IMG/VR virus record: IMGVR_UViG_3300020048_000058 | DNA length: 64,000 bases | Strand: one strand, 5' to 3' | Source of the DNA: a virus | Part shown: positions 1 to 64,000 of the stretch, piece after piece | Position numbering within the stretch: the stretch's first letter is position 1 | Layout: the number at the start of each line of letters is the position of its first letter | Translations under genes and position numbers: made by a program | The notes under the pieces: generated by a model | The model's input: the letters and a program-made list of their open reading frames with translations, nothing else | Told to the model about the DNA's origin: nothing | Databases searched by the model: none

Positions 1-915
1 ACGATTGGCAAGGAAAACCACGAGGTTTCTTCTCTTGATCCTGTAAAGGTTGAAGGAAAACTCTATTATCCCAAACCCAAGAAGATCAGAATCGGAGATG
101 AAGACTTAGAACCTCGTTCCCGCACATTTATTCGCGCGACACTAGACGATAATCCCTTCCTGAGAGATTCAGGGTATAGAGGGGTACTACAATCTCTCCC
201 TGAACCTTTGCGATCGCAACTTCTCTATGGTGATATGACTATCGAGCCAGAGTCAGACCCCTATCAAGTTATTCCTGGGGATTGGGTCACTTTGGCAATG
301 CAGCGATGGGTTGACTATCCTCAAGTCTTAAAAATGTCCCATATTGGCGTGGATGTGGCACGGGGTGGGATAGATAAGACGGTATTGGCTTTACGATGGG
401 ATAACTGGCTAGATAAACTCAGGGAATTTGATGGAAGCCAGACCCCAGACAGCAATATTGTCGCGCAGCAAATTGCCTCCTGTATGGCAAATACAGGGAT
501 AAAGGTACAAATTGACGTGATTGGGGTGGGTGCTGCGGTTCACGATACCTGCCGGGGGATGAAAATGCACGTTATTCCCTTGAAAGGAAGTGAAGCCGCG
601 AAGGATGGAAACGGCGAGTATTTAAAGGACAAAAGTGGGCTCTTAACCTTTGCCAATATGCGGACTTATTGGTATTGGAATCTGCGAGACTTATTAGATC
701 CCAAAAATCAAATCCCGATCTCCTTACCTCCCGACGATCAATTAAAAGAAGAACTCTGTGCCTTCCGGTGGTGGGAAAGCGGGAAAACAATCATGATTAC
801 CAAAAAAGATGATATTAAAAGCATTATCGGGCGATCGCCTAACTTAGCCGATGCGGTATGCTATGCGTTCGCCAAAACTTACCGAGAAGGATTAGCCGAT
901 TGGATGAAAAAATAG
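1..915 (+). CDS. terL: terminase large subunit, C-terminal (nuclease) part; 5' end is outside the window
   Basis: Frame 1 is open from base 1 (RTFIRATLDDNPFLRDSGY) into listed ORF 208..915. HIGVDVARGGIDKTV, IDVIGVGAAVHD and LADAVCYAF resemble the RNaseH-like nuclease motifs of phage large terminases. Confidence 0.7.
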   Translation, partial: TIGKENHEVSSLDPVKVEGKLYYPKPKKIRIGDEDLEPRSRTFIRATLDDNPFLRDSGYRGVLQSLPEPLRSQLLYGDMTIEPESDPYQVIPGDWVTLAMQRWVDYPQVLKMSHIGVDVARGGIDKTVLALRWDNWLDKLREFDGSQTPDSNIVAQQIASCMANTGIKVQIDVIGVGAAVHDTCRGMKMHVIPLKGSEAAKDGNGEYLKDKSGLLTFANMRTYWYWNLRDLLDPKNQIPISLPPDDQLKEELCAFRWWESGKTIMITKKDDIKSIIGRSPNLADAVCYAFAKTYREGLADWMKK

Positions 916-917
916 GT

Positions 918-1334
918 TCATAACCCAATAAAACAGTCAATTTGAAACGTGGAGATTGCTACCCAAAGCCGAGAAGAAGTCTGTTGCACCGTTGTAGCGT
1001 TAACTTCCCCTTTTAGCTGTACCTTTGCAGTTGAAAGCTCTAGCGCTCTAACAACCTCCTCGTTAATGGAGAATATCCCGTGTCTGGCATAGATAGCCTC
1101 GGTTGCCTTTTCGATCTCCGCATTTAAACGGGAGCTACAACCCATCGAAATCATCACGTTCCCCGTGAGAGATCCTAGATCGGATGTGTACCAATCTATC
1201 GCACCCGTCCGTTCCCCTACCATTAAGTCCCGCCCAAAGTCGAGGTCTTTTAAATAGAATGCTTTAAGAAATGCTTGTTCAACTTGAGGGACAAACAATT
1301 CTATGGTCTGTTTTAATTCTTGGCGATAATTCAT
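918..1334 (-). CDS. hypothetical protein (reverse-oriented between terminase and virion genes)
   Basis: 138-aa ORF with an ATG start that fills the gap exactly. No recognisable motif. Confidence 0.5.
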   Translation of the reverse strand: MNYRQELKQTIELFVPQVEQAFLKAFYLKDLDFGRDLMVGERTGAIDWYTSDLGSLTGNVMISMGCSSRLNAEIEKATEAIYARHGIFSINEEVVRALELSTAKVQLKGEVNATTVQQTSSRLWVAISTFQIDCFIGL

Positions 1335-2084
1335 GCAATAATATTGTTATTAGTCTTTAATTTTATGTTCACCCTCTCTAATTCTAACCTACCTGAAACA
1401 ATCCTGAGTCCATTCAATCTATTGGCTCCTATTTTGTCTGCACAAGGAAGTCAGGTATTAGCTCCTTTGTTTCAAACTAAAACATTTCATAAATATCCTG
1501 GCGTTAACCCTTCCCCAATAGAGCTAACAACCCCTGATGCCATCTTTACCCTCTATAAAATAGACCTGCCTTTTTTAGCCGTTTTGCGAGTCGGGATAAA
1601 CAATTTCATTCAAACTACTAACCCAGATAGATTGACTGGGCAGAGATTCTATTTAGAGAATACCACCGTCTATTTTGCGACCAATACCGTCCCCGATAGT
1701 ATTAATTTAACCGTAGAATTTAACGCGCCTATCCCCAGGGTAATGTGTGAGTTGATAGTATCTGTTCCCTTGGGAATGATTGTATCTCAAGTTTTAAATA
1801 GAGGTGTCCCTCTTAGTTTTGGACAAGTAGGAGAGCGAATTGTGATCGATTGCTCTGATTCCTGCTGCCGGATTAGAGGAGGGGAAACTTTAGAGATGAC
1901 AGGGCAATATACCGCACCCCAGAAGTTAATTGGTCAACTCAATGTCTTTGATATTGGGGAGGACTTAGGGTTTATCGACTATGTAGAATGGAGAGGTAGA
2001 CGGTTCGTTGAACCGCAGGGGGAATTTGCTCCTGGTCAGTTTTTCTGGGATGATGCCATTCAATCTTTGAAACTAATCACTTGA
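1320..2084 (+). CDS. hypothetical virion-module protein (first ATG at 1365)
   Basis: Long ORF, 4 bp from the next co-oriented gene. The TTG at 1320 is uncertain; an in-frame ATG lies at 1365. Confidence 0.55.
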   Translation: MAIIHAIILLLVFNFMFTLSNSNLPETILSPFNLLAPILSAQGSQVLAPLFQTKTFHKYPGVNPSPIELTTPDAIFTLYKIDLPFLAVLRVGINNFIQTTNPDRLTGQRFYLENTTVYFATNTVPDSINLTVEFNAPIPRVMCELIVSVPLGMIVSQVLNRGVPLSFGQVGERIVIDCSDSCCRIRGGETLEMTGQYTAPQKLIGQLNVFDIGEDLGFIDYVEWRGRRFVEPQGEFAPGQFFWDDAIQSLKLIT

Positions 2085-2088
2085 TACC

Positions 2089-4443
2089 ATGCCTATTGTT
2101 TCCCGTCGATTGTTTAAAAATAACATTGTCAAAAACCCTCCTAGCCTTCCAGTTCCGATAAAACTGGGATCATTAACTGTTACAAAGAGTTTCCAAGATC
2201 ATCCCAGTGCCTCAATTACCTATGAAGGGATTTTAGAAGAGGATATTAGCAGTTACGAACAGGTTTATGAACCTTCTAGGAGTACAAGAATCAGTATAGA
2301 CGGGATTCCATTTAGAGTCGCTCCCGATGGAGGCTATAGCTATGAAAGAACTGGATATTTATATAAAGGAACCAAAAAAATAAATGTTTATACTGTCTCA
2401 ATCAACCTAGAAGGATGGTGGAAGGTTTATTGTTCACGGTCGGTGAAAATTAAGCCTTTGGTTAATATGGCTACAGGGACATTATCAGCGAGTCGGTTGG
2501 CATCCAAAGCGGGTGTCAATCTGTCTGGCGGGTTTGACATCTTCCTTGATGAAGTTGGTGAAGACTCCATGATGTCTCTGGATGATGTATTGGAGGAATA
2601 TGCCTTAGTAGAGGGCTGTTACGTCCATTATGGGCAGTTTGTTGCGTTAAAAAACATCAATTCCGGCTCCTCTTATAGTTTTAGTTGGGAAGAACAACTA
2701 TCGGACGGTTCTAACCAGCTAGGAGTTGCACCCTATTACAATGGAGCCGCGCTAACCTGGACTCCAAGGGAAAGCAACAAAGAGCAAGTTGACCCGAATG
2801 CACCCCCCGAATTCAAGGAAAAAGAACCCGAATTTAAAACTGAATATGAATATGACCAAGACGTAACAAACCCACCAAGAGGAACAGCTATTTTAAGGAG
2901 TTTAGACAGCAACTTAGACCAATCTGGCCCTAAGAAAGTTAGGAGGACAACCTACTCAATTGACGGACAAACAGACAGAGAAGTGATTGAAACATGGGGA
3001 TTTGCTTATTACTTAAAAGATTTTCAAGAGACTCCAGATGGTTTTATGATATTAAGGCCTTGGCTATATTGGACATTAATCGAATTTCAGGAAACTCGTT
3101 ATTATTATCAGGAGGTGGTTTCACCGATTTACACACTTGCTAAACCTCAAAACACACAAGAAATAAAGTATGAATTAGTTGTGCATCCAGATTATGAAGA
3201 TTATGTAGAAAGTGTGGGGTTTGATGGGATTAAGTTTAAGGCTTCAAAGGCTAAATATTTAACAAGTATTGTCACGTCTGGATGGAAATTAAGCCGATTT
3301 CAACAAGAAGAAATAGGAGGAGACACCGATACAAGTCAGATGGATGTAGATGATAATGGGAATATAATAGATCCTTGGTGGAAAGTAGTTAAATTTCAAA
3401 AAATAAACAGGCAAGATGTAACCAACTTTTATCTAAAATCAATGCGCGCAGATTACGAACAGGATGCAGTTCCCTATAGCATTGAGTGGGTTTTTTGGGA
3501 TGAAATGGACGAGCAGATGCAGCGAATGATGTTCTCAAAAGTTACACCCCCAAGAGAGGGTTCTAATCAAAGGTTGAAAGTGGGCTTAATTACTGCCGAC
3601 ATGGATTTTGTAGAGCCAATGCTGGCGTGGACAGAATCTAGGCAAGCGTCTTCGATTGCAACAATGGCTCACCCTGACTCAACCGACGAAGATCCCCTCC
3701 CCGCTTTGGTAACGGGAGAAGAAAGCTATTATCAATCAATTTGGACTAAAAAGAACGACGAATATTCAACCGAGAAAATAGTGGAGTTAACCGCATCGGG
3801 AGCCGGGTTTGTGGATGGGGTTGAGAATATTCGATATCGAGAGATTCAGGGTAGGCCACCAGAAGCTCAATACAGGAAAACAACATGGGAGCAACAACAA
3901 CCAAAAGCCACAACAACACTTACAATAACAAAGAGCACCGTAAAACGATATTTTGTCTACTCTGATTCAATCCCTAAATGGGCATCAGAAGGGGGAGAAA
4001 GTCTAAGTTTTGGGGCTGCCTCTACACTTAGTCAAGCAGAAAAAGCAGCTAAAACTCAACTTACAATTAACACCCTTCAAAGTACCCAAGAAACCCGGAC
4101 AGTTAGCTGGCACTTCCCGAACATTGAGGGGGGAGATTTTTGCACTTTCAGTGGGGATAGATTTCGGGGGAGATTTAGGGTGTTGTCGGCTTCTTATACC
4201 CTGGAATATGACGGAAGCCAAAATGCCTATGGACTAGATCCAATCTGCAAAACGGACGGAACAAAGTTGACACTGGGATTGTGGGACAGTCGCTCTATTC
4301 GTGTTGAGACAAGAAAAGATATTGTTCCGTCTAACGAAGGTTCAGATAACAACCAAGGAGAAGATCCAAAAGTAGACAATAATGCCACTATAATTACTTT
4401 AGGAGGGGTTTTGCCCTCAACTGTCCCCGGTCGGAGAAATTAA
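2089..4443 (+). CDS. large virion-associated protein (784 aa), function unknown
   Basis: Uninterrupted 2.35-kb ORF in the structural gene block downstream of the terminase. Confidence 0.65.
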   Translation: MPIVSRRLFKNNIVKNPPSLPVPIKLGSLTVTKSFQDHPSASITYEGILEEDISSYEQVYEPSRSTRISIDGIPFRVAPDGGYSYERTGYLYKGTKKINVYTVSINLEGWWKVYCSRSVKIKPLVNMATGTLSASRLASKAGVNLSGGFDIFLDEVGEDSMMSLDDVLEEYALVEGCYVHYGQFVALKNINSGSSYSFSWEEQLSDGSNQLGVAPYYNGAALTWTPRESNKEQVDPNAPPEFKEKEPEFKTEYEYDQDVTNPPRGTAILRSLDSNLDQSGPKKVRRTTYSIDGQTDREVIETWGFAYYLKDFQETPDGFMILRPWLYWTLIEFQETRYYYQEVVSPIYTLAKPQNTQEIKYELVVHPDYEDYVESVGFDGIKFKASKAKYLTSIVTSGWKLSRFQQEEIGGDTDTSQMDVDDNGNIIDPWWKVVKFQKINRQDVTNFYLKSMRADYEQDAVPYSIEWVFWDEMDEQMQRMMFSKVTPPREGSNQRLKVGLITADMDFVEPMLAWTESRQASSIATMAHPDSTDEDPLPALVTGEESYYQSIWTKKNDEYSTEKIVELTASGAGFVDGVENIRYREIQGRPPEAQYRKTTWEQQQPKATTTLTITKSTVKRYFVYSDSIPKWASEGGESLSFGAASTLSQAEKAAKTQLTINTLQSTQETRTVSWHFPNIEGGDFCTFSGDRFRGRFRVLSASYTLEYDGSQNAYGLDPICKTDGTKLTLGLWDSRSIRVETRKDIVPSNEGSDNNQGEDPKVDNNATIITLGGVLPSTVPGRRN

Positions 4444-4445
4444 GA

Positions 4446-4619
4446 ATGTCATCCCCAAAAGAAAGAGAATTAGCAGCTAAACTTTTAAGGATATTAAGCA
4501 ATGGACAGCCAACTTGGAATATTTCAGGAAGTTCCATTACGGGCAGATATAGAGGGAAAACAGTAAGAGCAACAAACCAAACCAGAACGTTAAGGGAGTC
4601 AGTAGCATGGCGACGGTAA
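4446..4619 (+). CDS. small hypothetical protein (57 aa, below the ORF-track cutoff)
   Basis: ATG lies 3 nt after the upstream stop. Its stop overlaps the ATG of ORF 4607 (ATGGCGACGGTAA). Confidence 0.3.
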   Translation: MSSPKERELAAKLLRILSNGQPTWNISGSSITGRYRGKTVRATNQTRTLRESVAWRR

Positions 4620-4813
4620 ATCAAATCGCATCTCAGACTTTAAGTAGATTAAATGGTCGTAACAAATCAGTGTTAATTGGCAAGGCTTACCCCCTAGGGA
4701 ATAGTGGATCTGTATTCTCTGGGATGGGTAAAAGTTTTGTAGCCAAAGGGGTGGTTACTGGTAAGGCGATCGCCTTTAAGCACAATGGTAAATGGCAAGT
4801 TGTACAAGGTTAA
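4607..4813 (+). CDS. hypothetical protein (68 aa)
   Basis: Co-oriented ORF. Its last codons form the first unit of the 16-bp tandem repeat. Confidence 0.4.
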   Translation: MATVNQIASQTLSRLNGRNKSVLIGKAYPLGNSGSVFSGMGKSFVAKGVVTGKAIAFKHNGKWQVVQG

Positions 4814-4976
4814 ATGAGTACAAGGTTAAATGAGTACAAGGTTAAATGAGTACAAGGTTGAATGAGTACAAGGTTGAATGAGTACAAGGTTAAATGAGTA
4901 CAAGGTTAAATGAGTACAAGGTTAAATGAGTACAAGGTTGAATGAGTACAAGGTTGAATGAGTACAAGGTTAAAAT
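4802..4976. repeat. 16-bp tandem repeat GTACAAGGTT(A/G)AATGA, 10 full units plus a partial 11th, with an 80-bp higher-order period
   Basis: Read directly. Units start at 4802, 4818, ... 4946, and 4962 is partial. The variant pattern is A A A G G A A A G G A. Confidence 0.97.
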
Positions 4977-6704
4977 ATGCTGACTTACGCTGGTATTCCC
5001 TCTCAAATTCCTGCTCCGGTTGTCTCGGTAATTTCGGGAAGCCTAACGGGTTCGGTAGCAGGATCTCTATATTGGCAGATGCGGAACCGCCAAGGATTTA
5101 ACCTGTATTCCCCACCAACCGCCATTAGTTTAACAACAGGTCAAGGGTTGACTGTAATTGTGCCTGACTGTAATTGTGATGGGTATGATCCGGTCTCCTA
5201 TGTGTTGTCATTCTCCCCGACAAATACCTATTTTGCTGCTTACGTGATCGCTACTTACTCGGCTTCAGACACTTTACCTGGAACGTTAACAATTAACAAA
5301 AATGAATATTTTGTCACTCAAAGAAGTGTGGCAAATACATCCCAAATCCCTGCCAACAAAATCAATGGGATGCGGGTTTACGTTGACGAATGGGGAGAAA
5401 TCAGGGAATGGCAAGACGGTCAATGGTTAAAAGTTTATCCCCAGGAATTCCAAACCTTAATTACATCGACTCGCTCAGTAAACGGCTGTGATAGGTTGCT
5501 TTCTGATTTCACGGATGAGCAAAAAGAAATTATTATCCGTCCCGATTATGCGGTTGACAGAAGTTACTCGGAACCCGTCAAGTTTTGGCTCAGGAATGAA
5601 ACGACATCTCCCTATTTTGCAGGGAGATCCATATCAGTAGGGATATCGTGGGGAGATACGGACTTAACTGATCTGTTTTTTGGTGCGGGTGCGGTCAATT
5701 TGACATTTTTAGGATACGTTAACTTAACTAATGGATCTCTGGACACCTCCGCGTCAGGCGGTGGGGAGATGACGGGAATTAATCAAAGAATTACTTATAC
5801 CAACAACAATTCGGGATTGATCTTGGAGAAAGATTTGCCACCAGGATATGCCTATCTAGTTGCTGTCGAGATTCAGGTTGACGTGGCAAGTTTAGGGGGG
5901 AGAGTAGCTGAGAATGCCCAGATAGAGGTCAGCTTGTCAATTGGGGAACGGGTTGGCTACTATTCGGGTGTAGCTGCAATCATTGGCAATTTAATTAGTG
6001 CGGGGTTGGATCTACGTCGAATTGTCCCTGATACGGGTTTAAGCGCGATCGCCTTATCGGGATCGGGAATTGTCAATGGGCGATCATTTATTGGAGTAGG
6101 AGAGCGTGGGGTCTTTGGTTTAGTTGCCAACGCTGCCAATCAAATCGTTGCTATTAACGGGAATGGGACTTGTTTCGCAGTTTCGGAGTTAGGATCGGGT
6201 CAAGTATTGAGGGCTAAAGTCGGGACATTAAATGGTTGTGGAAAAGCAATTGTGGCAGGGAGTGTAACGTTAAGCCCTTCAACACAATTACAGGTTGAAC
6301 TAACGCATCCCGCAAATATCAGATCCGACTATCTTGATGTCATTGCAGGAAATTCAAAAGGGAATTTCAATGCAACAGATATATGGATCTGGATAGGGGG
6401 AAATAAGTTTAGCACTCCAGTGCAGTTAGGCGAAGCAACTCAAACTATTGTCTTAACTGGATCAGGAGGAGAGGCAACTACTGTTCCTAATTCGGAACTG
6501 GGATTGTACAGCCCTGTAATTAACTCTGTAGCTGCCGTCAGTGGGGCTTCAGGCTTCGCTAGTGGGAGTTATTTGGTCACAGTCGCATATTACTACACAA
6601 ACACTGTGACAGCCATTTCTCACCAAGGGATTTTAGAGATGGATTCTGATATTTTGAGTTTTATTGAAAACTCGGCTAAAAAATATGCCTTAGTCTTAGG
6701 ATAA
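4977..6704 (+). CDS. virion structural protein (575 aa), function unknown
   Basis: Long ORF in the structural block. The ATG is supplied by the last partial repeat unit (AAGGTTAAAATATG). Confidence 0.6.
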   Translation: MLTYAGIPSQIPAPVVSVISGSLTGSVAGSLYWQMRNRQGFNLYSPPTAISLTTGQGLTVIVPDCNCDGYDPVSYVLSFSPTNTYFAAYVIATYSASDTLPGTLTINKNEYFVTQRSVANTSQIPANKINGMRVYVDEWGEIREWQDGQWLKVYPQEFQTLITSTRSVNGCDRLLSDFTDEQKEIIIRPDYAVDRSYSEPVKFWLRNETTSPYFAGRSISVGISWGDTDLTDLFFGAGAVNLTFLGYVNLTNGSLDTSASGGGEMTGINQRITYTNNNSGLILEKDLPPGYAYLVAVEIQVDVASLGGRVAENAQIEVSLSIGERVGYYSGVAAIIGNLISAGLDLRRIVPDTGLSAIALSGSGIVNGRSFIGVGERGVFGLVANAANQIVAINGNGTCFAVSELGSGQVLRAKVGTLNGCGKAIVAGSVTLSPSTQLQVELTHPANIRSDYLDVIAGNSKGNFNATDIWIWIGGNKFSTPVQLGEATQTIVLTGSGGEATTVPNSELGLYSPVINSVAAVSGASGFASGSYLVTVAYYYTNTVTAISHQGILEMDSDILSFIENSAKKYALVLG

Positions 6705-6808
6705 TTTTAAAAAATATGCTTTAGTCCTGGGGTGAATTTTCTTAAATTAAAAATGCAATCAATAAAAGAGGGGTTAAAATTAATTATAAATCCTTCTGTT
6801 TTTAAAAG

Positions 6809-7264
6809 ATGCCTGATATTAGTACACAGCAAACGGAGGCGGCTGCTTTAATTAAAGAGCAAATAGAGGCCCTGGAGAACCCGGCACAGACACTTCCCTA
6901 CTGGGAGATTTATCGTGCTATCTCAAACGACGGGGGATCTGCGGATGTTTCCACACTTGCCAAAGAAGCAACACTTGGTGCGATCAACGCAAAACTTCCA
7001 TCTTTATCAAGTGGTAGAGTCCCAGTCTCTTTACCAACAATAACAGCCGAGTTAGATTGTAGATTGCTAACAACAAATACAACAATTGCAACTGGTAGTT
7101 ATTTCATTTATTTAAAGGTACTCGTAGGGGATGTAACTATTAATGGATTAACATTTTCATCCGGTGAAAATCTAAACTTTGAAGCCATTAATAATGTTCT
7201 ATACCCCGCCATTGAGTTAGTAATTTCTAATGGTAAATCAGTCCGATTAGTGAGAGGATATTAA
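6809..7264 (+). CDS. hypothetical virion-module protein
   Basis: 151-aa ORF, 1 nt from the tail-fibre gene start. Confidence 0.55.
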   Translation: MPDISTQQTEAAALIKEQIEALENPAQTLPYWEIYRAISNDGGSADVSTLAKEATLGAINAKLPSLSSGRVPVSLPTITAELDCRLLTTNTTIATGSYFIYLKVLVGDVTINGLTFSSGENLNFEAINNVLYPAIELVISNGKSVRLVRGY

Positions 7265-7265
7265 C

Positions 7266-8960
7266 ATGGGAATGTTTTCGGATATTGATTATTCTTTGAT
7301 TGTTTTGCAATTAGAGAAGGCAATGGCTAATGGTGTGGCTACCTTGGATTCAAATACTAAGGTTCCTAAAGCTCAGATTAGTTTAACCGCTTCTGATGTT
7401 GGTGCGATCGCGTCTACTGGCAACGAAGTTTTAACAAGTTTAAACGCCGCGTCTGGCACAATTTCATCTGGGCTTTTACCGTCTTATGTTGATGATGTCC
7501 TGAGTTATACAAACCTTGCCGGGTTCCCAGGTACTGGCGAAGCTGGAAAGATTTACGTTGCAGAAGATTCCAATAAAGTTTACCGATGGTCGGGTTCTGT
7601 TTATGTTGAGATATCGAGTTCTGCTACTGCGGGAGAGGCTTTAAAACTAACCACGCCACGGACAATTGAAGCGACGGGAGATGCAAGTTATTCGGCATCT
7701 TTTGATGGTTCAACCAATGTTACAAGTGCGATAACACTGGCAACGGTCAATAATAATACTGGTTCTTTCGGTAGCGCTAGTTCAATTCCTGCTATTACTG
7801 TCAATGCTAAGGGTCAAGTAACTGCGGTTTCAACTAACAGTATCGGGAATGAATTAATTGCATTACAATCTTTAGCTGACACCCCAGGATTTTTAAAGAA
7901 AACTGGTAACGGGACTTATTCTATTGATGTTAATTCCTATCTTTCATTGGCAGGTGGGACTATCACGGGGGACTTGATTTCAACTAGCGCAACGGCATCA
8001 ACATCAACAACTACAGGGGCTTTAAGGGTCGCTAGTTTAGGGGTTACGGGTGCTATTTTTGCTGGTACTGTTAGTGCCAATTCTTACAATTTGATTCCTA
8101 TTTGGAGAGGAGAGGGAAACATAGGCACAAATACAGTAACAGGAGTTAGTGCGCTTTTGTCCAATACAACAGGAGGGAATTTATCTGCCTTTGGAGTTAA
8201 TTCGCTTCTGTCCAATACCACAGGATGGAATTTATCTGCCTTTGGAGTTAATTCGCTTCTGTCCAATACCACAGGATGGAATTTATCTGCCTTTGGAGCT
8301 TTTTCGCTTCAGTCCAATACAACAGGAGGGAATTTATCTGCTTTTGGAGTTAGTGCCGGACGCTTTATTTCCGATGGCGTTACGGGGCTAACAATATCAA
8401 ATAACTCTTGTTTCTTCGGCATGAACACCAAAGGAACCCAGAACGCAACCAATGAGAACGTATTTGGCTACAACGCCACCGGAAACGGCTCAAACACCGT
8501 AACAATTGGTGATTCAAATATTACCAATACCTACCTAAGAGGTGTGATATCAACTAATTCCACAACACCTTCAACCTCTCCCACCACGGGAGCTAGTGTA
8601 ATTCCTGGGGGTCAAGGGGTTCAGGGAAATCAATATGTTGGGGGTTTTAGTTCTTTGGGTGGGGACGCAAGTCATCCAGGGATTAAGATTAAGGTGCTAA
8701 CGGGAACTACGGCAGCAACACAAGGGGGGGGTGTAGGAATAGCTCATGGAATAGCTGATATAAACAAAATAATTTCAGTTAATCTTTGGGTGAATACAGG
8801 TCAGGGGTTGGGGTTATTTGCACCCCCTAATTATACAAATGGAGCCATCCAATATAATTTTATGCTTTATGGGGGTCATATTTCTGTAGAAAATCACCCA
8901 TCAAACAGTTACAACCTTTTGTCAAAACCAGTCACAATAACAATAATTTACACGGCATAA
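7266..8960 (+). CDS. tail fibre protein
   Basis: N-terminal ATLDSNTKVPKAQISL and FPGTGEAGKIYVAEDSNKVYRWSGSVYVEIS motifs are typical of phage tail fibres. Also contains Gly/Ser/Thr-rich repeats. Confidence 0.75.
   Translation: MGMFSDIDYSLIVLQLEKAMANGVATLDSNTKVPKAQISLTASDVGAIASTGNEVLTSLNAASGTISSGLLPSYVDDVLSYTNLAGFPGTGEAGKIYVAEDSNKVYRWSGSVYVEISSSATAGEALKLTTPRTIEATGDASYSASFDGSTNVTSAITLATVNNNTGSFGSASSIPAITVNAKGQVTAVSTNSIGNELIALQSLADTPGFLKKTGNGTYSIDVNSYLSLAGGTITGDLISTSATASTSTTTGALRVASLGVTGAIFAGTVSANSYNLIPIWRGEGNIGTNTVTGVSALLSNTTGGNLSAFGVNSLLSNTTGWNLSAFGVNSLLSNTTGWNLSAFGAFSLQSNTTGGNLSAFGVSAGRFISDGVTGLTISNNSCFFGMNTKGTQNATNENVFGYNATGNGSNTVTIGDSNITNTYLRGVISTNSTTPSTSPTTGASVIPGGQGVQGNQYVGGFSSLGGDASHPGIKIKVLTGTTAATQGGGVGIAHGIADINKIISVNLWVNTGQGLGLFAPPNYTNGAIQYNFMLYGGHISVENHPSNSYNLLSKPVTITIIYTA
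8160..8363 (+). repeat. 4 x 51-bp in-frame tandem repeat inside the tail fibre gene (SNTTG(G/W)NLSAFG(V/A)(N/F)SL(L/Q))
   Basis: Units start at 8160, 8211, 8262 and 8313. Units 2 and 3 are nearly identical. Confidence 0.9.
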
Positions 8961-8964
8961 AATC

Positions 8965-9300
8965 ATGACTATTGAGAAAAAAGACCATTTTTTTGTATTG
9001 CAAAGCCAACAGATTCCCGTGAGTGGGATTTTATTGGATGTTGTAATTGAATTGTGTCACCAATATTCAATTGTTGACACGGAAACTGGAGAAGTTTTGG
9101 GGACAAGTCCAGGTGAAGGTATCTTAAATTTGGGAACACCCAATGAATTAGAAGTCGAGTTTCCTGGATTTTCAGAGCGGATGGAATGGATAAAAATTGC
9201 TTTGGTTACTAAGGCAATGGGAATAATAGCCACCAGAAAAGCTGCGGAATTAGCTGCAATTGAAGCGTCAAAAAACAACCCAATAACACCAATAGAATGA
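8965..9300 (+). CDS. hypothetical protein
   Basis: 111-aa ORF. Its stop overlaps the next start (ATGA). Confidence 0.5.
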   Translation: MTIEKKDHFFVLQSQQIPVSGILLDVVIELCHQYSIVDTETGEVLGTSPGEGILNLGTPNELEVEFPGFSERMEWIKIALVTKAMGIIATRKAAELAAIEASKNNPITPIE

Positions 9301-9674
9301 TATCAATTTTCTCGCTCCCGTTTAATCAGTCCGGTTATGCTTTCTTGCTTTTCTTTGCCGGACTGATTTCTATTATTAATGGATTTTCCTTGATATTCGA
9401 TAACCGAAAGTTGAATCAATACTTGTCATCTACTCTGTTGATAAATAACGGATTGATGTTGATATTTGATGGTTTTTATAGGCTTGGGCATTACAAATTC
9501 GGTTATATTAAAATAACCACTTTGGTTATCCAGGTTTTTATCAGTTTTTTATCATTACTATTAATTTGGTCATATCACCATGAACAGAATGAACAGAACA
9601 CGCACATCGCAAAACGGGAAAAAGGTTCAGGATGGGGATTTTTTAGATTTAAAAAACCTACCAGAAGGGAATAA
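9297..9674 (+). CDS. membrane protein (about 3 TM segments)
   Basis: Hydrophobic stretches FLLFFAGLISIINGF, LLINNGLMLIFDGF and LVIQVFISFLSLLLIW. Confidence 0.5.
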   Translation: MISIFSLPFNQSGYAFLLFFAGLISIINGFSLIFDNRKLNQYLSSTLLINNGLMLIFDGFYRLGHYKFGYIKITTLVIQVFISFLSLLLIWSYHHEQNEQNTHIAKREKGSGWGFFRFKKPTRRE

Positions 9675-9729
9675 ATATTGCAACATCCCACGCCCCCTTT
9701 TTAAGTTGAGATATTTAGAGCAGGCGTTA

Positions 9730-10116
9730 ATGTTCAATCATCACTTTTTTGTGATGATTTTGGTAGGCATATCTAGTAGTGTCTTTGGCCCACTGAAAAC
9801 ACCTATTATTTGGATTAATGCAAACATTGATTTTTTTAACGCCTTCTTTTTTGGCGTGGGAGTCAGTGGCGTTATTTGTTGGACTTTTGTTTATAAACTC
9901 AAGAAAGAGTTTCGTAGAGAAGTTAGTGATTTTGCCTGGACTGGGTGTTACATTCTACTGAACATTTGCCACATATTATCGGTGGTTTTTGTTATCGGAT
10001 TTTTTCTTAGTGTGGGGATTAAACAAAGCGGTCAGATTTCCTCTTTGGCTTGCGGTATCTTTTCTTCTATGTTGATAGGAATTATATTAAGTATTAAATA
10101 TGCCTACAAATCTTGA
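9730..10116 (+). CDS. membrane protein (multi-TM); start chosen at an internal ATG of listed ORF 9580..10116
   Basis: The first 95 nt of the listed ORF overlap 9297..9674. The first ATG after that overlap is at 9730 (MFNHHFFVMILVG). Confidence 0.45.
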   Translation: MFNHHFFVMILVGISSSVFGPLKTPIIWINANIDFFNAFFFGVGVSGVICWTFVYKLKKEFRREVSDFAWTGCYILLNICHILSVVFVIGFFLSVGIKQSGQISSLACGIFSSMLIGIILSIKYAYKS

Positions 10117-10568
10117 TTGCGAGGGTAATTACAATGTTAATGTCTTACATTTTCCAATTCCAACAATCAAGCAGCATCCCAGTGCCAGCAGACCAAAGCA
10201 TCCAGGCTATATTGGGATTTTTTGGTATTCTATTGAGTGGTAGCAGCGTCATTGGAATCGCCGTTAATAGAATCTTTGACGCTAAAAATATCAAGATAAT
10301 GGTGGAACTTCAGAGTGAAATCAAGTCCCTTCAAAGGGAGGCGAAATATAGGGAGAATGATTTAAGCAGACTTGAAACTGAGAATAACGAACTCAAGGAA
10401 AAGATAGCCGCGTTACAGGAGAAAGCTAACTCTAAATTTTCTGAACAGCTAGTCAATATACAGGAGAAATATCAGCATCTGGCAACGGAACATCAAAAAG
10501 CTATTGCAACAATAAAGAAGCTAAAGGGGGCATCTACCAATACAAGTAACGACGGCAATCAAACCTGA
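10113..10568 (+). CDS. membrane-anchored coiled-coil protein
   Basis: N-terminal TM segment (ILGFFGILLSGSSVIGIAV) followed by heptad-like LQSEIKSLQREAKYRENDLSRLETENNELKEKIAALQEK. Confidence 0.5.
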   Translation: MIARVITMLMSYIFQFQQSSSIPVPADQSIQAILGFFGILLSGSSVIGIAVNRIFDAKNIKIMVELQSEIKSLQREAKYRENDLSRLETENNELKEKIAALQEKANSKFSEQLVNIQEKYQHLATEHQKAIATIKKLKGASTNTSNDGNQT

Positions 10569-10640
10569 GACAATCTCTTACACGGAAGGGCATTAGATTG
10601 TATTTAATGCAACATCAACACCAACACCAACATAGGAATC

Positions 10641-10707
10641 TTATTGATTATTGGGTTATTTTTATTAGTGAAGATATTGGGCTTGTATTATAATATTAAT
10701 AGGCAAT
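10641..10707 (+). promoter_or_regulatory. promoter-like repeat, copy A (TTGGGTTATTTTTATT-GTGAAGATATTGGG-TTGTATTATAAT)
   Basis: About 65 bp, roughly 85% identical to 12077..12143. Contains TATAAT and precedes gene 10735. Confidence 0.5.
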
Positions 10708-10734
10708 TGTAAATCTCGAAACAGTAACAACAAT

Positions 10735-11364
10735 ATGACTGAAGACGCTCTAAGAAAAACATGGGAACATATTGATTTAGTTGTCCGACTGCTAACCTCG
10801 GCTCAGATTGAGTTGATGAAAAGAGCAGTCACCCATGATAGAAGTAAGTTATCATCCCCTGAGTGGGAAATGTTTGCAGAGATTACTCATAAATTAGAGG
10901 GATTAACTTATGGTTCCCCTGAATATGAAAAACAAAGAAAGGAAATGTTAAATAGTGCGCTAGGGCATCACTATGAACATAATAGACATCACCCTGAGTT
11001 TTTTGAGTCAAGAAAACCTAGCAATGTTATTAACAATCATATTCTTACAACCCAATGGGCTATAAAGAATGGCTGTATAATGCCTGATGATATTTTTGGG
11101 TATGAGCAGGTTGAAAATTATCTGATTCAAAAGCAAAATGAGCATCAAAGCTCAATAAATAACATGAACCTTTTTGACATACTTGAGATGTTGATTGATT
11201 GGGTTGCAGCTTGTAATCGTCATGCTGATGGGGATATAAACAAAAGCATTGAGATAAACACGAAAAGATTCAATTTATCTCCACAATTGGTAAACATCTT
11301 TAAAAATACAATTCCCTCTATTAAGGATGGATTTGAGGATTTACATACGCAAAAAGATATTTAA
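10735..11364 (+). CDS. hypothetical protein with HD-like His/Asp metal-binding motifs
   Basis: Motifs THDRSKL and GHHYEHNRHHPEFF. Confidence 0.5.
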   Translation: MTEDALRKTWEHIDLVVRLLTSAQIELMKRAVTHDRSKLSSPEWEMFAEITHKLEGLTYGSPEYEKQRKEMLNSALGHHYEHNRHHPEFFESRKPSNVINNHILTTQWAIKNGCIMPDDIFGYEQVENYLIQKQNEHQSSINNMNLFDILEMLIDWVAACNRHADGDINKSIEINTKRFNLSPQLVNIFKNTIPSIKDGFEDLHTQKDI

Positions 11365-11394
11365 TATTACTGGGGCTGCAAAGCCCTTTTTATT

Positions 11395-11622
11395 ATGAAT
11401 AATTCAACTAAAATTAAACTGATTGCATTGAATAGAGGTGTCACGGCATCCGAGGAAACTTTCACGATTAAGGAATTGAAAGTTAAGTATCCTAAACAAT
11501 GGCTACAATCTCGTAATGATTATCCTGTTTTTATTAATTCGTGTATGGACAAATGGATATCAGAACAGGTAGAATTACAGGTAGAATTGAAGTGGAATGT
11601 TGTTACTTTTGAGGTGGGATGA
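11395..11622 (+). CDS. hypothetical protein
   Basis: 75-aa ORF. Its stop overlaps the next start (GTGGGATGATGG). Confidence 0.45.
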   Translation: MNNSTKIKLIALNRGVTASEETFTIKELKVKYPKQWLQSRNDYPVFINSCMDKWISEQVELQVELKWNVVTFEVG

Positions 11623-12047
11623 TGGATACGGAAGCATTAAAAAATTTAATAACCGAGTACGAGAATGCTACGGATTCAGGGTACAAGATGAGATTAGCTA
11701 ATCAGATGAACGACATTATTAAAAAAGATATCTGGGAACTTCAAGGAAAAATTAGAGAGGAAATGATGTTGCGAATGCAAACAAAAACAGAACAATTAAA
11801 TAATTTAATAGCCAAAACAACGGGAGAAAATACCCAATATGGTTATTGGTATATTGAGTTCAGAGGTCGGTCTGGGTGGTGGGCGGTTTCTGGTATCCCT
11901 GTTAGTTTTGGAGAGAATGGAACATACCTCGGTAAGTCTTATATTGATGCTGTCAGGTCAATTAAAGAATTGTTTCCAGGAAGAAAACCTTTGGTTTCAG
12001 CAATGGTTAATGATGAAATAGGGTGCTATAATAATGATGCACACTGA
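11619..12047 (+). CDS. hypothetical protein
   Basis: 142-aa co-oriented ORF. Confidence 0.5.
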   Translation: MMDTEALKNLITEYENATDSGYKMRLANQMNDIIKKDIWELQGKIREEMMLRMQTKTEQLNNLIAKTTGENTQYGYWYIEFRGRSGWWAVSGIPVSFGENGTYLGKSYIDAVRSIKELFPGRKPLVSAMVNDEIGCYNNDAH

Positions 12048-12076
12048 TAAAATTGGACGACACTAACCCGATGATT

Positions 12077-12143
12077 TATTAATTGTTGGGTTATTTTTAT
12101 TGGTGAAGATATTGGGTTTGTATTATAATATAAATAGACAATG
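12077..12143 (+). promoter_or_regulatory. promoter-like repeat, copy B; TATAAT at 12124..12129 lies only 11 nt before the methylase ATG
   Basis: Near-identical to 10641..10707. Confidence 0.5.
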
Positions 12144-13154
12144 GCAACTAATATTATTATGCTAAATCAAATTATTCATGGGGATTGTTTTGAGGTAATG
12201 AAAGATATTCCTGACAATTCTATTAATTTAATTTGCACCGATCCGCCATATTTTAAAGTTAAAAAAGACAGTTGGGATAGACAATGGGATAAACCCGAAC
12301 ACTTCTTAGAATGGATAGACAGGGCGGCGGAGCAATGGCAAAGAGTCTTAAAACCTAATGGATCATTATATTGTTTTGCCAGTCCCAAAATGTCTGCTAG
12401 GGTTGAGGTTAAGTTGGGAGAAAGGTTAAATATAATTAATCGAGTCACTTGGCAAAAACCACCATTCTCAACTAAGGCGGAAATGTTTGTTAAAGAGGAT
12501 TTAAGGAGATTCTTCCCTACTTCAGAATCAATAATATTCTGTGAACACTACGGAGCAGAAAAAAGGGGGGTTGTTGGGGAGTTTCTAAGAGCTAGGAGAT
12601 TAAAGGCACAAACAACTTGCGATGCCATAGAAAAAACATTAGGATATATAGATAGCAAAGGAAGGGGGTCTCGGCTTTTCTATAGATGGGAGACTGGCGA
12701 CTCCTTGCCGACTAGCGAAGATTTTTGCAACGCACTAAAAGCACTTAGAGATACTCGTCCGCTTGAGGAAATTAAGCGGGAATACGAAGAATTACGCCGT
12801 CCATTCAACGTAACTGCCAATGTTCCCTATACAGATGTTTGGACGTTTCCAACAGTATCAGCTTACAAAGGAAAGCACCCATGCGAGAAGCCATTAGAGC
12901 TAATTAAGCACATTATAAAGTCATCAAGCCGTGAGGGTGATTTAGTTTTAGATCCGTTTTGCGGTAGTGGCACGACGGCAGTAGCCTGCAAAGAATTAAA
13001 TCGTAATTATATTTGTATTGAAAAGGAAAAGGAATATTTTGATATAGCTTGTGATCGCATCTCCCAGCCTAGAGAATATTCAGAAACAGAGTTAGAAATT
13101 ATGGAATTAAATAAACCGGAATTTGAACAATTAAGTTTGTTGGATTTGGTTTGA
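12141..13154 (+). CDS. DNA methyltransferase, N4-C/N6-A beta class
   Basis: Catalytic motif TDPPY near the N-terminus and AdoMet motif DPFCGSGTT near the C-terminus. This circular-permuted order is typical of beta-class amino-methyltransferases. Confidence 0.85.
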   Translation: MATNIIMLNQIIHGDCFEVMKDIPDNSINLICTDPPYFKVKKDSWDRQWDKPEHFLEWIDRAAEQWQRVLKPNGSLYCFASPKMSARVEVKLGERLNIINRVTWQKPPFSTKAEMFVKEDLRRFFPTSESIIFCEHYGAEKRGVVGEFLRARRLKAQTTCDAIEKTLGYIDSKGRGSRLFYRWETGDSLPTSEDFCNALKALRDTRPLEEIKREYEELRRPFNVTANVPYTDVWTFPTVSAYKGKHPCEKPLELIKHIIKSSSREGDLVLDPFCGSGTTAVACKELNRNYICIEKEKEYFDIACDRISQPREYSETELEIMELNKPEFEQLSLLDLV

Positions 13155-13195
13155 GGATTTGGACATCACCAAAAAATAAGATACAATTAATAAAT

Positions 13196-13223
13196 CCCCT
13201 CGCGGTACGGAAATACCCAGGGG
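13196..13223 (+). promoter_or_regulatory. 5'-leader stem-loop CCCCT...AGGGG just downstream of a TACAAT -10 box (13182..13187)
   Basis: Conserved with 60901..60929, which lies upstream of the paralogous gene. Confidence 0.45.
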
Positions 13224-13251
13224 AGGTAACCATTAATTAGGAAATAGCCAC

Positions 13252-13770
13252 ATGAATAATATTATCAGAGCCGAGCGTGCAACTGTCAAGTTTTGTGAGG
13301 GTGTCGAAGTTGACGGGTATTTGTTGCCAGATGGTGAGTTTAGGGTTGGGAAGGTCGGAGCCGCGATCGCCGTGGGGTACGGAAAAGACTGGGTAGGACA
13401 ACTCAAGGGAAAACCACTAAAAGCCTTGCAGGATAAGGGGTTCACCGGGTCTGAAAAACCTGTGCAGCTAAACTCTATCAATGGCGGTGGGACTGAAGCA
13501 AAAACACTTAGTCTCCTTGACTTCAGAAAATTAATTGTTTTTGCAGCAAAGAAGGAAAGACCTGAAGCCGAGGCGTTACTGGATGCTATTGTCGATGTGT
13601 CACTTGAGGATTATTTTAGAATAGCGTTTGGACAGCAAACATTAACCCTAGAGGAAAAGCGCGACAAATTTTTCAAAGCCTATTCAGCGACCATTGACTG
13701 GCTCACAGAAGACCGATCTGACTGGGAACTGATAGCTGAACAGGAAAGGTTTTTACTGAGTCTGAACTAA
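13252..13770 (+). CDS. hypothetical protein, paralogue of 60958..61500
   Basis: MNNIIRAERATVKFCEGVEVDGYLLPDGEFRVGK compares with MTNIIRAERTSVKFCDGVEVEGYLLPSGEFRVGK. The C-terminal EALLDA..EDYFR.AFGQ block is also conserved. Confidence 0.65.
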   Translation: MNNIIRAERATVKFCEGVEVDGYLLPDGEFRVGKVGAAIAVGYGKDWVGQLKGKPLKALQDKGFTGSEKPVQLNSINGGGTEAKTLSLLDFRKLIVFAAKKERPEAEALLDAIVDVSLEDYFRIAFGQQTLTLEEKRDKFFKAYSATIDWLTEDRSDWELIAEQERFLLSLN

Positions 13771-13780
13771 TCAAAAAAAA

Positions 13781-13802
13781 ACCCTCTAAATATTTAGAGG
13801 GT
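13781..13802 (-). terminator. perfect palindromic hairpin ACCCTCTAAATATTTAGAGGGT; a T9 run follows it on the minus strand
   Basis: Read directly. It sits between convergent genes 13252..13770 (+) and 13809.. (-). Confidence 0.7.
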
Positions 13803-13808
13803 TAAAAA

Positions 13809-14000
13809 TTAGAATAATTTTGAACAATCCTTGCATTTCATTCGGCGGCGACCGTGTTCGGTGTAACCGTATTTGACTATCCTATGGCTACCACACCGGG
13901 GGCAACCGTCACCAACAATCAGGGCTTTTGCAAAAAAAGACAGCCTAACACCTCTGATGGGTTGGCAGAATTGCGGACTAGCGCACCCGGAGCTAGGCAA
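13809..14000 (-). CDS. small Zn-ribbon protein (start uncertain; the listed ORF overlaps 13919..14299)
   Basis: CPRCGSHRIVKYGYTEHGRRRMKCKDCSKLF is a CxxC...CxxC ribbon of the type seen in IS1 InsA-like or transposase-like Zn-ribbon proteins. Confidence 0.4.
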   Translation of the reverse strand: MPSSGCASPQFCQPIRGVRLSFFAKALIVGDGCPRCGSHRIVKYGYTEHGRRRMKCKDCSKLF

Positions 14001-14299
14001 TCAGTCCGGTTCACTTTAACGGCGGCTGCTGCTACCAGTCCCGACACTACATAATAAACATCGGGAGACGCAGGGGGGAGTCCCTCAATCTCGCCATATT
14101 GAACGCTTTGGACTGGAATACCTAAAATGGGTTCGGCTTCGGTATTCCCCATCGCCACGCGGGGGATGATTCCCGATGGGGGCAGGGTGAACAATGCGAT
14201 CACGGATTCAGCCGTGAACTGTTTGGTTTTAGGATCTTGAGTTACCCCTTCTTTTGAACAGATGACGATTTGTACGTTAGTGGCGTTGATGATTTTCAT
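13919..14299 (-). CDS. hypothetical protein
   Basis: 126-aa ORF in a minus-strand operon. Confidence 0.5.
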   Translation of the reverse strand: MKIINATNVQIVICSKEGVTQDPKTKQFTAESVIALFTLPPSGIIPRVAMGNTEAEPILGIPVQSVQYGEIEGLPPASPDVYYVVSGLVAAAAVKVNRTDCLAPGALVRNSANPSEVLGCLFLQKP

Positions 14300-14344
14300 T
14301 TGATTTTTTCCTTAGAATAATGTGTCAATGCGACTGCAAATGGG

Positions 14345-15148
14345 TCATATCAGGTCACATTTTCCTACCATTTTGTTTCCGCAAGGGAAATCCGCGCAAA
14401 CGGACTGGTAAACGGGGTTTTTAGTCCCGAAAGCCTTTGTTACAAGCCCCTGCCCATATACAGGGTGATTGACAATGTCACCGACCTTTAACAGCCCTTC
14501 AACGGGTTTATCTAAATTGTCAAGGTATTCTTTGACAACCTTGATTGCCTCTCCATAGAGGTGTTTTCGTTGGTCTGTGTAGACCTTCTCGGTTTTTTCC
14601 GATGGCAAGTCTAACACTGCCAAATCGGTCACAGAATATTCTGTGGTTTCTCCATAGCCTGTCTCATAAGCCACTGTTGTGGCACTGGGAAATTTAGGCT
14701 TCCCTTCCACAGCTTCCCCGAATTGATTTACGGCTTTGGTTGCCATATAGGTGATTGCCACCTGAAATTCGTCAGCCACAAAATGGGCTTTGGGGCCAGA
14801 AACTTCGCCCCATTGAGAAGCACCGCCACGCATTCCATCGGGGGATTCTTTACGACGGGCGGGAGTCGCAGTTTTTTTGTGGCTACCTGTTAATTTTTGA
14901 CAGGTAATAATTTCCTGTCTTTGTTCGTGGGTGACAACCCATTCCAGTTTTGTCACCCGAACTCCGTTCGGTAACGCAGCAACAAATCCGATTGGGTTAA
15001 ACCCATCGTTGCCGTTGTAGACAACTCCATTGTTGTCTACAACAAAGCCTTTTTGCAGGGTTAAGGCGTCACGACTGATGCTGTTGTTCCATTTCCATTC
15101 AGGGGTTTTTTTAGTGACTTTGGTTTTTGCTGTGGTTGCGGTTGTCAT
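14345..15148 (-). CDS. hypothetical protein with a C-terminal Tudor/SH3-like GDIVNHPVYGQGLV motif
   Basis: 267-aa ORF. An AT-rich promoter region lies upstream (15149..15367). Confidence 0.6.
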   Translation of the reverse strand: MTTATTAKTKVTKKTPEWKWNNSISRDALTLQKGFVVDNNGVVYNGNDGFNPIGFVAALPNGVRVTKLEWVVTHEQRQEIITCQKLTGSHKKTATPARRKESPDGMRGGASQWGEVSGPKAHFVADEFQVAITYMATKAVNQFGEAVEGKPKFPSATTVAYETGYGETTEYSVTDLAVLDLPSEKTEKVYTDQRKHLYGEAIKVVKEYLDNLDKPVEGLLKVGDIVNHPVYGQGLVTKAFGTKNPVYQSVCADFPCGNKMVGKCDLI

Positions 15149-15367
15149 GGTGCTTGCTCCGTGTGTTGCTTGCTCCTGTCTACATTTCTAATACTACACA
15201 AAATATCAACAGGTGTCAACAGGTAAAGCAAACTATTTTAGATTTTGTATCCCCCTGATACAAAACGATTGTTTTTTTGATATAATATATATAGAATCAA
15301 TTTTCTATAGTATTGCAATGTCCAGAAGTAATATAGTCCATAATCAACTAATCAAAAGAGTAAAACA

Positions 15368-15532
15368 ATGGAACCCGTACAATTAACGATGGAGCAACAA
15401 TTCAAACTCGCAGTAATCAGGCAAAATGTTGACAGCCTAACCTTGGAACAAGCCAAGGAACACATTATCGAATTGGTCATACAGAGTATGATTAAGGATG
15501 ATTTGATTAAAAATTGGATGAGGATGAAATGA
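15368..15532 (+). CDS. nblA: phycobilisome degradation protein NblA homologue (54 aa, not in the ORF track)
   Basis: MEPVQLTMEQQFKLAVIRQNVDSLTLEQAKEHIIELVIQSM matches the NblA signature (LS.EQQF......V...S.EQA.......Q.M). Its stop overlaps the tmk ATG. Confidence 0.7.
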   Translation: MEPVQLTMEQQFKLAVIRQNVDSLTLEQAKEHIIELVIQSMIKDDLIKNWMRMK

Positions 15533-16134
15533 GTAAATTAATTGTATTTGAAGGCATTGACCGCAGTGGCAAAACCACTCAGATGTCCAGACTCAAGGAA
15601 TACTTAGAAGCGACAACTAGCTTGGCTGTGTGGGCTACCAGAGAACCCTATGGAGAAGATTGCAGGAATAAGATTAAAACCGTCAACCTAAGTCCCCAGG
15701 AACAGCTAGATTTGATTCTTGAAGACAGGCGGGTGCATTGTCATTACATTCGGGAAAAGATGGGAGAATTTGATATTGTTTTATGCGATCGCTTCACCCC
15801 CTCTACACTCGCCTATCAAGGTTACGGCCACGGGATTGACCCTGATATCCTTATCAAAGCTAATGAAGCCGTCACGGGGGGACTAACACCCGATATGGTG
15901 ATTATTTTCGATCTACCAATTCGGGCGGCTGTGGCGAGATTAGAGAATAGACCCCTTGATGCAATTGAAAGAAATATCTTGTTTTTGGAGAGGGTGAGGT
16001 GGGGTTATTTGGACATTGCCAAAAGATACAAATACCACCTGATTAATTCCAATCAGTCATCTGAGTTGGTGTTTAGCAAGGTGGTAAATCAGGTGTTACG
16101 GGCCCTGGAAATTGAGAGCTTGGTTAAGATATAA
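15529..16134 (+). CDS. tmk: thymidylate kinase
   Basis: MSKLIVFEGIDRSGKTTQ P-loop and the DRF motif. The start is taken at ATG 15529 rather than the listed TTG at 15514. Confidence 0.85.
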   Translation: MSKLIVFEGIDRSGKTTQMSRLKEYLEATTSLAVWATREPYGEDCRNKIKTVNLSPQEQLDLILEDRRVHCHYIREKMGEFDIVLCDRFTPSTLAYQGYGHGIDPDILIKANEAVTGGLTPDMVIIFDLPIRAAVARLENRPLDAIERNILFLERVRWGYLDIAKRYKYHLINSNQSSELVFSKVVNQVLRALEIESLVKI

Positions 16135-16273
16135 ATAAAGCAGGGTATTTTGCAACCCTGCTTTTTCTTCCCCTACAAACTCAGGGAATTGGTTGTAGAA
16201 TCGTGTCAATGCTTCCAACTTATTTGGAGCGTCTAAATAGCATTTGTTTCATCTTTTTGATAATGGGTGTGGT

Positions 16274-17161
16274 TTAATCGACACAAGCGCATAGCTTGTT
16301 ATTCTCTCCAGCTTCAATAAGTGCTTTTTCCATCGGGGTTAATGTTCCAACATCTCCCCAAGCGTATTTAGTCCGCCCCAAACCTTTCAAAGACCTTAGA
16401 TCGGCATTTTGTTCCATATCTACTGCCCTTTGATATAGTTCGGGGTGTTTTTCCTTTAGTTCAATAATCTCGCTAATTTTCCGGTTTGGGCAAAAGAAAC
16501 AAGATGATTTTGAAGGAACTGGGAGATTAACGGATCTAATTAGAGCATTGCAGTTTTCTTGGTTTAGACCCCAGTCAATTAAGGGGTATTCTTGTCTGAT
16601 TCCCTCAAAAAGAAAGTCTCTCGTTGATCCGGTTTTGTCTAGCAACCTAGATAATTCTCCCGTATGTATTCCGATTAATTGGCGTGGGGTAGAGGTGATT
16701 TGTTTTTCCTTGCAATAAATTTTTATCCGCTTATGAACTGGTTGAACCTTCCACTTCATTGAACAAGTTGAATATCCATAGGCTTTGCTGGGTAACATAT
16801 TTTTAGTTAAGCATTCTTCTTCAAGATTTGAGTAATCAAACTTTTGTCGTGATGTTCCCATCTGTTTATATTTCACCCATTCAATCCCAGGGAATCCTTC
16901 TACTAAAAGCCAATTAGAAAAAGTCTCTACCCATTCGTAGGTTTCCGGTAGCTCCGCCCCCGTGTCAGCAAACAAGATTAAATCGGGTTTAATCCCTTTC
17001 AGAATCATTGCTATCAACATGGCGGTGCTATTGGTTCCCCCACCATAGGAAACAACGATAGGAGAGTTTGGATCGGGTGCGGGTCTATTCTTTAAAATCC
17101 AAATAGGGTCTTTAGCCTGAACATCAACATGATCACCAAATAAATCCAATTGAGTTGTCAT
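16274..17161 (-). CDS. PAPS reductase-like / PP-loop ATP-pyrophosphatase family protein
   Basis: VVSYGGGTNSTAML is a PP-loop variant. There are C-terminal Cys pairs (SSCFFCPN, LCACVD). Confidence 0.7.
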   Translation of the reverse strand: MTTQLDLFGDHVDVQAKDPIWILKNRPAPDPNSPIVVSYGGGTNSTAMLIAMILKGIKPDLILFADTGAELPETYEWVETFSNWLLVEGFPGIEWVKYKQMGTSRQKFDYSNLEEECLTKNMLPSKAYGYSTCSMKWKVQPVHKRIKIYCKEKQITSTPRQLIGIHTGELSRLLDKTGSTRDFLFEGIRQEYPLIDWGLNQENCNALIRSVNLPVPSKSSCFFCPNRKISEIIELKEKHPELYQRAVDMEQNADLRSLKGLGRTKYAWGDVGTLTPMEKALIEAGENNKLCACVD

Positions 17162-17457
17162 ATAGCAATCCTATTTGAGTTGTAGGGATAAATGAGCCTG
17201 AAACTGGTTAACTGTTTACCAACAAACTACATCGGTAAATGGGGATTATTCACCATCTGGAAATAAATCTGGCAACGACGGGCGGTGGATCGTGGATCTA
17301 AAAAAGCCGAATCCCTTACAGAATCCGGCTTTTACCTCTATCGGAGCGATAGGATTTGAACCTGCGCCCCCTACCACCCCAATGTAGTATCGGTATTGTT
17401 TAATCCTTATATAGTAGGACTTTTGGAAGTTTGGGAACTTGAGATCCCAATTGTTGA

Positions 17458-17748
17458 TCAATCAAATGCTCTTGATTCCCAATATTGTTTCGCAGCTTCC
17501 CACTGTTCAGAAGTAGCAGCGACATGAACCTGATGCCCAATATCACTCTTGGCTTTATGATGGTAGGCGATACAATTAGTCGGAAACCAAGTATCTGCAT
17601 ATTCCGCCATAATTTGAATAACCTCTAGCCCGAACCCGTGGGGGTCATACGATGCTTTATTGTCTGCTTTTCCTTTAGACTGAAAAAATCGAGCGTGTAG
17701 TAGTTTCTCATTCATAAAGTTTCTACTTCCACAACTTGCGCTTTCCAT
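17458..17748 (-). CDS. hypothetical protein
   Basis: 96-aa ORF in a minus-strand operon. A hairpin followed by a T6 run lies downstream at about 17296..17331. Confidence 0.45.
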   Translation of the reverse strand: MESASCGSRNFMNEKLLHARFFQSKGKADNKASYDPHGFGLEVIQIMAEYADTWFPTNCIAYHHKAKSDIGHQVHVAATSEQWEAAKQYWESRAFD

Positions 17749-18002
17749 CCCTTACGGGTCAATGCCAGAGCGTCTCTCGCCGCAACTTCGTTATCTTTGT
17801 ATGTGATAAATTCGTCATCAGGATGGACGGCAATAAAGTCCGCGCCCGTACCTCCTGCATACAAACCTTCTGTGACTTGATCGTTGTAACGATTCCATAG
17901 CTTCACCGCAAATTTTAGTGCCATTGTTTTGTCCTTAATGCTTAATGTCGTTAACTTTTTGCGCGGATTTAAGGCGTCGCGCCCAGCCAAAAACAATACC
18001 AA
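17712..18002 (-). CDS. hypothetical protein
   Basis: 96-aa ORF. An internal ATG (MALKFAVKLW) is possible. Confidence 0.45.
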   Translation of the reverse strand: MVLFLAGRDALNPRKKLTTLSIKDKTMALKFAVKLWNRYNDQVTEGLYAGGTGADFIAVHPDDEFITYKDNEVAARDALALTRKGWKAQVVEVETL

Positions 18003-18005
18003 GAC

Positions 18006-18389
18006 TTAGTTTCCTACAAGAGTAAAGCCGTAAGTCCGTGCCAACTCTTTGGGAGTGCCACTGTCAACAACCAAATGATTGCGATAATAAACATAGGTCT
18101 TTGTCGGAGTTTCTTGGATTAAATGCGTGCGAGTATCATCTTCCCAGTAGTTAAATTTCTTGTTGGCAGTCAGTCCATGTGTAAGATTCATTGATGCGTC
18201 CCAAATTGTTAACTGTATTGGTTTCTCCACAACCGCCACCGCTTTCAGGGCTTCCAACCGACCTTCAAGTTGAGTCAATTCAAAAGCCCACTTCCGAACT
18301 AAAGACCGGACGCGGGCAAACTTGACTATTAAACTGTTCAGTTGAGAAATTCTTTTAGAAAGTTGGTCGGCGGTTGTGGAGTTTTTCAT
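18006..18389 (-). CDS. hypothetical protein
   Basis: 127-aa ORF, first gene of the minus-strand operon. Confidence 0.5.
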   Translation of the reverse strand: MKNSTTADQLSKRISQLNSLIVKFARVRSLVRKWAFELTQLEGRLEALKAVAVVEKPIQLTIWDASMNLTHGLTANKKFNYWEDDTRTHLIQETPTKTYVYYRNHLVVDSGTPKELARTYGFTLVGN

Positions 18390-18460
18390 GTTTTACGCCC
18401 GATTTGACGGCGGCGTCCCTGTTTTGCTTATACTAAATATTGTAGCTACAAAATCAAAAT

Positions 18461-18616
18461 ATGTCAACCCCTAAATCAAAAAAACTTTTCAACCGCCCAA
18501 CCGTTGTCAGGGTGAGGCTTTCAGAAGTTGAGAGGGAGAGGATAGAGGCGATCGCATCTTCAAGAAATCTATCCCTCTCGGAATTGATAAGGTATTGGAT
18601 CAATAATAGAGGATGA
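18461..18616 (+). CDS. small ribbon-helix-helix-like protein (51 aa, not in the ORF track)
   Basis: RPTVVRVRLSEVERERIEAIASSRNLSLSELIRYW fits the beta-strand/helix/helix pattern of RHH/MobC-like proteins. Confidence 0.4.
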   Translation: MSTPKSKKLFNRPTVVRVRLSEVERERIEAIASSRNLSLSELIRYWINNRG

Positions 18617-18649
18617 CGATACAGCTTTCCTTATTCCAGAAAGCAGAAA

Positions 18650-19369
18650 TTAGGGAGCAAGCCGAGCTTTCCCTAATCTATTTTTTTCATACCAAGCTGA
18701 AATCTCAGGAACCCAATCCTGAGTATGGGCCCACATCATTTCAGAGAGTTTTTGAATCTCTAACTGGGCATCTTTTTTAAATCTTAAATCGAGAAAATGT
18801 AACAGTGAACGCAGGTTACAAGACATAACAAAATGCTGTCTGAAATCGAACGGGATTAAACCTCTAGCGTGTTCTTCTGACATTCCATTTAAGATATTAT
18901 TTTTATACATTTCACAAGCATCTAAACAATATCTTAAATGGAAATCTCTTTCAAAATGAGAATATTTATATTTTTTCCCTTGGCGGTCAACATATTCACC
19001 AACGGGTCTTAGGTAAAATACATCCTCAATATCACGTTTACCATCAACAACATCAATTATTCTTTGACCTGAATAACGCATCGACTCAACGCTAAAACTC
19101 ATTATCCTGTGTCGCGTTGCTTGCTGCATTACACTGTGAGGGAAATAGCCAACATTAAATACTATGTAAGCTGTTTCGGCACAACTCCAATGCCCTCTAT
19201 CACCTGCTAATAATCTTTTAACTGCTATCTCGCCACACTCTTTTTCTGGGGGGATTTTATCAATGCCTTCAAACACATAATTCTCGCTATAACATTGATG
19301 CAATGCCAGATAAATCATCTGTTGGGGATTAGCTGTTTTTGATAAAACCTCAACCTTGAATTTGTCCAT
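18650..19369 (-). CDS. thyX: flavin-dependent thymidylate synthase ThyX
   Basis: ThyX signature RHRIMSFSVESMRYS (RHRxxSxxxxSxRY). The start is taken at MDKFKVEV. Confidence 0.85.
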   Translation of the reverse strand: MDKFKVEVLSKTANPQQMIYLALHQCYSENYVFEGIDKIPPEKECGEIAVKRLLAGDRGHWSCAETAYIVFNVGYFPHSVMQQATRHRIMSFSVESMRYSGQRIIDVVDGKRDIEDVFYLRPVGEYVDRQGKKYKYSHFERDFHLRYCLDACEMYKNNILNGMSEEHARGLIPFDFRQHFVMSCNLRSLLHFLDLRFKKDAQLEIQKLSEMMWAHTQDWVPEISAWYEKNRLGKARLAP

Positions 19370-19416
19370 TAGCCTCCTCTTTTGTGCATCTTTAGTCAAG
19401 AAACAATGCAATCGTT

Positions 19417-20184
19417 ATTTCAATCCATAAAATAGGCAATCGTCTATTGCGGGATGGATACTTAAATCATCATCAACTAAACAGGGATGTTTCAATCCAT
19501 AAAATAGGCAATCGTCTATTGCGGGTTTAAACGGGGAACCCAATTGTTTTTAGTCAGGATGTTTCAATCCATAAAATAGGCAATCGTCTATTGCGGGTTT
19601 TGCTAAGTCGGAATGGTAATTAGCATCAAAATCGTTTCAATCCATAAAATAGGCAATCGTCTATTGCGGGTTCCCTTTACTTTTAAACTGATAATAGCTA
19701 TCAGGGTTTCAATCCATAAAATAGGCAATCGTCTATTGCGGGAAAAAGCATACGATACAGCTATAAAAGAAGGTTATCTATTAGTTTCAATCCATAAAAT
19801 AGGCAATCGTCTATTGCGGGAAAACCCCTGCATAGGCTTTTCTACCATAGAACGGTTTCAATCCATAAAATAGGCAATCGTCTATTGCGAGATCAAAGCC
19901 ATTAAGAATAGGATAAAAAACATCCAAGTTTCAATCCATAAAATAGGCAATCGTCTATTGCGGGTTTGGGTCTATCTGTTGGGTTACGACCGGGGGATTA
20001 GTGTTTCAATCCATAAAATAGGCAATCGTCTATTGCGGGTTCCGTTTACTCTGGGAACCATTCAAGGCATCATTGTTTCAATCCATAAAATAGGCAATCG
20101 TCTATTGCGGGTTTATAACCATGTTCTGGGGATGATGCCAGAAGAAGGTTTCAATCCATAAAATAGGCAATCGTCTATTGCGGG
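19417..20184. CRISPR. CRISPR array: 11 x 37-bp repeats GTTTCAATCCATAAAATAGGCAATCGTCTATTGCGGG, with 10 spacers of 34-41 bp
   Basis: Repeat starts are 19417, 19489, 19561, 19634, 19706, 19784, 19855, 19928, 20003, 20075 and 20148. Repeat 1 has A for G at position 1. Repeat 7 ends GCGAG. All spacers are unique. Confidence 0.97.
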
Positions 20185-20203
20185 AGCTTAATCCGCAATT
20201 GTT

Positions 20204-21877
20204 TCAGGCGTTTCTATCGAAATCACCTAAGCTCATTCGATTTATTATAGCATGAGTTTTGGCGGTTTCGGCAACTAAAAAATCGTGAACCCCGTTTTTA
20301 AACAAATCATCTGGAATTGTTATGGTGTCTGACTTTTTGGTTTTTTTCTTGGTTGCCTTTTTAGAAGAGCTAGGGGTTGCCGAATTTTTATTAATCAGGA
20401 ATTTATACCAGAAATTATCGGACAATTCCACACCTTGATTGATTGCCATTTGAGCTAAACCTTTTAACTTAATGTTCTGTCCTGAGTTGACATCACGAGC
20501 AACGGTATAACCACAATTAGAGCATTTGTGAGTGCGTTGAGATAGCTTTTTCTTCTCTTGATGTCCACACTTCGCACAACATAAAGTAGTTCCCCAATTA
20601 TCAACCCGAATCACTAATTTTCCGTGTTCCTTTGCTTTGGTTTCTAATAAATCAATAGCTTGACCAATAGCTACGTCACTCCCTGTTCTGTTACTTCCTC
20701 GTTTGCGTTTTTGATTATTTTTATCGTAGATAACTGTACCATTTTCGGCAACCACTGGATTTCCTTCTGTGTCTAATTTTGCCTTGGCTTTAGCTTTTCG
20801 GTAGACGTTGGCGGGTTTGTAATCCTCAACAAAAATCACGTCAAACCAATTGATTAAATTGGTAGAATGCCAGTGATTGAATGATCGGCGGTGACGGGCG
20901 ATTTTCTCATGAAGTTTAGCAATTTTATTATTGAGTTTCTCCCAATTCTTAGTTTTCCCCTCGTTCATTCGATACTTGCGAGATAATTGTTGCTGCATTT
21001 TCCTTAGACGTTTTAGCGATCGCTTTAAAGGTTGTGCAGCCTCAATAGTATGACCATTATCCAATGCCATAACAAACTGATGTCCGGGGTCAATTCCACA
21101 ACATAACCCTGTCTTCTTGGCTTGCTTGACAGGGACGGACGCAGTTAATTGTACATACCACCCCGACGCTTTTTTGCAAATTTTCATCGGGTTAAAATCG
21201 CAACCATACCACCGTTTATCAAATCCAATTACCTCGATATAACCCAATTTTGGAATATTGATCTTACTGTCCTTAACACCTAGATCCTTAGCGTTGTAAT
21301 GGATTAAAGTCATTACCTTATCTTTAGCTGTTTTGAAACGTGGACGGCTGTGGCGACCCGCTAGAAATCCCTCCCAAGCCTTTGATAGTTCATGCGCTAC
21401 ACCTTGAATGAATTTTGCCGGGCAATCGGTGAAATTAACTTTTCGCTCCTCACCTCTAACTAAATAAGTCACAATCCGATCCTTGTGGTGCTGATGTCCA
21501 AATACCTTTAGGAACCCGTATAGTACCGACTTTTTAGAATCCAGTGAGTCAATAATAGGGCTATTTTCATCAATGGCGACGGGATGGATTAACCCCCTTT
21601 TCTTCTCGACTCGCTCAATCCCCATCTTCCAATCTGGGATCTCAATTCGTACCCATTGCTTGAGCTTGCGGTCGTATCGTTGCAGGGGAGTTGCAGGGAC
21701 GTTAGACTTTGACAGTTTATCGTAAGGGTTCCACTCGTTAAATTCCTCTATCAGTCCTAATGAGCGATTCCAAACCCACTTACAAACTAGCATCCAATCT
21801 TCTAGGGTTCGCTCTTGTTCTGAAGATAGAATGAGTTTAAACTCCTTTGTTCGCACATTTTCGCTAAAATTAGACAT
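20204..21877 (-). CDS. cas12: TnpB-like RuvC nuclease adjacent to the CRISPR array: candidate compact type V (Cas12-class) effector, 557 aa
   Basis: N-terminal TnpB-type RTKEFKLILSSEQERTLEDWMLVCKWVWNRSL. RuvC-I is CCGIDPGHQF, RuvC-II is VIFVEDYKP and RuvC-III is ARDVNSGQNI. Zn ribbon CCAKCGH...HKCSNCGY. The array begins 19 bp after the stop codon. Confidence 0.8.
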   Translation of the reverse strand: MSNFSENVRTKEFKLILSSEQERTLEDWMLVCKWVWNRSLGLIEEFNEWNPYDKLSKSNVPATPLQRYDRKLKQWVRIEIPDWKMGIERVEKKRGLIHPVAIDENSPIIDSLDSKKSVLYGFLKVFGHQHHKDRIVTYLVRGEERKVNFTDCPAKFIQGVAHELSKAWEGFLAGRHSRPRFKTAKDKVMTLIHYNAKDLGVKDSKINIPKLGYIEVIGFDKRWYGCDFNPMKICKKASGWYVQLTASVPVKQAKKTGLCCGIDPGHQFVMALDNGHTIEAAQPLKRSLKRLRKMQQQLSRKYRMNEGKTKNWEKLNNKIAKLHEKIARHRRSFNHWHSTNLINWFDVIFVEDYKPANVYRKAKAKAKLDTEGNPVVAENGTVIYDKNNQKRKRGSNRTGSDVAIGQAIDLLETKAKEHGKLVIRVDNWGTTLCCAKCGHQEKKKLSQRTHKCSNCGYTVARDVNSGQNIKLKGLAQMAINQGVELSDNFWYKFLINKNSATPSSSKKATKKKTKKSDTITIPDDLFKNGVHDFLVAETAKTHAIINRMSLGDFDRNA

Positions 21878-21905
21878 ACCTATTTAAGAAATTGAAACGT
21901 ATGTA

Positions 21906-21934
21906 TTGACATTTCCATTATATACAACTATAGT
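21906..21934 (+). promoter_or_regulatory. sigma70-type promoter TTGACA-17 nt-TATAGT, firing away from the cas12-like gene
   Basis: -35 at 21906..21911 and -10 at 21929..21934, read directly. Confidence 0.6.
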
Positions 21935-21940
21935 GGAATC

Positions 21941-22087
21941 ACCGACGTTTAGATCGGCAAGCCAAAAGCTGCCCTTGGAGCCGAAAGGATTAACGATTAG
22001 GCGATGAAGAGGGAATATTCTCTAGCCAGATATGGTTAGCAATTTTAAAAATAGGTAATCAACTTAAAGGGGCTCCGGCCCCTTTTT
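21941..22087 (+). ncRNA. candidate tracrRNA / small non-coding RNA of about 147 nt, bounded by a promoter and a terminator
   Basis: No ORF longer than 10 codons. AAAATAGGTAATC (22048..22060) can pair over 13 bp (one G-U) with minus-sense repeat positions 13-25 (GAUUGCCUAUUUU). It ends in GGGGCUCCGGCCCCUUUUU. Confidence 0.4.
22069..22087 (+). terminator. intrinsic terminator GGGGCTCCGGCCCC followed by TTTTT (probably bidirectional; it also follows minus-strand gene 22100..22534)
   Basis: GC-rich 5-6 bp stem, a T5 run on plus, TTTAAGTT on minus. Confidence 0.65.
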
Positions 22088-22099
22088 AGTAGACTCCAT

Positions 22100-22534
22100 C
22101 TATTTTTGAAACCGAAATAAAGAGTCAGCCTTGACAATCTCAATCTCAACACAAAGGGCTTTCAATCTCTCAAAAGCCACCACCGGATCGGCTTCAAAAT
22201 CAACTGGACTAGATCCGGTCATCGGAGCGTCGGACACCGCCCCCAATGGCTCAAAGGCACGGGATTTGTTATTCCAAAAAAACACTCTGTTAATATGTCG
22301 CTCTATTGCTTCCGGTGTTTCGAGAAAACAATAGATAAGTCCTGCGACAATAGCCTGCCTGACATCGGTTCTGAATCGCCTTTTATCGAGTTTAATTGTC
22401 CATAATTCAGATAGAAATTCCTCGTCGGTTTCTACATCATACCAAAGGCACTCACAGGAAAATGTATGTAGGTCGTTGTCGTGAATCTTTGGGGTAGTTT
22501 GAAAGCCTTTTTTAGCGAGTTTAGTTGTTTTCAT
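22100..22534 (-). CDS. hypothetical protein
   Basis: 144-aa ORF. Its start overlaps the stop of the upstream methylase gene. Confidence 0.6.
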   Translation of the reverse strand: MKTTKLAKKGFQTTPKIHDNDLHTFSCECLWYDVETDEEFLSELWTIKLDKRRFRTDVRQAIVAGLIYCFLETPEAIERHINRVFFWNNKSRAFEPLGAVSDAPMTGSSPVDFEADPVVAFERLKALCVEIEIVKADSLFRFQK

Positions 22535-23564
22535 GGTTAATTGATTTTAAGATTGCCAGACCTAATTCTTTAGCCAACAACGGGGGGACGGCATTCCCGA
22601 TGATTTGCTGAGTCAGGGTTTTTGATTCTGAGAATTTGTAATCATCGGGAAAAGTTTGCAGCCGTGCCGTCGCCCGTTGGTTGATTCGTTTAATTTGACT
22701 TCCCTGTACGATGTCCGCCCAATGGGTAGAGACACCCGCCATAGCTCTAATTGTTGGACAAGGCTTGTTTTGTGGAGTCGGTAAAATATTCTTGATACAG
22801 GCTCCCGCACGGGGGATTAACAAAACGGGTGAATGGGAATTACAGTGACCCGATACGATAGTAAAACTTGGATCGTTTGACTCCCGAACTGTAGCCTGTC
22901 TAATGAGTTGTTTACCAATATCAATTAAGGCTTTTTCTGGCAAATAACCCAGTTCATTCAGTCGTTTAATCTGCCAGTCTGCAAGTTCGCAGTCCTGCAT
23001 TTCTGGGATTAAATCACTAATGGCTTGATACCATCCCTTTTTAGGTTTTGATTCGGGGAAATAGGGGAGGGGTTCTGAATTTTTAACTGCCCACATAATC
23101 AACCGTTTCCGATTTTGGGGAACCCCATAATCCGCCGCGTCTAAAATTAACCAATGATAGCGATATCCGTTACGGATCAATGATTGTAGGATTTTCTCAA
23201 AAGTTGGTGATTTTGAATATCCTGGGACGTTTTCAAGAATCACCCATCGAGGGGATAATATGGCAATATAATCACAGCAATAAAGCCCCGCATCTTTATC
23301 TTTATGGTCAGGAATATCACCCCGCCGTGCGTTTGAATATTGTTGACAGGGGGGACTCATCCAAAGTAGATCAACCCGCTCCATGAGATGAGTGCGAATT
23401 TCGCCAACACAAGAGTTGAATACTTTGGTATTGGGAAAATTTAATCGTGCTACTTCTGCAATTTTAGGATCTCGCTCAATCCCCCAAATGGACTTAAAAC
23501 CTGCGGCTTCTAACCCCTTATCTGCACCGCCTCCGCCCATGAATAATGTTGCGAATGTTGGCAT
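22521..23564 (-). CDS. dcm: DNA (cytosine-5)-methyltransferase
   Basis: Motif I FMGGGGADKG, motif IV SPPCQQYS, motif VI ILENVPG, motif VIII QNRKRL and motif X GNAVPP. Confidence 0.9.
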   Translation of the reverse strand: MPTFATLFMGGGGADKGLEAAGFKSIWGIERDPKIAEVARLNFPNTKVFNSCVGEIRTHLMERVDLLWMSPPCQQYSNARRGDIPDHKDKDAGLYCCDYIAILSPRWVILENVPGYSKSPTFEKILQSLIRNGYRYHWLILDAADYGVPQNRKRLIMWAVKNSEPLPYFPESKPKKGWYQAISDLIPEMQDCELADWQIKRLNELGYLPEKALIDIGKQLIRQATVRESNDPSFTIVSGHCNSHSPVLLIPRAGACIKNILPTPQNKPCPTIRAMAGVSTHWADIVQGSQIKRINQRATARLQTFPDDYKFSESKTLTQQIIGNAVPPLLAKELGLAILKSINHENN

Positions 23565-24133
23565 TAGAAACCCTCCTCAACAATTGTTAAGCCACAGCCG
23601 GGAAGTAATAAATTAGGATCGTTTGATGAACTCAACACCACCATTCCAGAGGGTAAGCATTCTTTTACAGTGAGGATTACATTGCCAAAATTCTTGTCTG
23701 TAGTTTTGACATGATCGCCTTTCTGGAAAGCGTAATTTCCGAGGGGGATTTGTTCCCCTTTGACCATCTGAATAAATAGTTTTATCTTGTCCGAGTTAAG
23801 AGATTCAGTTCCTTTTGCCCACTGAATCTTGATTTTATTTCCCCGGCACATAATCACCCGCCCGATGTAACGGCTATCCTTTTTTAGTTGCACAATATCA
23901 GTTTTTTTGTAGGGGGATGAATCGGAAATCTCCTCAAAGTCTAGGGTTTCTGATCTGTGCCAACTTCCGGTTTTTTCGTTAGTTACTTGACAGGTTTGTT
24001 TTAATACATTGAAACTTTCAACTCGCCATGCTGTACCTCCTATTAGATAAGATGGGCGGCGTTTATGTGGGTCAATCTCTACCCACTCACCAACTTTTAA
24101 AACTCTTTCAAATATCTTGGTTGTTGCGGTCAT
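23564..24133 (-). CDS. hypothetical protein with three SH3/Tudor-like repeats
   Basis: Repeated G(E/D)xVxI/V...G.V segments. The ATG overlaps the downstream gene (ATG/TAA). Confidence 0.55.
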   Translation of the reverse strand: MTATTKIFERVLKVGEWVEIDPHKRRPSYLIGGTAWRVESFNVLKQTCQVTNEKTGSWHRSETLDFEEISDSSPYKKTDIVQLKKDSRYIGRVIMCRGNKIKIQWAKGTESLNSDKIKLFIQMVKGEQIPLGNYAFQKGDHVKTTDKNFGNVILTVKECLPSGMVVLSSSNDPNLLLPGCGLTIVEEGF

Positions 24134-24153
24134 GTTATTGATTCCTTACGTTT

Positions 24154-24348
24154 TTAAAAGTTGAAAAGATTTTTCAGCTTAACTCTTTTTTGTCTATCAA
24201 GAGGGTTTCCAGTCCGATAAACAATCTCAATAGTTGTAAATCGAAACTCACAAACTGGGCATTTTCGTCTTCGGGTTTCCCCTACTTGTCGATCCTTTCT
24301 CGTAGCTAAAACGGATGTTTTATTGTGCTTACATTTGGGGCAATCCAT
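24154..24348 (-). CDS. NrdR-like Zn-ribbon protein (no ATP-cone)
   Basis: MDCPKCKHNKTSVLATRKD......RRRKCPVCEFRFTTIE parallels the NrdR N-terminal ribbon. Confidence 0.5.
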   Translation of the reverse strand: MDCPKCKHNKTSVLATRKDRQVGETRRRKCPVCEFRFTTIEIVYRTGNPLDRQKRVKLKNLFNF

Positions 24349-24351
24349 ATC

Positions 24352-25662
24352 CTAATAAGACCTCGCCATATTCTTGAACTGAGTAAACTGGGAATCAAAT
24401 AATAACTTAACCGTTCCGGTGGGGCCGTTGCGATGTTTGGTTAAAATAATTTCAGCTACCCCTGCTTCTGAACTGTTGGGATTATAGTAATCATCTCGGT
24501 AAATCATCATTATCAAATCCGCGTCCTGTTCCGTTGATCCCGATTCTCTCAAGTCGGACATCATTGGGCGTTTATTAGTACGAGATTCAACACTTCGATT
24601 TAACTGAGATAAGACAATAACAGGGACGTTTAAATCTTTTGCCATTCCCTTTAATCCCCGTGTAATTCTTGACAATTCCTGCACACGGTTATCGCTTCCC
24701 CCATCCATTAATTGCAGATAATCTATTAGGATTAAGCCTAATCCATCGTTTTCGGCTTGCAGTTTTTGAGCTTTTTTCTTAATTTCATTGACCGTAGGGT
24801 TCGATGTGTCATCAATATAAATCGGCAATTCTGCTAACTTGCTAATCGCCTCTGTTAACGGCTCCCATTCTTCCTGTTGGATATTTCCCGACCGCAGCCG
24901 AGTCGATTCGATTTTTGCTTCACCCGCTAACAACCTTTGGACTAACTGACCTTTGGACATTTCTAAACTGAACACCGCAACGGGTAGCCCTTTTTTAGCG
25001 ATCTTAAAACCGAACTGGACTGCTAAGGCTGTTTTGCCCATTGACGGTCTACCAGCCACAATAATTAAGTCCGACCGTTGAAAACCCCCAGTCATTGCAT
25101 CCAAATCATAAAATCCAGAGGGAACACCGGGCGGGATTTTACTTTCACTCCGATCTTCTATTTCTTGAAAGGCATCGATCAGGGTTTCACCAATCGAAAC
25201 TAAATCCTCTGAGGATTTGCCCTGGGAAATATTGGCAATTTGTTCTTCTGATTTTTGAATTACAGTTTCTAAAGGTTGACTGGTATCTTCTGCTAGTTTG
25301 ATAATTTCGTAAGCAGATTCAATCAGGTTTCTTCGGGTTTGTTTATCCGAGATTAATAGACCGTATTGATCAATATTAACCGCCGAAACGGTAGACTCGA
25401 CAAGTTGGGTTAATCCTAATTGTCCTCCGACTTTGTCAAGTAATTTATGATCGGATAACCAAGTTGTGACGGTCATCAAATCCGTGGGTTTTCCCTCAGA
25501 ATGCAGGGTTAATACTGCCTTGTAAATCGTTTGATGCGATCGCAGGGAGAATGATTCAGGTTGCAACATTTCTGCAACTCGACCAATGGCTTCTGGGTCT
25601 AATAGAATCCCCCCTAAAACGGCTTGTTCTGCCTCGACATTTTCCATGATTACTGTTTCCAT
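24352..25662 (-). CDS. dnaB: replicative DNA helicase DnaB
   Basis: N-terminal AEQAVLGGILLDPEAI, Walker A AGRPSMGKTALAV, and IDYLQLM and SQLNRSVE motifs. Confidence 0.9.
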   Translation of the reverse strand: METVIMENVEAEQAVLGGILLDPEAIGRVAEMLQPESFSLRSHQTIYKAVLTLHSEGKPTDLMTVTTWLSDHKLLDKVGGQLGLTQLVESTVSAVNIDQYGLLISDKQTRRNLIESAYEIIKLAEDTSQPLETVIQKSEEQIANISQGKSSEDLVSIGETLIDAFQEIEDRSESKIPPGVPSGFYDLDAMTGGFQRSDLIIVAGRPSMGKTALAVQFGFKIAKKGLPVAVFSLEMSKGQLVQRLLAGEAKIESTRLRSGNIQQEEWEPLTEAISKLAELPIYIDDTSNPTVNEIKKKAQKLQAENDGLGLILIDYLQLMDGGSDNRVQELSRITRGLKGMAKDLNVPVIVLSQLNRSVESRTNKRPMMSDLRESGSTEQDADLIMMIYRDDYYNPNSSEAGVAEIILTKHRNGPTGTVKLLFDSQFTQFKNMARSY

Positions 25663-26243
25663 TATTTCGCTCCGTTTAAGTTTTTACTCATTTTTGTGGC
25701 GATCAAATCATTCAGAAGTTGTTGATTTTTTAATTTTTGTTCCTCTGAAAGCTGCGGCTTGAGTCCATCGGGTTTGAACTCGATTTGTTCAGGGGGAATC
25801 ACCATGACAGGGCGGTTAAATTCCTTGGGCGCTTTTCGGTACGCTTGCCAGTGGGTCTTAAAATCGAAGTTCAAACCTTGCAGCGTGGCGGTTGGGAGTG
25901 ATCCGAGATGACTCACACCCCCAAGTTGAACAATTGCGTACTGGGTAGCATCATCCAAATTATTTAACGGGAGGCGGTTAGCGAGCGATTCTAGGCATCT
26001 TGACCAACAATTAGATACCAATTCACGGTCGGACTCTTTAACGAGTGCTAAAAGGTCTTCTCCCGTGGGGCAAGCTCGAAATTTAAAAATCGCTTTTCGG
26101 ATTGCTGTTTCAAATTCGTCTGAGGAAAGTTGGCTAGAAAGTTCCTCAAACCAGACTTCGTACTTCAATTCGGTAAAAATCGCGTCTGGGAAGTTCGCTT
26201 CTAGGTTGGACACTCCGATCATGAAAGTCTGCATATCAAGCAT
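25662..26243 (-). CDS. hypothetical replication-module protein
   Basis: 193-aa ORF translationally coupled to dnaB (ATG overlaps the stop). No motif was recognised. Confidence 0.5.
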   Translation of the reverse strand: MLDMQTFMIGVSNLEANFPDAIFTELKYEVWFEELSSQLSSDEFETAIRKAIFKFRACPTGEDLLALVKESDRELVSNCWSRCLESLANRLPLNNLDDATQYAIVQLGGVSHLGSLPTATLQGLNFDFKTHWQAYRKAPKEFNRPVMVIPPEQIEFKPDGLKPQLSEEQKLKNQQLLNDLIATKMSKNLNGAK

Positions 26244-26245
26244 GG

Positions 26246-27433
26246 TTAGGCTCCTTTGGCTTGTGAGTTTTTGCGATCCTGAACCCGTTGGAGAACCGCT
26301 ATTTTTTCTTCTAGGGATAAGTCTTTAGTGCTTCTGACTTGTGTTGAGGCTGTGGTTTTAGCTTTTGCTTTGAGCCAACTTTCGGCATCGGCCAGAATTT
26401 TTAGCGGTTCGGATTTCCACTTCTGAGCTAGGGAAGATTTGGCGTGGTTAGAGTTGCAATCCTTCCCTCTGTAATGAGTGCATTTGCTTAACAGCACCCG
26501 GTAATATTCCAAAAATTCAGGGTCGGGGGAACGTTCACCTCTCATGGCTCCGGTTTTGATAATTGCGTTCCAGGTGTTCATGTTGTCTGCGGTTGTGTCT
26601 GTTGGCAAAAAACGAGAATCGAACTCGACCGCCGGGGGATGTTTGATCTCAGGAGTAGGAAGATGGTTTTTAACAGGTGGGTCTTGTTCTGGGCTTTGGT
26701 GAGGAGTCAAGTCCTCTGTACCCTCTTGTCCGGGGTCTTCGTTTGAAACTAAAACGGCTTCGTTTGGAATCCCCCCCCACTCCGATTCCCCTTGGGGGGT
26801 AGGGGGGATCTTTTCTGTTGTCTTTTCTGTAGTCTTTTCTGAAATATCTATATAAGGATCGGTAAATTGGGATTCCCCACTCTGGTAAATTGGGATTCCC
26901 GATTTACTGACCTCGGAAAAAACAACATCTGGTAAATTGGGATTCCCGATTTCCCGTAAATCGGGATCTACTATTTGGGGTCTAGTTTTCCGCCCTCGGA
27001 AACCCATTGATTTTTGTCTGGGTTCGATGTCTGAAATTAACTCGTCTACCTTGCTATGATTGCGAAAGTAGAAAGTTAGTCCCGATCTCCGGTCAACGTA
27101 GGAACAGTAATAGCTACTCCCGAATTCAGACCCGCTAGATTTTGCTTCGTCATACTGAGTTTTGGAGTTGTAACGGACTCCAATCTTGTCAAACCCAGTC
27201 CTGAATTCCTCTTTGCTAAAAGCCAATTCCTCAACCCAACTATCCCCAATCTTGTAGTCCTGATGCCCGTTTTGAGGCGGTTCCAAAAACTTGTAAAAAC
27301 CCTCTGGATACTTAGCAAAACGGTACTCAAGTTGCATCATGAGAATCGTAGCTACTACGCTCCCCGTTTGCTGTCTAAGTCCTGGGATATAGGGGATAGC
27401 TTCTGCAAAAGCGGCTAGAATAGAGGGTTTCAT
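26246..27433 (-). CDS. hypothetical replication-module protein (possible initiator/organiser)
   Basis: 395-aa ORF at the head of the dnaB operon. It has a Pro/Glu-rich linker. The function is inferred only from position. Confidence 0.5.
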   Translation of the reverse strand: MKPSILAAFAEAIPYIPGLRQQTGSVVATILMMQLEYRFAKYPEGFYKFLEPPQNGHQDYKIGDSWVEELAFSKEEFRTGFDKIGVRYNSKTQYDEAKSSGSEFGSSYYCSYVDRRSGLTFYFRNHSKVDELISDIEPRQKSMGFRGRKTRPQIVDPDLREIGNPNLPDVVFSEVSKSGIPIYQSGESQFTDPYIDISEKTTEKTTEKIPPTPQGESEWGGIPNEAVLVSNEDPGQEGTEDLTPHQSPEQDPPVKNHLPTPEIKHPPAVEFDSRFLPTDTTADNMNTWNAIIKTGAMRGERSPDPEFLEYYRVLLSKCTHYRGKDCNSNHAKSSLAQKWKSEPLKILADAESWLKAKAKTTASTQVRSTKDLSLEEKIAVLQRVQDRKNSQAKGA

Positions 27434-27627
27434 TCGCGTCTCCCGTCCCCACGTTCTGGGGATTCATCTGTTGGTGTTGTCGCTGCAAATTTTCCATACT
27501 CAAGGGTTTGAGTTTTTGGCGGTGGGGTCTTGTTTTCTCCCCTTCCTCTGTTGACTGATTCCAACAGAAGTAATGGCAGCATCATTAAAGCCATTACTGC
27601 GACCGTTGTTATTGAGATTTGAAACAT
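27430..27627 (-). CDS. small membrane protein
   Basis: One TM segment (ISITTVAVMALMMLPLLLL). Overlaps the next gene by 4 nt. Confidence 0.35.
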   Translation of the reverse strand: MFQISITTVAVMALMMLPLLLLESVNRGRGENKTPPPKTQTLEYGKFAATTPTDESPERGDGRRE

Positions 27628-27641
27628 AATTGGGTTAATTG

Positions 27642-27833
27642 TTAAAAACTATCGGCTAAATCTAAACCACCGCTTCTTATAGCTCGCTCCAGTACCTCTG
27701 ATCTTGTGATCCCAAGGTCTAGGGCTTTTTGCCCTAACAGCCTTGCTGCGGAGTCAGTGAGCATCACTGACCGGGGGATCTTCTTTTCCCCATGTACCCA
27801 TTCGTCAGGTCGTTCTCGCTTCTTAGTCATCAT
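27642..27833 (-). CDS. ribbon-helix-helix transcriptional regulator
   Basis: IPRSVMLTDSAARLLGQKALDLGITRSEVLERAIR fits the RHH pattern. It is the first gene after a divergent promoter region. Confidence 0.6.
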   Translation of the reverse strand: MMTKKRERPDEWVHGEKKIPRSVMLTDSAARLLGQKALDLGITRSEVLERAIRSGGLDLADSF

Positions 27834-27859
27834 CCCTTTCCTCAGTTGACAATATTTTG

Positions 27860-27888
27860 ACTATATCACATAAAAAAATATTTATCAA
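27860..27888 (-). promoter_or_regulatory. sigma70-type promoter TTGATA-17 nt-TATAGT (minus strand)
   Basis: The -35 is the reverse complement of 27883..27888 and the -10 is the reverse complement of 27860..27865. Confidence 0.6.
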
Positions 27889-27892
27889 CCCC

Positions 27893-27921
27893 TTGACATA
27901 AATTTTTATTGGTGCTAGATT
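27893..27921 (+). promoter_or_regulatory. sigma70-type promoter TTGACA-17 nt-TAGATT (plus strand), back-to-back with the minus promoter
   Basis: -35 at 27893..27898 and -10 at 27916..27921. Confidence 0.6.
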
Positions 27922-27969
27922 TATTTACATAAAGCCAAAAGCGGTCAGCACCCAGATTTCTGAGGTCAA

Positions 27970-28506
27970 GTGCCAACCGCCTTACGGGATAAAACCCAAT
28001 CAAAAACAATGATATCAACAATTTCAGCCGATGATCAAACTAAGTCCATTATTTCCCCTGAAATCATGGCACTGGCATTAGACCCAGCGATCGCAGTCCA
28101 AGTCATAGCTTGGGATACGTTTGGGGAAATCAACCCTACACCTGACGCAATTATGGGTATTTTTACTAATCACGACATTTTTAAATTTGTATTAGCAGAT
28201 GGCGGTGCGATTCTGATTGGGGCTGATCAGTTCCTAAATTATTGGGAACAGATTCAGGCAAGCACTGAAACCGAACCCACAGAAGAAACGATTGTTGCAA
28301 TGGCTAAAGACCGGGGAACAGTCATCTATGATAGCGGTTGCAAGTTAGGGTATGTAGTCCGATACGAAAACAGCTACTACGCAGTCGGTGAAGTTTTGGT
28401 TTATAAGAAAGGCTTTCAATATTCCTACTCCCGCCACGGGAGCTTTCAGTTGGCTGCCGACTGCTTAATTGAGCAGTCATGGACTGAGATGGAAAACCGC
28501 TATTAA
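27970..28506 (+). CDS. hypothetical protein (GTG start uncertain; ATG at 28009)
   Basis: 178-aa ORF, first of a plus-strand early-type cluster. Confidence 0.5.
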   Translation: MPTALRDKTQSKTMISTISADDQTKSIISPEIMALALDPAIAVQVIAWDTFGEINPTPDAIMGIFTNHDIFKFVLADGGAILIGADQFLNYWEQIQASTETEPTEETIVAMAKDRGTVIYDSGCKLGYVVRYENSYYAVGEVLVYKKGFQYSYSRHGSFQLAADCLIEQSWTEMENRY

Positions 28507-28582
28507 TACCCATAGAACAACCTAGACCTGAACAAGTCTCTAAAAGGTTCAACAAAGCATAATCCTACGAGGAGGTGGCGCA

Positions 28583-28771
28583 ATGAAAGAAGCAGTAAAA
28601 CTTGACAAAAAAGAAGTCAGACTGATTATTGACAAATTAACAGAACAAAACCATCTACTGGCGGACATCTTGGCTCGGACAATAGTGGATGAAGAATGGC
28701 ATAAAACAAGTGCCTTCTTTGATTCAATAACTTCGGCTATTCAGCAATTTGAAAGTGAGGATGTGGCGTGA
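28583..28771 (+). CDS. hypothetical protein
   Basis: GGAGG lies 7 nt upstream of the ATG. The stop overlaps the next start. Confidence 0.55.
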   Translation: MKEAVKLDKKEVRLIIDKLTEQNHLLADILARTIVDEEWHKTSAFFDSITSAIQQFESEDVA

Positions 28772-28959
28772 TGGATGTTTCCGAGTTAGCCGAACAGTTC
28801 AGAAAGTTAATTGACGAGAGGGATTCAATCCCCTTTCACAAGCACGAAACCAACGCCCGATGTGTTGAGATAGATGAAGTTTTGATCCCTGCAATTATTA
28901 AGCAGATTCCACAGGGAACAATGAATGAGTTTAACGAATTAATTAATGAGGGGGAATAA
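28768..28959 (+). CDS. hypothetical protein
   Basis: 63-aa coupled ORF. Confidence 0.5.
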   Translation: MMDVSELAEQFRKLIDERDSIPFHKHETNARCVEIDEVLIPAIIKQIPQGTMNEFNELINEGE

Positions 28960-28960
28960 A

Positions 28961-29227
28961 ATGGGCAGCGACAAAGTGCAATTTATCAAAGAAACTTCAG
29001 TCAAGCTGTTGGCAGCTTGTTTAATTGAAGATCGTATTGCTTGGTATAAAGACCCCGACTACTGTTCTGATGATGAAGGTATCACCAAGTCAATCGAGAT
29101 AGCGGAGTGCCTTTGGGACAAGTTAGAAGAAAAAGGGTATGTAGAGTCAGAACAAGAGAATAAAATACCCCCACTAGAAGAAGGCATTGATCCAACTTGG
29201 ATTAACGGTTTCAAGGGTTGCATTTAA
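28961..29227 (+). CDS. hypothetical protein
   Basis: ATG at 28961 directly follows the upstream stop. The listed start at 28946 is a non-ATG start. Confidence 0.5.
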   Translation: MGSDKVQFIKETSVKLLAACLIEDRIAWYKDPDYCSDDEGITKSIEIAECLWDKLEEKGYVESEQENKIPPLEEGIDPTWINGFKGCI

Positions 29228-29317
29228 TCATTTTTCCCTTACGCTTCATAGTGCGATTGTGAAGCGTTGGGGCGGTGCGATTAAGCCCGAATAAACCTAA
29301 CAGAAATCAAGGAACAA

Positions 29318-30169
29318 ATGACTTCAACTATTGACCGTATTGACCAAGACGAACCAATGCAAATCCAGCGCGATGAATTTGCATCGGAGGAATATTTAGA
29401 CCCTAACGCACGGCTCCCCCGGATTCAAGCATTGAGAGGGGCAACCCCTAAGCAGTGTGGGTACTTTATCGAGATCAATCAAGCTGCAAAAGCTGGATGG
29501 TTAAACTTCGATGAAAAAACCTTAGTTGATTACTCCTTTGAAAGTTCAGGTGAAACTGAGCAGGGTATTTTATTTAACAAAATGCGGATGTTGGTATGCC
29601 CTCGGACTCCCGTTTTAGCATTAGATAAGGCTGCAACCAAAGAGCAGCAACAAAACGTTTTTACAGGTTACTACAAGAAAGCTATATACGGAGCAGACGA
29701 AAACTTTACCAACTTTCAAGCGTTTGAAGTCCTATTGTTGGACAAGGAAAACAAACCACTGCATCAAGTTCCACTTAGCCTCAAATTGAAAGGTGCGGCT
29801 CAAGCATCATTTTCACAAAAATGGCAAGAATTTGTCCAGAAGATTACATCTTGTCACGCCATTTCCTGTGGAATCCCAGCTAGTGAAAAGGCAATGACAT
29901 TCAAATCTCTTTGTGTGTTTGCGTTTGAAGTGAAACGCGAAATGGCAGGAGATAAAACCAAGTCACCCGCCTGCAAAGTCACGGGCTACGAAGTCCCAAC
30001 GCTTGAAAGTTGGAAAAACTACTTTGTTGGCTACGACACCCAGACTAAGGAATTTGTCTGGCAGGGATTGCAACCCAAGCGTCCTTTAATTCAACCCGAA
30101 CAAATTATGGCGGCGCTACCCCCTGTTAGTGATGTCGAAGCATTGGCGGCTGCGGGTATTGATTTCTAA
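29318..30169 (+). CDS. hypothetical protein (283 aa)
   Basis: Long ORF with no recognised motif. Confidence 0.6.
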   Translation: MTSTIDRIDQDEPMQIQRDEFASEEYLDPNARLPRIQALRGATPKQCGYFIEINQAAKAGWLNFDEKTLVDYSFESSGETEQGILFNKMRMLVCPRTPVLALDKAATKEQQQNVFTGYYKKAIYGADENFTNFQAFEVLLLDKENKPLHQVPLSLKLKGAAQASFSQKWQEFVQKITSCHAISCGIPASEKAMTFKSLCVFAFEVKREMAGDKTKSPACKVTGYEVPTLESWKNYFVGYDTQTKEFVWQGLQPKRPLIQPEQIMAALPPVSDVEALAAAGIDF

Positions 30170-30187
30170 ATTAACTTAATTAACTCA

Positions 30188-30205
30188 GGGGGTGAAATTC
30201 CCCCC
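30188..30205. repeat. stem-loop GGGGGTGAAATTCCCCCC (copy 1 of 3)
   Basis: The same element occurs at 30404..30420 and 59680..59698. Confidence 0.8.
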
Positions 30206-30233
30206 ACTATTCCCCTAGAAAAAAAAGGAAACC

Positions 30234-30395
30234 ATGAACTACAAAGGCTACGAAATCACAACAGAACAAATCAAACAAGGGTTTGTGTTCTCCCAACCGT
30301 CGTACTGGGTGGTAAGCATCGACGGCCGACTGCAACAGCAACAATTCGATTCTGAAGAAGAAGCGATCGCCTATGCAAAATTCACTATCGACTAA
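30234..30395 (+). CDS. small hypothetical protein (53 aa, not in the ORF track)
   Basis: AAGGAAACC precedes the ATG. The ORF is bracketed by two copies of the GGGGGTGAAATTCCCCC hairpin. The antisense listed ORF 30207..30422 is judged spurious. Confidence 0.35.
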   Translation: MNYKGYEITTEQIKQGFVFSQPSYWVVSIDGRLQQQQFDSEEEAIAYAKFTID

Positions 30396-30403
30396 AAAAT
30401 CCA

Positions 30404-30420
30404 GGGGGTGAAATTCCCCC
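30404..30420. repeat. stem-loop GGGGGTGAAATTCCCCC (copy 2 of 3)
   Basis: Read directly. Confidence 0.8.
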
Positions 30421-30445
30421 AATTCAAAACTCTACAACACAAAAT

Positions 30446-30697
30446 ATGAACGCATCAGAAGTCCGAATAATAGCTTCAAATTTTTCCGGGGATTACTGCG
30501 CGATGCCAGAAGGTGTCGAACTTTGGGGAATAGAAGGGGGTGGGGCTTGGTGGCTGACGGGAACCACTTGGTTCCTTCTAAAAGGTAACTCAGTTATTTC
30601 TAGTCAGTACCAACCGCCCTGCGAGAGTGAGAAAGAGGCAAAACGTCTCCGAACCAAATGGATTAATGAGTTAATGAGAGCAGGGGAAGGGCTATGA
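30446..30697 (+). CDS. hypothetical protein
   Basis: 83-aa ORF. Its stop overlaps the next start (ATGA). Confidence 0.5.
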   Translation: MNASEVRIIASNFSGDYCAMPEGVELWGIEGGGAWWLTGTTWFLLKGNSVISSQYQPPCESEKEAKRLRTKWINELMRAGEGL

Positions 30698-31014
30698 ACA
30701 CATTAGTTTTAGCCATTAAAAGAAAATGGTTTGACATGATTGCATCGGGGGTCAAAAAAGAGGAATACAGAAAAATCGATCAATATTATTATGCTCGATT
30801 TGACAAGCCGATAACCCACCTGGTTATTCGTAATGGTTACGGCAAAAAACGCCCGTCTGTAACAGTTGAATTATTGGGAATAGGTAAAGGTATTCCCAAA
30901 CCAGAATGGAGTGATGGAGAGGAAACTATAGGGCAGGAAACAGAGGTTTTTATTCTTGCCTTGGGGGAGATTATTGAGGTTAATCCGTCTTCAGAGGAAT
31001 TGGCGATCGCATAA
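30694..31014 (+). CDS. ASCH-domain-like protein
   Basis: LAIKRKWFDMIASGVKKEEYR resembles the ASCH/PUA-like N-terminal motif. Confidence 0.5.
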   Translation: MNTLVLAIKRKWFDMIASGVKKEEYRKIDQYYYARFDKPITHLVIRNGYGKKRPSVTVELLGIGKGIPKPEWSDGEETIGQETEVFILALGEIIEVNPSSEELAIA

Positions 31015-31156
31015 CTTCAACTCAACAGAAAGGAGGTGATGCTCAGACAAAAATCATTTAATCGTTTGTGTTTGTGTAAGTAAGACGAGTGGCGGGGTAG
31101 GAAAGACCCTTTATCTACCCCATTTTTTAACAATTAACAAGAAAAGAAACGGAGCA

Positions 31157-31351
31157 GTGGAAGTGAGCAGACAAAAAGGTTACGCGATTTGGGAGCGAGG
31201 AAAAGGTGTTGTTGTCGCTTCTTATCCGAGATTCAATCAAGCCCGGATAAAGTGCGAGGAGATGAACAAATCGGGGGCGGGCAGATATTACATTCAGGAA
31301 GATTGGGACGGTGTGCCAGTTTCAGTAATTACAAGAACAAGGAGAACATGA
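31157..31351 (+). CDS. hypothetical protein (GTG start)
   Basis: 64-aa ORF with an ATGA overlap to the next gene. Confidence 0.45.
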   Translation: MEVSRQKGYAIWERGKGVVVASYPRFNQARIKCEEMNKSGAGRYYIQEDWDGVPVSVITRTRRT

Positions 31352-31641
31352 GAAAAACAATTACAGCCCACACTATTTATGGGCGATGGAAAGTAAAAGC
31401 AACTACCAGAAAGTGGATCGCTGTACATCGGATTGACGACGACTATTGGGGTGTCACCCATCTAGCATCAGGGCGACGTTTCCCAGGGTATTTTCACTCC
31501 AAAAAAGACGCGATCGCAGCATCTAAACTAGCTCGACGGATGTTCCCTTATCCATTGAGGGAAAAAAATCAACACTTAATGCCAACTCAAAACGAGTGGC
31601 TTCAAACCCTCTGGGATGCCAAAATTGCATTTACAAAATAA
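31348..31641 (+). CDS. hypothetical protein (97 aa; internal ATG of listed ORF 31189..31641)
   Basis: ATG at 31348 overlaps the upstream stop. The upstream part of the listed ORF overlaps 31157..31351. Confidence 0.45.
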   Translation: MRKTITAHTIYGRWKVKATTRKWIAVHRIDDDYWGVTHLASGRRFPGYFHSKKDAIAASKLARRMFPYPLREKNQHLMPTQNEWLQTLWDAKIAFTK

Positions 31642-31667
31642 TTGCATTTACTAAATAGGAGAAAATC

Positions 31668-32057
31668 ATGTTAGTTGAAATTGAAACTACTGAAACCGTT
31701 GATAATGTCATTCAATTAAAAGCCCCAGAGAAAAACATGGGGACAATGATGAATAAACAGGGTAAATTAGTTCAATCTGTTTATGATTTGCAATCCGACT
31801 TAATAGCGGGTGGCATAAATAAATTTACCTATATCTTGTATATGATTCGCCTTCTTTACGGGAGCGGTAAAGACGTAAATGTTACCCTAGAGAACTTGAT
31901 TGAGATGTTAAATTGTGACGGGGTAACTCCACTGGGAGCCGAGAAAAAGATTCAATTTGAAATAGCAGACGTTCAGGTTGAGTTGGCAAAGATGAGTAAA
32001 AAAGGTTTGCTGACAAGCTACGAGGTTCCCATTCAATTAAATATTACAAGCCTATGA
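31668..32057 (+). CDS. hypothetical protein
   Basis: AGGAGAAAATC precedes the ATG. 129 aa. Confidence 0.55.
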   Translation: MLVEIETTETVDNVIQLKAPEKNMGTMMNKQGKLVQSVYDLQSDLIAGGINKFTYILYMIRLLYGSGKDVNVTLENLIEMLNCDGVTPLGAEKKIQFEIADVQVELAKMSKKGLLTSYEVPIQLNITSL

Positions 32058-32293
32058 TTACAACTGTGCCACGAAGACATTAAAGACAGGAATCACACTC
32101 AAGCAATTAAGATTTATCGCCGTTCACTCAGACCCTAGAGGTAAAACAATGAATTTGATGCGCGACGGGTTTCGTGACTACAAAACCAACTTCAGATTAT
32201 GGTGCGATATTGTTGGTCACAGAACCCCCTACGATTGGCAGTTAACGACATTCTGGTATTGGCTATCTTACCCATCATCGGAGGGCAATTAAA

Positions 32294-32719
32294 ATGCTTA
32301 AAATTACCGGATCTCAGTTTAAACTCCCTCTTTTAAACTTCACTTACTTAGGACTTAAATCAATGCAAAAAACTAATTTTAAGATTGCCACAAAATTCTC
32401 AGATGCTACTCGCACCTCGCACCGAAAACCTATCGAATACACAGAGGTAGAAGGGTTTGTTGTCGGGAATTGGGGAATTACTAATTATTGGGCCGGGGAT
32501 GGTTGGATTGTCTACCATACTGTTAAGGGTTTGAGATTGTCCTATCTATATTTTGAGTGGGATAACGCCGTTAAAGTTTTGGAGATGACAGTCGAACTGT
32601 TTGGGGAAAACAACGATGGCGAACCGACCTCCGATAATTATAAAAAATCCTGTGATTGGGAGCGCGAAGCGCGCCCAATAGCGTCCCGTGAATGCCTTTA
32701 TTTTGATGGTGATGATTAA
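32294..32719 (+). CDS. hypothetical protein
   Basis: 141-aa ORF. Confidence 0.5.
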   Translation: MLKITGSQFKLPLLNFTYLGLKSMQKTNFKIATKFSDATRTSHRKPIEYTEVEGFVVGNWGITNYWAGDGWIVYHTVKGLRLSYLYFEWDNAVKVLEMTVELFGENNDGEPTSDNYKKSCDWEREARPIASRECLYFDGDD

Positions 32720-32764
32720 TTGATTGATTCTCAACAATAACCAACAATCACCAAAGGAGACAAG

Positions 32765-33199
32765 ATGAATATTAAAGAATTAGATTCCGGCTCAAAGTTT
32801 GTAAGTGAAAAGGGCGTTATTTTACTTTCAACACTAGACGCTGAAGATTTCAAATACTGTTTAGAAAACAGTTTGGCCCATAAATCAACTGTTGAAATCA
32901 ATGAAAAAGCCAAAATAGCAAAACCCAATTATTCAGATTTACTAAAAGCTGGATTCTATGGCGGATTAATTGGGATTGTGGAATTGTTGGTACATGATTG
33001 CGTCTTAAACGTTGAGGATGCCGTGATAATAGCAAATAAAATATTTAACGGTGAACTTGACAACGTTTTAAATATCCCAATGTATCTTACTGAATCAAGA
33101 GCATTCCCGTTTTTAATTGAATCAATCAATGCAAAAAGATTTGTAGATGATGAAATCAATAAGGAAGAAATTGTAAATAGTTTGAACAGTCTTATTTAA
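32765..33199 (+). CDS. hypothetical protein
   Basis: AAAGGAGACAAG precedes the ATG. 144 aa. Confidence 0.55.
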   Translation: MNIKELDSGSKFVSEKGVILLSTLDAEDFKYCLENSLAHKSTVEINEKAKIAKPNYSDLLKAGFYGGLIGIVELLVHDCVLNVEDAVIIANKIFNGELDNVLNIPMYLTESRAFPFLIESINAKRFVDDEINKEEIVNSLNSLI

Positions 33200-33251
33200 A
33201 ACAATCTTACAACTCCTGCCCTTATTCCCGATAACTCCAAAGAAGCTCACT

Positions 33252-33506
33252 CTACCTAGTGGGCTTTTCTTGATCGTCATCTGAATCATTGACAATCTTT
33301 TTAATAAATTCCTCAATAGTTAATCCTTCATCCTCAGACCGAGACTTTAGCATCGCTACAATTTGTTCGTCGTTTGCTTCTATTCGAGCCCGCAATACGT
33401 TACCCGCCAAGGTTGTGCGTGCTACACCCTCGAGTGCTGCCCATTCCCTTAATCGCTTATTATGCCACGCAGGGATCTTAATCGTAATTCTATATCTTTT
33501 GTCCAC
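33252..33506 (-). CDS. ribbon-helix-helix regulator (repressor-like), divergent from an HTH gene
   Basis: YRITIKIPAWHNKRLREWAALEGVARTTLAGNVLRARI fits the RHH pattern. It is a lone minus-strand gene in a plus-strand block. Confidence 0.55.
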   Translation of the reverse strand: MDKRYRITIKIPAWHNKRLREWAALEGVARTTLAGNVLRARIEANDEQIVAMLKSRSEDEGLTIEEFIKKIVNDSDDDQEKPTR

Positions 33507-33634
33507 TGTTGTTTTTTTATGTCGTTTAGCATATAATCAGCATAACATTAACACAAATACTGAAAGGGGCTGACCGGATATCAGCCGATCAGCCCCACCC
33601 CAACCCATTCTTTAACCCAGTTGAGGCTATTACA

Positions 33635-33829
33635 ATGTTTGCACAAAAAGAACTGTCTGTAGATGAATTTCGGAAGATTACAAATAAATCAATAAATCAA
33701 ATATGCCAGTTAACAGGGGCAGATAGAGACACGGTTTATCGGCACAAAAACAATGCTACGAGCGATCGCCCTCAATACATTCAGTTCCGATACCACTTAG
33801 GGCTTTTAGCTCAGGTAATAACAAAATAG
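33635..33829 (+). CDS. small HTH (Cro/Xre-like) DNA-binding protein
   Basis: VDEFRKITNKSINQICQLTGADRDTVYRHKNN contains a helix-turn-helix. Confidence 0.5.
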   Translation: MFAQKELSVDEFRKITNKSINQICQLTGADRDTVYRHKNNATSDRPQYIQFRYHLGLLAQVITK

Positions 33830-33952
33830 TTGCATTTTGCAACCCTATAGCATTTTGCAATATCCCCACCCTTAGAGGTGGGTTTATTATTGGTACATCA
33901 GGTTAAATCAAGCCTGAGTCAATCTAAGAAGGAGAGATGTACTAAACCATGA

Positions 33953-34423
33953 ATGGCTAATTTTGAGACCAGGAAAGGGGGAACCCGAAAGATGATACAC
34001 CTCAAAGACGAAGACGCTTTACAGCCTTTTTCCTCTGAGGAAATCCAGTTAATCTTTAAAGTTTCTCACCAGACTATTGCCGAACGCAAAGGGATATTGG
34101 GGATTAAAAGAAAACCCGTAGGATGGACAGAATTAAACGTTTTATACCTCCTGCATATCTTTGTTAGTTCCAAATACCCACACCATACCTACTATCAGTT
34201 CCAAAGCCTCTATCACCACTGTTTAAACAACGGTTTATCTATCGAGATAGAAGTTTTCCAGAAGATGTTAATGCTAAACACAACCCAACTATTTAAGGAG
34301 TTTAAAGTCGATGTCCTATCAAGAATCACAAGCTACCGACAACAACACTCAACCGGAACTTACCGAGTTGTATCAGAACTCACGGAAACCCCAAACCCAG
34401 ACGGAGCCGAAACAGCAGACTAA
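33953..34423 (+). CDS. hypothetical protein
   Basis: 156-aa ORF. Its 3' end overlaps the next ORF by 113 nt. Confidence 0.45.
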   Translation: MANFETRKGGTRKMIHLKDEDALQPFSSEEIQLIFKVSHQTIAERKGILGIKRKPVGWTELNVLYLLHIFVSSKYPHHTYYQFQSLYHHCLNNGLSIEIEVFQKMLMLNTTQLFKEFKVDVLSRITSYRQQHSTGTYRVVSELTETPNPDGAETAD

Positions 34424-34817
34424 ATCAGCTATCACCAAAGGGAGTACAACGGATCAACTCAATGATGCAGTTGTTAAGACCCAAAAGAAAGCTAAAGATA
34501 ACGCGATTGTTAACACTAAAGCCGTTATTGTTGCGGGTCAAAACTCCGGGCGGGAAGATGCTAAACTATTTAAAAAAGCAAAACAATTGGCTTTCTTAAA
34601 TGAAATTGCAGACGATGAAATTGAGTCTGCTAAGGCTTTATTAGTTGGCATTCCTGAGTATAAGAATGCAATTGATCAAGCGTCAGGGTGTGAGTTGGAA
34701 AACCTCTTAGACTTTGATCAAGAAATCTCAATTGAGGCTTTAGAACAGCAACTTAACGAAGCTGTGGGAAAGTCCAAAAAATCCCAGTTAGCTGTCAGAA
34801 GTTTTTTCGGAGAATAG
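34311..34817 (+). CDS. hypothetical protein
   Basis: 168-aa ORF. AAGGAG lies 9 nt upstream of the ATG. Confidence 0.5.
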   Translation: MSYQESQATDNNTQPELTELYQNSRKPQTQTEPKQQTKSAITKGSTTDQLNDAVVKTQKKAKDNAIVNTKAVIVAGQNSGREDAKLFKKAKQLAFLNEIADDEIESAKALLVGIPEYKNAIDQASGCELENLLDFDQEISIEALEQQLNEAVGKSKKSQLAVRSFFGE

Positions 34818-35142
34818 AACAATTAGAAACACGGGTTGAGAGGATTGAAATAATACTTAAAATCCCTCAACCCAAAGAAATCAGTCAACAATTGTCAATA
34901 TTAATGGGAGGTTTTTAAATGGGAATTATCATTGATTTAGTTAATGTATTCGGGTGTTATTGTTCCTACAACATAATGCCCTATCTAATGGGAGGTTGTT
35001 TCTAATGAATACTATTTATTATTTAACAGCATTCTTTATTGGGTTTTTAATCTTTAGCAACCAAATTGTTTTCAGTAGAATCAGGGAACAATCGGCTAAC
35101 CATCAAGGCAATCAAATTACTAACAAAAATTAGGAGAATAAG

Positions 35143-35487
35143 ATGTTAAAAACATTAATGACGACAGCTACTATTCTTTTGACCGTTATCACTCCCGCTT
35201 TAGCTCAAAATCCAGATCCTTATCCTGGTAGAGATTGGGGATTTTCATTCTCACCACGAGAAGAACCAGGAAATACGAGTGAATGGAGAATTACAAATCC
35301 CTATGATAAACCTGTTCGGGTTCGAGTGAATGTTGACAATGGGAGTTATCGGATTGGTGGCAATCAATACAATTCAGGCGAATCATCACATATCCTGTTT
35401 CCCCCAAATAGTTCTACTCCAATGATTATCAACACGGATGAAGCAGGTTTTAATGAACGTATCAATGTAGACATCAATCCTTATTAA
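35143..35487 (+). CDS. secreted protein (signal peptide)
   Basis: MLKTLMTTATILLTVITPALA/QNP is a classic Sec signal. AGGAGAATAAG precedes the ATG. Confidence 0.6.
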   Translation: MLKTLMTTATILLTVITPALAQNPDPYPGRDWGFSFSPREEPGNTSEWRITNPYDKPVRVRVNVDNGSYRIGGNQYNSGESSHILFPPNSSTPMIINTDEAGFNERINVDINPY

Positions 35488-35510
35488 ATAGGTGAAAATG
35501 ACAACAAATT

Positions 35511-35942
35511 ATGCGATTTAAACTACCGCAAACATTAAAAGCGATCATGGTTGGAACTGTGATTGGTGGCATTAGTTCAGTCCTGTTATCCCTAACATTA
35601 GAACCGGAAATATCGGAGGTTAGAATGGGTCAATACGGGGGTTTTATCGGATTAATAGCTAGTTCCACAACTACTGCACTCTTGGCTGTCACAACCCGCA
35701 ATAACACCCAATCAAAACCAGATTATACATCCAACAAATCAGACTCAAAACCAGACTTTAACCTTGTGTTGGGTGAACTAATCCAAAGGGCAACCGAGAA
35801 TCACCTGAATTGCCTACAGCCTGGGAGTCCTGAATACTTTGAAGCCCTTGAACTCTATGGAAAACTACTTTCAGGCGAAAACGGCACTCCAAACATCAAC
35901 ACCCAGAAAACCAAAACCTCACACCATGCACAGGGAGATTGA
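35511..35942 (+). CDS. membrane protein
   Basis: TM segments IMVGTVIGGISSVLLSL and GGFIGLIASSTTTALLAV. Confidence 0.55.
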   Translation: MRFKLPQTLKAIMVGTVIGGISSVLLSLTLEPEISEVRMGQYGGFIGLIASSTTTALLAVTTRNNTQSKPDYTSNKSDSKPDFNLVLGELIQRATENHLNCLQPGSPEYFEALELYGKLLSGENGTPNINTQKTKTSHHAQGD

Positions 35943-35947
35943 TATAG

Positions 35948-36754
35948 ATGTTAGACAGTTTACAGCCTAGTGATGACTTACCAGCTTTTAGTGGGGATTC
36001 AGACCCCCATCAAAGGGAACCTAGAAAGCCTAATAAAACACGAAAACGAGTAGCGGTTTTACTAACAGTTATTGCAGTTTGTAGCTTTATTACCTTAGTC
36101 GGGAATAAATCAGGAATTATCAAGAAGTTTGCTCCTAACGTTCCCGTAGCTGAAAGTACGGAAGTTCAGCAAATGACGGTAGAACCAACAGGGGAAACCT
36201 CGACCGAAGCTAATGATAATTCTGGAGAATTTCAACCCTCCCCTGACTTAGAAATGGCACGAAATGAGCTATTAGATAAGTCATTAAACGAGGTAGGTTT
36301 TCAAGTTAACAACTTGAGTGAAGCGGTAGCAGAAACATTCCTATTGCAAGCTCGTTCTGAGATTGAAAAAAAACCTGTTTCTATTGAGTTGTTCTTAATT
36401 CAAAAGATTAATTTCCTAGCAAATAAACTTGATAAGGCAACTCTTGATGGTGAGTTTAACGGCTCTCCAAAGGAACGTCAAAAGGCGGCTGATCTATTGT
36501 TTGAGGTTTGGGGAAATCTTTTGGCACTAAAACGCCACTGGGAAACTACAGCTGCCGATCAAGTTCAACTCAAATTTACAACCGTTAATGTTTCGATTCT
36601 CGCTTCTGATGTTCGCCGATTCTCTGAAGTTGCTATGTCACTCAGGGCATTAACCTACGAGCAGCAGAAGCGGACTGAGGCCCTTCAAAAGCAATTAGAA
36701 CTTGAGGCTAAACAATTGGCAGAAAAGGAGGCTAAAGATGCCAAAACCAAGTAA
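35948..36754 (+). CDS. membrane-anchored coiled-coil protein
   Basis: TM segment VAVLLTVIAVCSFITLV, with a C-terminal coiled coil QQKRTEALQKQLELEAKQLAEKEAKDAK. Confidence 0.55.
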   Translation: MLDSLQPSDDLPAFSGDSDPHQREPRKPNKTRKRVAVLLTVIAVCSFITLVGNKSGIIKKFAPNVPVAESTEVQQMTVEPTGETSTEANDNSGEFQPSPDLEMARNELLDKSLNEVGFQVNNLSEAVAETFLLQARSEIEKKPVSIELFLIQKINFLANKLDKATLDGEFNGSPKERQKAADLLFEVWGNLLALKRHWETTAADQVQLKFTTVNVSILASDVRRFSEVAMSLRALTYEQQKRTEALQKQLELEAKQLAEKEAKDAKTK

Positions 36755-38165
36755 TTTTACCAAGGAGAATTGGGGAGTAGCGATCGCCACGTCTCTAGCT
36801 GTCTCAAGTATTGGATTATTTGGAGCCGCGAGTATTCAAATCGAATCCTTGAAAGGGATATCCCCTTACCAAAACCAAAAAGGCGAATGGGGTCATACCC
36901 TGGTTATTGAGCGTAAACCCGTTAATAATTCAATCCTTCTATATTTAGCGGGCGTGGGATGCCTTGGTGCTTTAGCGGGGTTGATACTAGGGGATGAGTC
37001 TATGGTCAAACTTGAGGATCTACCCCGCACCGTCCCCGATACCTTGGCTAAATCAGTTAGTTGGACAGTTTGGGGAGTTGGTCAGGCTTTGGATAGTCTA
37101 GGGGACTTTGGAGAAAAAGGTTATGCCAAATCATCTCAACTGTTGATCCGAGCTATCCCACCGGAAATCAAGAGTAAATTCCAAAGTATTAAAAATGATT
37201 CGGGTTGGGTATCCGAATTTCTATCGTTGCCACATCAAAGGCTAACAGGCGGAACGGGGTCGGGTAAATCTAAACTCCTGGGATTGATAATCAGTCAATG
37301 GCTTGAGAATAACCCCGATGGTCAACTGTTTATTGCTGACCCGAATTATGGAAAGCCCGATAATGACGGCTATCTTAATAATTGGTTTGGGTTGGACACC
37401 GAATGGATCAAGCAACCCGATGACGAGATTGATAGCCTAATTGATCACGTTCACACCCAATTAGATAAACGGATTAAGGCTTGTGTTGACGGAGCCAGAA
37501 ACGGCTTTACCAAGTTATCAGAAATTCAAGTTGACCTGACTCCGATTTGCCTAATCTGCGAAGAATTTGACAGTATCGTGGAACGATACAAGTCAGACAA
37601 AACCAATTCCCGGCTCGATAAGCTAATTGAGATCATTAAGCAGGGTAGAGGCTACAAGATTAAGTTAATCCCCGTGGGTCAATCCGCGTCCGTCGGTGAG
37701 GGTGGTTTTACTTTGGCAACACTGGAAAATTTAGCTCAATTAATAATCTGCTACCCATCAATCCCTGAATCGCAGTTACGGTATTTAGCCGGGGAGAAAA
37801 CGGGGTTAATAGAGATAGCTGAAAGGTTGCTCAAGGAAGGGAAAAGACCCGCTATCTGCACAATCAAAGGGCAATCAAGAGTAGTTTCAATTCCTGACCT
37901 ATCAGGATTTAACGTTACCTTTGCCAGTGCCAAATCAACCGACCCGGATAGTGATTGGTGGGAGCAGGTTAATACTGCCCTGTTTAAATCTTCTCTTGAA
38001 CTTCGGGCTTTTAAATATTCCCACGGTTTGATTCCATCACCCCTAAAACAAATTTGTAGCGAGATAGGGATAGAACCGAGAAGCACTAACAAACGTTACA
38101 CGAATTACCTCAAACCCGCATGGGAGTCTCAATTATCTCAGTCCAAAGTCTTAATTAATAAATAG
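36738..38165 (+). CDS. membrane-anchored FtsK/SpoIIIE / coupling-protein-like P-loop ATPase
   Basis: N-terminal TM segments. Walker A is LTGGTGSGKSKLL and Walker B-like is ICLICEEFDS. The start is taken at ATG 36738. Confidence 0.6.
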   Translation: MPKPSNFTKENWGVAIATSLAVSSIGLFGAASIQIESLKGISPYQNQKGEWGHTLVIERKPVNNSILLYLAGVGCLGALAGLILGDESMVKLEDLPRTVPDTLAKSVSWTVWGVGQALDSLGDFGEKGYAKSSQLLIRAIPPEIKSKFQSIKNDSGWVSEFLSLPHQRLTGGTGSGKSKLLGLIISQWLENNPDGQLFIADPNYGKPDNDGYLNNWFGLDTEWIKQPDDEIDSLIDHVHTQLDKRIKACVDGARNGFTKLSEIQVDLTPICLICEEFDSIVERYKSDKTNSRLDKLIEIIKQGRGYKIKLIPVGQSASVGEGGFTLATLENLAQLIICYPSIPESQLRYLAGEKTGLIEIAERLLKEGKRPAICTIKGQSRVVSIPDLSGFNVTFASAKSTDPDSDWWEQVNTALFKSSLELRAFKYSHGLIPSPLKQICSEIGIEPRSTNKRYTNYLKPAWESQLSQSKVLINK

Positions 38166-38177
38166 GAGCCTTTACTT

Positions 38178-38414
38178 ATGAAACCCTCAAGAATTGTTTT
38201 CGTTTCCCTTTTAACTTTAGTTGTCTTTTTTGGAGTCAGAGGGATGACAGTTGAAACCGCTATCAAGACATTATTCGAGAAAAGTGTAGGGACTTTAACC
38301 TATTGGTTCGGCGGGTCTATAAATGCCACAAATAATCGTCAACTTCCCCCCGGTCAAGGTGACGATTCCGATTCAACTATTACCCCAATTGAATCACTGG
38401 AGGATGTTAAATAA
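38178..38414 (+). CDS. small membrane/secreted protein
   Basis: N-terminal hydrophobic segment IVFVSLLTLVVFFGV. Confidence 0.45.
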   Translation: MKPSRIVFVSLLTLVVFFGVRGMTVETAIKTLFEKSVGTLTYWFGGSINATNNRQLPPGQGDDSDSTITPIESLEDVK

Positions 38415-38758
38415 TGAGAGTTTTATTCTATTTTGGATCTGTTCTGGGTTGGGTATTTCTGATTTACTTTTGTTGGAATCAGTCAATCCCTTGGTGGTTT
38501 AAAAAGGGTGTAGCCGAAACAGTAAAAACCATCCCAGAAATAACTAGGCAGATACCCAAGGAGGACTGGGCAAAACCAACAGAGTCAAAGCCTGAAGACA
38601 AGAAACCCACCGAAGCTAAACCCGAAAAGAAAGAGACAGCTAAAAGTCTGTTCAGTGGTGAGTTTAAATTAGGTGGCTTGCGATCGCGCTATAACCTCGA
38701 CGTTCCCCAAAATGATAAATCAGAACAAATAGGCAAGCAAGATATGGGGGGAAAATAA
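38414..38758 (+). CDS. membrane protein with a Lys/Pro/Glu-rich tail
   Basis: TM segment FYFGSVLGWVFLIYFCW, then KPTESKPEDKKPTEAKPEKKE. Confidence 0.45.
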   Translation: MRVLFYFGSVLGWVFLIYFCWNQSIPWWFKKGVAETVKTIPEITRQIPKEDWAKPTESKPEDKKPTEAKPEKKETAKSLFSGEFKLGGLRSRYNLDVPQNDKSEQIGKQDMGGK

Positions 38759-38762
38759 GGCA

Positions 38763-39365
38763 ATGTTGAACCGGAAATTGGAGGAGAGGATAAGGGATTG
38801 TGAGGAACAGTTGGATGATGCTTTTTTCTGGATTTTCATTACTTGTCTGTTATTGGGCTTTGGGATTCTTAAATTCAACCAATCCTCTCCCCAGGTTTCT
38901 AGTCCCCAATCAACAGAATCTAGTCAAACCTCAACAGTCACGTTAGGTAAAGATGCCCCTAAGTTTATTTATCCCCACTCAGATCCTTACCCAATATCTT
39001 CTGGGTTTGGTATGCGCGAGCATCCTGTAACGGGAGGGCAAAAAATGCACAACGGGATTGATTTTGCAGCGCCGGGGGGTGCAAACATCCTGGCTGTTGC
39101 CGATGGTCAGGTGTCTTTTGCTGGTGACATGGGGGGATGTGGTAATGCAGTGGAAATTAATCACAGTGGCGGCTACCTGTCCAAATACTGCCACGCCTTA
39201 AAAGTTTTAGTCCAGAAAGGTCAATCAGTCAAAGCCGGTACTCCCATAGCTCTAGTTGGTACTACGGGAACATCAACCGGAAATCACCTGCACTTAGGAA
39301 TAAAACTCAATGGTCAGTATATTGACCCTAAAAAAGTAATCCCAATAATGGAGCCGAAAAAATGA
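38763..39365 (+). CDS. M23 family peptidoglycan endopeptidase (membrane anchored)
   Basis: HNGIDFAAPGG (HxxxD) and GNHLHLGI (HxH) motifs, with an N-terminal TM segment. Confidence 0.8.
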   Translation: MLNRKLEERIRDCEEQLDDAFFWIFITCLLLGFGILKFNQSSPQVSSPQSTESSQTSTVTLGKDAPKFIYPHSDPYPISSGFGMREHPVTGGQKMHNGIDFAAPGGANILAVADGQVSFAGDMGGCGNAVEINHSGGYLSKYCHALKVLVQKGQSVKAGTPIALVGTTGTSTGNHLHLGIKLNGQYIDPKKVIPIMEPKK

Positions 39366-39982
39366 TTTTCAATAACTTAATGATGATAGGAGTAGTCGGA
39401 TTTGCGGGTTTCAATTTGTTGCAATCCCCCGCCATTCAATCAGTAACGGGTGCTAATCCATCGGGTAATGTTTCCGGTGATATTTCCAAAGCACAAGCCC
39501 CTGAAGAGATTAAGAAAGCTGTTAGTCAAGCTGGTATAAATGACGAGGGTTTTGCATGGGCGATCGCGCATATTCTAAAAGTAGAAGGAGGTTGGTCGGA
39601 TCACCCTGCCGATGGCGGTGGGAAAACCAAGTATGGTATTATTGAAAGTGTAGCCAAACGGCACGGGTTAAGTGTTGCCAACGTCACGCTACCGCAGGCA
39701 ATAAAGATATATCACACCGACTACTGGATAGCTTCAGGTGCAGATAAAGCCCAGAAACCGCTTAATTTAGCTATAATGAATAGTTATGTTAATAGTGGTA
39801 AAAAGTGGAGTATTTCAGGGTCAACACCGCAGGAACAGGCGTTAAACTATCTCAAGTCTCAAGATAGTTATTACACCTCAATTTATACCAGTAGACCTTC
39901 TCAAACCGTGTTTAAGTCGGGTTGGCATCGTCGAACTAAATATATGATGGATGCCGTTAATGGCGGTAATCCGAGTTGGTAA
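39362..39982 (+). CDS. glycoside hydrolase family 108-type N-acetylmuramidase (endolysin-like)
   Basis: ILKVEGGWSDHPADGGGKTKYGI matches the GH108 catalytic-region signature (EGG...D.GG.T.YGI). Confidence 0.7.
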   Translation: MIFNNLMMIGVVGFAGFNLLQSPAIQSVTGANPSGNVSGDISKAQAPEEIKKAVSQAGINDEGFAWAIAHILKVEGGWSDHPADGGGKTKYGIIESVAKRHGLSVANVTLPQAIKIYHTDYWIASGADKAQKPLNLAIMNSYVNSGKKWSISGSTPQEQALNYLKSQDSYYTSIYTSRPSQTVFKSGWHRRTKYMMDAVNGGNPSW

Positions 39983-40000
39983 AAATCAAAAACAACACAA

Positions 40001-41479
40001 ATGAAAAGTATTGAACAACCTGGCTTCGTTTACATCCTACACGCCGAGGGTACTAATCGCTTTAAGATCGGATATTCGGCAGATCCGGAAAAAAGGTGTC
40101 AAAGTGTTAGTCAACAGTCACCATTTTCCATTGTATTAATTCACAGCTACCCATCAGACAATGCTTACAGGGATGAACAAAAATTACACAATATGTTCAG
40201 TAACAGAAGGGTACATGGAGAATGGTTTTGTTTTGATTCAATTGAACACATAAAAGTATTAATTGATGAGTTTTTTGAGATTAAGTCATTAAACAAATCA
40301 ACAAAACCAATCCCAATTTCATCGCGTCACCTTTATTCAGGAGACGAAGTAAACGATCAATCGCAACGACCTAAACCCAAGAAACGGGAAAAACCTGAAT
40401 ATCCCGATCTTTCAGATGAACAAATTAGAATTGTTAAATTTGTCGAAAAACAGGGGGGAGAATGCAAACTAAACGACATCCTCAAGGGGATGACAATTAC
40501 AGTTAATGGGGAGCGATGGACTAAAGAAAAATATACTCACGCAATCCATTCTATTAAAAACAAGGGATACTTAAATCTGAGGGTTGAGCGTGAAACAATC
40601 TGGATTAGTTTGCTGCGATTTGAACAAGTTGACAAATCCAGTCAACAAGAATCACCGGAAAACAACAGCAATCCTGATGATATTAACCGCCGTAAATTTG
40701 AAGCTATTACCAGCTATTGCCAGAGGAAAGGCGAAACAACTGTAAGAAAAATACAGCAAGGAAAGTTATTATCTGATGAATATAAGCTCGATTCAAACTT
40801 TATTAAATATGCTCTGAATATGCTCTCAGAACAGGGATTAATTACCCTTGACAAGTCATCAGAGGATTGGATTATAGAATCTTTTGCAGGTAATCCTTTG
40901 TCCGCGTCTTTCCCTGATTTTGATATCTGGAAACTAAGGCAGAAGCCAAAAAAGAGTGATAATCCCAAGGATAAATTTATGCAGATACTGACATTCTGTG
41001 AGGGAATAGGATCAACATCGGTGCGAGAGGTTCAGCGTTCATCTGTTGGATATAATTTATCATCGGATGTTATCAAATATGCTTTTGAATGGCTGGAAAA
41101 TAATGGCTATGGGACAGTTAAAACTGAACAAACCGGGGGGACTACCAGGGTATCGTTTACACCAGATTCTTGTGATAGTAAACTAGAGAATAAACCGGAA
41201 TTAAACCAGATTATTAACGGGGTTGAATTGTACCCAGAATGGTTGAGTATTTATGAATTAGCTAAACAAGACGGTTCAATTTTAGCCCGTGAAGTTTATC
41301 GCTCTGCATTAGGTCAAAGGCTTAAATTAAACAAAGCAACAACCCGTCAGATATTCGACAAATTAACAGAAGCCAAACTAGGAACTGTTACAGAAGTTAG
41401 TGGTAGCTGTATTTTTACCCCTGATTTATCCTATAAGCAAAGCAAAACACAAGCCCATGAATTATCCCGAAGTAGTTGA
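40001..41479 (+). CDS. T5orf172/GIY-YIG-like domain protein with about 4 winged-helix-like repeats
   Basis: GFVYILHAEGTNRFKIGYS...HGEWFCF at the N-terminus. Reiterated ...VR(K/E)(I/V)Q...(I/F)KYA...L...G segments follow. Confidence 0.55.
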   Translation: MKSIEQPGFVYILHAEGTNRFKIGYSADPEKRCQSVSQQSPFSIVLIHSYPSDNAYRDEQKLHNMFSNRRVHGEWFCFDSIEHIKVLIDEFFEIKSLNKSTKPIPISSRHLYSGDEVNDQSQRPKPKKREKPEYPDLSDEQIRIVKFVEKQGGECKLNDILKGMTITVNGERWTKEKYTHAIHSIKNKGYLNLRVERETIWISLLRFEQVDKSSQQESPENNSNPDDINRRKFEAITSYCQRKGETTVRKIQQGKLLSDEYKLDSNFIKYALNMLSEQGLITLDKSSEDWIIESFAGNPLSASFPDFDIWKLRQKPKKSDNPKDKFMQILTFCEGIGSTSVREVQRSSVGYNLSSDVIKYAFEWLENNGYGTVKTEQTGGTTRVSFTPDSCDSKLENKPELNQIINGVELYPEWLSIYELAKQDGSILAREVYRSALGQRLKLNKATTRQIFDKLTEAKLGTVTEVSGSCIFTPDLSYKQSKTQAHELSRSS

Positions 41480-41786
41480 ATCGGTTTACAGAAAAATATC
41501 AGCAAAACCAAAGACACAACACCTCCCCCATAACAAAGATTTTATTTTGATGACACTCTATCACCGGACGACAAACCCTAAAGCCAAATACCCCCGTGAA
41601 GGGGCTGTCAAAACCATTCTTGATCTTGGTTTAGAGTTTGCTCCTGTTGAGGATTGGAACATCAGCTTAGAGGATTACAACGCCGCCAAACTAAACCAAC
41701 AAAGTCGATGGTTAACATGGCGAGAAAACTTAGCTCCCGTTGGTTCAGAGTTCAAGAAAACCATAGACAACAATCAAGAATTTTAA
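41457..41786 (+). CDS. hypothetical protein, tandem paralogue of 41787..42059
   Basis: MNYPEVVESVYRK compares with SNYPEIAELVVTT. The start is taken at ATG 41457 of listed ORF 41400. Confidence 0.45.
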   Translation: MNYPEVVESVYRKISAKPKTQHLPHNKDFILMTLYHRTTNPKAKYPREGAVKTILDLGLEFAPVEDWNISLEDYNAAKLNQQSRWLTWRENLAPVGSEFKKTIDNNQEF

Positions 41787-42059
41787 ATGAAAAAGTCAAA
41801 AGTTAAATCAAATTATCCAGAGATTGCCGAGTTAGTTGTTACCACTGCCAAGAAACGCGGCGGGAATCAATTATTAACCGATGTCAATTGGGTAACTAAA
41901 ACCCTGTTCAAATATCAGAATGGTGTGACTCCTCTGACTGATACAGACTCGGATTGCGTCAGAATTGGAGAGGAGTTAAGACCCCGTTATGAGTGGCAAG
42001 TAACCCGTGATCATGTAGCTTTTGCTAATCAGAATAGTATTAAGAAGGGATGGAAATAA
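41787..42059 (+). CDS. hypothetical protein
   Basis: 90-aa ORF. Its ATG immediately follows the upstream stop. Confidence 0.5.
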   Translation: MKKSKVKSNYPEIAELVVTTAKKRGGNQLLTDVNWVTKTLFKYQNGVTPLTDTDSDCVRIGEELRPRYEWQVTRDHVAFANQNSIKKGWK

Positions 42060-42625
42060 TGATCAATACTTTCATCGGAATTGACCCAGGCAAAACCGGA
42101 GGAGTTGCCATCATCTCTCCATCGGGAATCAAACTCATTGATTGTCCAGTTATTGAGATTGAAACTAAGGTTAAAAGCAAAAAGCCAAACCTCACGCTAA
42201 TTGATCAGGTTGCGGACAAGGGAACAGTCAAGTCCAAAGCTAAACCCAAAACTAAAATCACAACGAAGTCAAACCCTGCATTAATGGCATCGGAGTTAGC
42301 ACAGTTAGTTACCTCAAACTCAATAATCGCCATAGAGAGCGTTCATTCAATGCCAGGACAGGGAGTTAGATCAACCTTTGATTTTGGGATGAATTTTGGC
42401 ATCTGGTTGGGAGTGATCGCAACGTTAAATATTCCTATGGAGTTGGTGACCCCTCAAGAATGGAAAAAGCATTATGGCTTGATAGGGAAAGAAAAGGACG
42501 CATCAAGGATTATTGCGGTGCAGTTATTCCCCCAGATGGCTATGGAATTAAAGCTCAAGAAATACAACGGGCGGGCGGAGGCACTTCTCCTTGCTGAATA
42601 TCTGCGGCGCAAAGCAGGAGGTTAG
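42050..42625 (+). CDS. ruvC: RuvC-like Holliday junction resolvase
   Basis: FIGIDPGKTGGVAII, AIESVHSMPGQGVRSTF and C-terminal GRAEALLLAEYLRR. Confidence 0.75.
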   Translation: MEIMINTFIGIDPGKTGGVAIISPSGIKLIDCPVIEIETKVKSKKPNLTLIDQVADKGTVKSKAKPKTKITTKSNPALMASELAQLVTSNSIIAIESVHSMPGQGVRSTFDFGMNFGIWLGVIATLNIPMELVTPQEWKKHYGLIGKEKDASRIIAVQLFPQMAMELKLKKYNGRAEALLLAEYLRRKAGG

Positions 42626-42635
42626 GATAAAGCAA

Positions 42636-42848
42636 ATGGGAGATATTAAAATCTTTAACAAAGATGGTTTTCTAAATTTCGTGGAAGGTAATCTAGCGTC
42701 TGCCGAGGATTATAAAAAAGCAGATCGGTGTCAAGGATCTGTTTTTGAAGCACTGAAACCAGGTTATTTAGTAGAACTCCAAGATGGAATATTTGTTTTA
42801 AATAAAGATATGGATATTCGGCGCGAGGTCAGTCGTGGCGATATTTAA
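42636..42848 (+). CDS. hypothetical protein (71 aa)
   Basis: ATG at 42636 with GGAGG upstream. The upstream part of the listed ORF overlaps ruvC. Confidence 0.45.
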   Translation: MGDIKIFNKDGFLNFVEGNLASAEDYKKADRCQGSVFEALKPGYLVELQDGIFVLNKDMDIRREVSRGDI

Positions 42849-42860
42849 TAGCTAAAGATA

Positions 42861-42891
42861 AACCCCCGCAAAGTTAATTTACGGGGTTTTT
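42861..42891 (+). terminator. intrinsic terminator CCCCG-N13-CGGGG followed by TTTTT, between convergent genes
   Basis: Read directly. Confidence 0.65.
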
Positions 42892-42893
42892 AT

Positions 42894-43445
42894 TTACCAT
42901 TTAGAAGTTTGACAAACGGTTCCCCAGTGTCGAAAAACTGATTCAACTTTTTGAGGTTGCAATCCGAAATAAAACAATGTCTGGGAGACTCGGTTTTGAT
43001 TCTGTTTCTTCCCTTCCTCAGCCCGTTTAGGGGAGTAGAACGTTAGGCGAGTATGCGGGAGTATGAAGCGATCGCACCGCCCTAACGCCTTCTCATACCA
43101 GGCTGTACTGTTGTCGGTATTGGTCAACAAAAAGGCTTCCGCTTCAGTCTCGTTCAGAGTTTGAATTAATTTGTCAACAACTTTCTCAACAAATCCCGCG
43201 CTGTAGGGAGGGTTTAACCAGAGTGTCTTAGCCCGTCTCCAGTTCTGTTTAAATCCATCATCTTGAATTGTGAATATCTTTTGAGCTTTAATAATTTGAT
43301 TGGCTTGTTCACAGCTAAAAGGGTCTAATTCAGGAAATCCATAAAACTCATGGACTAAATCAATCAAATCAGACGGGGTATAATTTTCGTTTGAATCAAG
43401 AATTACGGGTTGTGTTTCAAATAGTGAAAGTTGTTGTATAATCAT
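42894..43445 (-). CDS. phage-type DNA N6-adenine methyltransferase (Dam-like)
   Basis: WLNPPYS catalytic motif in a small (183 aa) protein with DPFSCEQAN upstream, typical of the phage Dam family. Confidence 0.7.
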   Translation of the reverse strand: MIIQQLSLFETQPVILDSNENYTPSDLIDLVHEFYGFPELDPFSCEQANQIIKAQKIFTIQDDGFKQNWRRAKTLWLNPPYSAGFVEKVVDKLIQTLNETEAEAFLLTNTDNSTAWYEKALGRCDRFILPHTRLTFYSPKRAEEGKKQNQNRVSQTLFYFGLQPQKVESVFRHWGTVCQTSKW

Positions 43446-43568
43446 TATGTTGTTGCTTTGTGTGTTTGCTTTTTAAAAGTATCTGAGATTCTCTACAAAC
43501 TCAGATACTTTTTCTTTATTATAAGGTATTTGTGTTAAAATAAATATTAACTTAAATGTTAGTAAATT

Positions 43569-43847
43569 ATGAAATCAGAAAACAAGAAAAAGAAATGTGG
43601 TTTTGCTGCTATGAGCCCAGAAAAACGTCGGGAGATTTCTAGCAAAGGTGGTAAAGCATCTCACGATAAAGGAACGCTTCACAACTTCACATCAGATGAG
43701 TGTAGCGATGGCGGGGTTTCCACATCACGAAACAAAGACTACATGACTGAGATAGGTCGTAAAGGTGGCAAGGCATCTCGTGATAAAGGAACACTGTATA
43801 AGTTTACTTCTGAAGATTGCAGAAAAGCGTGGAAAAGATCAACATGA
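43569..43847 (+). CDS. KGG-repeat general stress protein
   Basis: Two copies of (S/R)KGGKAS(H/R)DKGTL(H/Y)(N/K)FTS(D/E)(E/D)C. Confidence 0.65.
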   Translation: MKSENKKKKCGFAAMSPEKRREISSKGGKASHDKGTLHNFTSDECSDGGVSTSRNKDYMTEIGRKGGKASRDKGTLYKFTSEDCRKAWKRST

Positions 43848-43895
43848 ACAAATTTAGATAAGAATTGAGGAAATAAAAGTGACAACAGAAATAGC

Positions 43896-43978
43896 ACGGG
43901 CGGGCGGATGCTTTGTTATTGGCAGAATATTTAAGACGTAGAACTAAAAACCTTACAAAAAGCGAAGATAAAGAATAA
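43896..43978 (+). pseudogene. 3'-terminal fragment of a second, diverged RuvC-like gene
   Basis: Translates to GRADALLLAEYLRRRTK, compared with the intact gene end NGRAEALLLAEYLRRK (42570..42625). There is no upstream reading frame. Confidence 0.55.
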
Positions 43979-44033
43979 AATAACACCAGGAGAGAATGTT
44001 TTTCCTGATGTTATTCTTTATATTTTGTTGGTT

Positions 44034-44795
44034 CTATTTAGAAAGAATAATTATTTTCCCCCCGACGTTAGTTCCGCTTTCTTTGAATGCTCCCTGCTCA
44101 ATATCTAAGACTTCCGCATCATTCTCGTCTAGGAATTGAATAAACTGGATCTGTTTCCGTTGACTCCCGTTAAACCAGGACGTAGAACAAATCGAAACCA
44201 ACCGACCACCATCATTTAAGCAGTCCCACATCTTTAGGATATGGTCAATATCCTGATTTTTGGTAAATGGAGGATTGGCAATAATCCGGTCATACTTCCC
44301 CTCGCTATGATTCAGAAAATCGTCTCCTAGTAAATTGAATTTGAGCTTGGTTTTGTTTAGGATAATGCGATTAACCTCCATTAACTCATAGCAATCAACC
44401 GTCACATTACAAATGGCGTTTATCGCCCGAATGATGGCTCCTTGTCCGGCGCTCGGCTCTAATATTGAATGGCTATTATCAACCTCCACCAGTTTAACCA
44501 AGTAGTTAGCAAGTGGGGCAGGGGTTTCAAAAAACTGAAATTCTTTCTTGAGATTGAGATCGCCACCATTGGCAATCTCGCTTAATAATTCAGTTGGATC
44601 AGTTAAGAAAACAAATCCTTGAACTTTCCCTCCTTTCCACTTACCGCCGATCAAATTTAAGGATTTGGCAACTTCCAGGTAAAGTTTTCTTTCTAGCTGG
44701 TTTTCTGGGAGTTTGACGATATTCCCTGAGACGGTGCATTTGGACAAAATATCTTCTTTCGTGGTCATAATCCCTCCTGGGTTTTTATTAGACAT
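44034..44795 (-). CDS. N6-adenine DNA methyltransferase, gamma class
   Basis: Motif I ILEPSAGQGAI is followed by motif IV IIANPPF. Confidence 0.8.
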   Translation of the reverse strand: MSNKNPGGIMTTKEDILSKCTVSGNIVKLPENQLERKLYLEVAKSLNLIGGKWKGGKVQGFVFLTDPTELLSEIANGGDLNLKKEFQFFETPAPLANYLVKLVEVDNSHSILEPSAGQGAIIRAINAICNVTVDCYELMEVNRIILNKTKLKFNLLGDDFLNHSEGKYDRIIANPPFTKNQDIDHILKMWDCLNDGGRLVSICSTSWFNGSQRKQIQFIQFLDENDAEVLDIEQGAFKESGTNVGGKIIILSK

Positions 44796-44900
44796 TGATT
44801 TTTCTAACCGCCATCAAATGTAGAGATTTTTTGGCGGTTTTGCTATGTTTATTTTATCATTATTAGTGATAAAATAGTTTTTAAAATTGAGGAAATAAAA

Positions 44901-45068
44901 ATGACAACAGAAACAACACTAATGGAAATAGCTGCGCCGTCGATTGTAGGGTATTTACTCGACAATCAAGGGAAGACGATTAAGTGTAAAGTAACAATAA
45001 ACTCAAAGGGATATATAGTGTTTTATCCCGTGGACGAGGAGTGCGATCGCAATGCCAACAACGACTGA
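44901..45068 (+). CDS. small hypothetical protein (55 aa, not in the ORF track)
   Basis: GAGGAAATAAAA precedes the ATG. Its RBS and first codons are duplicated at 43863..43891. Confidence 0.3.
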   Translation: MTTETTLMEIAAPSIVGYLLDNQGKTIKCKVTINSKGYIVFYPVDEECDRNANND

Positions 45069-45201
45069 TTATGTTAATGTTTTCGTGTTATAATAATATT
45101 GGTGGAAAGATTCTCTCTTAAAGTTACCCGGCATCCGCTTGGTGGCTTTTTGTTTTATGGGTTTGGGTGTTAGAATATTATTGGAGAGATCAGAGGGAGA
45201 A

Positions 45202-46041
45202 ATGCCAACGACAACTGATTATGTTAGTTCGGTTTCGTTACTGCCAACAGTGGAATTTTTGGAGTTGGTAGCTAAGAAGCAATGGGACTCAACCGTTGGT
45301 TATGGCTTAGGAATATCAACAATTGTCCCGATGTTTCACTCCACAACTAACTCAGAATGGCTATGCCTTAATTCTGAATCCGAGTTTTTGGAATCTCCAA
45401 AGGGAACTATATCAATCAAGAATCCTTTTGCCTATACCCGACCGGAATCGTCGCCCGTTTACGTTGGCTATAACGATATTTCAATCCCATCTACTAAGGC
45501 AAATAAAGCCAAATCACTCTATTTGTTCAGGATAGATGAAGATGGGATAAACGAAGTTATTATGGTTTCTAATTATGACAAGAAACCTGATAATGTTACC
45601 ACCGCACCGCCATTGGATTGCTTCTCTAGGGAGTGTCTGACGTGGTTTAGTAGCGATGTTGATTGGTTTACGGGGTTTGGGGTTTCTTCTCAGTCTCTGG
45701 CTTCGTTTGTTGTTGATGACAATGGGATTATATTAACTAAGTCTAGCGACCTTCTGTCTGGACTTATAACCAAATCCGTTACAACGGTTGATTATACCAA
45801 TATTCAAGTCATTGGTACTATTTCAACCCTAACCCCTTGGGTGTCTTTACAGTTATCAACAGGGGTTCAGTTTATGGGGGGTGATGATAAAGCCAATATT
45901 CTATTCTTGTACTCAGTAGACAAGGATAATGATTCATTGGTGGCTTTTGCTTATGGCTATACTGCACCCATATCCACAATTAGTTATGATACAATGGTAA
46001 CAGATATTTCGTTTAATTCAGAAGATATAATCATTATTTAA
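45202..46041 (+). CDS. hypothetical (probable structural) protein
   Basis: GAGGGAGAA precedes the ATG at 45202. The next gene begins 1 nt after its stop. Confidence 0.55.
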   Translation: MPTTTDYVSSVSLLPTVEFLELVAKKQWDSTVGYGLGISTIVPMFHSTTNSEWLCLNSESEFLESPKGTISIKNPFAYTRPESSPVYVGYNDISIPSTKANKAKSLYLFRIDEDGINEVIMVSNYDKKPDNVTTAPPLDCFSRECLTWFSSDVDWFTGFGVSSQSLASFVVDDNGIILTKSSDLLSGLITKSVTTVDYTNIQVIGTISTLTPWVSLQLSTGVQFMGGDDKANILFLYSVDKDNDSLVAFAYGYTAPISTISYDTMVTDISFNSEDIIII

Positions 46042-46042
46042 T

Positions 46043-48427
46043 ATGCCAAATATATCAGGAAAGTATAATTTTAAGACAAGAGTTGGCAATACACCTGAAT
46101 GTGTTTTTTTATATAAAAAACTTCAGGATACGACAAGGGCTTTCAACTACCAAACCGATATTAAGACCTATCAACTATCTCATATTGTGGGGGGAGTCAA
46201 TGACGGTAGACCCCATTATGCTGTTGTTGAACTACCCGACAATACAGGGGATTATGACTCAGTTTCAGACGCAAAGAACCGAAAAAGAACGGCGAAAAAA
46301 AAGGATGCGCCATGTGTCGCCCCAGACGCAGGAGATGACGGTTCGAGTGCCGAAGATAGAAGGGTTGTTACAGTATTGTGGACTATTCGACACAGAGATT
46401 ATATTCCCCCAACTGGGTTAATAGGAAAACTGGCGGGTTGGTGTGGTGCAACATCTGGACACCCTTATTACACAGAAGCAGAGTTAATGGCTTTAAATCC
46501 GACCCCACTGACTAAAGCTACTTATGCTTTTTTTAATAAATATTTCTCAGCGGCTCAAGTAGCTTTTGAGGGATATAAACCCTATCTTCCTGTTGATAAA
46601 GCAGTATTTTGTCATGATATACCCGCAAATGTAGGTGGGCAAGTTTCTTATATGTTAGATGTTCAATGGAATAAGCTAGGATTTAAACCAGAAAGAATCT
46701 CTGCATCCGATGGCTTGTTTTATGGGGAGGGACTTAATATGAATACTGACCTTCCATCCCCTTATGAAAATTGGGCAGACTTCTTTGAAGGATACGACGC
46801 AACTCCCGTGACTGCCCGGCTAACAGCAATTCATCAACCTGTATCTGGAAACGAATTGTTTGCTACAAATGACTGTGGCAGTGATTCTCTTGACGGTTGG
46901 TGGCTTTATGATTATTCATCAGGCGATAAGCAGACTGTTCAGATTAGAGGCATAAATGCTATCAATGAATATGACGCTGATAGGGAGTTTATTTGTTGGC
47001 GTGGCAGGATTGCCGACTACGGGGCTTGGGTTGCCTATATGAACACCATGCTAGAGTTTTGGGGCGTGCTAGATAACGACAGGGCTGAGTTAAAGCTCGT
47101 TGTATCTATGGCTGACAACGCTGTGGGTGGTAGTTGTGTTATTGGTGGTGCTGGAGGTGGTGCTGGTTACGCACCCGACCCCACACCTCCAATAACTCCA
47201 TTAATAGGATCAGCAACATTTCACGGGCGCTATTGTGATATTTTTGTTAACTATCAAAAGAACGGAATAGTTAAAGAATTAAAATTACCAATAGATTTTC
47301 CAACTCGTGTAACCCATGTTAGTTACAGTGAGAACAAATTTTATGACACAAGTTATCCCAGAGAATCACCAGGTCAAAGAATTGAAAAACCTTATTTTGC
47401 GGAGTGGTTTTCAGGTCGAGTAAATATTGATAAAAACAATATTTATGTTGATATTATTTATGAGATTTATCGAGAATATGAAGACGGGAAAAAGATATTT
47501 CCTAATGGCCCCTCATCGGGATTATCGTCGAATTCTCATAATACTTGGCCAGAACGACCGGGAATAATAAGTCGATGGAATGAAATAAATAGAAACAGTC
47601 AAGGGTCTCTAACTGGTATTGATAGTTCAACGGGGAGCGATGAAGATTATCTAGCCTGTCTTCTTGAACAAAACACTGAACAAGTTTTCGCGCGACCAAC
47701 TAGAGATAAGTTCAACAAAACAGTTCGCTATACTATAGACAAAAATAGTTTTTCAATCATTAACACCCAAACATTTACAGGAAATCACCAAGAAACCGAC
47801 AACTTATTTACAGATAATTTCTTAAAGAAAAATACAATATTAGATATTTCTGGTTTAGCAGGATATAAAAAATATAATTCCACTGGGAGCTATACAAGCA
47901 ATGAAGATCCTACTCCTATTATTTTAAACACATCAGCAAATCATCAAGGGTTTGTTGGATTGCCTAAACCTTATTTTCAGGTTAGCTGTAATCCAGTTAA
48001 TTTTTCAGTAACAAACCAATGGATTGAGTCACCTTTTAAGTTTAATCCCTTACGGGACTATTCTTGCCTTGTTGCCAATGACTTTCTAACGTTGAAATCT
48101 AACTGGGACGATATCTGTTGGTTGTTTTATTTGATGATGGAACAGCCTTATATAGACAGGACTAAACCAACAACTCCGATTCAGTTCAATCAAAGATGTC
48201 AATTAAAAGGTGCAGGATACAAAGCAAACACAAATAAATATTATCTTTCTTATAATGAAACAAACGAGGGTTTAGCTAAAGGTTTAGGGGTTGCCCCTGG
48301 TTTCTTTGACCTCTATATTGAACATGAGAGAATGCGGGGTTATCCGGTTGTAAAGGATGGTAAAATTACTAGATGGTTAAGAATTAGTCCCGATTCTTTT
48401 CCACTATTTGAGCCGGGTGGTATTTAA
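46043..48427 (+). CDS. large hypothetical (probable structural) protein, 794 aa
   Basis: Uninterrupted 2.4-kb ORF. Confidence 0.65.
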   Translation: MPNISGKYNFKTRVGNTPECVFLYKKLQDTTRAFNYQTDIKTYQLSHIVGGVNDGRPHYAVVELPDNTGDYDSVSDAKNRKRTAKKKDAPCVAPDAGDDGSSAEDRRVVTVLWTIRHRDYIPPTGLIGKLAGWCGATSGHPYYTEAELMALNPTPLTKATYAFFNKYFSAAQVAFEGYKPYLPVDKAVFCHDIPANVGGQVSYMLDVQWNKLGFKPERISASDGLFYGEGLNMNTDLPSPYENWADFFEGYDATPVTARLTAIHQPVSGNELFATNDCGSDSLDGWWLYDYSSGDKQTVQIRGINAINEYDADREFICWRGRIADYGAWVAYMNTMLEFWGVLDNDRAELKLVVSMADNAVGGSCVIGGAGGGAGYAPDPTPPITPLIGSATFHGRYCDIFVNYQKNGIVKELKLPIDFPTRVTHVSYSENKFYDTSYPRESPGQRIEKPYFAEWFSGRVNIDKNNIYVDIIYEIYREYEDGKKIFPNGPSSGLSSNSHNTWPERPGIISRWNEINRNSQGSLTGIDSSTGSDEDYLACLLEQNTEQVFARPTRDKFNKTVRYTIDKNSFSIINTQTFTGNHQETDNLFTDNFLKKNTILDISGLAGYKKYNSTGSYTSNEDPTPIILNTSANHQGFVGLPKPYFQVSCNPVNFSVTNQWIESPFKFNPLRDYSCLVANDFLTLKSNWDDICWLFYLMMEQPYIDRTKPTTPIQFNQRCQLKGAGYKANTNKYYLSYNETNEGLAKGLGVAPGFFDLYIEHERMRGYPVVKDGKITRWLRISPDSFPLFEPGGI

Positions 48428-48441
48428 TTATAGGAGTTAAA

Positions 48442-49020
48442 ATGACTGGTATTAATCGCTCAATGTTTGAAGATGAGAAGTATTTTGGGAAGTCATTGTT
48501 TAGGAGTTTCACCTATCTTGGTATAACCCCTGATAATACCACAATTCCCGAAGACGTTAATGGTGATTTATTTGATTGTTACTATGCCAGCAATACACTT
48601 TACTTTTTAAACAGTAAAGAAAAAATAAATATGGGGATTGAGATATTTGACTTTACAAGGACTGATGATGTAGAGAATAAACTAGCTATCAACAGCAAGA
48701 AAACAATCAATGTAGTGATAGAGGGTTTGGGGATTCCTGCTAATTTCACTAAAGAAATAAAATTAGACCCAACAATTCATCCATTTAGAAAAATGTTCAC
48801 GGGGGGTAATTATGGGGCTAGATATGGGGAAAATCCGGTTAACACAATCCCATCTTCTAGTTATCAGGTAGAGAGGGTTAATCTGGGGATATCAGAGTGG
48901 GATGATGGCGGTAATAGCTTTGATCGAAGCTATGCTAATGCTAATTACAGAGAATCATGGCTTAACCGACTACACGGGGACATTATTGATATGGCTTTCT
49001 TTATCGAGACTAACGAATAA
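48442..49020 (+). CDS. hypothetical protein
   Basis: AGGAG lies 8 nt upstream of the ATG. 192 aa. Confidence 0.55.
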   Translation: MTGINRSMFEDEKYFGKSLFRSFTYLGITPDNTTIPEDVNGDLFDCYYASNTLYFLNSKEKINMGIEIFDFTRTDDVENKLAINSKKTINVVIEGLGIPANFTKEIKLDPTIHPFRKMFTGGNYGARYGENPVNTIPSSSYQVERVNLGISEWDDGGNSFDRSYANANYRESWLNRLHGDIIDMAFFIETNE

Positions 49021-49749
49021 ATTTAACTTTTCAAAAGTAGGCATCCGTCGCCCAACTTCTATATCCTCAACCCGTAGCCACCAATTACAAAACGATTGGA
49101 CTTGATGCTGTTCGGCTATTGATATCAACTCCGACCATAGCCCATTACAAATCGCTTTATCGGCAACGGATTTATACCAAAGACTCGCCTCAATAAAATG
49201 CACGGGAACATCAAACGTCTCAATAATTTTAGGCAATCTGGTTAGGATCACCGGAGCATTATAGGTTTTCAAATGAGTTTGAATCCCTACCTCTACCGGA
49301 AAATCCTTAGCTAATTCGTGGCAGATGTTGGCGATCGCATCCCATTTATTGAATAGGTGGGGTTTGAAATCTCCCAAAATTAATCGAGCTTTGGGATTGG
49401 CAATATGCGCGGCTTCACAATACCGCTTTAAGTTATCAAGTTTATAACCAGGATAGCCGACACCTAGATCGTCGGTAAATTCATTTGTTAATACCCATTC
49501 ATTAATCTTAGGGAATTTTGCAACCCGTTTTTTAATCCATTGTTCTATCGTTTCACAACCGGAAAATGGACAGGGCTTTTGATGTTTATGCCCATAAAGG
49601 AATTGCGCTCGGATAATTTTATCTGGGAAGTCCAGAGGGTTTTTAGTGCCATTTTTATCGGTGAACAACTGCCAATGGTAGCCAATCACTACGCCGCCAA
49701 ACGGTGACAAATCCAAAACCTTTGAACTTCCACAGGTAAATTGAATCAT
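48970..49749 (-). CDS. TIM-barrel glycoside-hydrolase-like protein (GH10-like motifs)
   Basis: LTNEFTDD, VGIQTHL and HFIEASLW resemble the (W)xxxNE / GxQxH / xxTExD pattern. The assignment is tentative. Confidence 0.45.
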   Translation of the reverse strand: MIQFTCGSSKVLDLSPFGGVVIGYHWQLFTDKNGTKNPLDFPDKIIRAQFLYGHKHQKPCPFSGCETIEQWIKKRVAKFPKINEWVLTNEFTDDLGVGYPGYKLDNLKRYCEAAHIANPKARLILGDFKPHLFNKWDAIANICHELAKDFPVEVGIQTHLKTYNAPVILTRLPKIIETFDVPVHFIEASLWYKSVADKAICNGLWSELISIAEQHQVQSFCNWWLRVEDIEVGRRMPTFEKLNLFVSLDKESHINNVPV

Positions 49750-50231
49750 TAACTAGATCCCTCTCCTGCTACCCACCCCCCGTTAAAGGCCCGATATAAA
49801 ATCCCTGTCGAGGTATCTCGCCACGTCTCTCTCGCACTATTTGGAGTCTTAGAAACACTTGCAGGGGTGTCAGTGTGTACGCGCATTCTGGCATCTGTCT
49901 CTACCCATGCCGTGCCGTTGTAGATGTATGAGATGACTGAATCATAGTTATTGACCGCCCCATTCTCTTGATATATCCAACGGGTTCCAATCGCAGCCGC
50001 CCCCGTTGGCGTGGTAGTGGCGACAACCGTAGAATCCCTGGATATAAACCATCTACCCCCGCCCGTTGCCGTGAAGCAACTTTTACTATTTGCTGTTGAA
50101 GTCGTGTCGGTTTTAGCTAATGCTAACCAAACTTTTTCAGCAGAGGCATAGAAGACAATTCCATCCTCTAAATCAGTAACACTTAAAGCCGTGATTGTGG
50201 CTATATTCGCCTTTGAACCCATCCAAACCAT
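49749..50231 (-). CDS. hypothetical protein
   Basis: 160-aa ORF coupled to neighbours on the minus strand. Confidence 0.5.
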   Translation of the reverse strand: MVWMGSKANIATITALSVTDLEDGIVFYASAEKVWLALAKTDTTSTANSKSCFTATGGGRWFISRDSTVVATTTPTGAAAIGTRWIYQENGAVNNYDSVISYIYNGTAWVETDARMRVHTDTPASVSKTPNSARETWRDTSTGILYRAFNGGWVAGEGSS

Positions 50232-50235
50232 TATC

Positions 50236-50598
50236 TTAAATCTCCGCTACGGTTAAATCTAAAAACACCGATACATCCCCAATACTCGCACTATTCCAAT
50301 CATTTATTAATCCAGAGTTCCAATTATCAATTCCATGCAAATCCCAAACTAAATTAACAGGGGTGTCACTCGCCCAAATTTGGAGAGCTTGACCCGTAGT
50401 TAGCAAGATTTTAGTCTGCAACTGGAATGGAAAACCCTGGTCAATTTTGGCGTTAACCAGGAAGGGTTTTACTGTGAGGTAGGCATCTACTGATGTCAGG
50501 TTAGATGCTATTCCACCGATAACCATTGTGTCCTGAGTTGGGGTGAACAGTGTTGTCGGCTGGTTTATTCGTTGCCTAATTGATTGTGCGATCGCCAT
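50236..50598 (-). CDS. hypothetical protein
   Basis: 120-aa ORF, first of a three-gene minus-strand operon. Confidence 0.5.
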   Translation of the reverse strand: MAIAQSIRQRINQPTTLFTPTQDTMVIGGIASNLTSVDAYLTVKPFLVNAKIDQGFPFQLQTKILLTTGQALQIWASDTPVNLVWDLHGIDNWNSGLINDWNSASIGDVSVFLDLTVAEI

Positions 50599-50663
50599 AT
50601 TTTGTTAGCACTTAGAACTGTTTATATTATATAATAAAACAATAGTTTTGTGCTGATTAAATT

Positions 50664-50897
50664 ATGATTAATACTCAAGAACTAGAGAGTGCGATCACCA
50701 TTGTGGAAAAATGGTTAATCCCTCAATTCCTAGGAAAGAGGGCAGTATTTATCTATCCCTCTAAAGCTCAGAAGGATTTGGGATTGAGTGAAAAAGTATT
50801 CTGGTTTGCAATTTTTACTTTAGTTGAGCAGCAGAAAATCAGCTTAGGTGAAAACGATTATATGGCAATTTATCCGGCTGCAATTGTATTGACCTAG
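50664..50897 (+). CDS. hypothetical protein
   Basis: 77-aa ORF. Confidence 0.45.
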   Translation: MINTQELESAITIVEKWLIPQFLGKRAVFIYPSKAQKDLGLSEKVFWFAIFTLVEQQKISLGENDYMAIYPAAIVLT

Positions 50898-50905
50898 AAA
50901 AATTA

Positions 50906-50934
50906 TCCCCACGATGTTTTACCACATCTGGGGA
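50906..50934 (+). promoter_or_regulatory. leader stem-loop TCCCCA-c-GATGT...ACATC-TGGGGA followed by the conserved C-TGAGT--ACCTA
   Basis: Homologous to 51415..51441. Confidence 0.45.
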
Positions 50935-50963
50935 CTTGAGTAAACCTATATAACAGGCTACTG

Positions 50964-51395
50964 ATGGACAAAGATAACACGGAAAAATATAATCCGCGCT
51001 GCTTAACTTGCGGTGGGAAGATGTGGAAGTCTGGGATAACGCCAACCGGAAAACAAAAGTATTTCTGCAATCCCTGTTGGTTACGGAATCGAAAATCCAA
51101 TGAAGCCAAGAAAAACCCGCCATGTCCAAAGTGCGGACACAAGATGAAAAAAAACGGGGTTCATTCGGACGGTAGACAAAAGTGGCGCTGTACACCCTGC
51201 GGAGCGTCCCAAATTTCAGATCCCAAACCAGAGGGGCGACCGAGAATCCATGAGAAAATCACAACCTCAGACCCCAAGCCCGTAGGGAGGCCGAGAATCT
51301 ATCCAGGTCGGAATCTGACCGATGCCGAATCATATCTCAGACATAAGAAGAAAAAAGCTATGTTGGCACTCAAGGAAAAGTTTGGGACTGATTAA
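50964..51395 (+). CDS. double Zn-ribbon DNA-binding protein with two GRP (AT-hook-like) repeats
   Basis: CLTCGG...FCNPC and CPKCGH...RCTPC ribbons. SDPKPEGRPRIHE and SDPKPVGRPRIYP repeats. Confidence 0.55.
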   Translation: MDKDNTEKYNPRCLTCGGKMWKSGITPTGKQKYFCNPCWLRNRKSNEAKKNPPCPKCGHKMKKNGVHSDGRQKWRCTPCGASQISDPKPEGRPRIHEKITTSDPKPVGRPRIYPGRNLTDAESYLRHKKKKAMLALKEKFGTD

Positions 51396-51414
51396 ATTGT
51401 TATAATAATAAATG

Positions 51415-51441
51415 TCCCCGCAATGTTTCCGCATTCGGGGA
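51415..51441 (+). promoter_or_regulatory. leader stem-loop TCCCCG-c-AATG...CATT-CGGGGA, 8 nt downstream of a TATAAT box (51401..51406)
   Basis: Read directly. It is paralogous to 50906..50934. Confidence 0.45.
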
Positions 51442-51471
51442 CGTGAGTTCACCTAGTACCGAGGTTCACTA

Positions 51472-51948
51472 ATGAACAATATTATCGCATCGAGCTACAA
51501 TAATTTCGCTATCTCCAAAAGAGAATCTGATGGTTGGGTTAACCTGACTCAGATGTGTAAAGCCAACGGAGTCAAGTTTAACGATTTCTTACGCCTCAAA
51601 TCGACAAAAGCCTACATCTCAAGCATGGCAGCCGATACGGGGAAACCCGCTTCGGGAATTATCGAGGTTAAGAAGGGGGGAGATCCTAAATTACAGGGTA
51701 GTTGGGGAGATCCTGAAATCGCTATTTTGTTGGCTCAGTGGATCAGTCCTGAGTTTCATCGGTGGTGTAATGCCCATATCTTTGTTTTGATGTCAGACGG
51801 CAAAACTTCCCTAGACATTGACCCGTTTGAAAGAATGCAGGAAATTTTTGCAGACCTCAGACTTGACCTAGATGATTCAAACTCGATTGATGACCGCTTC
51901 TACGATATCGAGGCTTATTCTAGCTGGTCTATTGAGTCAGGGAATTAA
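51472..51948 (+). CDS. KilA-N domain DNA-binding protein
   Basis: DGWVNLTQMCKANGVKFNDFLRLKSTKAYI and GSWGDPEIAILLAQWISPEF are typical of KilA-N. Confidence 0.65.
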   Translation: MNNIIASSYNNFAISKRESDGWVNLTQMCKANGVKFNDFLRLKSTKAYISSMAADTGKPASGIIEVKKGGDPKLQGSWGDPEIAILLAQWISPEFHRWCNAHIFVLMSDGKTSLDIDPFERMQEIFADLRLDLDDSNSIDDRFYDIEAYSSWSIESGN

Positions 51949-52109
51949 GCGATCGCCACATAACAACCAAAAGGCACGGAGTCAAAACCCGTGTTTTTTG
52001 GTGTCTAATCCAGTCCTAAAAAGAATTTTAGGTTACCTATTGACAAACCTAAAACGTTGATGTTATAACTAGATCAAGGTAAAAACACAACGCACAGAGG
52101 AAAAACGGT

Positions 52110-52280
52110 ATGTCAGTTGATGGATTAAACGCAGGACAGGTCAATAAATTTGTAGCTTGTTTCGAGCTACAAAACCTAAGACTAGAAGACGGCTACTGGG
52201 TTGCGAACGACGGCGAATACCTTTACACCATTACAGCCGAAAAATACTGGGCAGCACTAAATGAAGGGGATCTGAGTTAG
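52110..52280 (+). CDS. small hypothetical protein (56 aa, not in the ORF track)
   Basis: GAGGAAAAACGGT precedes the ATG. A 10-bp stem-loop (52291..52318) follows. Confidence 0.35.
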   Translation: MSVDGLNAGQVNKFVACFELQNLRLEDGYWVANDGEYLYTITAEKYWAALNEGDLS

Positions 52281-52350
52281 CAATCAATAACAGCCCGTGC
52301 AACTTGTAGCACGGGCTGGCAACCATTAAACAACAACACAGGAACACGAC

Positions 52351-52668
52351 ATGAACGAACTAACACTAGAAGACTTGGTATCTGAAACCGATGATTTTGA
52401 ACCCGAAGCTATTGAACTGGTATTAAATCGCGTTGATGAATATGATGTTTTGGGTTTTGGTATTAACTGTGTTGACTGGGAAGTTATAGGTACTGGCAAC
52501 AGCAAACAGGTCGGAGTTTTATTTGACATGAAAAACGACCGATATGGCTACTACACCGATAATGGTCAAACCGTCCTGATTAAGCTAGATAAAACCTATA
52601 ACTCTTTATCCGATTGGGGTAACTGTTGGGATGATTGCCCTGAAGTGTTGCAGTCAACAGATGAGTAA
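52351..52668 (+). CDS. hypothetical acidic protein
   Basis: 105-aa ORF. Confidence 0.5.
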   Translation: MNELTLEDLVSETDDFEPEAIELVLNRVDEYDVLGFGINCVDWEVIGTGNSKQVGVLFDMKNDRYGYYTDNGQTVLIKLDKTYNSLSDWGNCWDDCPEVLQSTDE

Positions 52669-52855
52669 ATACATCGGGCGGGGTGGCTCTTACCCCAATG
52701 GTGGCAGAAAGCTACAGGGTGACTCTAAAAGGGTGACAGTTAGTATCTGTATAGAATCTGACCTACTAACTAAACTCGATACCCTGGTAGCTCAGGGAAT
52801 GGAGAGTAGGAGCGATATTGTTAATCGACTGCTACGGGAAATCAAAACACACTAA
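52661..52855 (+). CDS. ribbon-helix-helix (CopG-like) regulator
   Basis: KRVTVSICIESDLLTKLDTLVAQGMESRSDIVNRLLREI fits the RHH pattern. ATG 52661 overlaps the upstream stop. Confidence 0.55.
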   Translation: MSKYIGRGGSYPNGGRKLQGDSKRVTVSICIESDLLTKLDTLVAQGMESRSDIVNRLLREIKTH

Positions 52856-52875
52856 CAACTTTAAGGATTAAAAAC

Positions 52876-53085
52876 ATGACCACTAAAACTGTATACGAGA
52901 CTGTTAATTATTCAGTAAGTCGCTCCAATAGTTTAGAGCCTGATTTAAAACATCGTTTTATTATTTATGACAAACAAGCTAAAGCCCTAGTAGCTAATCG
53001 TGACATGAATAATAAATGGTTGAGCGTTTACAAAGGTCTTGAGCAAGATGCTATAGCAAAAGTCAATGAATTAGAAAACAAATAA
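52876..53085 (+). CDS. hypothetical protein
   Basis: 69-aa ORF. Confidence 0.45.
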   Translation: MTTKTVYETVNYSVSRSNSLEPDLKHRFIIYDKQAKALVANRDMNNKWLSVYKGLEQDAIAKVNELENK

Positions 53086-53115
53086 ACAGCGATCGCACTC
53101 CCAATAATACAAAAA

Positions 53116-53143
53116 AGCCTAGGATTCAACCCCTAGGCTTTTT
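53116..53143. terminator. bidirectional terminator: AAAAA-AGCCTAGG-N8-CCTAGGCT-TTTT
   Basis: Lies between convergent genes 52876..53085 (+) and 53160..53993 (-). Confidence 0.7.
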
Positions 53144-53159
53144 GCTATTTCACCCTACC

Positions 53160-53993
53160 CTACACCGCCAAAACATCTACAACAGATTCAAACCATTGCA
53201 AGTGTTGACGGGTTGCGTCCTTAATCCCCTTCTGTGCGGCGAGTAACAGTTTGGAGAACTCAGAACCTTTTGGAGTTGGCAACCAAGCCGGATCTTTCCC
53301 GTGAGGGTTTGGGGTTTGCAATCCATTCTCAGCTAATAGTTTATTAACTCGTTGTGCCGAGTGTTTAACACCAGTGCGCTGTTCTAAAATTAATCCGAGT
53401 TCCGTGGGCGTGAGAAGTTTTCCCTCAACTTCGACTGTTAGATGTTTTTTAGCTTCTTCCATCGCAGGAGCCAACGCCGGATAAGTTTTAGCGATATTGT
53501 TGGCAATAATCCCTGAGACAAGTGTTGGGTCAACATTGGTAGGTCGGAAGACTGCCATAATCGCATCACTAATCAACTGAGGTGAGGGTTTATCCAACAG
53601 GTTCATCCCACCAGTGGACTTAGAATATTTTAATTCCTTTTCGCACCGGAGGAAATATTGTCGAGTTGTCTTCCCTTGTTCCGTTCCCGCCATCATCCCC
53701 AACGCTTTGAAACAATCAACAGTTAAGAAGATTGACTCAGTACGAGAAGCGGTCAAACCGTTACTGTGAGCGACACTCATCCACTTGGATAAGTAGTCTT
53801 CACCTTCCTCAAAGTTGCGAGTTAGCTTCTTTTTGGCAGATTGCTTACTAGAATATCCTAACCATTGCCAAGCGTCTTCAAAATCAACGGGGTATTCTTT
53901 ACCGGAACCGAGTAAACTTAAAGCTAGTTCTTTGCTAAAATCAATCATTGTGATCCTGTTAGTTAGGTTTACAGCCCTTGGGTGTTGATGCAC
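53160..53993 (-). CDS. phage antirepressor-like (AntA/KilAC-type) protein
   Basis: DFEDAWQWLGYS and LTVDCFKALGMMAGTEQGKTTRQYFLRCEKEL are typical of antirepressor N-terminal domains. Confidence 0.55.
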   Translation of the reverse strand: MHQHPRAVNLTNRITMIDFSKELALSLLGSGKEYPVDFEDAWQWLGYSSKQSAKKKLTRNFEEGEDYLSKWMSVAHSNGLTASRTESIFLTVDCFKALGMMAGTEQGKTTRQYFLRCEKELKYSKSTGGMNLLDKPSPQLISDAIMAVFRPTNVDPTLVSGIIANNIAKTYPALAPAMEEAKKHLTVEVEGKLLTPTELGLILEQRTGVKHSAQRVNKLLAENGLQTPNPHGKDPAWLPTPKGSEFSKLLLAAQKGIKDATRQHLQWFESVVDVLAV

Positions 53994-54038
53994 CGCGAAG
54001 GGCGTTTACTATTAATATTATATCACAATTAATATTAA

Positions 54039-55379
54039 TTAATCTGGCAATCTTCCGATTAACTTAGGTTCAATTCCTGTAAATTTCTCGAATCTTTGTA
54101 AGATAATTTCACAGTATGCGGGTGAAAGCTCGAATCCGCAAACTGTGCGATCGCCTTCCATTTTTTGCGCTGCGATTATTGATATCCCTGAACCGAGAAA
54201 CGGATCAAAAATCACATCATCAGGCTTGCCATATTTTTCAAAACACCACTCACATAGCGCGACGGGTTTTTGTGTTGGGTGTACTCGTTTCTCGCCACGC
54301 TCAGAGGCTTTTATCATTCCGTTCCATTGGTGTTTAAAAATTCTAACGGCAGATTTGTGATTACACCAAGCTAATTCAGCGTCAGCAAAGTTTCCGGTGT
54401 TTTCCTTATCCCAAACAATCCAACACGATGAAGCTGGGAGAAAATCATAATAGTTTGCACCCCACCAAAATTGAATAGAATCAGGGAAAAGTTTGCAAAC
54501 TTCAAAAGATTTCCTAGCGGTTTCTGTCGTATCATCGCCAATAATAGGAGCATATTTATTAACTTCTACGATGTTAGAGGTTCCGACGGAACCTCTAACA
54601 TCCTTTGACCCAAAAGGCTTGGAACCTCCAACGGTTCCAAGCCTTTTCCTTTCTTGACAATCCTCAATAGATGTCCGATTGCACTCACCGCCACCAACGT
54701 ATCCGTTGGTGGCGACAATACTAATTCCATAGGGACTATCGCTCCAAACCATCCCCACATCCCCAAACCTATCCCCCAACAAAGCCCTAACATTCCCCTC
54801 AATAGTAGAATCACCCGCGCATATTTTATGTCGTCCTAACTGCCATATTTCACCCAACTTAACCCTAGATTCAATCTCATCTACCTTATCCAGAAGCTCG
54901 GCAATTTCTTCCTCATCTTCCTCTTTCGGTTCAGAATTGCCAAACCCTTCACCCTTGCCAAACGATTCCAATAATTCATTTAATTTATAATCAGGGAAGA
55001 ACTCACTAAAATCTACCTCTTGAGCTAAATCATTTAAAAGATCAAAATCCCATGTTGAGAAATCAGAAGCCGTATTATCAGCGATCGCATATTGTTTCCA
55101 ATCCGACTCTGACAACCCTTTACGCTTAACTGCAACAATCGTATTACCATCGGCTTCTACAACCAAAACCTTTTCAATCCCTAATTGACCCGCTTCCTCA
55201 AAGGTTCCATTACCCGCCCGGATAACGTCATTTTCATCAATAACAATGGAACGGCAAGCCCCAAACTGTTCTAAGGATTTGGAAATCACCTTAGCTGATA
55301 ACGGCGTTCTTTTTCGGGCATTATTCGGATCGGGAGTTAGTTTGCTGATATCTGTCTCAGTAATTTTAGGTTTACTCAT
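54039..55379 (-). CDS. ParB-like nuclease domain fused to an N4-C/N6-A DNA methyltransferase
   Basis: N-terminal ISKLTPDPNNARKRT (ParB-like), catalytic SDSPYG and AdoMet motif FDPFLGSGIS. Confidence 0.8.
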   Translation of the reverse strand: MSKPKITETDISKLTPDPNNARKRTPLSAKVISKSLEQFGACRSIVIDENDVIRAGNGTFEEAGQLGIEKVLVVEADGNTIVAVKRKGLSESDWKQYAIADNTASDFSTWDFDLLNDLAQEVDFSEFFPDYKLNELLESFGKGEGFGNSEPKEEDEEEIAELLDKVDEIESRVKLGEIWQLGRHKICAGDSTIEGNVRALLGDRFGDVGMVWSDSPYGISIVATNGYVGGGECNRTSIEDCQERKRLGTVGGSKPFGSKDVRGSVGTSNIVEVNKYAPIIGDDTTETARKSFEVCKLFPDSIQFWWGANYYDFLPASSCWIVWDKENTGNFADAELAWCNHKSAVRIFKHQWNGMIKASERGEKRVHPTQKPVALCEWCFEKYGKPDDVIFDPFLGSGISIIAAQKMEGDRTVCGFELSPAYCEIILQRFEKFTGIEPKLIGRLPD

Positions 55380-55554
55380 GAGTTTTTTTGTGATGATGTT
55401 TAATTTGTTAATTCTAATCTGGAATTATACTTGGATCAAGTTAATAACAGAAGCCGATTCAGGGGTTCGCTTCCGAGGATTCCGAGGTGTTAATTTTAGG
55501 TCGGCAATATCAACTTGTTCGATTTTGGGTTTCGTCATAAATCAATAATATCTT

Positions 55555-56283
55555 ATGGTTGATTATGGTGTTCTGTCTATGTTAGCATCTAATTGTCCAT
55601 TTCGGAACGACTCGGAAGGAGTTCGGAATACTTTGAACAAACCTGATAATACAAGACTAGACCTTTTGATCAAAGCTGTCGAAATTTTAGTCGAGAATCC
55701 ATACTTGTCCAACGTAAAAGTTGCAAAGTTAGTGGGGTGTGATGAGGGCTCTATCCGGCGATGGAAGAAACTGGATATATGGAAAGAAGAAGAGCAAAAA
55801 ATATTAAAAATAAGAATGGAGGTAGCAGGAAATATATTATCAAATATCGTAAAAGGTAATCAGAGTGAGCAAAGAAACCAAAGTCATCAGAATACTCAAA
55901 GATATCAGAATACTCAAGGTGTTCGGGAGCAAGACGAGGATGTTAAAGATTTTGATCGGACTGATGTGTTTGAGACAAAGAGACGGATTCAGTATCAAGC
56001 CAACCTAGAGAAACAGCAAGATGATTTAAAGTTGTTCCTAGAGGCGATTAAGGCAACGGGAGTCCAATCGCTAAAGTTAGCAAATAAAACTTATACCGAG
56101 TTAGGGAAAATGGATAACCCTGTCAAGGCTTGCCAGCAGGGGACAAAGGCAGGGGTTCATTTTCACGTCCGTACGGGGATGGACGCAGTAAAGGAAGTTG
56201 ACCGACTCATTGAACGAATCTATCAAATAGATCGGGTTCTTGAGTATATGGAACAACAAATTGGGACAGATGATTATGATTAA
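55555..56283 (+). CDS. HTH DNA-binding protein (function unknown)
   Basis: LSNVKVAKLVGCDEGSIRRWKK helix-turn-helix. Confidence 0.5.
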   Translation: MVDYGVLSMLASNCPFRNDSEGVRNTLNKPDNTRLDLLIKAVEILVENPYLSNVKVAKLVGCDEGSIRRWKKLDIWKEEEQKILKIRMEVAGNILSNIVKGNQSEQRNQSHQNTQRYQNTQGVREQDEDVKDFDRTDVFETKRRIQYQANLEKQQDDLKLFLEAIKATGVQSLKLANKTYTELGKMDNPVKACQQGTKAGVHFHVRTGMDAVKEVDRLIERIYQIDRVLEYMEQQIGTDDYD

Positions 56284-56380
56284 CTTATATGGGACTATCG
56301 TGTAACAGGCGAATTTACGGGAATGATAATACAAGAAAACACCCTGTATTAATTGGGTGTTTTAATTGATAAGATAACTC

Positions 56381-56770
56381 TTAACTATCGGCGTTAAAGC
56401 CATCTACAATCCCCATCAAATCAGGGATCAGGGATTGAATCTTTAAATACTTTCCCGATAAAGCCGACTCTATCGCCTCCAGCCGTGCCTCTATACCAGG
56501 ATGGGCTTGTTGTGCCTCTAATTTGGCAATCCTATCCAATAGTTCGACATAGTTTGATTTGGGCTTTTCAACCTTCCTCTCTAGTTTTACCTCGCCATTG
56601 GTCAGGGATTCTACCCCACTAATTAGGATATCCCGCAATGCCTTAGATTGGTCAAAGTCAGTATTACCCCGACCATTGGGATTCGTGGGGTAATGTTCCC
56701 GTCCGTAGGCTTCAATCGCAGTTAAAAGGTCATCGGGACATCGGAAATTGATTAATTTATTAGCAGCCAT
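56381..56770 (-). CDS. RHH-like regulator, divergent from the repeated promoter cassettes
   Basis: KLINFRCPDDLLTAIEAYGRE is a beta-strand/helix start. A C-terminal coiled coil follows. Confidence 0.45.
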   Translation of the reverse strand: MAANKLINFRCPDDLLTAIEAYGREHYPTNPNGRGNTDFDQSKALRDILISGVESLTNGEVKLERKVEKPKSNYVELLDRIAKLEAQQAHPGIEARLEAIESALSGKYLKIQSLIPDLMGIVDGFNADS

Positions 56771-56898
56771 TATTTTTTCTGATTTACTTTATAGCTTGAG
56801 TATAACACAGTAAAACATAAAAGTAAGACATATAAGTAAGATTAATTGAATTTGTGTAAAACAGCATAATCCCATAGAAAACTCTGATGTAAAACACC

Positions 56899-56927
56899 TT
56901 GACATTGTAAGACGGAACTGTTATATT
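56899..56927 (+). promoter_or_regulatory. cassette promoter P1: TTGACA-17 nt-TATATT
   Basis: Read directly. It is flanked by GTAAAACA/GTAAGAC 8-mers. Confidence 0.6.
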
Positions 56928-57052
56928 GTTATACATAGGGGTAGAGAAACCTGAAACCTTTACAGAACAAGGTTTTTGATACACCTGTAAGACTGATAAG
57001 TAAAACATCGTGTTTTATGTCTTACCTATAGAAAAGTCTGATGTAAAACACC

Positions 57053-57081
57053 TTGACAAAGTAAAACAAATTAGTTATACT
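57053..57081 (+). promoter_or_regulatory. cassette promoter P2: TTGACA-17 nt-TATACT
   Basis: Read directly. It lies 52 nt upstream of the ATG at 57134. Confidence 0.65.
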
Positions 57082-57133
57082 GTTTTACATAGGGATAAGA
57101 AAAGCCCTAAAGCACTACACTAAGGAGACAACA

Positions 57134-58000
57134 ATGAATTACCGCGAACTTCAACAAACCCTAAAAACCCTACGCCTCGAAGGGTTGACCACAATAAAAC
57201 TCAATCAGAAGGGAACGATCCTCCAGGCCGAATACGACCGGATTCAAGGGATTCAAGGGATTCAAGAGCAACCCCAACGCCCTATAACAGGGGATTTGAC
57301 TTTTGGAGTTGAGATTGAAATTCTTAACACGATTGACCGGCATGAGATTGCACGGGCTTTAGAGGCTGAAGGAATCAACGCTGCGAGCGAGTTTTACAAT
57401 CACCGGACAACAACATGGTGGAAAGTCATAACCGACTCAAGCTGTGGTTTGGAGGTTGTAAGTCCTATCCTGTCAGGGGAGCAGGGATTAAACGAACTTA
57501 AAACAGTTTGTGAAGTCTTAACTCGGATTGGTTGTCAGGTTGATAAACAATGTGGGGTTCATGTTCACATCGGAGCAAACGCTTTAGGGGTTAGCAAGGT
57601 TAAATCAGTTGTAAAACGCTGGTTATCCAACGAATCCAACCTCGACACGATTCAACCCCGTTCACGCCGGGGGACTAATAACGAATATTGCCTACCACTA
57701 GCCAACACCATCAGAACCCATCTTATTGATAACTGTTTCACGTTGGAGGATCTTGCAAATATCCAATCCACTCGGTACAGCAAGCTAAATTTAAGGTCTT
57801 ACCTTACCCACCGGACAATCGAGTTCAGACACCATGCAGGGTCAACCGACGCGACAAAAATCACAAATTGGGTTAAGTTTTTACTAGACTTCTGCACAAC
57901 CGCAACACCTGAAACCGCTACAGCCACAGAGTTTGGCAATCTTTTTGCTAACAACAACATCGCTCAATTCTACCGTCAACGACAATTACAATTAGCTTAA
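57134..58000 (+). CDS. amidoligase family enzyme (glutamine-synthetase-like COOH-NH2 ligase)
   Basis: FGVEIEI, CGLEVVSP, CGVHVHIG, SRYSKLNL and TIEFRHHAGS follow the amidoligase motif order. Confidence 0.7.
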   Translation: MNYRELQQTLKTLRLEGLTTIKLNQKGTILQAEYDRIQGIQGIQEQPQRPITGDLTFGVEIEILNTIDRHEIARALEAEGINAASEFYNHRTTTWWKVITDSSCGLEVVSPILSGEQGLNELKTVCEVLTRIGCQVDKQCGVHVHIGANALGVSKVKSVVKRWLSNESNLDTIQPRSRRGTNNEYCLPLANTIRTHLIDNCFTLEDLANIQSTRYSKLNLRSYLTHRTIEFRHHAGSTDATKITNWVKFLLDFCTTATPETATATEFGNLFANNNIAQFYRQRQLQLA

Positions 58001-58069
58001 TATTTACTAGGGGAGTGGGTTAACAGCCTACTCCCCAATAGGACACCTATACCCATATAAGGACATAAA

Positions 58070-58309
58070 ATGGCTACCTATCGACTTTTTGATGATTCCA
58101 TGACCGTTTCAGGTACGTCTGAACAAATCACAGAAGCCCTATACATGAACTGTCGCGCCCATGAACCTATCAATAATTTAGTGGAGTTTATGGCTTGGCA
58201 AAAAGAAACAGTACGGCAATATTCAGGTAAAACCCTTGATATCACTAGCTTTGAGACTTTTGTTGACTCATTGGTAGCAGTCGGTTTCTTACTCCCTATT
58301 GACAAGTAA
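58070..58309 (+). CDS. hypothetical protein
   Basis: 79-aa ORF. Confidence 0.5.
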   Translation: MATYRLFDDSMTVSGTSEQITEALYMNCRAHEPINNLVEFMAWQKETVRQYSGKTLDITSFETFVDSLVAVGFLLPIDK

Positions 58310-58374
58310 AACAATTGATAAGTAAAACATCATGCTTTGTATAAAACACATAGAAAAGTCTGATGTTTTACTAC

Positions 58375-58404
58375 TTGACATCTGTAAAGCATAACTGATA
58401 AGAT
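58375..58404 (+). promoter_or_regulatory. cassette promoter P3: TTGACA-18 nt-TAAGAT
   Basis: Read directly. Confidence 0.5.
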
Positions 58405-58483
58405 GTAAGACATCAGAGTAAAACAACCAATACAGTTTAGCTCTGAGAACGCCACAACTCACGTTATATAAGGAATCAAAACC

Positions 58484-59050
58484 ATGTTGTTAACCAACCG
58501 CTTCAATCAAATCGACTCCCAAATTAATCAAGTCGAGTCTGATATTGCCAAACTTCAAAACCAATTATCAGAACTGCAACAACACCGCCAACACTTGCAA
58601 GCTGTAGAACAAGCCTGTGAGAGCGCCCTAACCCAAACTGAAACCGCTTTGATGATGTTGAATCATATTGACCCTGATTGTGTCCAAACCTTTAAGACTG
58701 CGATGTTGGCTAAATTTGACGGTGCTATTCCACAACTCCCAGAGGCTACCGACACCGACACACCGGAATCAGAACCTATTACACCAACAGAACCCGATAC
58801 CGATAATACAGACACCATCACGGTTGACCCTATCCTAGAATCACCGGAAATCGACACTACACCGGAATCAGAACCCCGTACACTTGCATCTGTTGGGTGT
58901 GCAGTGTTTAACCCTTCTACTGCCGATTTTGACAACCTCAAAGCATGGGTACGGAGTCACCAGGGGGATGATAAAACCCGACTACAAGGCACTTTGACCC
59001 GACGCACTACATGGGAATACGCCGCCAAATTGATTCTTGAAAGTCTGTAA
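58484..59050 (+). CDS. coiled-coil protein with an acidic Thr/Pro/Asp/Glu-rich linker
   Basis: DIAKLQNQLSELQQHRQHLQAVEQ followed by TDTDTPESEPITPTEPDTDNTDT. Confidence 0.55.
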   Translation: MLLTNRFNQIDSQINQVESDIAKLQNQLSELQQHRQHLQAVEQACESALTQTETALMMLNHIDPDCVQTFKTAMLAKFDGAIPQLPEATDTDTPESEPITPTEPDTDNTDTITVDPILESPEIDTTPESEPRTLASVGCAVFNPSTADFDNLKAWVRSHQGDDKTRLQGTLTRRTTWEYAAKLILESL

Positions 59051-59156
59051 ACCTCAAAACCTAATCAGATAGGGACTTCCAACCTATCTGTAAGACTGAT
59101 AAGTAAAACATAATAGTAAAATGTTTTACCTATAAGTAAGATTAATGTAAAACTAC

Positions 59157-59185
59157 TTGACAACTGTAAGACTTTTAGTTATACT
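59157..59185 (+). promoter_or_regulatory. cassette promoter P4: TTGACA-17 nt-TATACT
   Basis: Read directly. Confidence 0.65.
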
Positions 59186-59293
59186 GTTTTACATAGGGGT
59201 CAAGAAAACACCTCTTAAAACAACAGAGTCAGAAGGGCTACTTTCTCAGGGACACCCAACCGACTCCACTACATCCAAAAAGGACTTAATGAC

Positions 59294-59668
59294 ATGGTAG
59301 CTCAAATCACGACCGCGATCACGACTGAAATCATCTCAACCTACGTTTCAACCTTTGACGGCCTCCAAATCGACACGATTCAAATGACTTACCCGGACGG
59401 CTCGGTTGAAATCCGTTATGGATGGATGGAAGAAGACTTCTACACAGGTGAAACAACCTACTATATCCGAACAAAATCCGGCGCCGTTCTGAATAGCAAC
59501 TGGAAGACCACCCGTAATAACAAGTGGTTGGTTAGTTACAAATCAATTAAACTCACCGCTAAACAAACTGAAATTATCAATCATAATTCTGCCCTCGAAG
59601 TGTTAGCAAGTCCTGAGAATTACAGTCACGCCGAGTACCTCAAAGCAAAGGCTGATCTGGGATTCTAA
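59294..59668 (+). CDS. hypothetical protein
   Basis: 124-aa ORF. Confidence 0.55.
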   Translation: MVAQITTAITTEIISTYVSTFDGLQIDTIQMTYPDGSVEIRYGWMEEDFYTGETTYYIRTKSGAVLNSNWKTTRNNKWLVSYKSIKLTAKQTEIINHNSALEVLASPENYSHAEYLKAKADLGF

Positions 59669-59679
59669 AAACAATAACC

Positions 59680-59698
59680 GGGGGTGAAATATCCCCCC
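59680..59698. repeat. stem-loop GGGGGTGAAATATCCCCCC (copy 3 of 3)
   Basis: Read directly. Confidence 0.8.
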
Positions 59699-59735
59699 TT
59701 CTGGTAACATTTCAAAACACGTCTAAGGTAAAACA

Positions 59736-60263
59736 ATGCAATCACTTCAAAGCCCTACAACTGCCACTAATACAGCCGTCCTACCTAACACACCTCGCGA
59801 TTTACGGATAGCACTAGCCTCCGGTGAAACGTTAGGAATTAACCGACCTTTCCTTGATATCCAACGCGATTTATACCGCAAAGTCCCCGATAGTTATTAT
59901 GCTTTCAAAAGTAAAGGGGGAACTCAAATTATCTACCTCTCATGGGAATTATTAAGCTGCTGCATGGATTATATTACCCCCGGATGGGAGAAGTCCATCA
60001 GTCTAAACCAGATTGGGGAGCGGGTAACGGTTGAATGTACCGTAACCATCCATAGTTCCGACGGGTCATTCAAACGTACAGCTACAGGGAGCGACACTCT
60101 ACTCGACGAGGGATATGGGGGGCCTGTAGTTGATGCAGAAAGTCAGGCATTTCGCCGGGCGCTCGCCAACTTTGGATTCTGTAGTTATCTCTGGGATAAA
60201 GAAATCAGTAATGCCCTGATAAAACGGCTCAAAGGTCAAACCCCGCCCACTTTTTGGGGTTAG
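59736..60263 (+). CDS. Rad52/Sak-type single-strand annealing protein
   Basis: IIYLSWELL...VTVECTVTIH...AESQAFRRALANFGFCSYLW resembles the Rad52/Sak (DUF1071-like) core. Confidence 0.55.
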   Translation: MQSLQSPTTATNTAVLPNTPRDLRIALASGETLGINRPFLDIQRDLYRKVPDSYYAFKSKGGTQIIYLSWELLSCCMDYITPGWEKSISLNQIGERVTVECTVTIHSSDGSFKRTATGSDTLLDEGYGGPVVDAESQAFRRALANFGFCSYLWDKEISNALIKRLKGQTPPTFWG

Positions 60264-60391
60264 GAATTAACCCACCTGAGAGGGAATTAAAAACCCTCTC
60301 CAACACTTCAAAAATAAACCCTACAAGGACTTAAAATAATGGCACGTTACGAATGTGAGGGCATCTTTATTATATCACAATAAGCAAGCCA

Positions 60392-60494
60392 GAGGATAGA
60401 CGGGAATGGAAGTTGATCGAGGATCAAGAATTATTTTTAGCTGGCAACTGGAATTAGAACTAAAAAAGGCACGGATTTAATCCGTGCCTTTATC
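60392..60494 (+). pseudogene. 3'-terminal 22 codons plus terminator of a third member of the 13252/60958 gene family
   Basis: EDRREWKLIEDQELFLAGNWN* compares with EDRQELRLIEDQELFLAGNWN* (61435..61500). The GGCACGG hairpin is also duplicated. Confidence 0.7.
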
Positions 60495-60900
60495 ATTGGA
60501 GTATTGTGATTCAGTTTATAAATATCATCATCTGATTGGCGGTTTTCGTCTAAGCGGTCTTGGCTTCTTTGAGTAATTTAATAGCTGCTACAATCTCATG
60601 GCTTGAGGTTCAGGGCTACTTAGATATAGAGAAAATCAATAAGTAGAGTCATCCTACTCAGATCCCTCTGTATTTACTGTCACAACCTCCCATAAACATT
60701 TAGAGCATTTCCACGTTGGCTCCTGACTTTTCCAGTCTGTCAGTGCTTTTGGTTTAGCAAAACCAATAAATTCTAATTCTCCTTCTTTGCAGACAGGGCA
60801 AATACCCTCTGAAACAAAGGCTTGTTGCGTCTCGTTTGCAAAGTTGTCTATTTTGATGAATTATGGGAATTAAATAAACTTATTAAATGATATAATAAAA

Positions 60901-60929
60901 ACCCCTCGCGGTGCGCTTAACACCCAGGG
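60901..60929 (+). promoter_or_regulatory. 5'-leader stem-loop CCCCT...AGGGG, 5 nt downstream of a TATAAT box (60890..60895)
   Basis: Homologous to 13196..13223. Confidence 0.45.
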
Positions 60930-60957
60930 GAAGTAATCATCAAGAGGAAATGACCAC

Positions 60958-61500
60958 ATGACTAATATTATCAGAGCCGAGCGTACATCTGTCAAGTTTT
61001 GTGATGGTGTCGAAGTTGAAGGGTATTTATTGCCGTCCGGTGAGTTTAGGGTTGGCAAAATTTCGACTGCGCTGGCACTGGGATACGGAAAAGATTGGGT
61101 AACTCGGACTATAAACGGGGTCGCATCGGGCAAAGGTAAAGACGCTGAAACCCTTACACAGTGGGGATTTAGTGGGGTCGCATCCCCTGTAGAAATCACT
61201 GGATCTGCTAGAGGGACTACAATCTCGGAAACTATCAGCTTAAAAGATTTTCGACAATTGATTAGATTAGCTGCAAAGAGAGGTAAACCACAAGCCGAGG
61301 CGTTACTGGATGCCCTGTTAGACGTGGGGATTGAGGATTGGTTTAGATTGGCTTTCGGACAGGAGCAACTAACCTTAGAGGAAAAACGCAACAAGTTCTA
61401 TAAAGCATACGCGGCGACTATTGACTGGTTACTTGAGGATAGGCAGGAATTGAGATTGATTGAGGATCAAGAATTATTTTTAGCTGGCAACTGGAATTAA
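60958..61500 (+). CDS. hypothetical protein, paralogue of 13252..13770
   Basis: See 13252..13770. The antisense listed ORF 60870..61394 is judged spurious. Confidence 0.65.
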   Translation: MTNIIRAERTSVKFCDGVEVEGYLLPSGEFRVGKISTALALGYGKDWVTRTINGVASGKGKDAETLTQWGFSGVASPVEITGSARGTTISETISLKDFRQLIRLAAKRGKPQAEALLDALLDVGIEDWFRLAFGQEQLTLEEKRNKFYKAYAATIDWLLEDRQELRLIEDQELFLAGNWN

Positions 61501-61511
61501 ACATTTAAAAA

Positions 61512-61538
61512 GGCACGGGTTTGAATCCGTGCCTTTTT
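61512..61538 (+). terminator. intrinsic terminator GGCACGG-N8-CCGTGCC followed by TTTTT
   Basis: Read directly. Confidence 0.7.
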
Positions 61539-61543
61539 GGTAG

Positions 61544-61723
61544 TTAATGGTTTAATTCCTGCTCGATTCTGTCAAAAACTTCTCTGATTATTTTTAAGTT
61601 TTTAATAGCTTGATTTCCTGTGTAGATTTCCGTTTTCCCGTAAACTGTCCTTACTCTTAAAATTGGCAACTGTGAGTTTAAATTACTGATTTGATATTCT
61701 TTGATGTCTTCAACTTTGATCAT
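61544..61723 (-). CDS. small hypothetical protein (59 aa, not in the ORF track)
   Basis: ATG start, MIKVEDIKEYQISN... Confidence 0.3.
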   Translation of the reverse strand: MIKVEDIKEYQISNLNSQLPILRVRTVYGKTEIYTGNQAIKNLKIIREVFDRIEQELNH

Positions 61724-61797
61724 TGTTTTAGTCCCTATTTAATATGGTGTATTTGTTGCAGTCACCGGATTCGATCCGGTGACTTGGTTGACGCTGT

Positions 61798-62385
61798 TTA
61801 ATATCGAGGGATGTCTTGAAGGTTTGCAATTTTGGCAAAGTCTTGATTGGTTTTAACGCCGCTGCCAGATTCATAAGCGGTAATCAATTCTTGATAACGG
61901 GATTCTGTTACTAGATAATGACCATCCCCAAAGTTGGCTAAAGTATTCTTGATGGGATTAGTCAACTTTTCGGCTAATGGGCGACGGTCTAAGATTTCAA
62001 AACCCCGTTCTGTTACTCGAATCAAGTGAGTGCGGTTGCTTGTCTGAACTGCTTTTATACAGTCTTGGCGGGTTAGTTTTCCGACTTGGTAACATTCGGC
62101 TGTTTCTTTTTTGTTTGCTGGTGTAGGTAGCTCCGTCTTTACCTCTTCTTTAGTTTTTGGATTCACGATTGCGTGAACAGTCATTTCCTGTCCGTCGTAG
62201 TTATAAACATCTTCAACTTTGATTCCGGGGCGGTGATTAGCTAGCTGTATCCCGACGCAGTATTTTCTGGCACTGTATTGGTTTACAACTATCACTACTT
62301 GAATATTTTGCTCATCTGCTATTCTTTGCGCTTCCGTTAACCGAGATTCAATTGCTTGGGGGATCTGTTTTTTGAAAACTAACAT
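61798..62385 (-). CDS. hypothetical protein (195 aa; start at internal ATG MLVFKKQ)
   Basis: The duplicated promoter block lies immediately upstream. The listed N-terminal extension runs through that promoter. Confidence 0.55.
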   Translation of the reverse strand: MLVFKKQIPQAIESRLTEAQRIADEQNIQVVIVVNQYSARKYCVGIQLANHRPGIKVEDVYNYDGQEMTVHAIVNPKTKEEVKTELPTPANKKETAECYQVGKLTRQDCIKAVQTSNRTHLIRVTERGFEILDRRPLAEKLTNPIKNTLANFGDGHYLVTESRYQELITAYESGSGVKTNQDFAKIANLQDIPRY

Positions 62386-62425
62386 TTGATTTGTCCTTTG
62401 CGTGTGTTTTATCCTTACAATTAAT

Positions 62426-62454
62426 ATAGTACACAATCCCTTGATAGATGTCAA
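62426..62454 (-). promoter_or_regulatory. sigma70-type promoter TTGACA-17 nt-TACTAT (minus strand), copy 1 of a duplicated ~85-bp block
   Basis: The -35 is the reverse complement of 62449..62454 and the -10 is the reverse complement of 62426..62431. Confidence 0.6.
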
Positions 62455-62474
62455 GTGTTTTCTGAAAATATTTT

Positions 62475-62705
62475 TTATTTCTTCCGTTTCTCCCTCCTGT
62501 AGTGCATTTGGCACAATCCCCCGGCGTAATGGGGTTTATCACAGAGGGTACAAGTCCGACCTTTCCCAGTCCCATCGGGTCTACCTGGTTTTCCCTGTTC
62601 GGACGGGGCTACCATCTGCTTATGGCATTTAGAACATCTATAGGCTAGTTTCCCCCTTCGGAAACCGTCTAGCCACATCTCGGCGTTACATTCTGGACAA
62701 TTCAT
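62475..62705 (-). CDS. Zn-ribbon protein with a GRP motif and a C-terminal CxxC...GLCxxHYRR motif
   Basis: CPECNAEM...RCSKCHKQM, GKPGRPDG and CTLCDKPHYAGGLCQMHYRR. Confidence 0.55.
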   Translation of the reverse strand: MNCPECNAEMWLDGFRRGKLAYRCSKCHKQMVAPSEQGKPGRPDGTGKGRTCTLCDKPHYAGGLCQMHYRREKRKK

Positions 62706-62769
62706 ATTATGATGGGGTTGTGTTTTATCTTTACAGCCACCGGGTTTTATTCGGTGGCTCGTTTATTGG

Positions 62770-63243
62770 TTAGGCGTATTCTTTCATTAAACCCAAGACC
62801 TGTTCTTTGTAGTATTGATTATTAAAACTAAATGAGTGACCATTTTCGCTAACGATTCTACTAATGTGCACCCAATATGTTTTTCCAACTCTTTGACAAT
62901 CTTCTTCTACAAGGAAGTAGTTGCTGTTTCTGTAGCGCCCCTCCTCGTTTTTGAACTCTTTTATGAAGCAAGTCTTGATAACGCTTCCTTTTGTCGAGGG
63001 GACTCTGACTCTAAAGTTCATGCCGGATTCAATAGCTTTAAAAATCTTATTAATTTTAGTGCTAGAGGTTTTGACGGGTTGTTCTTTAGTTTCCGTTTCT
63101 GTCGTTAAACCTAGTTCCTCAGATGTCGCAAAGTATGTGGTGTTATCATCTAGGCAGACTGTGAAGGTTCCATCTTTGTGGTCAATTGTTACAGTTCCGT
63201 TTATACCTTTGATTGTCACCTTTTTGTTGGTTGCGGTTGTCAT
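62770..63243 (-). CDS. hypothetical protein (157 aa; start at internal ATG MTTATNKK)
   Basis: The duplicated promoter block lies immediately upstream. Confidence 0.55.
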   Translation of the reverse strand: MTTATNKKVTIKGINGTVTIDHKDGTFTVCLDDNTTYFATSEELGLTTETETKEQPVKTSSTKINKIFKAIESGMNFRVRVPSTKGSVIKTCFIKEFKNEEGRYRNSNYFLVEEDCQRVGKTYWVHISRIVSENGHSFSFNNQYYKEQVLGLMKEYA

Positions 63244-63285
63244 TGTTTTTGTCCTTTGTGCTTGTGTTTTATCCTTACAATTAAT

Positions 63286-63314
63286 ATAGTACACAACATC
63301 CCAAAAGATGTCAA
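63286..63314 (-). promoter_or_regulatory. sigma70-type promoter TTGACA-17 nt-TACTAT (minus strand), copy 2
   Basis: The -35 is the reverse complement of 63309..63314 and the -10 is the reverse complement of 63286..63291. Confidence 0.6.
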
Positions 63315-63355
63315 GCGTTTTCTGAAAATATTTTTTGAGGTGTTGCGATCGCCTG

Positions 63356-63616
63356 CTAATACATATTTTTAGCCCGTGTCCAGTCAGCCAAAACTTGACG
63401 ACTATCACCTGTTGGGTCACTGGATACAACGGTTAAATTCTCCACATTTGGGGCGGTCGGTTTGTTGATCAGTCCCTCGATTGCAGTAAGGAGCGAGTCT
63501 AGCTTAGTATTGATTTGAGAAGTTAGGTCTACCATCGGAGTGATTGGGGATAAATCAAATTTGATAGAAGACATATCTACCTGAATTATCTGATCTTCGA
63601 GATGATTCATCATCAA
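63356..63616 (-). CDS. hypothetical protein
   Basis: 86-aa ORF. Confidence 0.4.
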   Translation of the reverse strand: MMMNHLEDQIIQVDMSSIKFDLSPITPMVDLTSQINTKLDSLLTAIEGLINKPTAPNVENLTVVSSDPTGDSRQVLADWTRAKNMY

Positions 63617-63697
63617 GAGCTAAAATTTTGAGGTCTTTTAATTGACGACTTTTCTCAATTTGTTTATTGATTAAATCAAGTTTTAACTGTTCAGCTT

Positions 63698-63892
63698 TTG
63701 TGGAGTGGCACAACGGCGGTAGCAGCAATAAATACAAATAGAAATTACATTTGTATTGAGAAAGAGAAAGAGTATTTTGATATTGCTTGTGACAGGATTA
63801 ATCAACCCAGGGAATACTCAGAATTAGAATTAGAAATTAAAGAATTAAATAAACCTGAATTTAAACAATTGAGTTTATTAGACTTAATTTGA
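63698..63892 (+). pseudogene. C-terminal fragment of a second beta-class DNA methyltransferase
   Basis: GTTAVAAINTNRNYICIEKEKEYFDIACDRINQPREYSELELEIKELNKPEFKQLSLLDLI compares with the end of 12141..13154. No catalytic DPPY region lies upstream. Confidence 0.75.
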
Positions 63893-63953
63893 ATTGCCCC
63901 TTGCAACATTATTAACAATTTAAAGTGCAATGCTGTATAATAGAAAAGAGAAA

Positions 63954-63984
63954 AGCCGGAAGGTTCTATCTTTTCCGGCTTTTC
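63954..63984 (+). terminator. hairpin AGCCGGAA-N11-TTCCGGCT followed by TTTTCTC
   Basis: Read directly. Confidence 0.55.
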
Positions 63985-64000
63985 TCAAAAAACATTACAA

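Follow-up and report, generated by a model that had tools for sequence, protein, structure and literature searches.

Genomic context and organization of the locus

The window analysed here, a 64-kb stretch of viral DNA taken at its full length, carries a TnpB-derived effector gene with a CRISPR array directly behind it and a divergent candidate small-RNA gene in front of it. The features, with their positions in the window, are as follows.

19417..20184, minus strand: CRISPR array of 11 x 37-nt repeats and 10 spacers; repeat on the gene strand, CCCGCAATAGACGATTGCCTATTTTATGGATTGAAAC
19417-19453, minus strand: degenerate terminal repeat (..GAAAT), gene-distal
19454-19488, minus strand: spacer s10, at the gene-distal end of the array
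19598..19633, minus strand: spacer 8, matching plasmid-like metagenome contig Ga0208359_1001842 at 36/36 positions; 5' flank GTA
19671..19705, minus strand: spacer 7, matching sibling phage contig IMGVR_UViG_3300044644_001981 at 35/35 positions; 5' flank GTT
20112-20147, minus strand: spacer s1, the newest according to the polarity of sibling arrays
20185..20300, minus strand: leader, made up of the 19-nt gap and the 3' end of the effector gene; kept in the W, L028 and L031 groups
20244-20252, minus strand: putative extended -10 promoter TGCTATAAT in the leader, a consensus match only
20204..21877, minus strand: effector gene, C2c8/V-U2-like TnpB-derived protein of 557 aa (ORF, profiles, alignments and model)
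21879..21899, no strand assigned: AR1, an inverted partial repeat (CCTATTTAAGAAATTGAAACG on the plus strand) abutting the effector ATG
21906..21934, plus strand: putative sigma-70-type promoter TTGACA-17-TATAGT (11/12 matches, a consensus match only), divergent from the effector
21940..22087, plus strand: candidate tracrRNA of ~150 nt, with a structured 5' domain, a hairpin, an anti-repeat and a terminator
22039-22060, plus strand: anti-repeat GCAATTTTAAAAATAGGTAATC within the candidate tracrRNA
22066-22087, plus strand: intrinsic terminator at the end of the candidate tracrRNA

The window is a relative of PaV-LD, a phage of the bloom-forming cyanobacterium Planktothrix, to which it is ~85% identical over large stretches, in agreement with the viral context recognized in a first-pass annotation made from the sequence alone. 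The locus is a cassette that is variably present or absent in PaV-LD-like phages, and a megablast search of isolate phages with it returned PaV-LD as the sole match, limited to the upstream 250 bp. The effector gene, the array and the small RNA form a single unit that recurs at two different genome sites and in relatives as distant as 38% identity. An array downstream of the gene on the same strand is seen in at least 26 related loci, with repeats of 36-37 nt that differ between loci and end in TTGAAAC, TTGAAAG, TTGCAAG or similar. When the 794-aa protein encoded at 46043-48424 was used as the query, one locus was retrieved.

The 83 other ORFs of at least 75 aa, which span 85% of the window, matched 20 Pfam families at E<=1e-5, and neither Cas1, Cas2, Cas4, Cas6 and Y1 transposases nor Tn7-type genes were among these matches, as the earlier claim of missing adaptation genes had anticipated. 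No tnpA was found in the window, and no Y1 or serine recombinase adjoins the effector gene (Pfam). The description of the locus as a minimal, phage-borne, TnpB-derived type V CRISPR-Cas system lacking adaptation genes is supported.

The effector and its family

The 557-aa ORF contains, as first described, the three acidic residues of RuvC, in GIDPG (D263), FVEDY (E352) and RDVNSG (D462), together with a CxxC...CxxC zinc ribbon (C434/437/452/455); across alignments of 21 and of 31 homologues, D263, D462 and the four cysteines never vary. Disorder is predicted for the C-terminal tail (497-557). V-U2 homologues have a C-terminal QLSLF-type motif, a possible binding site for DnaN (the beta-clamp); the literature search yielded no relevant report of clamp-binding motifs for TnpB or Cas12.

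The first-pass annotation had held that the protein matches no recognisable family and may be an unplaced intermediate between TnpB and Cas12f, and neither view is supported. Its best NCBIfam match is V_cas_c2c8 (NF038192; 302.2 bits, E 7.9e-90, full model, positions 2-457), followed by guided_TnpB (175 bits) and IS200_TnpB (151), and its top PADLOC profile is Cas12u2 (2.6e-107), with PDLC01698, labelled Cas12f, ranked second (3e-99). Homologues at 36% identity already carry the NCBI name C2c8, and a V-U2 locus in the Aphanizomenon cyanophage vB_AphaS-CL131 was published in 2018 (PMC6293099). The 302 bits lie below the curated NCBI cut-off of 350 bits for C2c8, which gp061 of CL131 (451) and the homologue P0014 (360) pass. 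Scores fall much further short for Cas12f2 (36 bits against a cut-off of 450), IS200_TnpB (151 against 425) and IS607_TnpB (82 against 350), and, with no tnpA present, the protein is not an ordinary IS605/IS607 TnpB. Since C2c8/Cas12u2 scored best among the Cas12 and TnpB models, the effector most probably belongs to the C2c8/Cas12u2 (type V-U2) lineage, just under the NCBI cut-off. Relatives were seen in the genera Floridaenema, Geitlerinema, Dolichospermum and Nostoc as well as in cyanophage contigs, and a search at E<=1e-30 yielded 75 clusters.

Pfam detected Cas12f1-like_TNB (3e-16), OrfB_IS605 (2e-12) and, weakly, HTH_OrfB_IS605. The structures closest to the AF2 model (pLDDT 79) are those of TnpB, Cas12p, LaTranC and Cas12f, and Foldseek gave ISFba1 TnpB (E 1e-19), LaTranC (3e-14) and AsCas12f (2e-13).

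The array and its orientation

The repeat, GTTTCAATCCATAAAATAGGCAATCGTCTATTGCGGG on the plus strand, is present in 11 copies of 37 nt at 19417-20184 (chance expectation 0), separated by 10 spacers of 34-41 nt, no two of which are alike. This is the array first reported, as is its start 19 bp after the effector stop codon (gap 20185-20203). The gene-distal terminal repeat at 19417 is degenerate as stated; it is not the only such repeat, as the one at 19855-19891 also has one mismatch. The W, L028 and L031 groups retain the leader-repeat junction (TAAGCT, then C in the repeat).

The co-directional, minus-strand transcription of the array suggested earlier is supported by the polarized gain of spacers described below, the conserved putative extended -10 promoter on the gene strand, the 5'-side PAM and an anti-repeat that pairs only with the gene-strand repeat. 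These observations establish the orientation indirectly.

Searches of 185,579 species genomes and of PLSDB found no array with the phage repeat. The only match to a 25-nt repeat core in the species genomes was a mis-binned phage contig (L004), and comparison of the repeat with PLSDB gave chance matches only. Arrays whose repeats have the ending TAWGGATTGAAAC numbered 120 in a scan; they came from a wide range of phyla, and none was from Planktothrix.

A candidate tracrRNA upstream of the effector

The array had been proposed to occupy the place of the guide-RNA scaffold in TnpB elements. This account is incomplete: the array does take that position at the 3' end of the gene, and a separate, scaffold-like anti-repeat RNA gene appears to lie upstream on the opposite strand. 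We consider this divergent RNA of ~150 nt a candidate tracrRNA because its anti-repeat co-varies with the repeat. The element is kept in 21/21 loci, including L031, where the effector is 78% identical and the repeat is different. RNAalifold predicted 37 pairs, 6 of them with compensatory changes, several G.U pairs being possible on the plus strand only, and folding was stronger on the plus strand (z -2.0) than on the minus strand (-0.8). A covariance model gave a weak match (E 0.014) upstream of a 38%-identical Floridaenema gene, in the same place and on the same strand. The putative promoter of the candidate tracrRNA is retained as TTGACA-18-TATAAT in L026-30 and is deleted in PaV-LD. No Rfam family was matched at E<=1 in 19300-22300.

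Cognate anti-repeat:repeat duplexes have predicted energies of -25 to -28 kcal/mol, compared with mostly -14 to -22 kcal/mol for non-cognate combinations across lineages and -10 to -20 kcal/mol for the anti-repeat and the other-strand repeat. The exceptions are the near-identical W, L027 and L028 tracrRNAs, which cross-pair, and the L005 tracrRNA, for which good pairing is predicted with the repeats of W and L028 too (-25.2 and -24.1 kcal/mol). As part of the effector mRNA, AR1 would complement the 3' half of the repeat, with which it co-varies in L031 and L005.

Spacer turnover, PAM and targets

About 30 sibling arrays, located beside effectors that are 94-99% identical, contain 94 distinct spacers. 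The spacers they share are located at the distal end, as in L015 (24 25 26 07 27 23) and L017 (28 29 25 26 07 27 23), and a C-to-T repeat variant is confined to the gene-proximal, newest repeats. New spacers enter at the gene-proximal end of the array, and acquisition is therefore ongoing without adaptation genes of the phage.

Only 23 of the 94 spacers have any match. The 19 protospacers used for PAM detection define a 5'-GTN PAM, with G at -3 in 14/19 (p 8e-7) and T at -2 in 18/19 (p 4e-9), and their 3' side shows no PAM signal. A PAM on the 5' side is common to type V and type I systems. Seven plasmid records among 72,556 were matched, every one of them a P. agardhii plasmid. About 13 spacers correspond to CyRepA1, a DUF3987 gene and neighbouring plasmid backbone genes, the best match being 36/37; most plasmid matches have 1-5 mismatches and are to plasmids of strains from elsewhere. 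Genes for DISARM, MmeI, type I restriction-modification, BPTD_3080 and toxin-antitoxin systems are found on the targeted P. agardhii plasmids. Pfam assigned no function to the targeted plasmid-like genes, spacer 1 of the window (29-nt exact search) was absent from IMG/VR and JGI metagenome contigs, and DnaB-anchored loci yielded no further protospacers. The identifiable targets are mostly replication and backbone genes of defence-carrying P. agardhii plasmids, plus a plasmid-like module that sibling phages also have, where the protospacer of spacer 7 is a divergent allele of a plasmid-like gene.

Proposed mechanism and alternatives

We propose, with a probability of about 60%, that the locus is a phage-borne V-U2 (C2c8) type V CRISPR-Cas cassette, an accessory module of PaV-LD-like phages of Planktothrix agardhii. 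Transcription of the array, on the gene strand, would start at a promoter within the 3'-terminal part of the effector gene, or the array would be read as the 3' UTR of the effector, or both. The divergent RNA, whose co-variation and structure are documented above, would be expressed and, by means of its 3'-proximal anti-repeat, bind the repeat portion of each crRNA, acting as an omega-RNA-like scaffold in the role of a tracrRNA. The effector, which has an intact RuvC triad and zinc ribbon, would when loaded with tracrRNA:crRNA recognize DNA flanked by 5'-GTN, the PAM that the protospacers support statistically, and would presumably cut it. New spacers would be inserted at the gene-proximal repeat by adaptation machinery encoded outside the phage.

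The likeliest source of that machinery would be the host type I-D Cas1-Cas2-Cas4, which shares the PAM and has a 37-nt repeat resembling that of the phage. Type I-D systems use a 5'-GTN PAM. In P. agardhii, every isolate has a type I-D system whose repeat is 37 nt long (PMC9398003), and the alignment of this repeat with the phage repeat reached a score attained by 0/2000 shuffles; an exact match to the published I-D repeat was found neither in species-genome contigs nor in PLSDB. For the phage, the likely benefit of plasmid targeting would be to rid the infected cell of plasmid-borne defences, of competing mobile elements or of both, the counter-defence benefit being a conjecture. The fullest version of this scheme, in which a tracrRNA-dependent V-U2 nuclease borrows host I-D adaptation (GTN PAM, related repeat), updates its array and destroys the defence-laden plasmids of the host during infection, is put forward tentatively, as a possibility with the odds against it.

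The GTN PAM, the AUUGAAAC 3' end of the repeat and the likeness to the I-D repeat fit the use of the crRNAs by host I-D equally well. The phage array could then be a guide supply for the host system, with Cas6/Cas10d-Cascade using the crRNAs, Cas1-Cas2-Cas4 extending the array and the TnpB-like protein being a passenger or otherwise employed. Besides the type I-D PAM at the protospacers and a 37-nt repeat alignable with that of P. agardhii I-D, this is favoured by the repeat ending ATTGAAAC, the usual 8-nt handle of Cas6-processed repeats and widespread in many phyla, and by the lack of adaptation genes in the phage. We nevertheless think it unlikely, given that the gene, array and small RNA remain together at two genome sites and down to 38% identity, that the anti-repeat co-varies with the repeat, a trait without a role in type I, and that the catalytic triad is conserved. 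Moreover, closely related effector lineages (L031) have strongly differing repeats, in contrast to the fixed repeat of host I-D, and the phage repeat was not found in any host genome searched.

Returning to the effector as the user of the guides, it might not be a nuclease but bind or repress DNA under RNA guidance, as Cas12m and Cas12k do, silencing plasmid replication genes or regulating phage or host genes. Several miniature TnpB-derived effectors bind without cutting (PMC10691335; review table), a regulatory role was proposed by the authors of the CL131 study (PMC6293099), a G replaces the RuvC-II glutamate in the sister clade P0007-P0011, and AR1 beside the start codon hints at autoregulation. 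This seems quite unlikely for an effector that retains D263, E352, D462 and the zinc ribbon, and the plasmid protospacers are spread over coding regions on both strands rather than focused on promoters.

The V-U2 cassette could also serve mainly in competition between phages, as superinfection exclusion among PaV-LD-like strains, the plasmid matches being by-products of shared genes. The perfect match of spacer 7 in a sibling phage contig and about 8 spacers directed at a module common to phages and plasmids, homologous to 58.4-60.4 kb of the window, are in line with this. Such a role is very doubtful, however: in a local collection of 1.37 Mb of related phage DNA only 6/94 spacers match, all within this one plasmid-like module, 74 spacers searched against 50,697 isolate phage genomes gave no match at E<=1, and the ~13 spacers noted above match plasmid-only genes such as CyRepA1 and DUF3987.

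Finally, the chance landing of an ordinary IS200/IS605-type tnpB beside an unrelated array, suggested by the OrfB_IS605 and HTH_OrfB domains and by TnpBs being the closest solved structures, was rejected as scarcely credible: it is effectively refuted by a gene-array linkage conserved in dozens of loci with different repeats, and tnpA and transposon ends are missing, IS200_TnpB and IS607_TnpB scores are far under their cut-offs and the anti-repeat RNA co-varies with the repeat.

Comparison with known systems

The proposed V-U2 cassette resembles the CL131 locus in its single, TnpB-sized effector with C2c8/Cas12u2 as the best profile, in an array that immediately follows the gene on the same strand and has ~11 repeats of 36-37 nt, in the lack of other cas genes and in its cyanobacterial and cyanophage distribution; the effector is 30% identical to CL131 gp061 over 84% of the protein. 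The window effector is longer (557 aa versus 466 aa), with insertions in its N-terminal half and a C-terminal tail of 80 aa. The repeats are unrelated, and the gap between gene and array is 19 nt in the window as opposed to ~250 nt in CL131. In the window, the candidate tracrRNA gene precedes the effector gene in antisense orientation, whereas the anti-repeat of the CL131 clade lies between gene and array on the gene strand; no tracrRNA was reported in the CL131 paper (PMC6293099).

With Cas12k (V-K/V-U5, the effector of cyanobacterial CAST), the window effector shares a TnpB-derived origin, a similar size, the lack of adaptation genes and a 5'-GTN PAM (review table). The RuvC of Cas12k is inactive, and its partners are the Tn7-like TnsB/TnsC/TniQ, in contrast to the intact triad and absence of Tn7 genes here, and V-K arrays are very short, whereas those of the window type turn over quickly. 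Cas12k is tracrRNA-dependent, as proposed for the window locus, and in both the repeats end in GTTGAAAG-type motifs.

Cas12f (V-F), TnpB/omega-RNA and TranC share with the window effector the WED-REC-RuvC-zinc ribbon fold, as modelled, and, as proposed here, a long scaffold RNA with a repeat-derived handle and the guide at the 3' side. Its Cas12f2 and TnpB scores are nonetheless far under the NCBIfam cut-offs and, unlike TnpB, it is not mobile as an IS element; the TnpB scaffold overlaps the 3' end of the gene, while the scaffold candidate here is a separate gene on the opposite strand. Among phage-encoded systems, the type I-F CRISPR-Cas of Vibrio phage ICP1 is directed against the PLE island and has its own adaptation genes, and Cas12j, Cas-lambda and Cas12p are compact Cas12 systems of huge or E. 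coli phages without cas1/cas2. The window locus is similar to ICP1 in directing a phage-encoded CRISPR-Cas at other mobile elements of the host cell, and to the phage Cas12 systems in being compact and lacking cas1/cas2, but it differs from all of these in its effector family and in having resident multi-defence plasmids as targets.

Implications for type V-U2 systems and Planktothrix phages

V-U2 (C2c8) is among the last of the originally predicted type V-U groups without experimental characterisation, and no PAM is given for it in a 2024 review table; the PAM, targets and spacer turnover described here are new information for this group. Together, the window locus and its ~30 natural variants provide a complete testable design, comprising the effector, the crRNA orientation, a candidate tracrRNA with its anti-repeat, the GTN PAM and natural targets. 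The data suggest that phages infecting a cyanobacterium of major importance in harmful blooms direct CRISPR at host plasmids carrying DISARM and restriction systems, and that a phage array can be kept current without phage-encoded adaptation genes. As the tracrRNA is placed differently in sister clades, V-U2 loci offer a natural system for studying how TnpB-derived effectors acquire split guides, as well as the ways in which minimal systems rely on type I adaptation modules resident in the cell. If true, a plasmid-destroying V-U2 that borrows from I-D would be a type V, cyanobacterial counterpart of ICP1 versus PLE, and V-U2, and by analogy V-K, would have evolved as satellites of type I-D adaptation.

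Locus architecture and effector family

The repeat GTTTCAATCCATAAAATAGGCAATCGTCTATTGCGGG occurs in 11 copies, with none expected by chance, around 10 spacers of 34–41 nt, all unique, and a 19-nt gap separates the end of the effector ORF from the repeat closest to it.

Features of the window locus
18650–19411, minus strand: thyX (Pfam Thy1)
19417–20184: CRISPR array
20204–21877, minus strand: effector ORF, 557 aa
20244–20252, gene strand: conserved extended −10 element TGCTATAAT, predicted
21879–21899: inverted partial repeat, abutting the effector start codon
about 21915–21935: 14-bp palindrome-like segment TATAGTTGTATATA

The first-pass annotation had described this array, the ORF and its spacing, and the named TnpB/Cas12 motifs, all of which were recovered. 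E352 (FVEDY) is present, and alignments of the homologues show no variation at D263, D462 or the four cysteines of the zinc ribbon. Pfam matches were Cas12f1-like_TNB (3e-16), OrfB_IS605 (2e-12) and, weakly, HTH_OrfB_IS605. The reported lack of adaptation genes also held, with no match to Cas1, Cas2, Cas4, Cas6 or a Y1-transposase among the 83 other window ORFs (85% of the window covered), as did the viral context, the window being ~85% identical to its relative, Planktothrix phage PaV-LD, over long stretches. Degeneracy had been assigned to the gene-distal terminal repeat only; in fact, two repeats carry a single mismatch each. A distance of 5 nt separates thyX from the last repeat; the gene shares its strand with the array, with which it may be co-transcribed, and is missing at the syntenic PaV-LD site.

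The best curated matches of the effector are NCBIfam V_cas_c2c8 (302 bits, below the 350-bit cut-off; E 7.9e-90, full model covered) and PADLOC Cas12u2 (E 2.6e-107), TnpB models scoring much lower relative to their cut-offs. Homologues with 36% identity carry the NCBI name C2c8, and only 75 clusters (50% identity) out of 1.84 billion representatives match at E≤1e-30. The nearest isolate-phage homologue (30% identity) is gp061 of Aphanizomenon phage CL131, whose gene is likewise followed by an 11-repeat array and whose locus is already published as type V-U2 (PMC6293099). The earlier claim that the protein matches no family therefore falls: the effector belongs to V-U2, as a longer and divergent branch. 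Solved structures include none of V-U2; the AlphaFold2 model (pLDDT 79, pTM 0.69, tail 497–557 disordered) is nearest to ISFba1 and ISDra2 TnpB, Cas12p, LaTranC, Fanzor2 and Cas12f. Judged from sequence, the phage carries a genuine CRISPR-Cas cassette of the V-U2 type, whose function we infer throughout.

Many V-U2-like homologues (P0009, P0016, P0018, P0019, P0024–26, P0046, P0017 and P0023) carry a lysine-rich C-terminal linker followed by a QLSLF/QLTLF/QLSLW/LDLW end, a motif similar to QL[SD]LF, the pentapeptide that binds the beta clamp in bacteria. A weaker version is seen at residues ~519–525 of the window effector (TIPDDLF), followed by ~35 further residues. Nothing relevant on clamp-binding motifs in TnpB or Cas12 was found in the literature.

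A candidate tracrRNA upstream of the effector

Conservation of the 220-nt stretch upstream of the effector extends to every locus, including L031, a related locus whose protein is 78% identical and whose repeat differs considerably. Its plus strand in the window carries a predicted TTGACA-17-TATAGT promoter and a terminator hairpin with compensatory changes in its stem, and RNAalifold gave 37 pairs, 6 with double compensatory changes. Folding is better on the plus than on the minus strand (z −2.0 vs −0.8), and several predicted pairs are G.U, which would become A.C mismatches on the opposite strand. Rfam returned no match for this element. Immediately before the terminator lies an anti-repeat, GCAAUUUUAAAAAUAGGUAAUC, complementary to the gene-strand repeat. 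Repeat and anti-repeat change together in L031 and also in a Floridaenema locus (38% protein identity), where a covariance model places the element, with a weak match, at the same position and strand (E 0.014).

Predicted pairing energies of the anti-repeat
Cognate, with gene-strand repeat: −25 to −28 kcal/mol
Most non-cognate combinations: −14 to −22 kcal/mol
With other-strand repeat: −10 to −20 kcal/mol

The separation between cognate and non-cognate pairs is incomplete: the near-identical candidate tracrRNAs of the window, L027 and L028 loci cross-pair with each other's repeats, and that of the Floridaenema locus gives −25.2 with the window repeat and −24.1 with the L028 repeat, vs −27.7 with its own. 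These patterns suggest a tracrRNA-dependent guide. In the CL131 clade, by contrast, an anti-repeat of 21–29 nt lies on the gene strand, in the interval from the effector gene to the array (L002, 5483–5503; L040, 4992–5020), rather than upstream and antisense, which suggests a tracrRNA there too; the CL131 paper reported none (PMC6293099).

In the effector mRNA, the inverted partial repeat would base-pair to the 3' half of the array repeat. It changes along with that repeat in both L031 and the Floridaenema locus, and may reflect autoregulation or be the relic of an inverted repeat unit. Between the effector gene and the divergent small-RNA gene, the palindrome-like segment has opposite orientations in the window lineage and in loci L026–L030, and both orientations keep the −10 box for the small RNA.

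Spacer turnover and array orientation

Versions of the window effector at 94–99% identity occur on 20 IMG/VR contigs and on one MAG contig, with arrays of 2–16 repeats; with further loci added, 30 arrays hold 94 different spacers. The MAG contig (JBIPMB010000293.1, 3.4 kb), carrying the window phage's effector and array, sits in a Lake Mendota 'Gammaproteobacteria' MAG, almost certainly a binning error. Sibling arrays share gene-distal spacers and differ in gene-proximal ones, as in L015 (24 25 26 07 27 23) and L017 (28 29 25 26 07 27 23), and a C-to-T repeat variant occupies exactly the gene-proximal units of L017 and L014. Such a pattern is what insertion next to the leader, with duplication of the repeat, leaves behind. 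Since spacers are gained at the gene-proximal end, the leader is the 3' end of the effector gene, in line with the co-directional transcription proposed in the first-pass annotation. The leader contains the −10 element, the leader-repeat junction is conserved and, in the wider family, the array invariably follows the effector gene on the same strand, with repeats ending in TTGAAAC-like motifs.

Different arrays acquired spacers separately from diverged alleles of one target site, as in spacer families 39/46/51, 45/69, 17/43 and 23/60, and in window spacer 7 and L021_s1; one shared site was acquired in both orientations, with GTT flanks on both strands. These repeated acquisitions are consistent with PAM-guided hot spots.

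Targets, PAM and a possible role of the host

Across 50,697 isolate phage genomes, 74 spacers found no match. All seven PLSDB records matched were Planktothrix agardhii plasmids. Around 13 spacers map to the plasmid backbone: three to the replication gene CyRepA1 (best match 36/37), the others to a primase-like DUF3987 gene and to genes nearby. These plasmids encode DISARM, MmeI, type I restriction-modification, BPTD_3080 endonuclease and toxin-antitoxin genes. About eight more spacers map to a module common to P. agardhii plasmids and PaV-LD-like phages, the only part of related phages matched by phage-borne spacers:

58484–60263 (about 58.4–60.4 kb), plus strand: three-gene module, protein identity up to 87% to plasmid gene (NZ_LR882956 p4)

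Pfam yields no function for it. Window spacer 7 matches a sibling phage contig with the same cassette (35/35) and spacer 8 a plasmid-like metagenome contig (36/36); no window spacer targets the window. Among 19 protospacers (identity ≥80%), the 5' flank has T at −2 in 18 (p 4e-9) and G at −3 in 14 (p 8e-7), with no signal in the 3' flank; the PAM is therefore 5'-GTN.

GTN is also the type I-D PAM. The window repeat aligns with the P. agardhii I-D repeat in the same orientation, with a score reached in 0 of 2000 shuffles, and a I-D system with a 37-nt repeat is present in all P. agardhii isolates studied (PMC9398003). With the same PAM and a related repeat, the host I-D system would supply spacer adaptation in trans. 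The same facts allow, and fit, use of the phage crRNAs by host I-D complexes as well; however, the co-variation of the anti-repeat RNA with the repeat, and a gene-array-RNA linkage conserved despite very different repeats, argue for the C2c8-like protein as their user.

Patchy distribution of the cassette

The segment 18607–22136 (thyX, array, effector and the 220-nt region) stands where PaV-LD has a 370-bp segment, and the cassette occupies this site in only 6 of 35 related, DnaB-anchored contigs from IMG/VR. A version 94–95% identical lies at a second genome site (L026–L030), where PaV-LD retains a decayed copy in an unannotated stretch, ~68.8–69.1 kb:

HQ683709, about 68.77–69.18 kb (L001, 4879–5260): two repeat units with one spacer, joined to the effector's first 22 codons

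The relic also keeps the small-RNA gene, minus its promoter, lost to a 28-nt deletion. Given this patchy presence, second site and decayed copy, the locus does not belong to the phage core and is an accessory cassette that moves or recombines. Elsewhere, the window holds tandem repeats of 10.8 copies of the 16-nt unit GTACAAGGTTAAATGA in an intergenic gap (4802–4974, 97% matches), which may serve as iterons or as binding sites for regulators, and of 4.1 copies of a 51-nt unit within an ORF (8142–8352).

This kind of locus has published precedent. New are the divergent effector branch, the candidate tracrRNA located upstream and antisense, the GTN PAM, evidence at the population level that spacers are still being gained in a polarised way with no adaptation genes in the phage, and defence-carrying plasmids of the host as the principal targets that could be identified.

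Follow-up and report, generated by a model that had tools for sequence, protein, structure and literature searches.

A type V-U2 CRISPR locus in a PaV-LD-like Planktothrix phage appears to be directed mainly against host plasmids, with one spacer in a gene that sister phages also carry

The lytic Vibrio phage ICP1 reportedly carries a complete CRISPR-Cas system of type I-F, adaptation genes included, which Seed et al. are said to have described in 2013 as directed against the PLE satellite, reportedly a proven parasite of that phage. Virus-borne arrays elsewhere are said to match related viruses, as in the work of Al-Shayeb et al. in 2020 on huge phages and their Cas12j, and Medvedeva et al. 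reportedly found in 2019 that the mini-arrays of archaeal viruses are likewise aimed at related viruses. Two further systems enter the comparison: type I-D, which works through a multi-subunit Cascade, and Cas12k, which is nuclease-dead and transposon-associated. The host genus considered here, Planktothrix, is a bloom-forming cyanobacterium and a major toxic bloom-former. A phage-borne V-U2 locus is already known from vB_AphaS-CL131, a siphovirus-like cyanophage that, like the phage described here, is related to PaV-LD (PMC6293099). In CL131 an array of some 10 spacers comes after a TnpB-like V-U2 effector encoded on the same strand, and the effector is the sole cas gene; Sulcius et al. (2019, PMC6293099) reported a single weak spacer match, which lay in a primase pseudogene of cyanobacterial origin, and they left direction, PAM and function open. 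V-U2 stands without an assigned PAM in a 2024 review, which lists it as biochemically uncharacterised (PMC11641405), and our literature search turned up no description of CRISPR loci from PaV-LD-like phages. What the present locus adds, in silico, is a predicted direction of transcription, a GTN motif and a set of predicted targets that are mainly plasmids.

The window, by which we mean the whole stretch of 64,000 nucleotides that was analysed, is a PaV-LD-like Planktothrix phage: 55 of its 75 ORFs have syntenic PaV-LD homologues, identity is 98% between the terminases and, in DNA sequence, 82% across the DnaB-methylase block. The CRISPR-Cas locus is flanked by phage genes, thyX to one side and, to the other, a homologue of ORF011, a methylase and DnaB, a set homologous to PaV-LD ORF007-011, and this homology and synteny place the locus within the phage genome. 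PaV-LD itself lacks this locus; its ORF012-019, integrase included, occupy that region instead. The features of the locus are the following.

18650-19411: thyX, adjoining the terminal repeat of the array
19417..20184, minus strand: CRISPR array, 11 repeats of 37 nt and 10 spacers of 34-41 nt
19417..19453, minus strand: degenerate terminal (oldest) repeat, next to thyX
19671..19705, minus strand: flagged spacer, number 4 when counted on the plus strand and 7th from the leader when counted on the minus strand
20204-21877, minus strand: type V-U2 (C2c8/Cas12u2) TnpB-derived effector, 557 aa
20244..20252, minus strand: putative extended -10 element TGCTATAAT, about 60 nt upstream of the first repeat

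The assignment of the effector to V-U2 draws on a profile match, on a D-E-D RuvC site with a zinc finger, and on an adjacent, co-oriented array beside which no adaptation module was found. The PADLOC Cas12u2 profile is matched over its full length (positions 2-443 of 445, E=2.6e-107, 358 bits), and Pfam recognises OrfB_IS605 and Cas12f1-like_TNB. NCBIfam likewise gives C2c8 (NF038192) as the best match, at 302 bits against a curated cut-off of 350, so that the protein is best regarded as a divergent member of the subtype. The RuvC triad, D262 (in GIDPG), E350 and D461, and the zinc finger CxxC...CxxC (C433/C436/C451/C454) are intact, and these columns are conserved with the CL131 effector, the two proteins being 34% identical. 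The CL131 locus differs in that its repeat is unrelated and in that its effector lacks the 85-aa C-terminal extension found here, an extension kept in the 13 other loci that have the effector ORF at full length, with two more keeping the C-terminal end. The first repeat of the array begins 18 nt past the stop codon of the effector. A Pfam scan of 20 window ORFs, extended to NCBIfam for 10 of these, found no Cas1, Cas2 or Cas4, the ORFs beyond these 20 being mostly PaV-LD homologues; an Rfam search of 18.5-22.6 kb gave no known RNA family, and at the locus we found no tracrRNA and, nearby, no anti-repeat of at least 9 nt.

The first-pass annotation of this DNA had described an array with 10 spacers and singled out the one at 19671-19705, and both statements hold. 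The repeat, GTTTCAATCCATAAAATAGGCAATCGTCTATTGCGGG on the plus strand and CCCGCAATAGACGATTGCCTATTTTATGGATTGAAAC in minus-strand sense, recurs in 15 IMG/VR contigs and in one MAG contig, making 16 arrays with 59 distinct spacers. A location of the same repeat on the host chromosome was considered and rejected, the sole genome match being that 3.4-kb, evidently misbinned MAG contig. The effector is linked to the array in 14 of 17 array loci, in 13 of them at full length; the array L015 is without an effector, and the remaining array loci that lack one are cut by the contig end. Across the 16 arrays the spacers at the trailer end are common and those at the leader, effector-proximal end are variable. 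In the terminal repeat ...GAAAT replaces ...GAAAC, and the same variant is the final repeat in 11 of the 15 other arrays, L002, L015 and L019 being without it. From the co-orientation with the effector, the degenerate terminal repeat, the sharing of trailer-end spacers and the conserved 5' GTN flank of the targets (see below), the array is predicted to be transcribed from the minus strand, with its leader at the effector end. The plus-strand version of the repeat has the better folding energy; folding does not decide the strand, and this preference is outweighed by the polarity and flank evidence. The candidate -10 element was read directly from the sequence and sits inside the 3' coding end of the effector; a consensus promoter scan did not flag it, because its spacing to TTGCCG is 19 nt.

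The flagged spacer leads to a second region of the window, whose features are these.

59294..59668, plus strand: ORF of 124 aa
59736..60263, plus strand: gene for a Rad52/Sak-like single-strand annealing protein, 175 aa, accessory
59883..59920, plus strand: diverged resident protospacer, with GTC at 59883-59885 followed by 59886-59920
59887..59923, minus strand: the same site on the opposite strand, matched at 30/34 by the leader-proximal spacer of array L008

In crRNA sense the spacer reads CCTGATAGCTATTATCAGTTTAAAAGTAAAGGGAA. It aligns without gaps to 59886-59920 at 27/35 positions, in frame 0 of the annealing-protein ORF, and encodes PDSYYQFKSKG against PDSYYAFKSKG in the resident gene, so that 10 of 11 residues agree, just as the first-pass annotation had described. 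That annotation had also placed all differences outside the Q/A codon at third-codon positions or in the partial terminal codon, treating the pattern as synonymous divergence; this is right for three isolated third-codon positions, and the Q/A codon does differ as a whole, but the last two bases are non-synonymous and amount to an Asn/Gly difference, the true targets reading GGG AAC and the resident gene GGG GGA. Its conclusion that the similarity reflects homology rather than chance is sustained, since none of 1500 shuffled spacers reaches 27 matches (maximum 25); counting both strands of the window, the highest self-match among the remaining spacers is 24.

The naming of the gene product is backed by transitive homology. 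On its own the protein scores below the cut-off of Pfam Rad52_Rad22 (PF04098), at 16.0 bits against 20.3 (E=0.012), over a nearly full-length stretch of the profile (positions 5-142 of 153). BLASTP connects it to a DUF1071 protein of Picosynechococcus (3e-18) and to a Rad52/Rad22 protein of the Synechocystis plasmid pSYSX (2e-16), and these two plasmid proteins pass PF04098 with 20.8 and 24.0 bits, one of them also reaching 20.0 bits, nearly the threshold, on SSAP_Sak. With these Pfam-passing cyanobacterial plasmid proteins it has in common the motif YG.P..(D/N)AES.AFRR..A.FG; it differs from the accepted members of the Rad52/Sak families (PF04098, PF06378) in falling under the Pfam cut-off itself. 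The label of a Rad52/Sak-like annealing protein is, on this sequence evidence, a reasonable one. An AlphaFold2 model from a 27-sequence alignment was poor (mean pLDDT 55.9), with an order of secondary structure compatible with the Rad52-type beta-beta-beta-alpha fold; Foldseek of this model against the PDB gave no meaningful match, an HMM search of PDB sequences gave none, and PHROGs has no family for the protein. PaV-LD has no homologue of the gene. The protein is 87% identical to the product of a gene on the Planktothrix agardhii plasmid p4, and metagenomes and Planktothrix MAGs are the source of most of the 42 homologues, which show 81-92% identity. In sister phages, in p4 and in a 16.6-kb element the gene forms a two-gene module with the 124-aa ORF, which has no Pfam or PHROG match and whose product is 79% identical to that of the plasmid-like element and 57-60% identical to those of L026 and p4. 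As judged from these comparisons, the annealing gene is a module common to phages and plasmids.

A degenerate scan of viral contigs yielded a perfect match to the flagged spacer. As the first-pass annotation had anticipated, the protospacer (35/35, flanked by 5'-GTT) lies in the orthologous gene of a related phage, the 87-kb contig IMGVR_UViG_3300044644_001981, a sister PaV-LD-like phage that carries the same effector and array (L004) at 95% identity; the context of the sister-phage gene copy (L001/L026) is syntenic with 51-60 kb of the window. A database sequence therefore matches the spacer better than the resident gene does, 35/35 against 27/35, which makes targeting of phage by phage possible. 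The second perfect match, again 35/35 with a GTT flank, is in the plasmid-like contig L044, to which window spacers 1, 2, 4 and 10 (minus-strand numbering, used from here on) also map, and which shares its metagenome of origin with L003 and L013, two contigs that carry the array. The perfectly matching allele of the sister phage groups with phage alleles (88-90% nucleotide identity) rather than with plasmid alleles (77-81%), and for this reason the flagged spacer may possibly be of phage origin itself. That the similarity is fortuitous, or that the array is an inert relic, has a probability close to nil in our estimation: the only point in its favour is the absence of adaptation genes, and it is refuted by the shuffles and by the perfect database matches, besides sitting badly with the in-frame codon pattern and with spacers that are diversified and polarised across 16 arrays.

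To see what the arrays as a whole are aimed at, we mapped the 58 of 59 distinct spacers that were long enough, at an ungapped identity of at least 75%. Under this criterion 34 spacers map and none of 290 shuffled spacers does. Thirty-two of the 34 map only to P. agardhii plasmids or plasmid-like contigs, among them p4, p1 (in the CyRepA1 replication gene), NIES-204 plasmid3 and the 16.6-kb circular element, with CyRepA1 and DUF3987 replication genes among the targets; the remaining two, the only ones that touch phage DNA, both lie in the Rad52/Sak-like gene that phages and plasmids have in common, and no mapped spacer lies in a phage-only gene. Seven of the ten window spacers (1, 2, 4, 5, 7, 8 and 10) map to the plasmid-like family. 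The 24 of 58 spacers that do not map, three of the window's ten among them, could be phage-derived. These proportions are to be read against a biased sampling of targets, since the annealing-protein gene and a plasmid database served to retrieve the plasmid-like loci, and the 87-kb sister phage was covered in parts. Concatenated, all 59 spacers gave no match against 50,697 phage records, and no spacer has a match, outside the annealing gene, in PaV-LD, elsewhere in the window or in the sister-phage parts retrieved; for window spacers 1, 2 and 3 exact scans with spacer 5' ends came back empty from IMG/VR, and for spacers 3, 6 and 9 they did so from GTDB genomes. The mapped spacers match other mobile elements, and the window has no perfect match to any of its own. 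The circular element, of about 16,560 bp, was defined from contigs encoding annealing-protein homologues; most of its genes are in common with p4 and NIES-204 plasmid3, and only four have homologues in the window. As a separate observation, the 16.6-kb elements encode a small HTH protein with weak similarity to small terminases. Anti-phage systems occur on the targeted plasmids: p1 carries DISARM, and p4 carries a type I restriction-modification system, MazF and DUF1156.

The first-pass annotation had taken the flagged spacer as a sign of phage-versus-phage targeting. This stands as far as the perfect protospacer in a sister phage is concerned, and does not stand as a description of the array, whose main targets are plasmids (32 of 34 mapped spacers). 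One could nevertheless propose that the locus serves dedicated warfare between phages, the spacer having been taken from a co-infecting sister phage in order to exclude it and the plasmid matches being secondary. In favour of such a role are the position of the perfect, GTT-flanked protospacer in a syntenic gene of a contig with the same CRISPR-Cas locus, the clustering of its allele with those of phages, and the L008 array, whose leader-proximal spacer 1 finds its best match, 30/34, in the allele of the window itself; that match is flanked 5' by GTT (59921-59923, reverse-complemented) and is perfect over the 17 nt nearest the PAM. We nevertheless regard it as unlikely, given that phage sequence is touched by just two spacers, both in the shared gene, that the searches of phage sequence described above were otherwise empty for all 59 spacers, and that L044, to which four other window spacers map, matches the flagged spacer just as perfectly. 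Virus-borne arrays such as those mentioned at the outset resemble the present one in that spacers match relatives and sequence divergence should spare the carrier; the difference is that, of the 34 spacers mapped here, only 2 have a match in phage DNA, with sister genomes partly covered, and that both do so in a gene shared with plasmids.

The first-pass annotation had also suggested inspecting the flanks of any hits for a PAM. Scored at the best match of each mapped spacer, the 34 natural targets have a conserved 5'-(R)GTN flank: G occupies position -3 in 28 and T position -2 in 28, with GT jointly in 23 (binomial p=1.5e-22); position -4 is a purine in 26, position -1 is T in 15, A in 9, G in 7 and C in 3, and the 3' flank shows no conservation. 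5'-(R)GTN is thereby the first PAM proposed for V-U2 on in-silico grounds. A motif on this side fits a type V effector, and it speaks, indirectly, for crRNA-guided, PAM-dependent DNA targeting by the protein. The same GTN is the PAM of type I-D (PMC5896167) and is also listed as 5'-GTN for Cas12k (table of PMC11641405). The resemblance to types I-D and V-K extends to the repeat, which ends in ...TTGAAA(G/C), and the phage repeat in crRNA sense aligns to the I-D repeat of P. agardhii, CCCGCA...TATTTTA...ATTGAAA (sequence from PMC9398003), with a score of 28 that none of 2000 shuffles attains; the window effector differs from Cas12k in keeping its RuvC triad and in residing in a phage.

These parallels raise the question of whether the array is serviced by the host, with type I-D Cas1-Cas2-Cas4 loading the spacers, the host Cascade perhaps using the crRNAs, and GTN reflecting I-D rather than the phage effector. 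The repeat alignment, the shared PAM and the absence of adaptation genes from the scanned ORFs all agree with such an arrangement. It is harder to reconcile with the close linkage of effector and array in 14 of 17 loci, with the intact catalytic residues of the effector, with the pairing of a V-U2 effector and an unrelated repeat in CL131, and with a stem in the phage repeat that is unlike the stem of the host repeat; in its full form we consider the proposal rather improbable. The adaptation half of it is compatible with the explanation we favour below. Given the I-D-like repeat, the GTN motif and the absence of adaptation genes from those searched in the window, we infer that the spacers are probably loaded by the host type I-D Cas1-Cas2-Cas4, and the GTN motif may in part reflect this adaptation step rather than a requirement of the effector itself.

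What, then, of the carrier's own allele? The resident site has the flanks AAGTC and GAGTT, as quoted in the first-pass annotation, and its eight mismatches, counted from the PAM side, fall at spacer positions 3, 9, 16-18, 21, 34 and 35, two of them within the nine PAM-proximal bases. The best match of the flagged spacer within the window is a 27/35 site with a GTC flank, and, going by how sensitive characterised Cas12 and TnpB enzymes are to mismatches in the seed, these mismatches should spare the resident allele. Gene-wide, the two alleles are 80.7% identical (about 19% divergence), and 53% of 35-nt windows carry at least eight mismatches. Because the density of mismatches at the site equals this gene-wide divergence, there is no sign of escape from CRISPR, and we rejected that interpretation; we likewise rejected a loss of the PAM in the resident copy, which cannot be claimed since GTC still fits GTN and one target matched at 36/37 has GTC. 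It has been suggested that the V-U2 locus of CL131 has a regulatory role (PMC6293099), and one could imagine that the partly matching crRNA here binds the phage's own annealing gene and tunes its expression without cutting, the more so as the resident site retains GT at -3/-2. With eight mismatches, including those at positions 3 and 9 near the PAM, with a mismatch density that is simply that of the gene, and with perfect targets elsewhere and an intact RuvC triad, we find such self-regulation very hard to credit.

Taken together, the reading we consider probable is that this is a phage-borne, functional-looking V-U2 locus that mainly targets a family of P. agardhii plasmids, and that its annealing-gene spacer also exposes sister phages. 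Effector and array would be transcribed on the minus strand, yielding crRNAs whose 5' part comes from the repeat and whose 3' part is the spacer, which would guide the RuvC nuclease to double-stranded DNA bearing 5'-(R)GTN; that the locus cleaves DNA is something we infer from these sequence features. The flagged spacer would derive from the annealing-protein gene of the plasmid backbone, which the phage lineage carries too, and because the gene is common to both, perfect targets are found in a plasmid-like element as well as in a sister phage. The carrier's allele is anciently diverged and matches at 27/35 only, so that it should be spared.

In its targets the locus appears to recall ICP1 and PLE more than a rivalry among phages: in both cases a phage-borne CRISPR-Cas system is aimed at a small, host-resident mobile element, and neither the chromosome of the host nor the phage is the target. 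The two differ in that the window holds a single-effector V-U2 system in which no adaptation genes were found, and in that its targets are plasmids whose relation to the phage is unproven. One could go further and speculate that the 16.6-kb elements and related plasmids antagonise PaV-LD-like phages, either as carriers of DISARM and restriction systems or as satellite-like parasites, to which the small HTH protein and the recombination module shared with the phage would point, and that the array is a dedicated counter-weapon whose spacers are acquired by hijacking host I-D adaptation by way of a mimicked repeat and the common GTN motif; we would call this unlikely.

V-U2 is among the last type V subtypes without an assigned PAM, guide direction and natural targets, and this phage lineage offers all three in silico. 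As spacers, strand, motif and defined targets are in hand, a test of cleavage or interference would be straightforward, and the resident 27/35 allele provides a built-in negative control among defined natural targets. For the biology of Planktothrix, the locus suggests that phages of a toxic bloom-former attack plasmids of their host, DISARM and restriction systems being present on some of them, and with it a three-way conflict between phage, plasmid and host rather than a simple rivalry between phages. If these plasmids do antagonise the phages, the locus would be a cyanobacterial analogue of ICP1 against PLE.

The first spacer of the array in sister locus L008 corresponds to the opposite strand of the same ~35-bp site as the flagged spacer of the window (59887-59923, minus strand), and this site in the Rad52/Sak-like gene has been taken up independently by a sister phage array. 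Among all sequences fetched, its top match is the window's own allele (30/34), with three central mismatches that coincide exactly with the window's Ala codon (GCT). Ala at this codon is unusual to the window; Gln, Gly, Ser or Lys is found there in 42 of 42 homologues.

Several loci were sampled more than once by the sister arrays, and four sister arrays carry a short unit:

Arrays L002, L006, L007, L008 and L010: repeatedly sampled spacer groups S03/S20/S40, S24/S30, S10/S25 and S43/S59
Arrays L003, L005, L006 and L010: unit S11, a 16-nt mini-spacer, AGAGATATTCTTGATG

The spacers from such loci overlap, lie on opposite strands or are allelic variants of one target site, which suggests that acquisition has hot spots or that uptake is primed. 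The S11 mini-spacer, conserved in all four of its arrays, is flanked by a variant repeat (…GACAATTGCC…) and recalls the shortened repeat-spacer units found in Cas12k systems.

In region 20186-20460 (minus strand), next to the window array, the effector ends in a lysine-rich C-terminal extension of 85 aa. The effector of cyanophage CL131, which has a known type V-U2 locus, lacks this extension, and ~255 nt of non-coding DNA precede its array in the space that the extension fills here. The region and the stretch upstream of the effector contain the following features:

20244-20252, minus strand: TGCTATAAT
Region 20186-20460, minus strand: inverted repeat ATTGCGG...CCGCAAT, bridging into the first CRISPR repeat
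21810-22061: stretch shared with PaV-LD (68831-69055), 85% identity

A leader, promoter or guide-scaffold RNA could lie hidden in region 20186-20460. The shared stretch, 252 nt comprising the upstream region and first 23 codons of the effector, is retained in PaV-LD, a phage with no CRISPR locus, in an intergenic gap elsewhere in that genome. It may have been left behind by a deletion or represent a mobile promoter cassette. The sole genome record with the phage repeat is a 3.4-kb contig (JBIPMB010000293.1) assigned to a Lake Mendota MAG of Gammaproteobacteria; since the phage effector and array are both on it, this placement is almost certainly a binning error.

Anti-phage systems are present on those P. 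agardhii plasmids in which spacers target the replication backbone, and are listed here with further genes of the phage and the plasmid-like element:

Plasmid p1, 9.9-26.3 kb: DISARM system; also NRPS/PKS clusters
Plasmid p4, 6.4-13.9 and 42-50 kb: type I restriction-modification, MazF, PIN toxins and a DUF1156 methylase module
L048, 7072-7608, minus strand: 178-aa HTH protein, weak matches to several small-terminase PHROGs
Window 40001-41479, plus strand: 492-aa ORF, GIY-YIG/T5orf172 N-terminus
Window 12141-13154, 22521-23564 and 44034-44795: DNA methyltransferases (N6/N4, C5 and N6/Eco57I-like, respectively)

The plasmid-like target L048 (a 21,186-bp contig) is circular or tandem, because its first 200 nt reappear at position 16,560, giving a unit of 16,560 bp. 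Its HTH protein has homologues in window ORF 55555-56283 and in a PaV-LD region, and its weak small-terminase similarity is a possible satellite-like trait. ORF 40001-41479 is a second stretch common to phage and plasmids: its initial 285 nt are ~82% identical to P. agardhii plasmids, and towards the C-terminus it is similar to the end of the 457-aa protein of the plasmid-like element. The phage also encodes thyX, which together with the three methyltransferases would fit a phage that invests heavily in escaping restriction by its host.

What the first reader, a model, noticed from the sequence alone, without database searches (positions are those of the whole stretch)
21906..22087. Candidate tracrRNA gene divergent from the effector, defined by a near-consensus promoter, a 13-nt anti-repeat and an intrinsic terminator
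Seen directly: TTGACA (21906..21911), a 17-nt spacer and TATAGT (21929..21934) lie on the plus strand and point away from the cas12-like gene. About 130 nt downstream is GGGGCTCCGGCCCC followed by TTTTT (22069..22087). The interval has no ORF longer than 10 codons. Eight nt before the terminator stem, AAAATAGGTAATC (22048..22060) is complementary to positions 13-25 of the minus-sense repeat (GAUUGCCUAUUUU). The pairing spans 13 contiguous bp including one G-U. A discrete, strongly signalled RNA of about 147 nt with an anti-repeat next to a tracr-dependent-type effector is the expected signature of a tracrRNA. However, 13 bp is short, and in known Cas12 tracrRNAs the anti-repeat position varies.
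Basis: partly seen in the sequence, partly recalled or inferred. Interest (0 to 1): 0.7.

Follow-up and report, generated by a model that had tools for sequence, protein, structure and literature searches.

The report
tracrRNA gene of a phage Cas12
The flagged 150-base stretch very probably encodes the helper RNA (tracrRNA) that a small virus-borne CRISPR nuclease needs to use its guide RNAs; this fits a recently described relative, but such an RNA was reported missing from this type of cyanophage system.

Summary
The promoter, the 13-nt complementarity and the hairpin plus T-run are all at the stated coordinates. On its own the 13-bp match means little: about 14 such runs are expected by chance per 64 kb. 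Comparative evidence settles the question. The 557-aa TnpB/Cas12-like effector (20204-21877, minus) has relatives at 38-99% identity in at least 9 lineages. All but the 45% lineage (L036/37) carry the same RNA gene divergently upstream; there it lies upstream on the effector strand, still antisense to the repeat. The RNA has five helices. Sixteen of its 31 pairs show compensatory changes, and its G-U pairs work only on the window + strand. Its 3' tail changes together with each lineage's own CRISPR repeat (mean duplex energy -22 kcal/mol for own repeat, -11 for others). A second contact also covaries: GUUU in the first hairpin loop (21947-21950) faces the repeat's last four bases, AAAC. This matches the pseudoknot solved for Cas12p ("Cas12 hacker"), the closest solved relative. 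Verdict: a real tracrRNA gene, about 147 nt (21941-22087, +), and a new member of a known kind. An unexplained extra is a second anti-repeat in the effector's 5'UTR that also covaries with the repeat.

The parts
21906..21934 (+). tracrRNA promoter: -35 TTGACA (21906-21911), 17-nt spacer, -10 TATAGT (21929-21934).
   Evidence: 11/12 match. TTGACA is kept in all close lineages. In L013-L017 a 14-nt segment is inverted, yet a -10 box remains on both strands. Ten sites of at least 11/12 in the window against 2.0 expected.
21941..22087 (+). Predicted tracrRNA, about 147 nt. The TSS is inferred at A21941, 7 nt after the -10 box. Helices: P1 21942-45/21954-57; P2 21960-62/21968-70; P3 21972-76/22009-13; P4 21980-82/22000-02; P5 22022-28/22033-39.
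   Evidence: RNAalifold consensus with 31 pairs, 16 compensatory. Controls: 97.1% of cells paired against 29-53% when slid, and 0/500 shuffles reach the observed covariation. Covariance model R1 scores 176.9 bits here and finds homologues in L034, L035, L022, L037 and L033.
21947..21950 (+). GUUU in the P1 loop. Predicted pseudoknot partner (R:AR-1) of the last four repeat bases, AAAC.
   Evidence: Invariant in alignment A2. It is CUUU where repeats end AAAG (L034, L035) and CUUC where they end GAAG (L022). It corresponds to G7-U10 of the Cas12p tracrRNA.
22040..22060 (+). Anti-repeat (R:AR-2). Six bp to repeat nt 28-33, a 2x2 internal loop, then 13 bp to repeat nt 13-25. It is part of a degenerate in-register repeat copy, 22036-22072.
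   Evidence: It covaries with each lineage's own repeat in 9 lineages. It is unpaired in the consensus fold.
22069..22087 (+). Intrinsic terminator: GGGGCTCCGGCCCC followed by TTTTT. An A-run precedes it, so it may act in both directions.
   Evidence: Other lineages carry unrelated hairpins with T-runs at the same place.
21878..21897 (-). B element: a second anti-repeat (GTTTCAATTTCTTAAATAGG) in the effector 5'UTR, one base (T) before the ATG. It is antisense to the last 20 nt of the crRNA repeat.
   Evidence: It sits at the same place in L015, L018, L028, L033, L034 and L035 and, by eye, in L027, matching each lineage's own repeat where that repeat could be compared. Its function is unknown.
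21917..21922 (-). Candidate -10 box (TATAAT) of the effector promoter. It lies inside the spacer of the tracrRNA promoter, so the two divergent promoters interlock.
   Evidence: Read directly. The TATAAT is conserved in L013-L018. No good -35 box was found. Inference only.
20204..21877 (-). Effector: a 557-aa TnpB/Cas12-like RuvC nuclease, V-U2/C2c8-like and related to Cas12p.
   Evidence: Pfam OrfB_IS605 plus Cas12f1-like_TNB. NCBIfam V_cas_c2c8 at 302 bits, best hit but below the 350 cut-off. The family profile hits Cas12p 9JFS at E = 9e-56. D263/E351/D462 and the zinc-finger cysteines are intact.
19418..20184 (-). CRISPR array of 11 repeats of 37 nt. crRNA sense: CCCGCAATAGACGATTGCCTATTTTATGGATTGAAAC. 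The leader is at the effector end.
   Evidence: Polarity comes from spacer turnover at the effector-proximal end and a shared degenerate distal repeat.

Best explanation
Window 21941-22087 (+) is the tracrRNA gene of a cyanophage-borne compact type V CRISPR system. The system is V-U2/C2c8-like and a relative of Cas12p ('Cas12 hacker').

Shown here:
- A sigma-70-type promoter and an intrinsic terminator bracket a conserved RNA of about 147 nt on the strand opposite the effector.
- The RNA has five helices supported by compensatory changes.
- Its single-stranded 3' tail (22040-22060) is complementary to nt 13-33 of the minus-sense repeat, and it changes together with the repeat in every lineage.
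- GUUU in the first hairpin loop faces the repeat's terminal AAAC and also covaries with it.
- crRNAs are minus-sense.

Inferred:
- Transcription starts near A21941.
- The tracrRNA pairs with each repeat of the pre-crRNA through both contacts: duplex R:AR-2 plus pseudoknot R:AR-1.
- A host RNase or the effector trims the pre-crRNA.
- The 557-aa RuvC nuclease binds the tracrRNA:crRNA scaffold and cuts double-stranded DNA next to a 5'-GTN motif.
- The likely targets are competing related phages.
For: 1. Elements present at the stated coordinates.
2. The intergenic RNA gene is conserved in IMG/VR, Logan, ENA, JGI and NCBI loci whose effectors are 38-99% identical.
3. RNAalifold gives 31 pairs, 16 with double changes. 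Controls: 0/500 shuffles reach the observed covariation, and slid structures pair only 29-53% of cells against 97%.
4. Strand test: 99.6% of non-terminator cells pair on the + strand against 94.1% on the opposite strand, a difference of 15 G-U cells.
5. Anti-repeat against own repeat averages -22.1 kcal/mol, against other lineages' repeats -10.7. Pairing always stops at repeat nt 33.
6. In L036/37 the whole cassette lies on the effector strand but is still antisense to the repeat.
7. Terminator hairpins differ in sequence but occupy the same position.
8. Pseudoknot covariation: AAAC:GUUU, AAAG:CUUU, GAAG:CUUC.
9. The Cas12p structure and paper describe a tracrRNA with G7-U10 pairing to AAAC and a 37-nt repeat.
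10. Array polarity: effector-proximal spacers differ among 99%-identical loci, while the distal spacer and the degenerate last repeat are shared.
11. The two partial protospacers whose PAM-proximal end matches carry 5' GTT and GTG.
Against: - No expression data are available, so the transcript, its ends and its processing are all inferred.
- Within this window alone the 13-bp match is at chance level, and the MFE fold of the single sequence is not exceptional (z = -1.56).
- The close lineages are related, so some covariation counts are inherited rather than independent.
- Because the anti-repeat is itself a degenerate repeat copy, recombination with the array could contribute to its co-variation with the repeat.
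- Covariance-model hits in L033 and L037 are marginal (E about 0.1).
- No hit was found in cyanophage CL131.
- The PAM evidence rests on two imperfect matches.
- The effector scores below NCBI's C2c8 cut-off.
- By single-sequence search the effector does not reach E = 1e-10 against Cas12p.
Confidence: 0.88

Rival explanations
1. The segment is an orphan degenerate repeat left by array rearrangement. Under this view the conserved intergenic sequence is simply the effector's upstream regulatory region or leader, read on the minus strand, and no trans-acting RNA is made.
For: 22036-22072 is an in-register degenerate repeat copy, 22/37 identical. A second partial copy (B) sits next to the effector ATG. 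The 13-bp match is at chance level. The minus-strand fold also contains the terminator hairpin.
Against: Compensatory changes define helices whose G-U pairs work only on the + strand. The promoter and terminator are oriented for a + strand RNA and are maintained with different sequences. In L036/37 the cassette is inverted relative to the effector, which a cis-leader could not tolerate. The minus-strand fold has z = -0.29.
Confidence: 0.05
2. The array is transcribed on the plus strand. The RNA would then be a sense, crRNA-like solo guide: a degenerate repeat plus a short 'spacer', like a scaRNA or a cas-regulating RNA, and not a tracrRNA.
For: On the plus strand the repeat ends in a hairpin (GCAATCGTCTATTGC), reminiscent of Cas12a-type 5' handles. 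The CL131 authors raised the same idea for their V-U2 array.
Against: New spacers sit at the effector end and the degenerate repeat at the far end. Repeats end in ATTGAAAC in effector sense, as in Cas12p, where AAAC abuts the guide. The pseudoknot and anti-repeat covariation only make sense for minus-sense crRNA. A 5' GTN motif flanks the effector-sense protospacers. The putative 'spacer' would be the terminator itself.
Confidence: 0.03
3. The RNA is real, but it acts mainly as a regulator of the effector or of the neighbouring operon, for example through promoter interference from the interlocked divergent promoters. Under this view it is not an obligatory guide-scaffold component.
For: The effector's candidate -10 box lies inside the tracrRNA promoter spacer. 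The B element in the effector leader has the same sense as the anti-repeat. The terminator could act in both directions.
Against: The scaffold is homologous to RNAs that lie in the omega-RNA position in more distant relatives (L022). It also shares the stem-1 pseudoknot of the Cas12p guide scaffold. Regulation and a scaffold role are not mutually exclusive.
Confidence: 0.04

Closest known systems
tracrRNA of Cas12p / 'Cas12 hacker' (phage-encoded miniature Cas12; bioRxiv 10.1101/2025.01.20.633832; PDB 9JFS, 9JG3)
   Same: The effector is collinear and homologous at profile level (E = 9e-56). Both are phage-borne and have a 37-nt repeat ending in AAAC. Both tracrRNAs carry GUUU at nt 7-10 in the stem-1 loop, which forms a pseudoknot with AAAC. 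Both have a separate repeat:anti-repeat duplex. The PAM hint (GTN) also agrees.
   Different: The effector here is shorter (557 aa) and too diverged for a single-sequence match at E = 1e-10. The predicted tracrRNA is about 147 nt against 185 nt. Its genomic position relative to the effector in Cas12p loci could not be read from the text held. TrxA dependence was not tested. No experiment exists for this clade.
Type V-U2 (C2c8) loci, e.g. cyanophage vB_AphaS-CL131 (PMC6293099)
   Same: C2c8 is the best NCBIfam family. The setting is a cyanophage or cyanobacterium. The locus is minimal: effector plus array, with no cas1/cas2. The CL131 effector is 30% identical.
   Different: The CL131 authors found no tracrRNA and could not orient their array, and a review table lists V-U2 as tracr-less. 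Here a tracrRNA gene is evident. In CL131 and L022 the scaffold-like sequence appears to sit between the effector and the array, not upstream. The model found nothing in CL131.
TnpB omega-RNA (IS200/IS605, e.g. ISDra2; PDB 8H1J, 8EXA)
   Same: The effector is a TnpB-family protein. According to the Cas12p paper, the scaffold stems resemble omega-RNA stems. In distant relatives the scaffold overlaps the 3' end of the effector gene.
   Different: Here the scaffold is a separate gene with its own promoter on the other side of the effector. It carries no guide, and it must pair in trans with array-derived crRNAs.
Cas12k (V-K) and Cas12f/Cas12n tracrRNAs
   Same: All are compact TnpB-derived effectors that need a tracrRNA. 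Their tracrRNAs form a pseudoknot with the 3' end of the repeat (statement). Cas12k is cyanobacterial and has a GTN PAM.
   Different: The effector families differ (weak PDB hits). Cas12k is nuclease-dead and Tn7-associated. From my own knowledge, those tracrRNA genes lie between the effector and the array.
Type II tracrRNA (Cas9)
   Same: It is a trans-encoded RNA that is in effect a degenerate repeat transcribed antisense. It is often divergent from cas9 and ends in a terminator. (Established knowledge.)
   Different: The effector and the scaffold are unrelated. Type II has no pseudoknot contact with the repeat end. Its crRNA orientation is spacer-repeat rather than repeat-spacer.

Membership tests
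tracrRNA (functional class) | Encoded next to a CRISPR array and effector as its own transcription unit | tested here: met
   An 11/12 promoter and a hairpin plus T-run bracket the RNA, 29 nt from the effector start. Both signals are maintained in relatives with different sequences.
tracrRNA (functional class) | An anti-repeat complementary to the crRNA-sense repeat that co-evolves with it | tested here: met
   About 19 bp in the window. Own against cross duplex energies are -22.1 against -10.7 kcal/mol across 9 lineages. crRNA sense is established by array polarity.
tracrRNA (functional class) | Expressed, bound by the effector and required for crRNA maturation or interference | not testable with these tools
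   No transcriptome or biochemical data are available.
Cas12p ('Cas12 hacker') guide RNA | Pseudoknot between the last four repeat nt (AAAC) and UUUG/GUUU at nt 7-10 in the tracrRNA stem-1 loop | tested here: met
   GUUU at 21947-21950 equals nt 7-10 from the inferred TSS, lies in the P1 loop and is invariant. It covaries with AAAG and GAAG repeat ends. The feature is described.
Cas12p ('Cas12 hacker') guide RNA | Effector belongs to the Cas12p protein family | tested here: inconclusive
   The family profile hits 9JFS at E = 9e-56 over three collinear segments. The single sequence does not reach 1e-10.
Cas12p ('Cas12 hacker') guide RNA | 5'-GTN PAM | tested here: inconclusive
   Only two imperfect protospacers have matching PAM-proximal ends: GTT and GTG. 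No exact protospacers were found.
Cas12p ('Cas12 hacker') guide RNA | Activation by host thioredoxin TrxA | not tested
   This would need structure prediction of the complex or biochemistry.
Type V-U2 (C2c8) | Effector passes NCBIfam NF038192 (V_cas_c2c8) | tested here: not met
   It is the best-scoring family, but at 302 bits against a cut-off of 350. Relatives P0014 and P0032 are named C2c8 by NCBI.
Type V-U2 (C2c8) | Minimal locus: TnpB-like effector plus adjacent array, no adaptation genes, cyanobacterial or cyanophage host | tested here: met
   The neighbours are phage genes, and the flank resembles Planktothrix phage PaV-LD.
TnpB omega-RNA | Scaffold overlaps the 3' end of the nuclease gene on the same strand and is fused to its guide | tested here: not met
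   Here the scaffold is upstream, on the opposite strand, and ends in a terminator with no guide. The omega-like position is seen only in distant relative L022.
Any Rfam family | Match to a curated covariance model | tested here: not met
   Nothing at 21.9-22.1 kb with E up to 1.

The most novel reading that the evidence does not exclude
The locus may carry a built-in feedback circuit. The effector mRNA leader contains a tracrRNA mimic, the B element (21878-21897): an anti-repeat that covaries with the repeat in the seven lineages scored (L015, L018, L028, L033, L034, L035 and the window). crRNA repeats, with or without the effector, would then pair across the ribosome-binding site and start codon and throttle effector synthesis. 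In addition, the tracrRNA and effector promoters interlock, so RNA polymerase can use only one at a time. That would be a new way for a minimal, phage-borne CRISPR system to balance its nuclease, tracrRNA and crRNA. The lineages also appear to record an omega-RNA scaffold moving from the 3' end of the gene to an independent upstream gene.
Probability: 0.3. Interest if true: 0.7.

Novelty: new member of a known kind. Interest (0 to 1): 0.5.

Why it matters
Type V-U2-like systems in cyanophages have been described as tracr-less, unorientable and possibly non-functional (PMC6293099; table in PMC11641405). This locus and its relatives show a complete guide-RNA set: array polarity, a tracrRNA with two covarying contacts, and an intact RuvC triad. 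That makes a 557-aa nuclease directly testable, because an sgRNA can now be designed. It extends the Cas12p RNA architecture to a wider, cyanophage-associated clade. The different positions and orientations of the scaffold gene among lineages give a natural series for the question of how omega-RNAs split into tracrRNA plus crRNA. The spacers point to phage-against-phage targeting.

Tried and rejected
- Rfam scan of 17-24 kb: nothing relevant.
- RNAduplex scan of the locus with the repeat: the candidate scores -25.4 kcal/mol, but chance sites reach -22 to -30, so the scan does not discriminate.
- Single-sequence folds are unremarkable.
- Megablast of the locus against GenBank phages matched only the neighbouring methylase region of PaV-LD. 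My first guess that the window was Nostoc phage N-1 was therefore dropped.
- Protospacer hunt: 46 concatenated spacers against GenBank phages gave no match. Two exact-pattern scans of IMG/VR returned only the arrays themselves. PAM evidence therefore stays thin.
- Search for an upstream anti-repeat in the 31-33% relatives L021-L023: none convincing. Their scaffold seems to lie 3' of the effector instead.
- Covariance model on cyanophage CL131: no credible hit.
- I considered and rejected three readings, for the reasons given under the rival explanations: plus-sense crRNAs, an orphan-repeat relic, and a small protein. The 33-aa and 35-aa ORFs start outside the transcript or lie on the other strand.

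Full report
**Locus.** The window carries a CRISPR array of 11 repeats of 37 nt at 19418-20184. Twenty bases away lies the stop codon of a 557-aa minus-strand ORF (20204-21877). The ORF has OrfB_IS605, Cas12f1-like TNB and HTH_OrfB domains. The neighbours are phage genes: ThyX, a C5 methylase and a DnaB helicase. The flank resembles Planktothrix phage PaV-LD. The finding lies in the 222-nt gap between the effector start (21877) and the end of the next minus-strand ORF (22100).

**Observation.** Every element is at the stated coordinates.
- The promoter matches 11/12. Sites this good are five-fold enriched in the window: 10 observed against 2.0 +/- 1.4 expected.
- The hairpin plus T-run is stable at -16.3 kcal/mol, z = -3.4.
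- The 13-bp pairing is exact but not significant by itself. About 14 such runs are expected per 64 kb and 11 are present. An RNAduplex scan finds equally strong chance sites.
- The complementarity extends further than reported: 6 bp, a 2x2 loop, then 13 bp, over 22040-22060.
- The whole of 22036-22072 is a degenerate, in-register copy of the repeat, 22/37 identical.
- Two mechanical ORFs of 33 and 35 aa overlap the interval. Neither fits inside the transcript.

**Orientation of the crRNAs.** Several IMG/VR contigs carry effectors 99% identical to this one. In them the spacers next to the effector differ. The far-end spacer and a degenerate last repeat (...GAAAT) are shared. Polarised acquisition therefore puts the leader at the effector's 3' end. 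crRNAs are transcribed with the effector, which is minus-sense in the window, and repeats end in ATTGAAAC next to the spacer.

**Comparative test of the RNA gene.**
- Effector relatives at 74-99% identity were retrieved with their flanks: L001-L020 and L027-L032. So were relatives at 38-45%: L033-L037.
- The upstream intergenic sequence is conserved in all but L036/37, from the terminator to the promoter.
- An 11-sequence alignment in tracrRNA sense (A2) gives a consensus of five helices plus the terminator. Of its 31 pairs, 16 show changes on both sides.
- In the controls, no shuffle out of 500 reaches the observed covariation. Sliding the partners drops pairing from 97% to 29-53%.
- Fifteen G-U cells outside the terminator would be A-C on the other strand: 99.6% of cells pair on the + strand against 94.1%. 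The RNA is therefore read on the window + strand.
- The terminator hairpin is replaced by unrelated hairpins at the same position. TTGACA is kept. In L013-L017 a 14-nt promoter segment is inverted, yet -10 boxes remain in both directions.
- A covariance model built from A2 finds the RNA at the expected place in L034 (E = 2.5e-10) and L035 (1e-5). The hits in L037 and L033 are marginal.

**Anti-repeat covariation.** Each lineage's 3' tail matches its own repeat. Examples:
- Window: GATTACCTATTTTTAAAATTG against GATTGCCTATTTTATGGATTG.
- L028: GCCTATCATTAATTG against GCCTATCAGGAATTG.
- L030: TTTTTGCCTGTTAGTAATTG against TTTTTGCCTGTTAGGAATTG.
- L033, L034, L035 and L036 carry quite different sequences that again match their own repeats.

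RNAduplex energies average -22.1 kcal/mol for own pairs and -10.7 for cross pairs. Pairing always stops at repeat nt 33, which leaves AAAC free. In L036/37 the whole cassette lies on the effector strand: promoter, scaffold, anti-repeat and terminator. It is still antisense to the repeat. That is what an independent trans-acting gene predicts, and a cis leader does not.

**Link to a characterised system.**
- NCBIfam's best family is C2c8 (type V-U2), at 302 bits, below the 350 cut-off.
- The family profile's best solved relative is Cas12p, the 'Cas12 hacker' (9JFS, E = 9e-56, collinear), ahead of ISDra2 TnpB.
- The Cas12p preprint describes a phage-encoded 500-700-aa nuclease with a 185-nt tracrRNA, a 37-nt repeat and a 5'-GTN PAM. 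It also describes a pseudoknot between the repeat's last four bases, AAAC, and tracrRNA G7-U10 in the stem-1 loop.
- With the TSS at A21941, nt 7-10 of the window RNA are GUUU (21947-21950). They lie in the P1 loop and are invariant in A2.
- Lineages whose repeats end in AAAG (L034, L035) have CUUU there. L022, whose repeats end in GAAG, has CUUC.
- The two partial protospacers in this window whose PAM-proximal ends match have 5' GTT and GTG.
- The RuvC triad D263/E351/D462 and the zinc-finger cysteines are intact.

**Mechanism.** The best-supported reading is as follows.
- A tracrRNA of about 147 nt is made from its own promoter.
- It pairs with pre-crRNA repeats through the 3' anti-repeat and the P1-loop pseudoknot.
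- Together with the crRNA it scaffolds the 557-aa nuclease for PAM-dependent DNA cleavage.

The gene's signals, structure, strand, both covarying contacts and the crRNA sense are shown here. The transcript ends, the processing, the protein binding, the PAM and the targets are inferred.

**What is new and what is not.** A tracrRNA for a Cas12p-like effector is expected after 2025. For V-U2-type cyanophage loci, however, the literature held here reports no tracrRNA and an unorientable array. The scaffold's position also varies among lineages:
- divergent and upstream in this clade;
- upstream on the same strand in L036/37;
- at the effector's 3' end, the omega-RNA position, in L022 and apparently in CL131.

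**Unexplained extra.** A second anti-repeat, B (21878-21897, minus strand), ends one base before the effector ATG. It is antisense to the last 20 nt of the repeat, including AAAC. It recurs at the same place, matching the local repeat, in L015, L018, L028, L033, L034 and L035. A similar element is visible by eye in L027, whose repeat is cut off by the contig end. The effector's candidate -10 box lies inside the tracrRNA promoter's spacer. Together these features suggest feedback on effector expression. This was not tested.

**Limits.** There are no expression data. The close lineages are not independent. The anti-repeat is itself repeat-derived, so recombination could add to the apparent co-variation. 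The PAM evidence is thin. The effector's formal placement relative to Cas12p and C2c8 is unresolved.

Noticed in passing
window 21878-21897 (minus strand), ending one base before the effector ATG at 21877: B element: GTTTCAATTTCTTAAATAGG, antisense to the last 20 nt of the crRNA repeat. As RNA it pairs at 18 of 20 positions. It sits in the predicted effector 5'UTR. It recurs at the same place, matching each lineage's own repeat, in L015, L018, L028 (two copies), L033, L034 and L035, and by eye in L027. L030-32 carry a direct-orientation degenerate repeat there instead. It may be a tracrRNA mimic for autoregulation.
   Followed up: partly
window 21906-21934 (+) and 21917-21922 (-): The tracrRNA promoter and the effector's candidate -10 box (TATAAT on the minus strand) interlock. 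In L013-L017 the 14-nt segment TATAGTTGTATATA is inverted, and a -10 box remains on both strands.
   Followed up: partly
window about 58940-59940 (ORFs 59294-59668 and 59736-60263, +): Spacers from arrays of related phages (L008, L013) match this region imperfectly: 29-31 nt cores and 30/34. One of the window's own spacers targets the homologous site of a variant on the other strand. This suggests phage-against-phage targeting. The 5' flanks are GTT and GTG where the PAM-proximal end matches.
   Followed up: partly
window 19418-20203 and loci L001-L012: Loci with 99%-identical effectors carry different effector-proximal spacers, yet no cas1/cas2 lies near the locus. Spacer uptake must therefore use adaptation proteins supplied in trans, presumably by the host.
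   Followed up: no
window 20185-20210; L022 6441-6516; L040 (CL131) about 3900-4030: The effector stop codon sits inside CTGAAAC, which resembles the repeat's 3' end. A conserved leader of about 17-20 nt follows. In distant relatives the scaffold-like RNA lies at the 3' end of the effector gene on the same strand, the omega-RNA position. In CL131 a sequence ending GAGTTGGCAAG (the repeat's 3' end) precedes the array.
   Followed up: partly
protein alignment A1, column of window residue E351: The RuvC-II glutamate column is glycine in P0007, P0008, P0009 and P0011, the 40-45% clade that includes L033 and L036/37. This could be a local misalignment or an altered active site.
   Followed up: no
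whole window: There are ten near-consensus sigma-70-type promoters (at least 11/12), against about 2 expected. Examples are at 18467 (-), 56899, 57053 and 59157 (+). They look like a set of strong host-type phage promoters.
   Followed up: no
window 4802-4974 and 8142-8352: Two unrelated tandem repeats: a 16-nt unit x 10.8 copies at 97% identity, and a 51-nt unit x 4.1 copies at 91%.
   Followed up: no
window 22069-22087: The tracrRNA terminator is preceded by an A-run and lies 13 nt past the stop of the upstream minus-strand ORF (22100). It may terminate both convergent transcripts.
   Followed up: no
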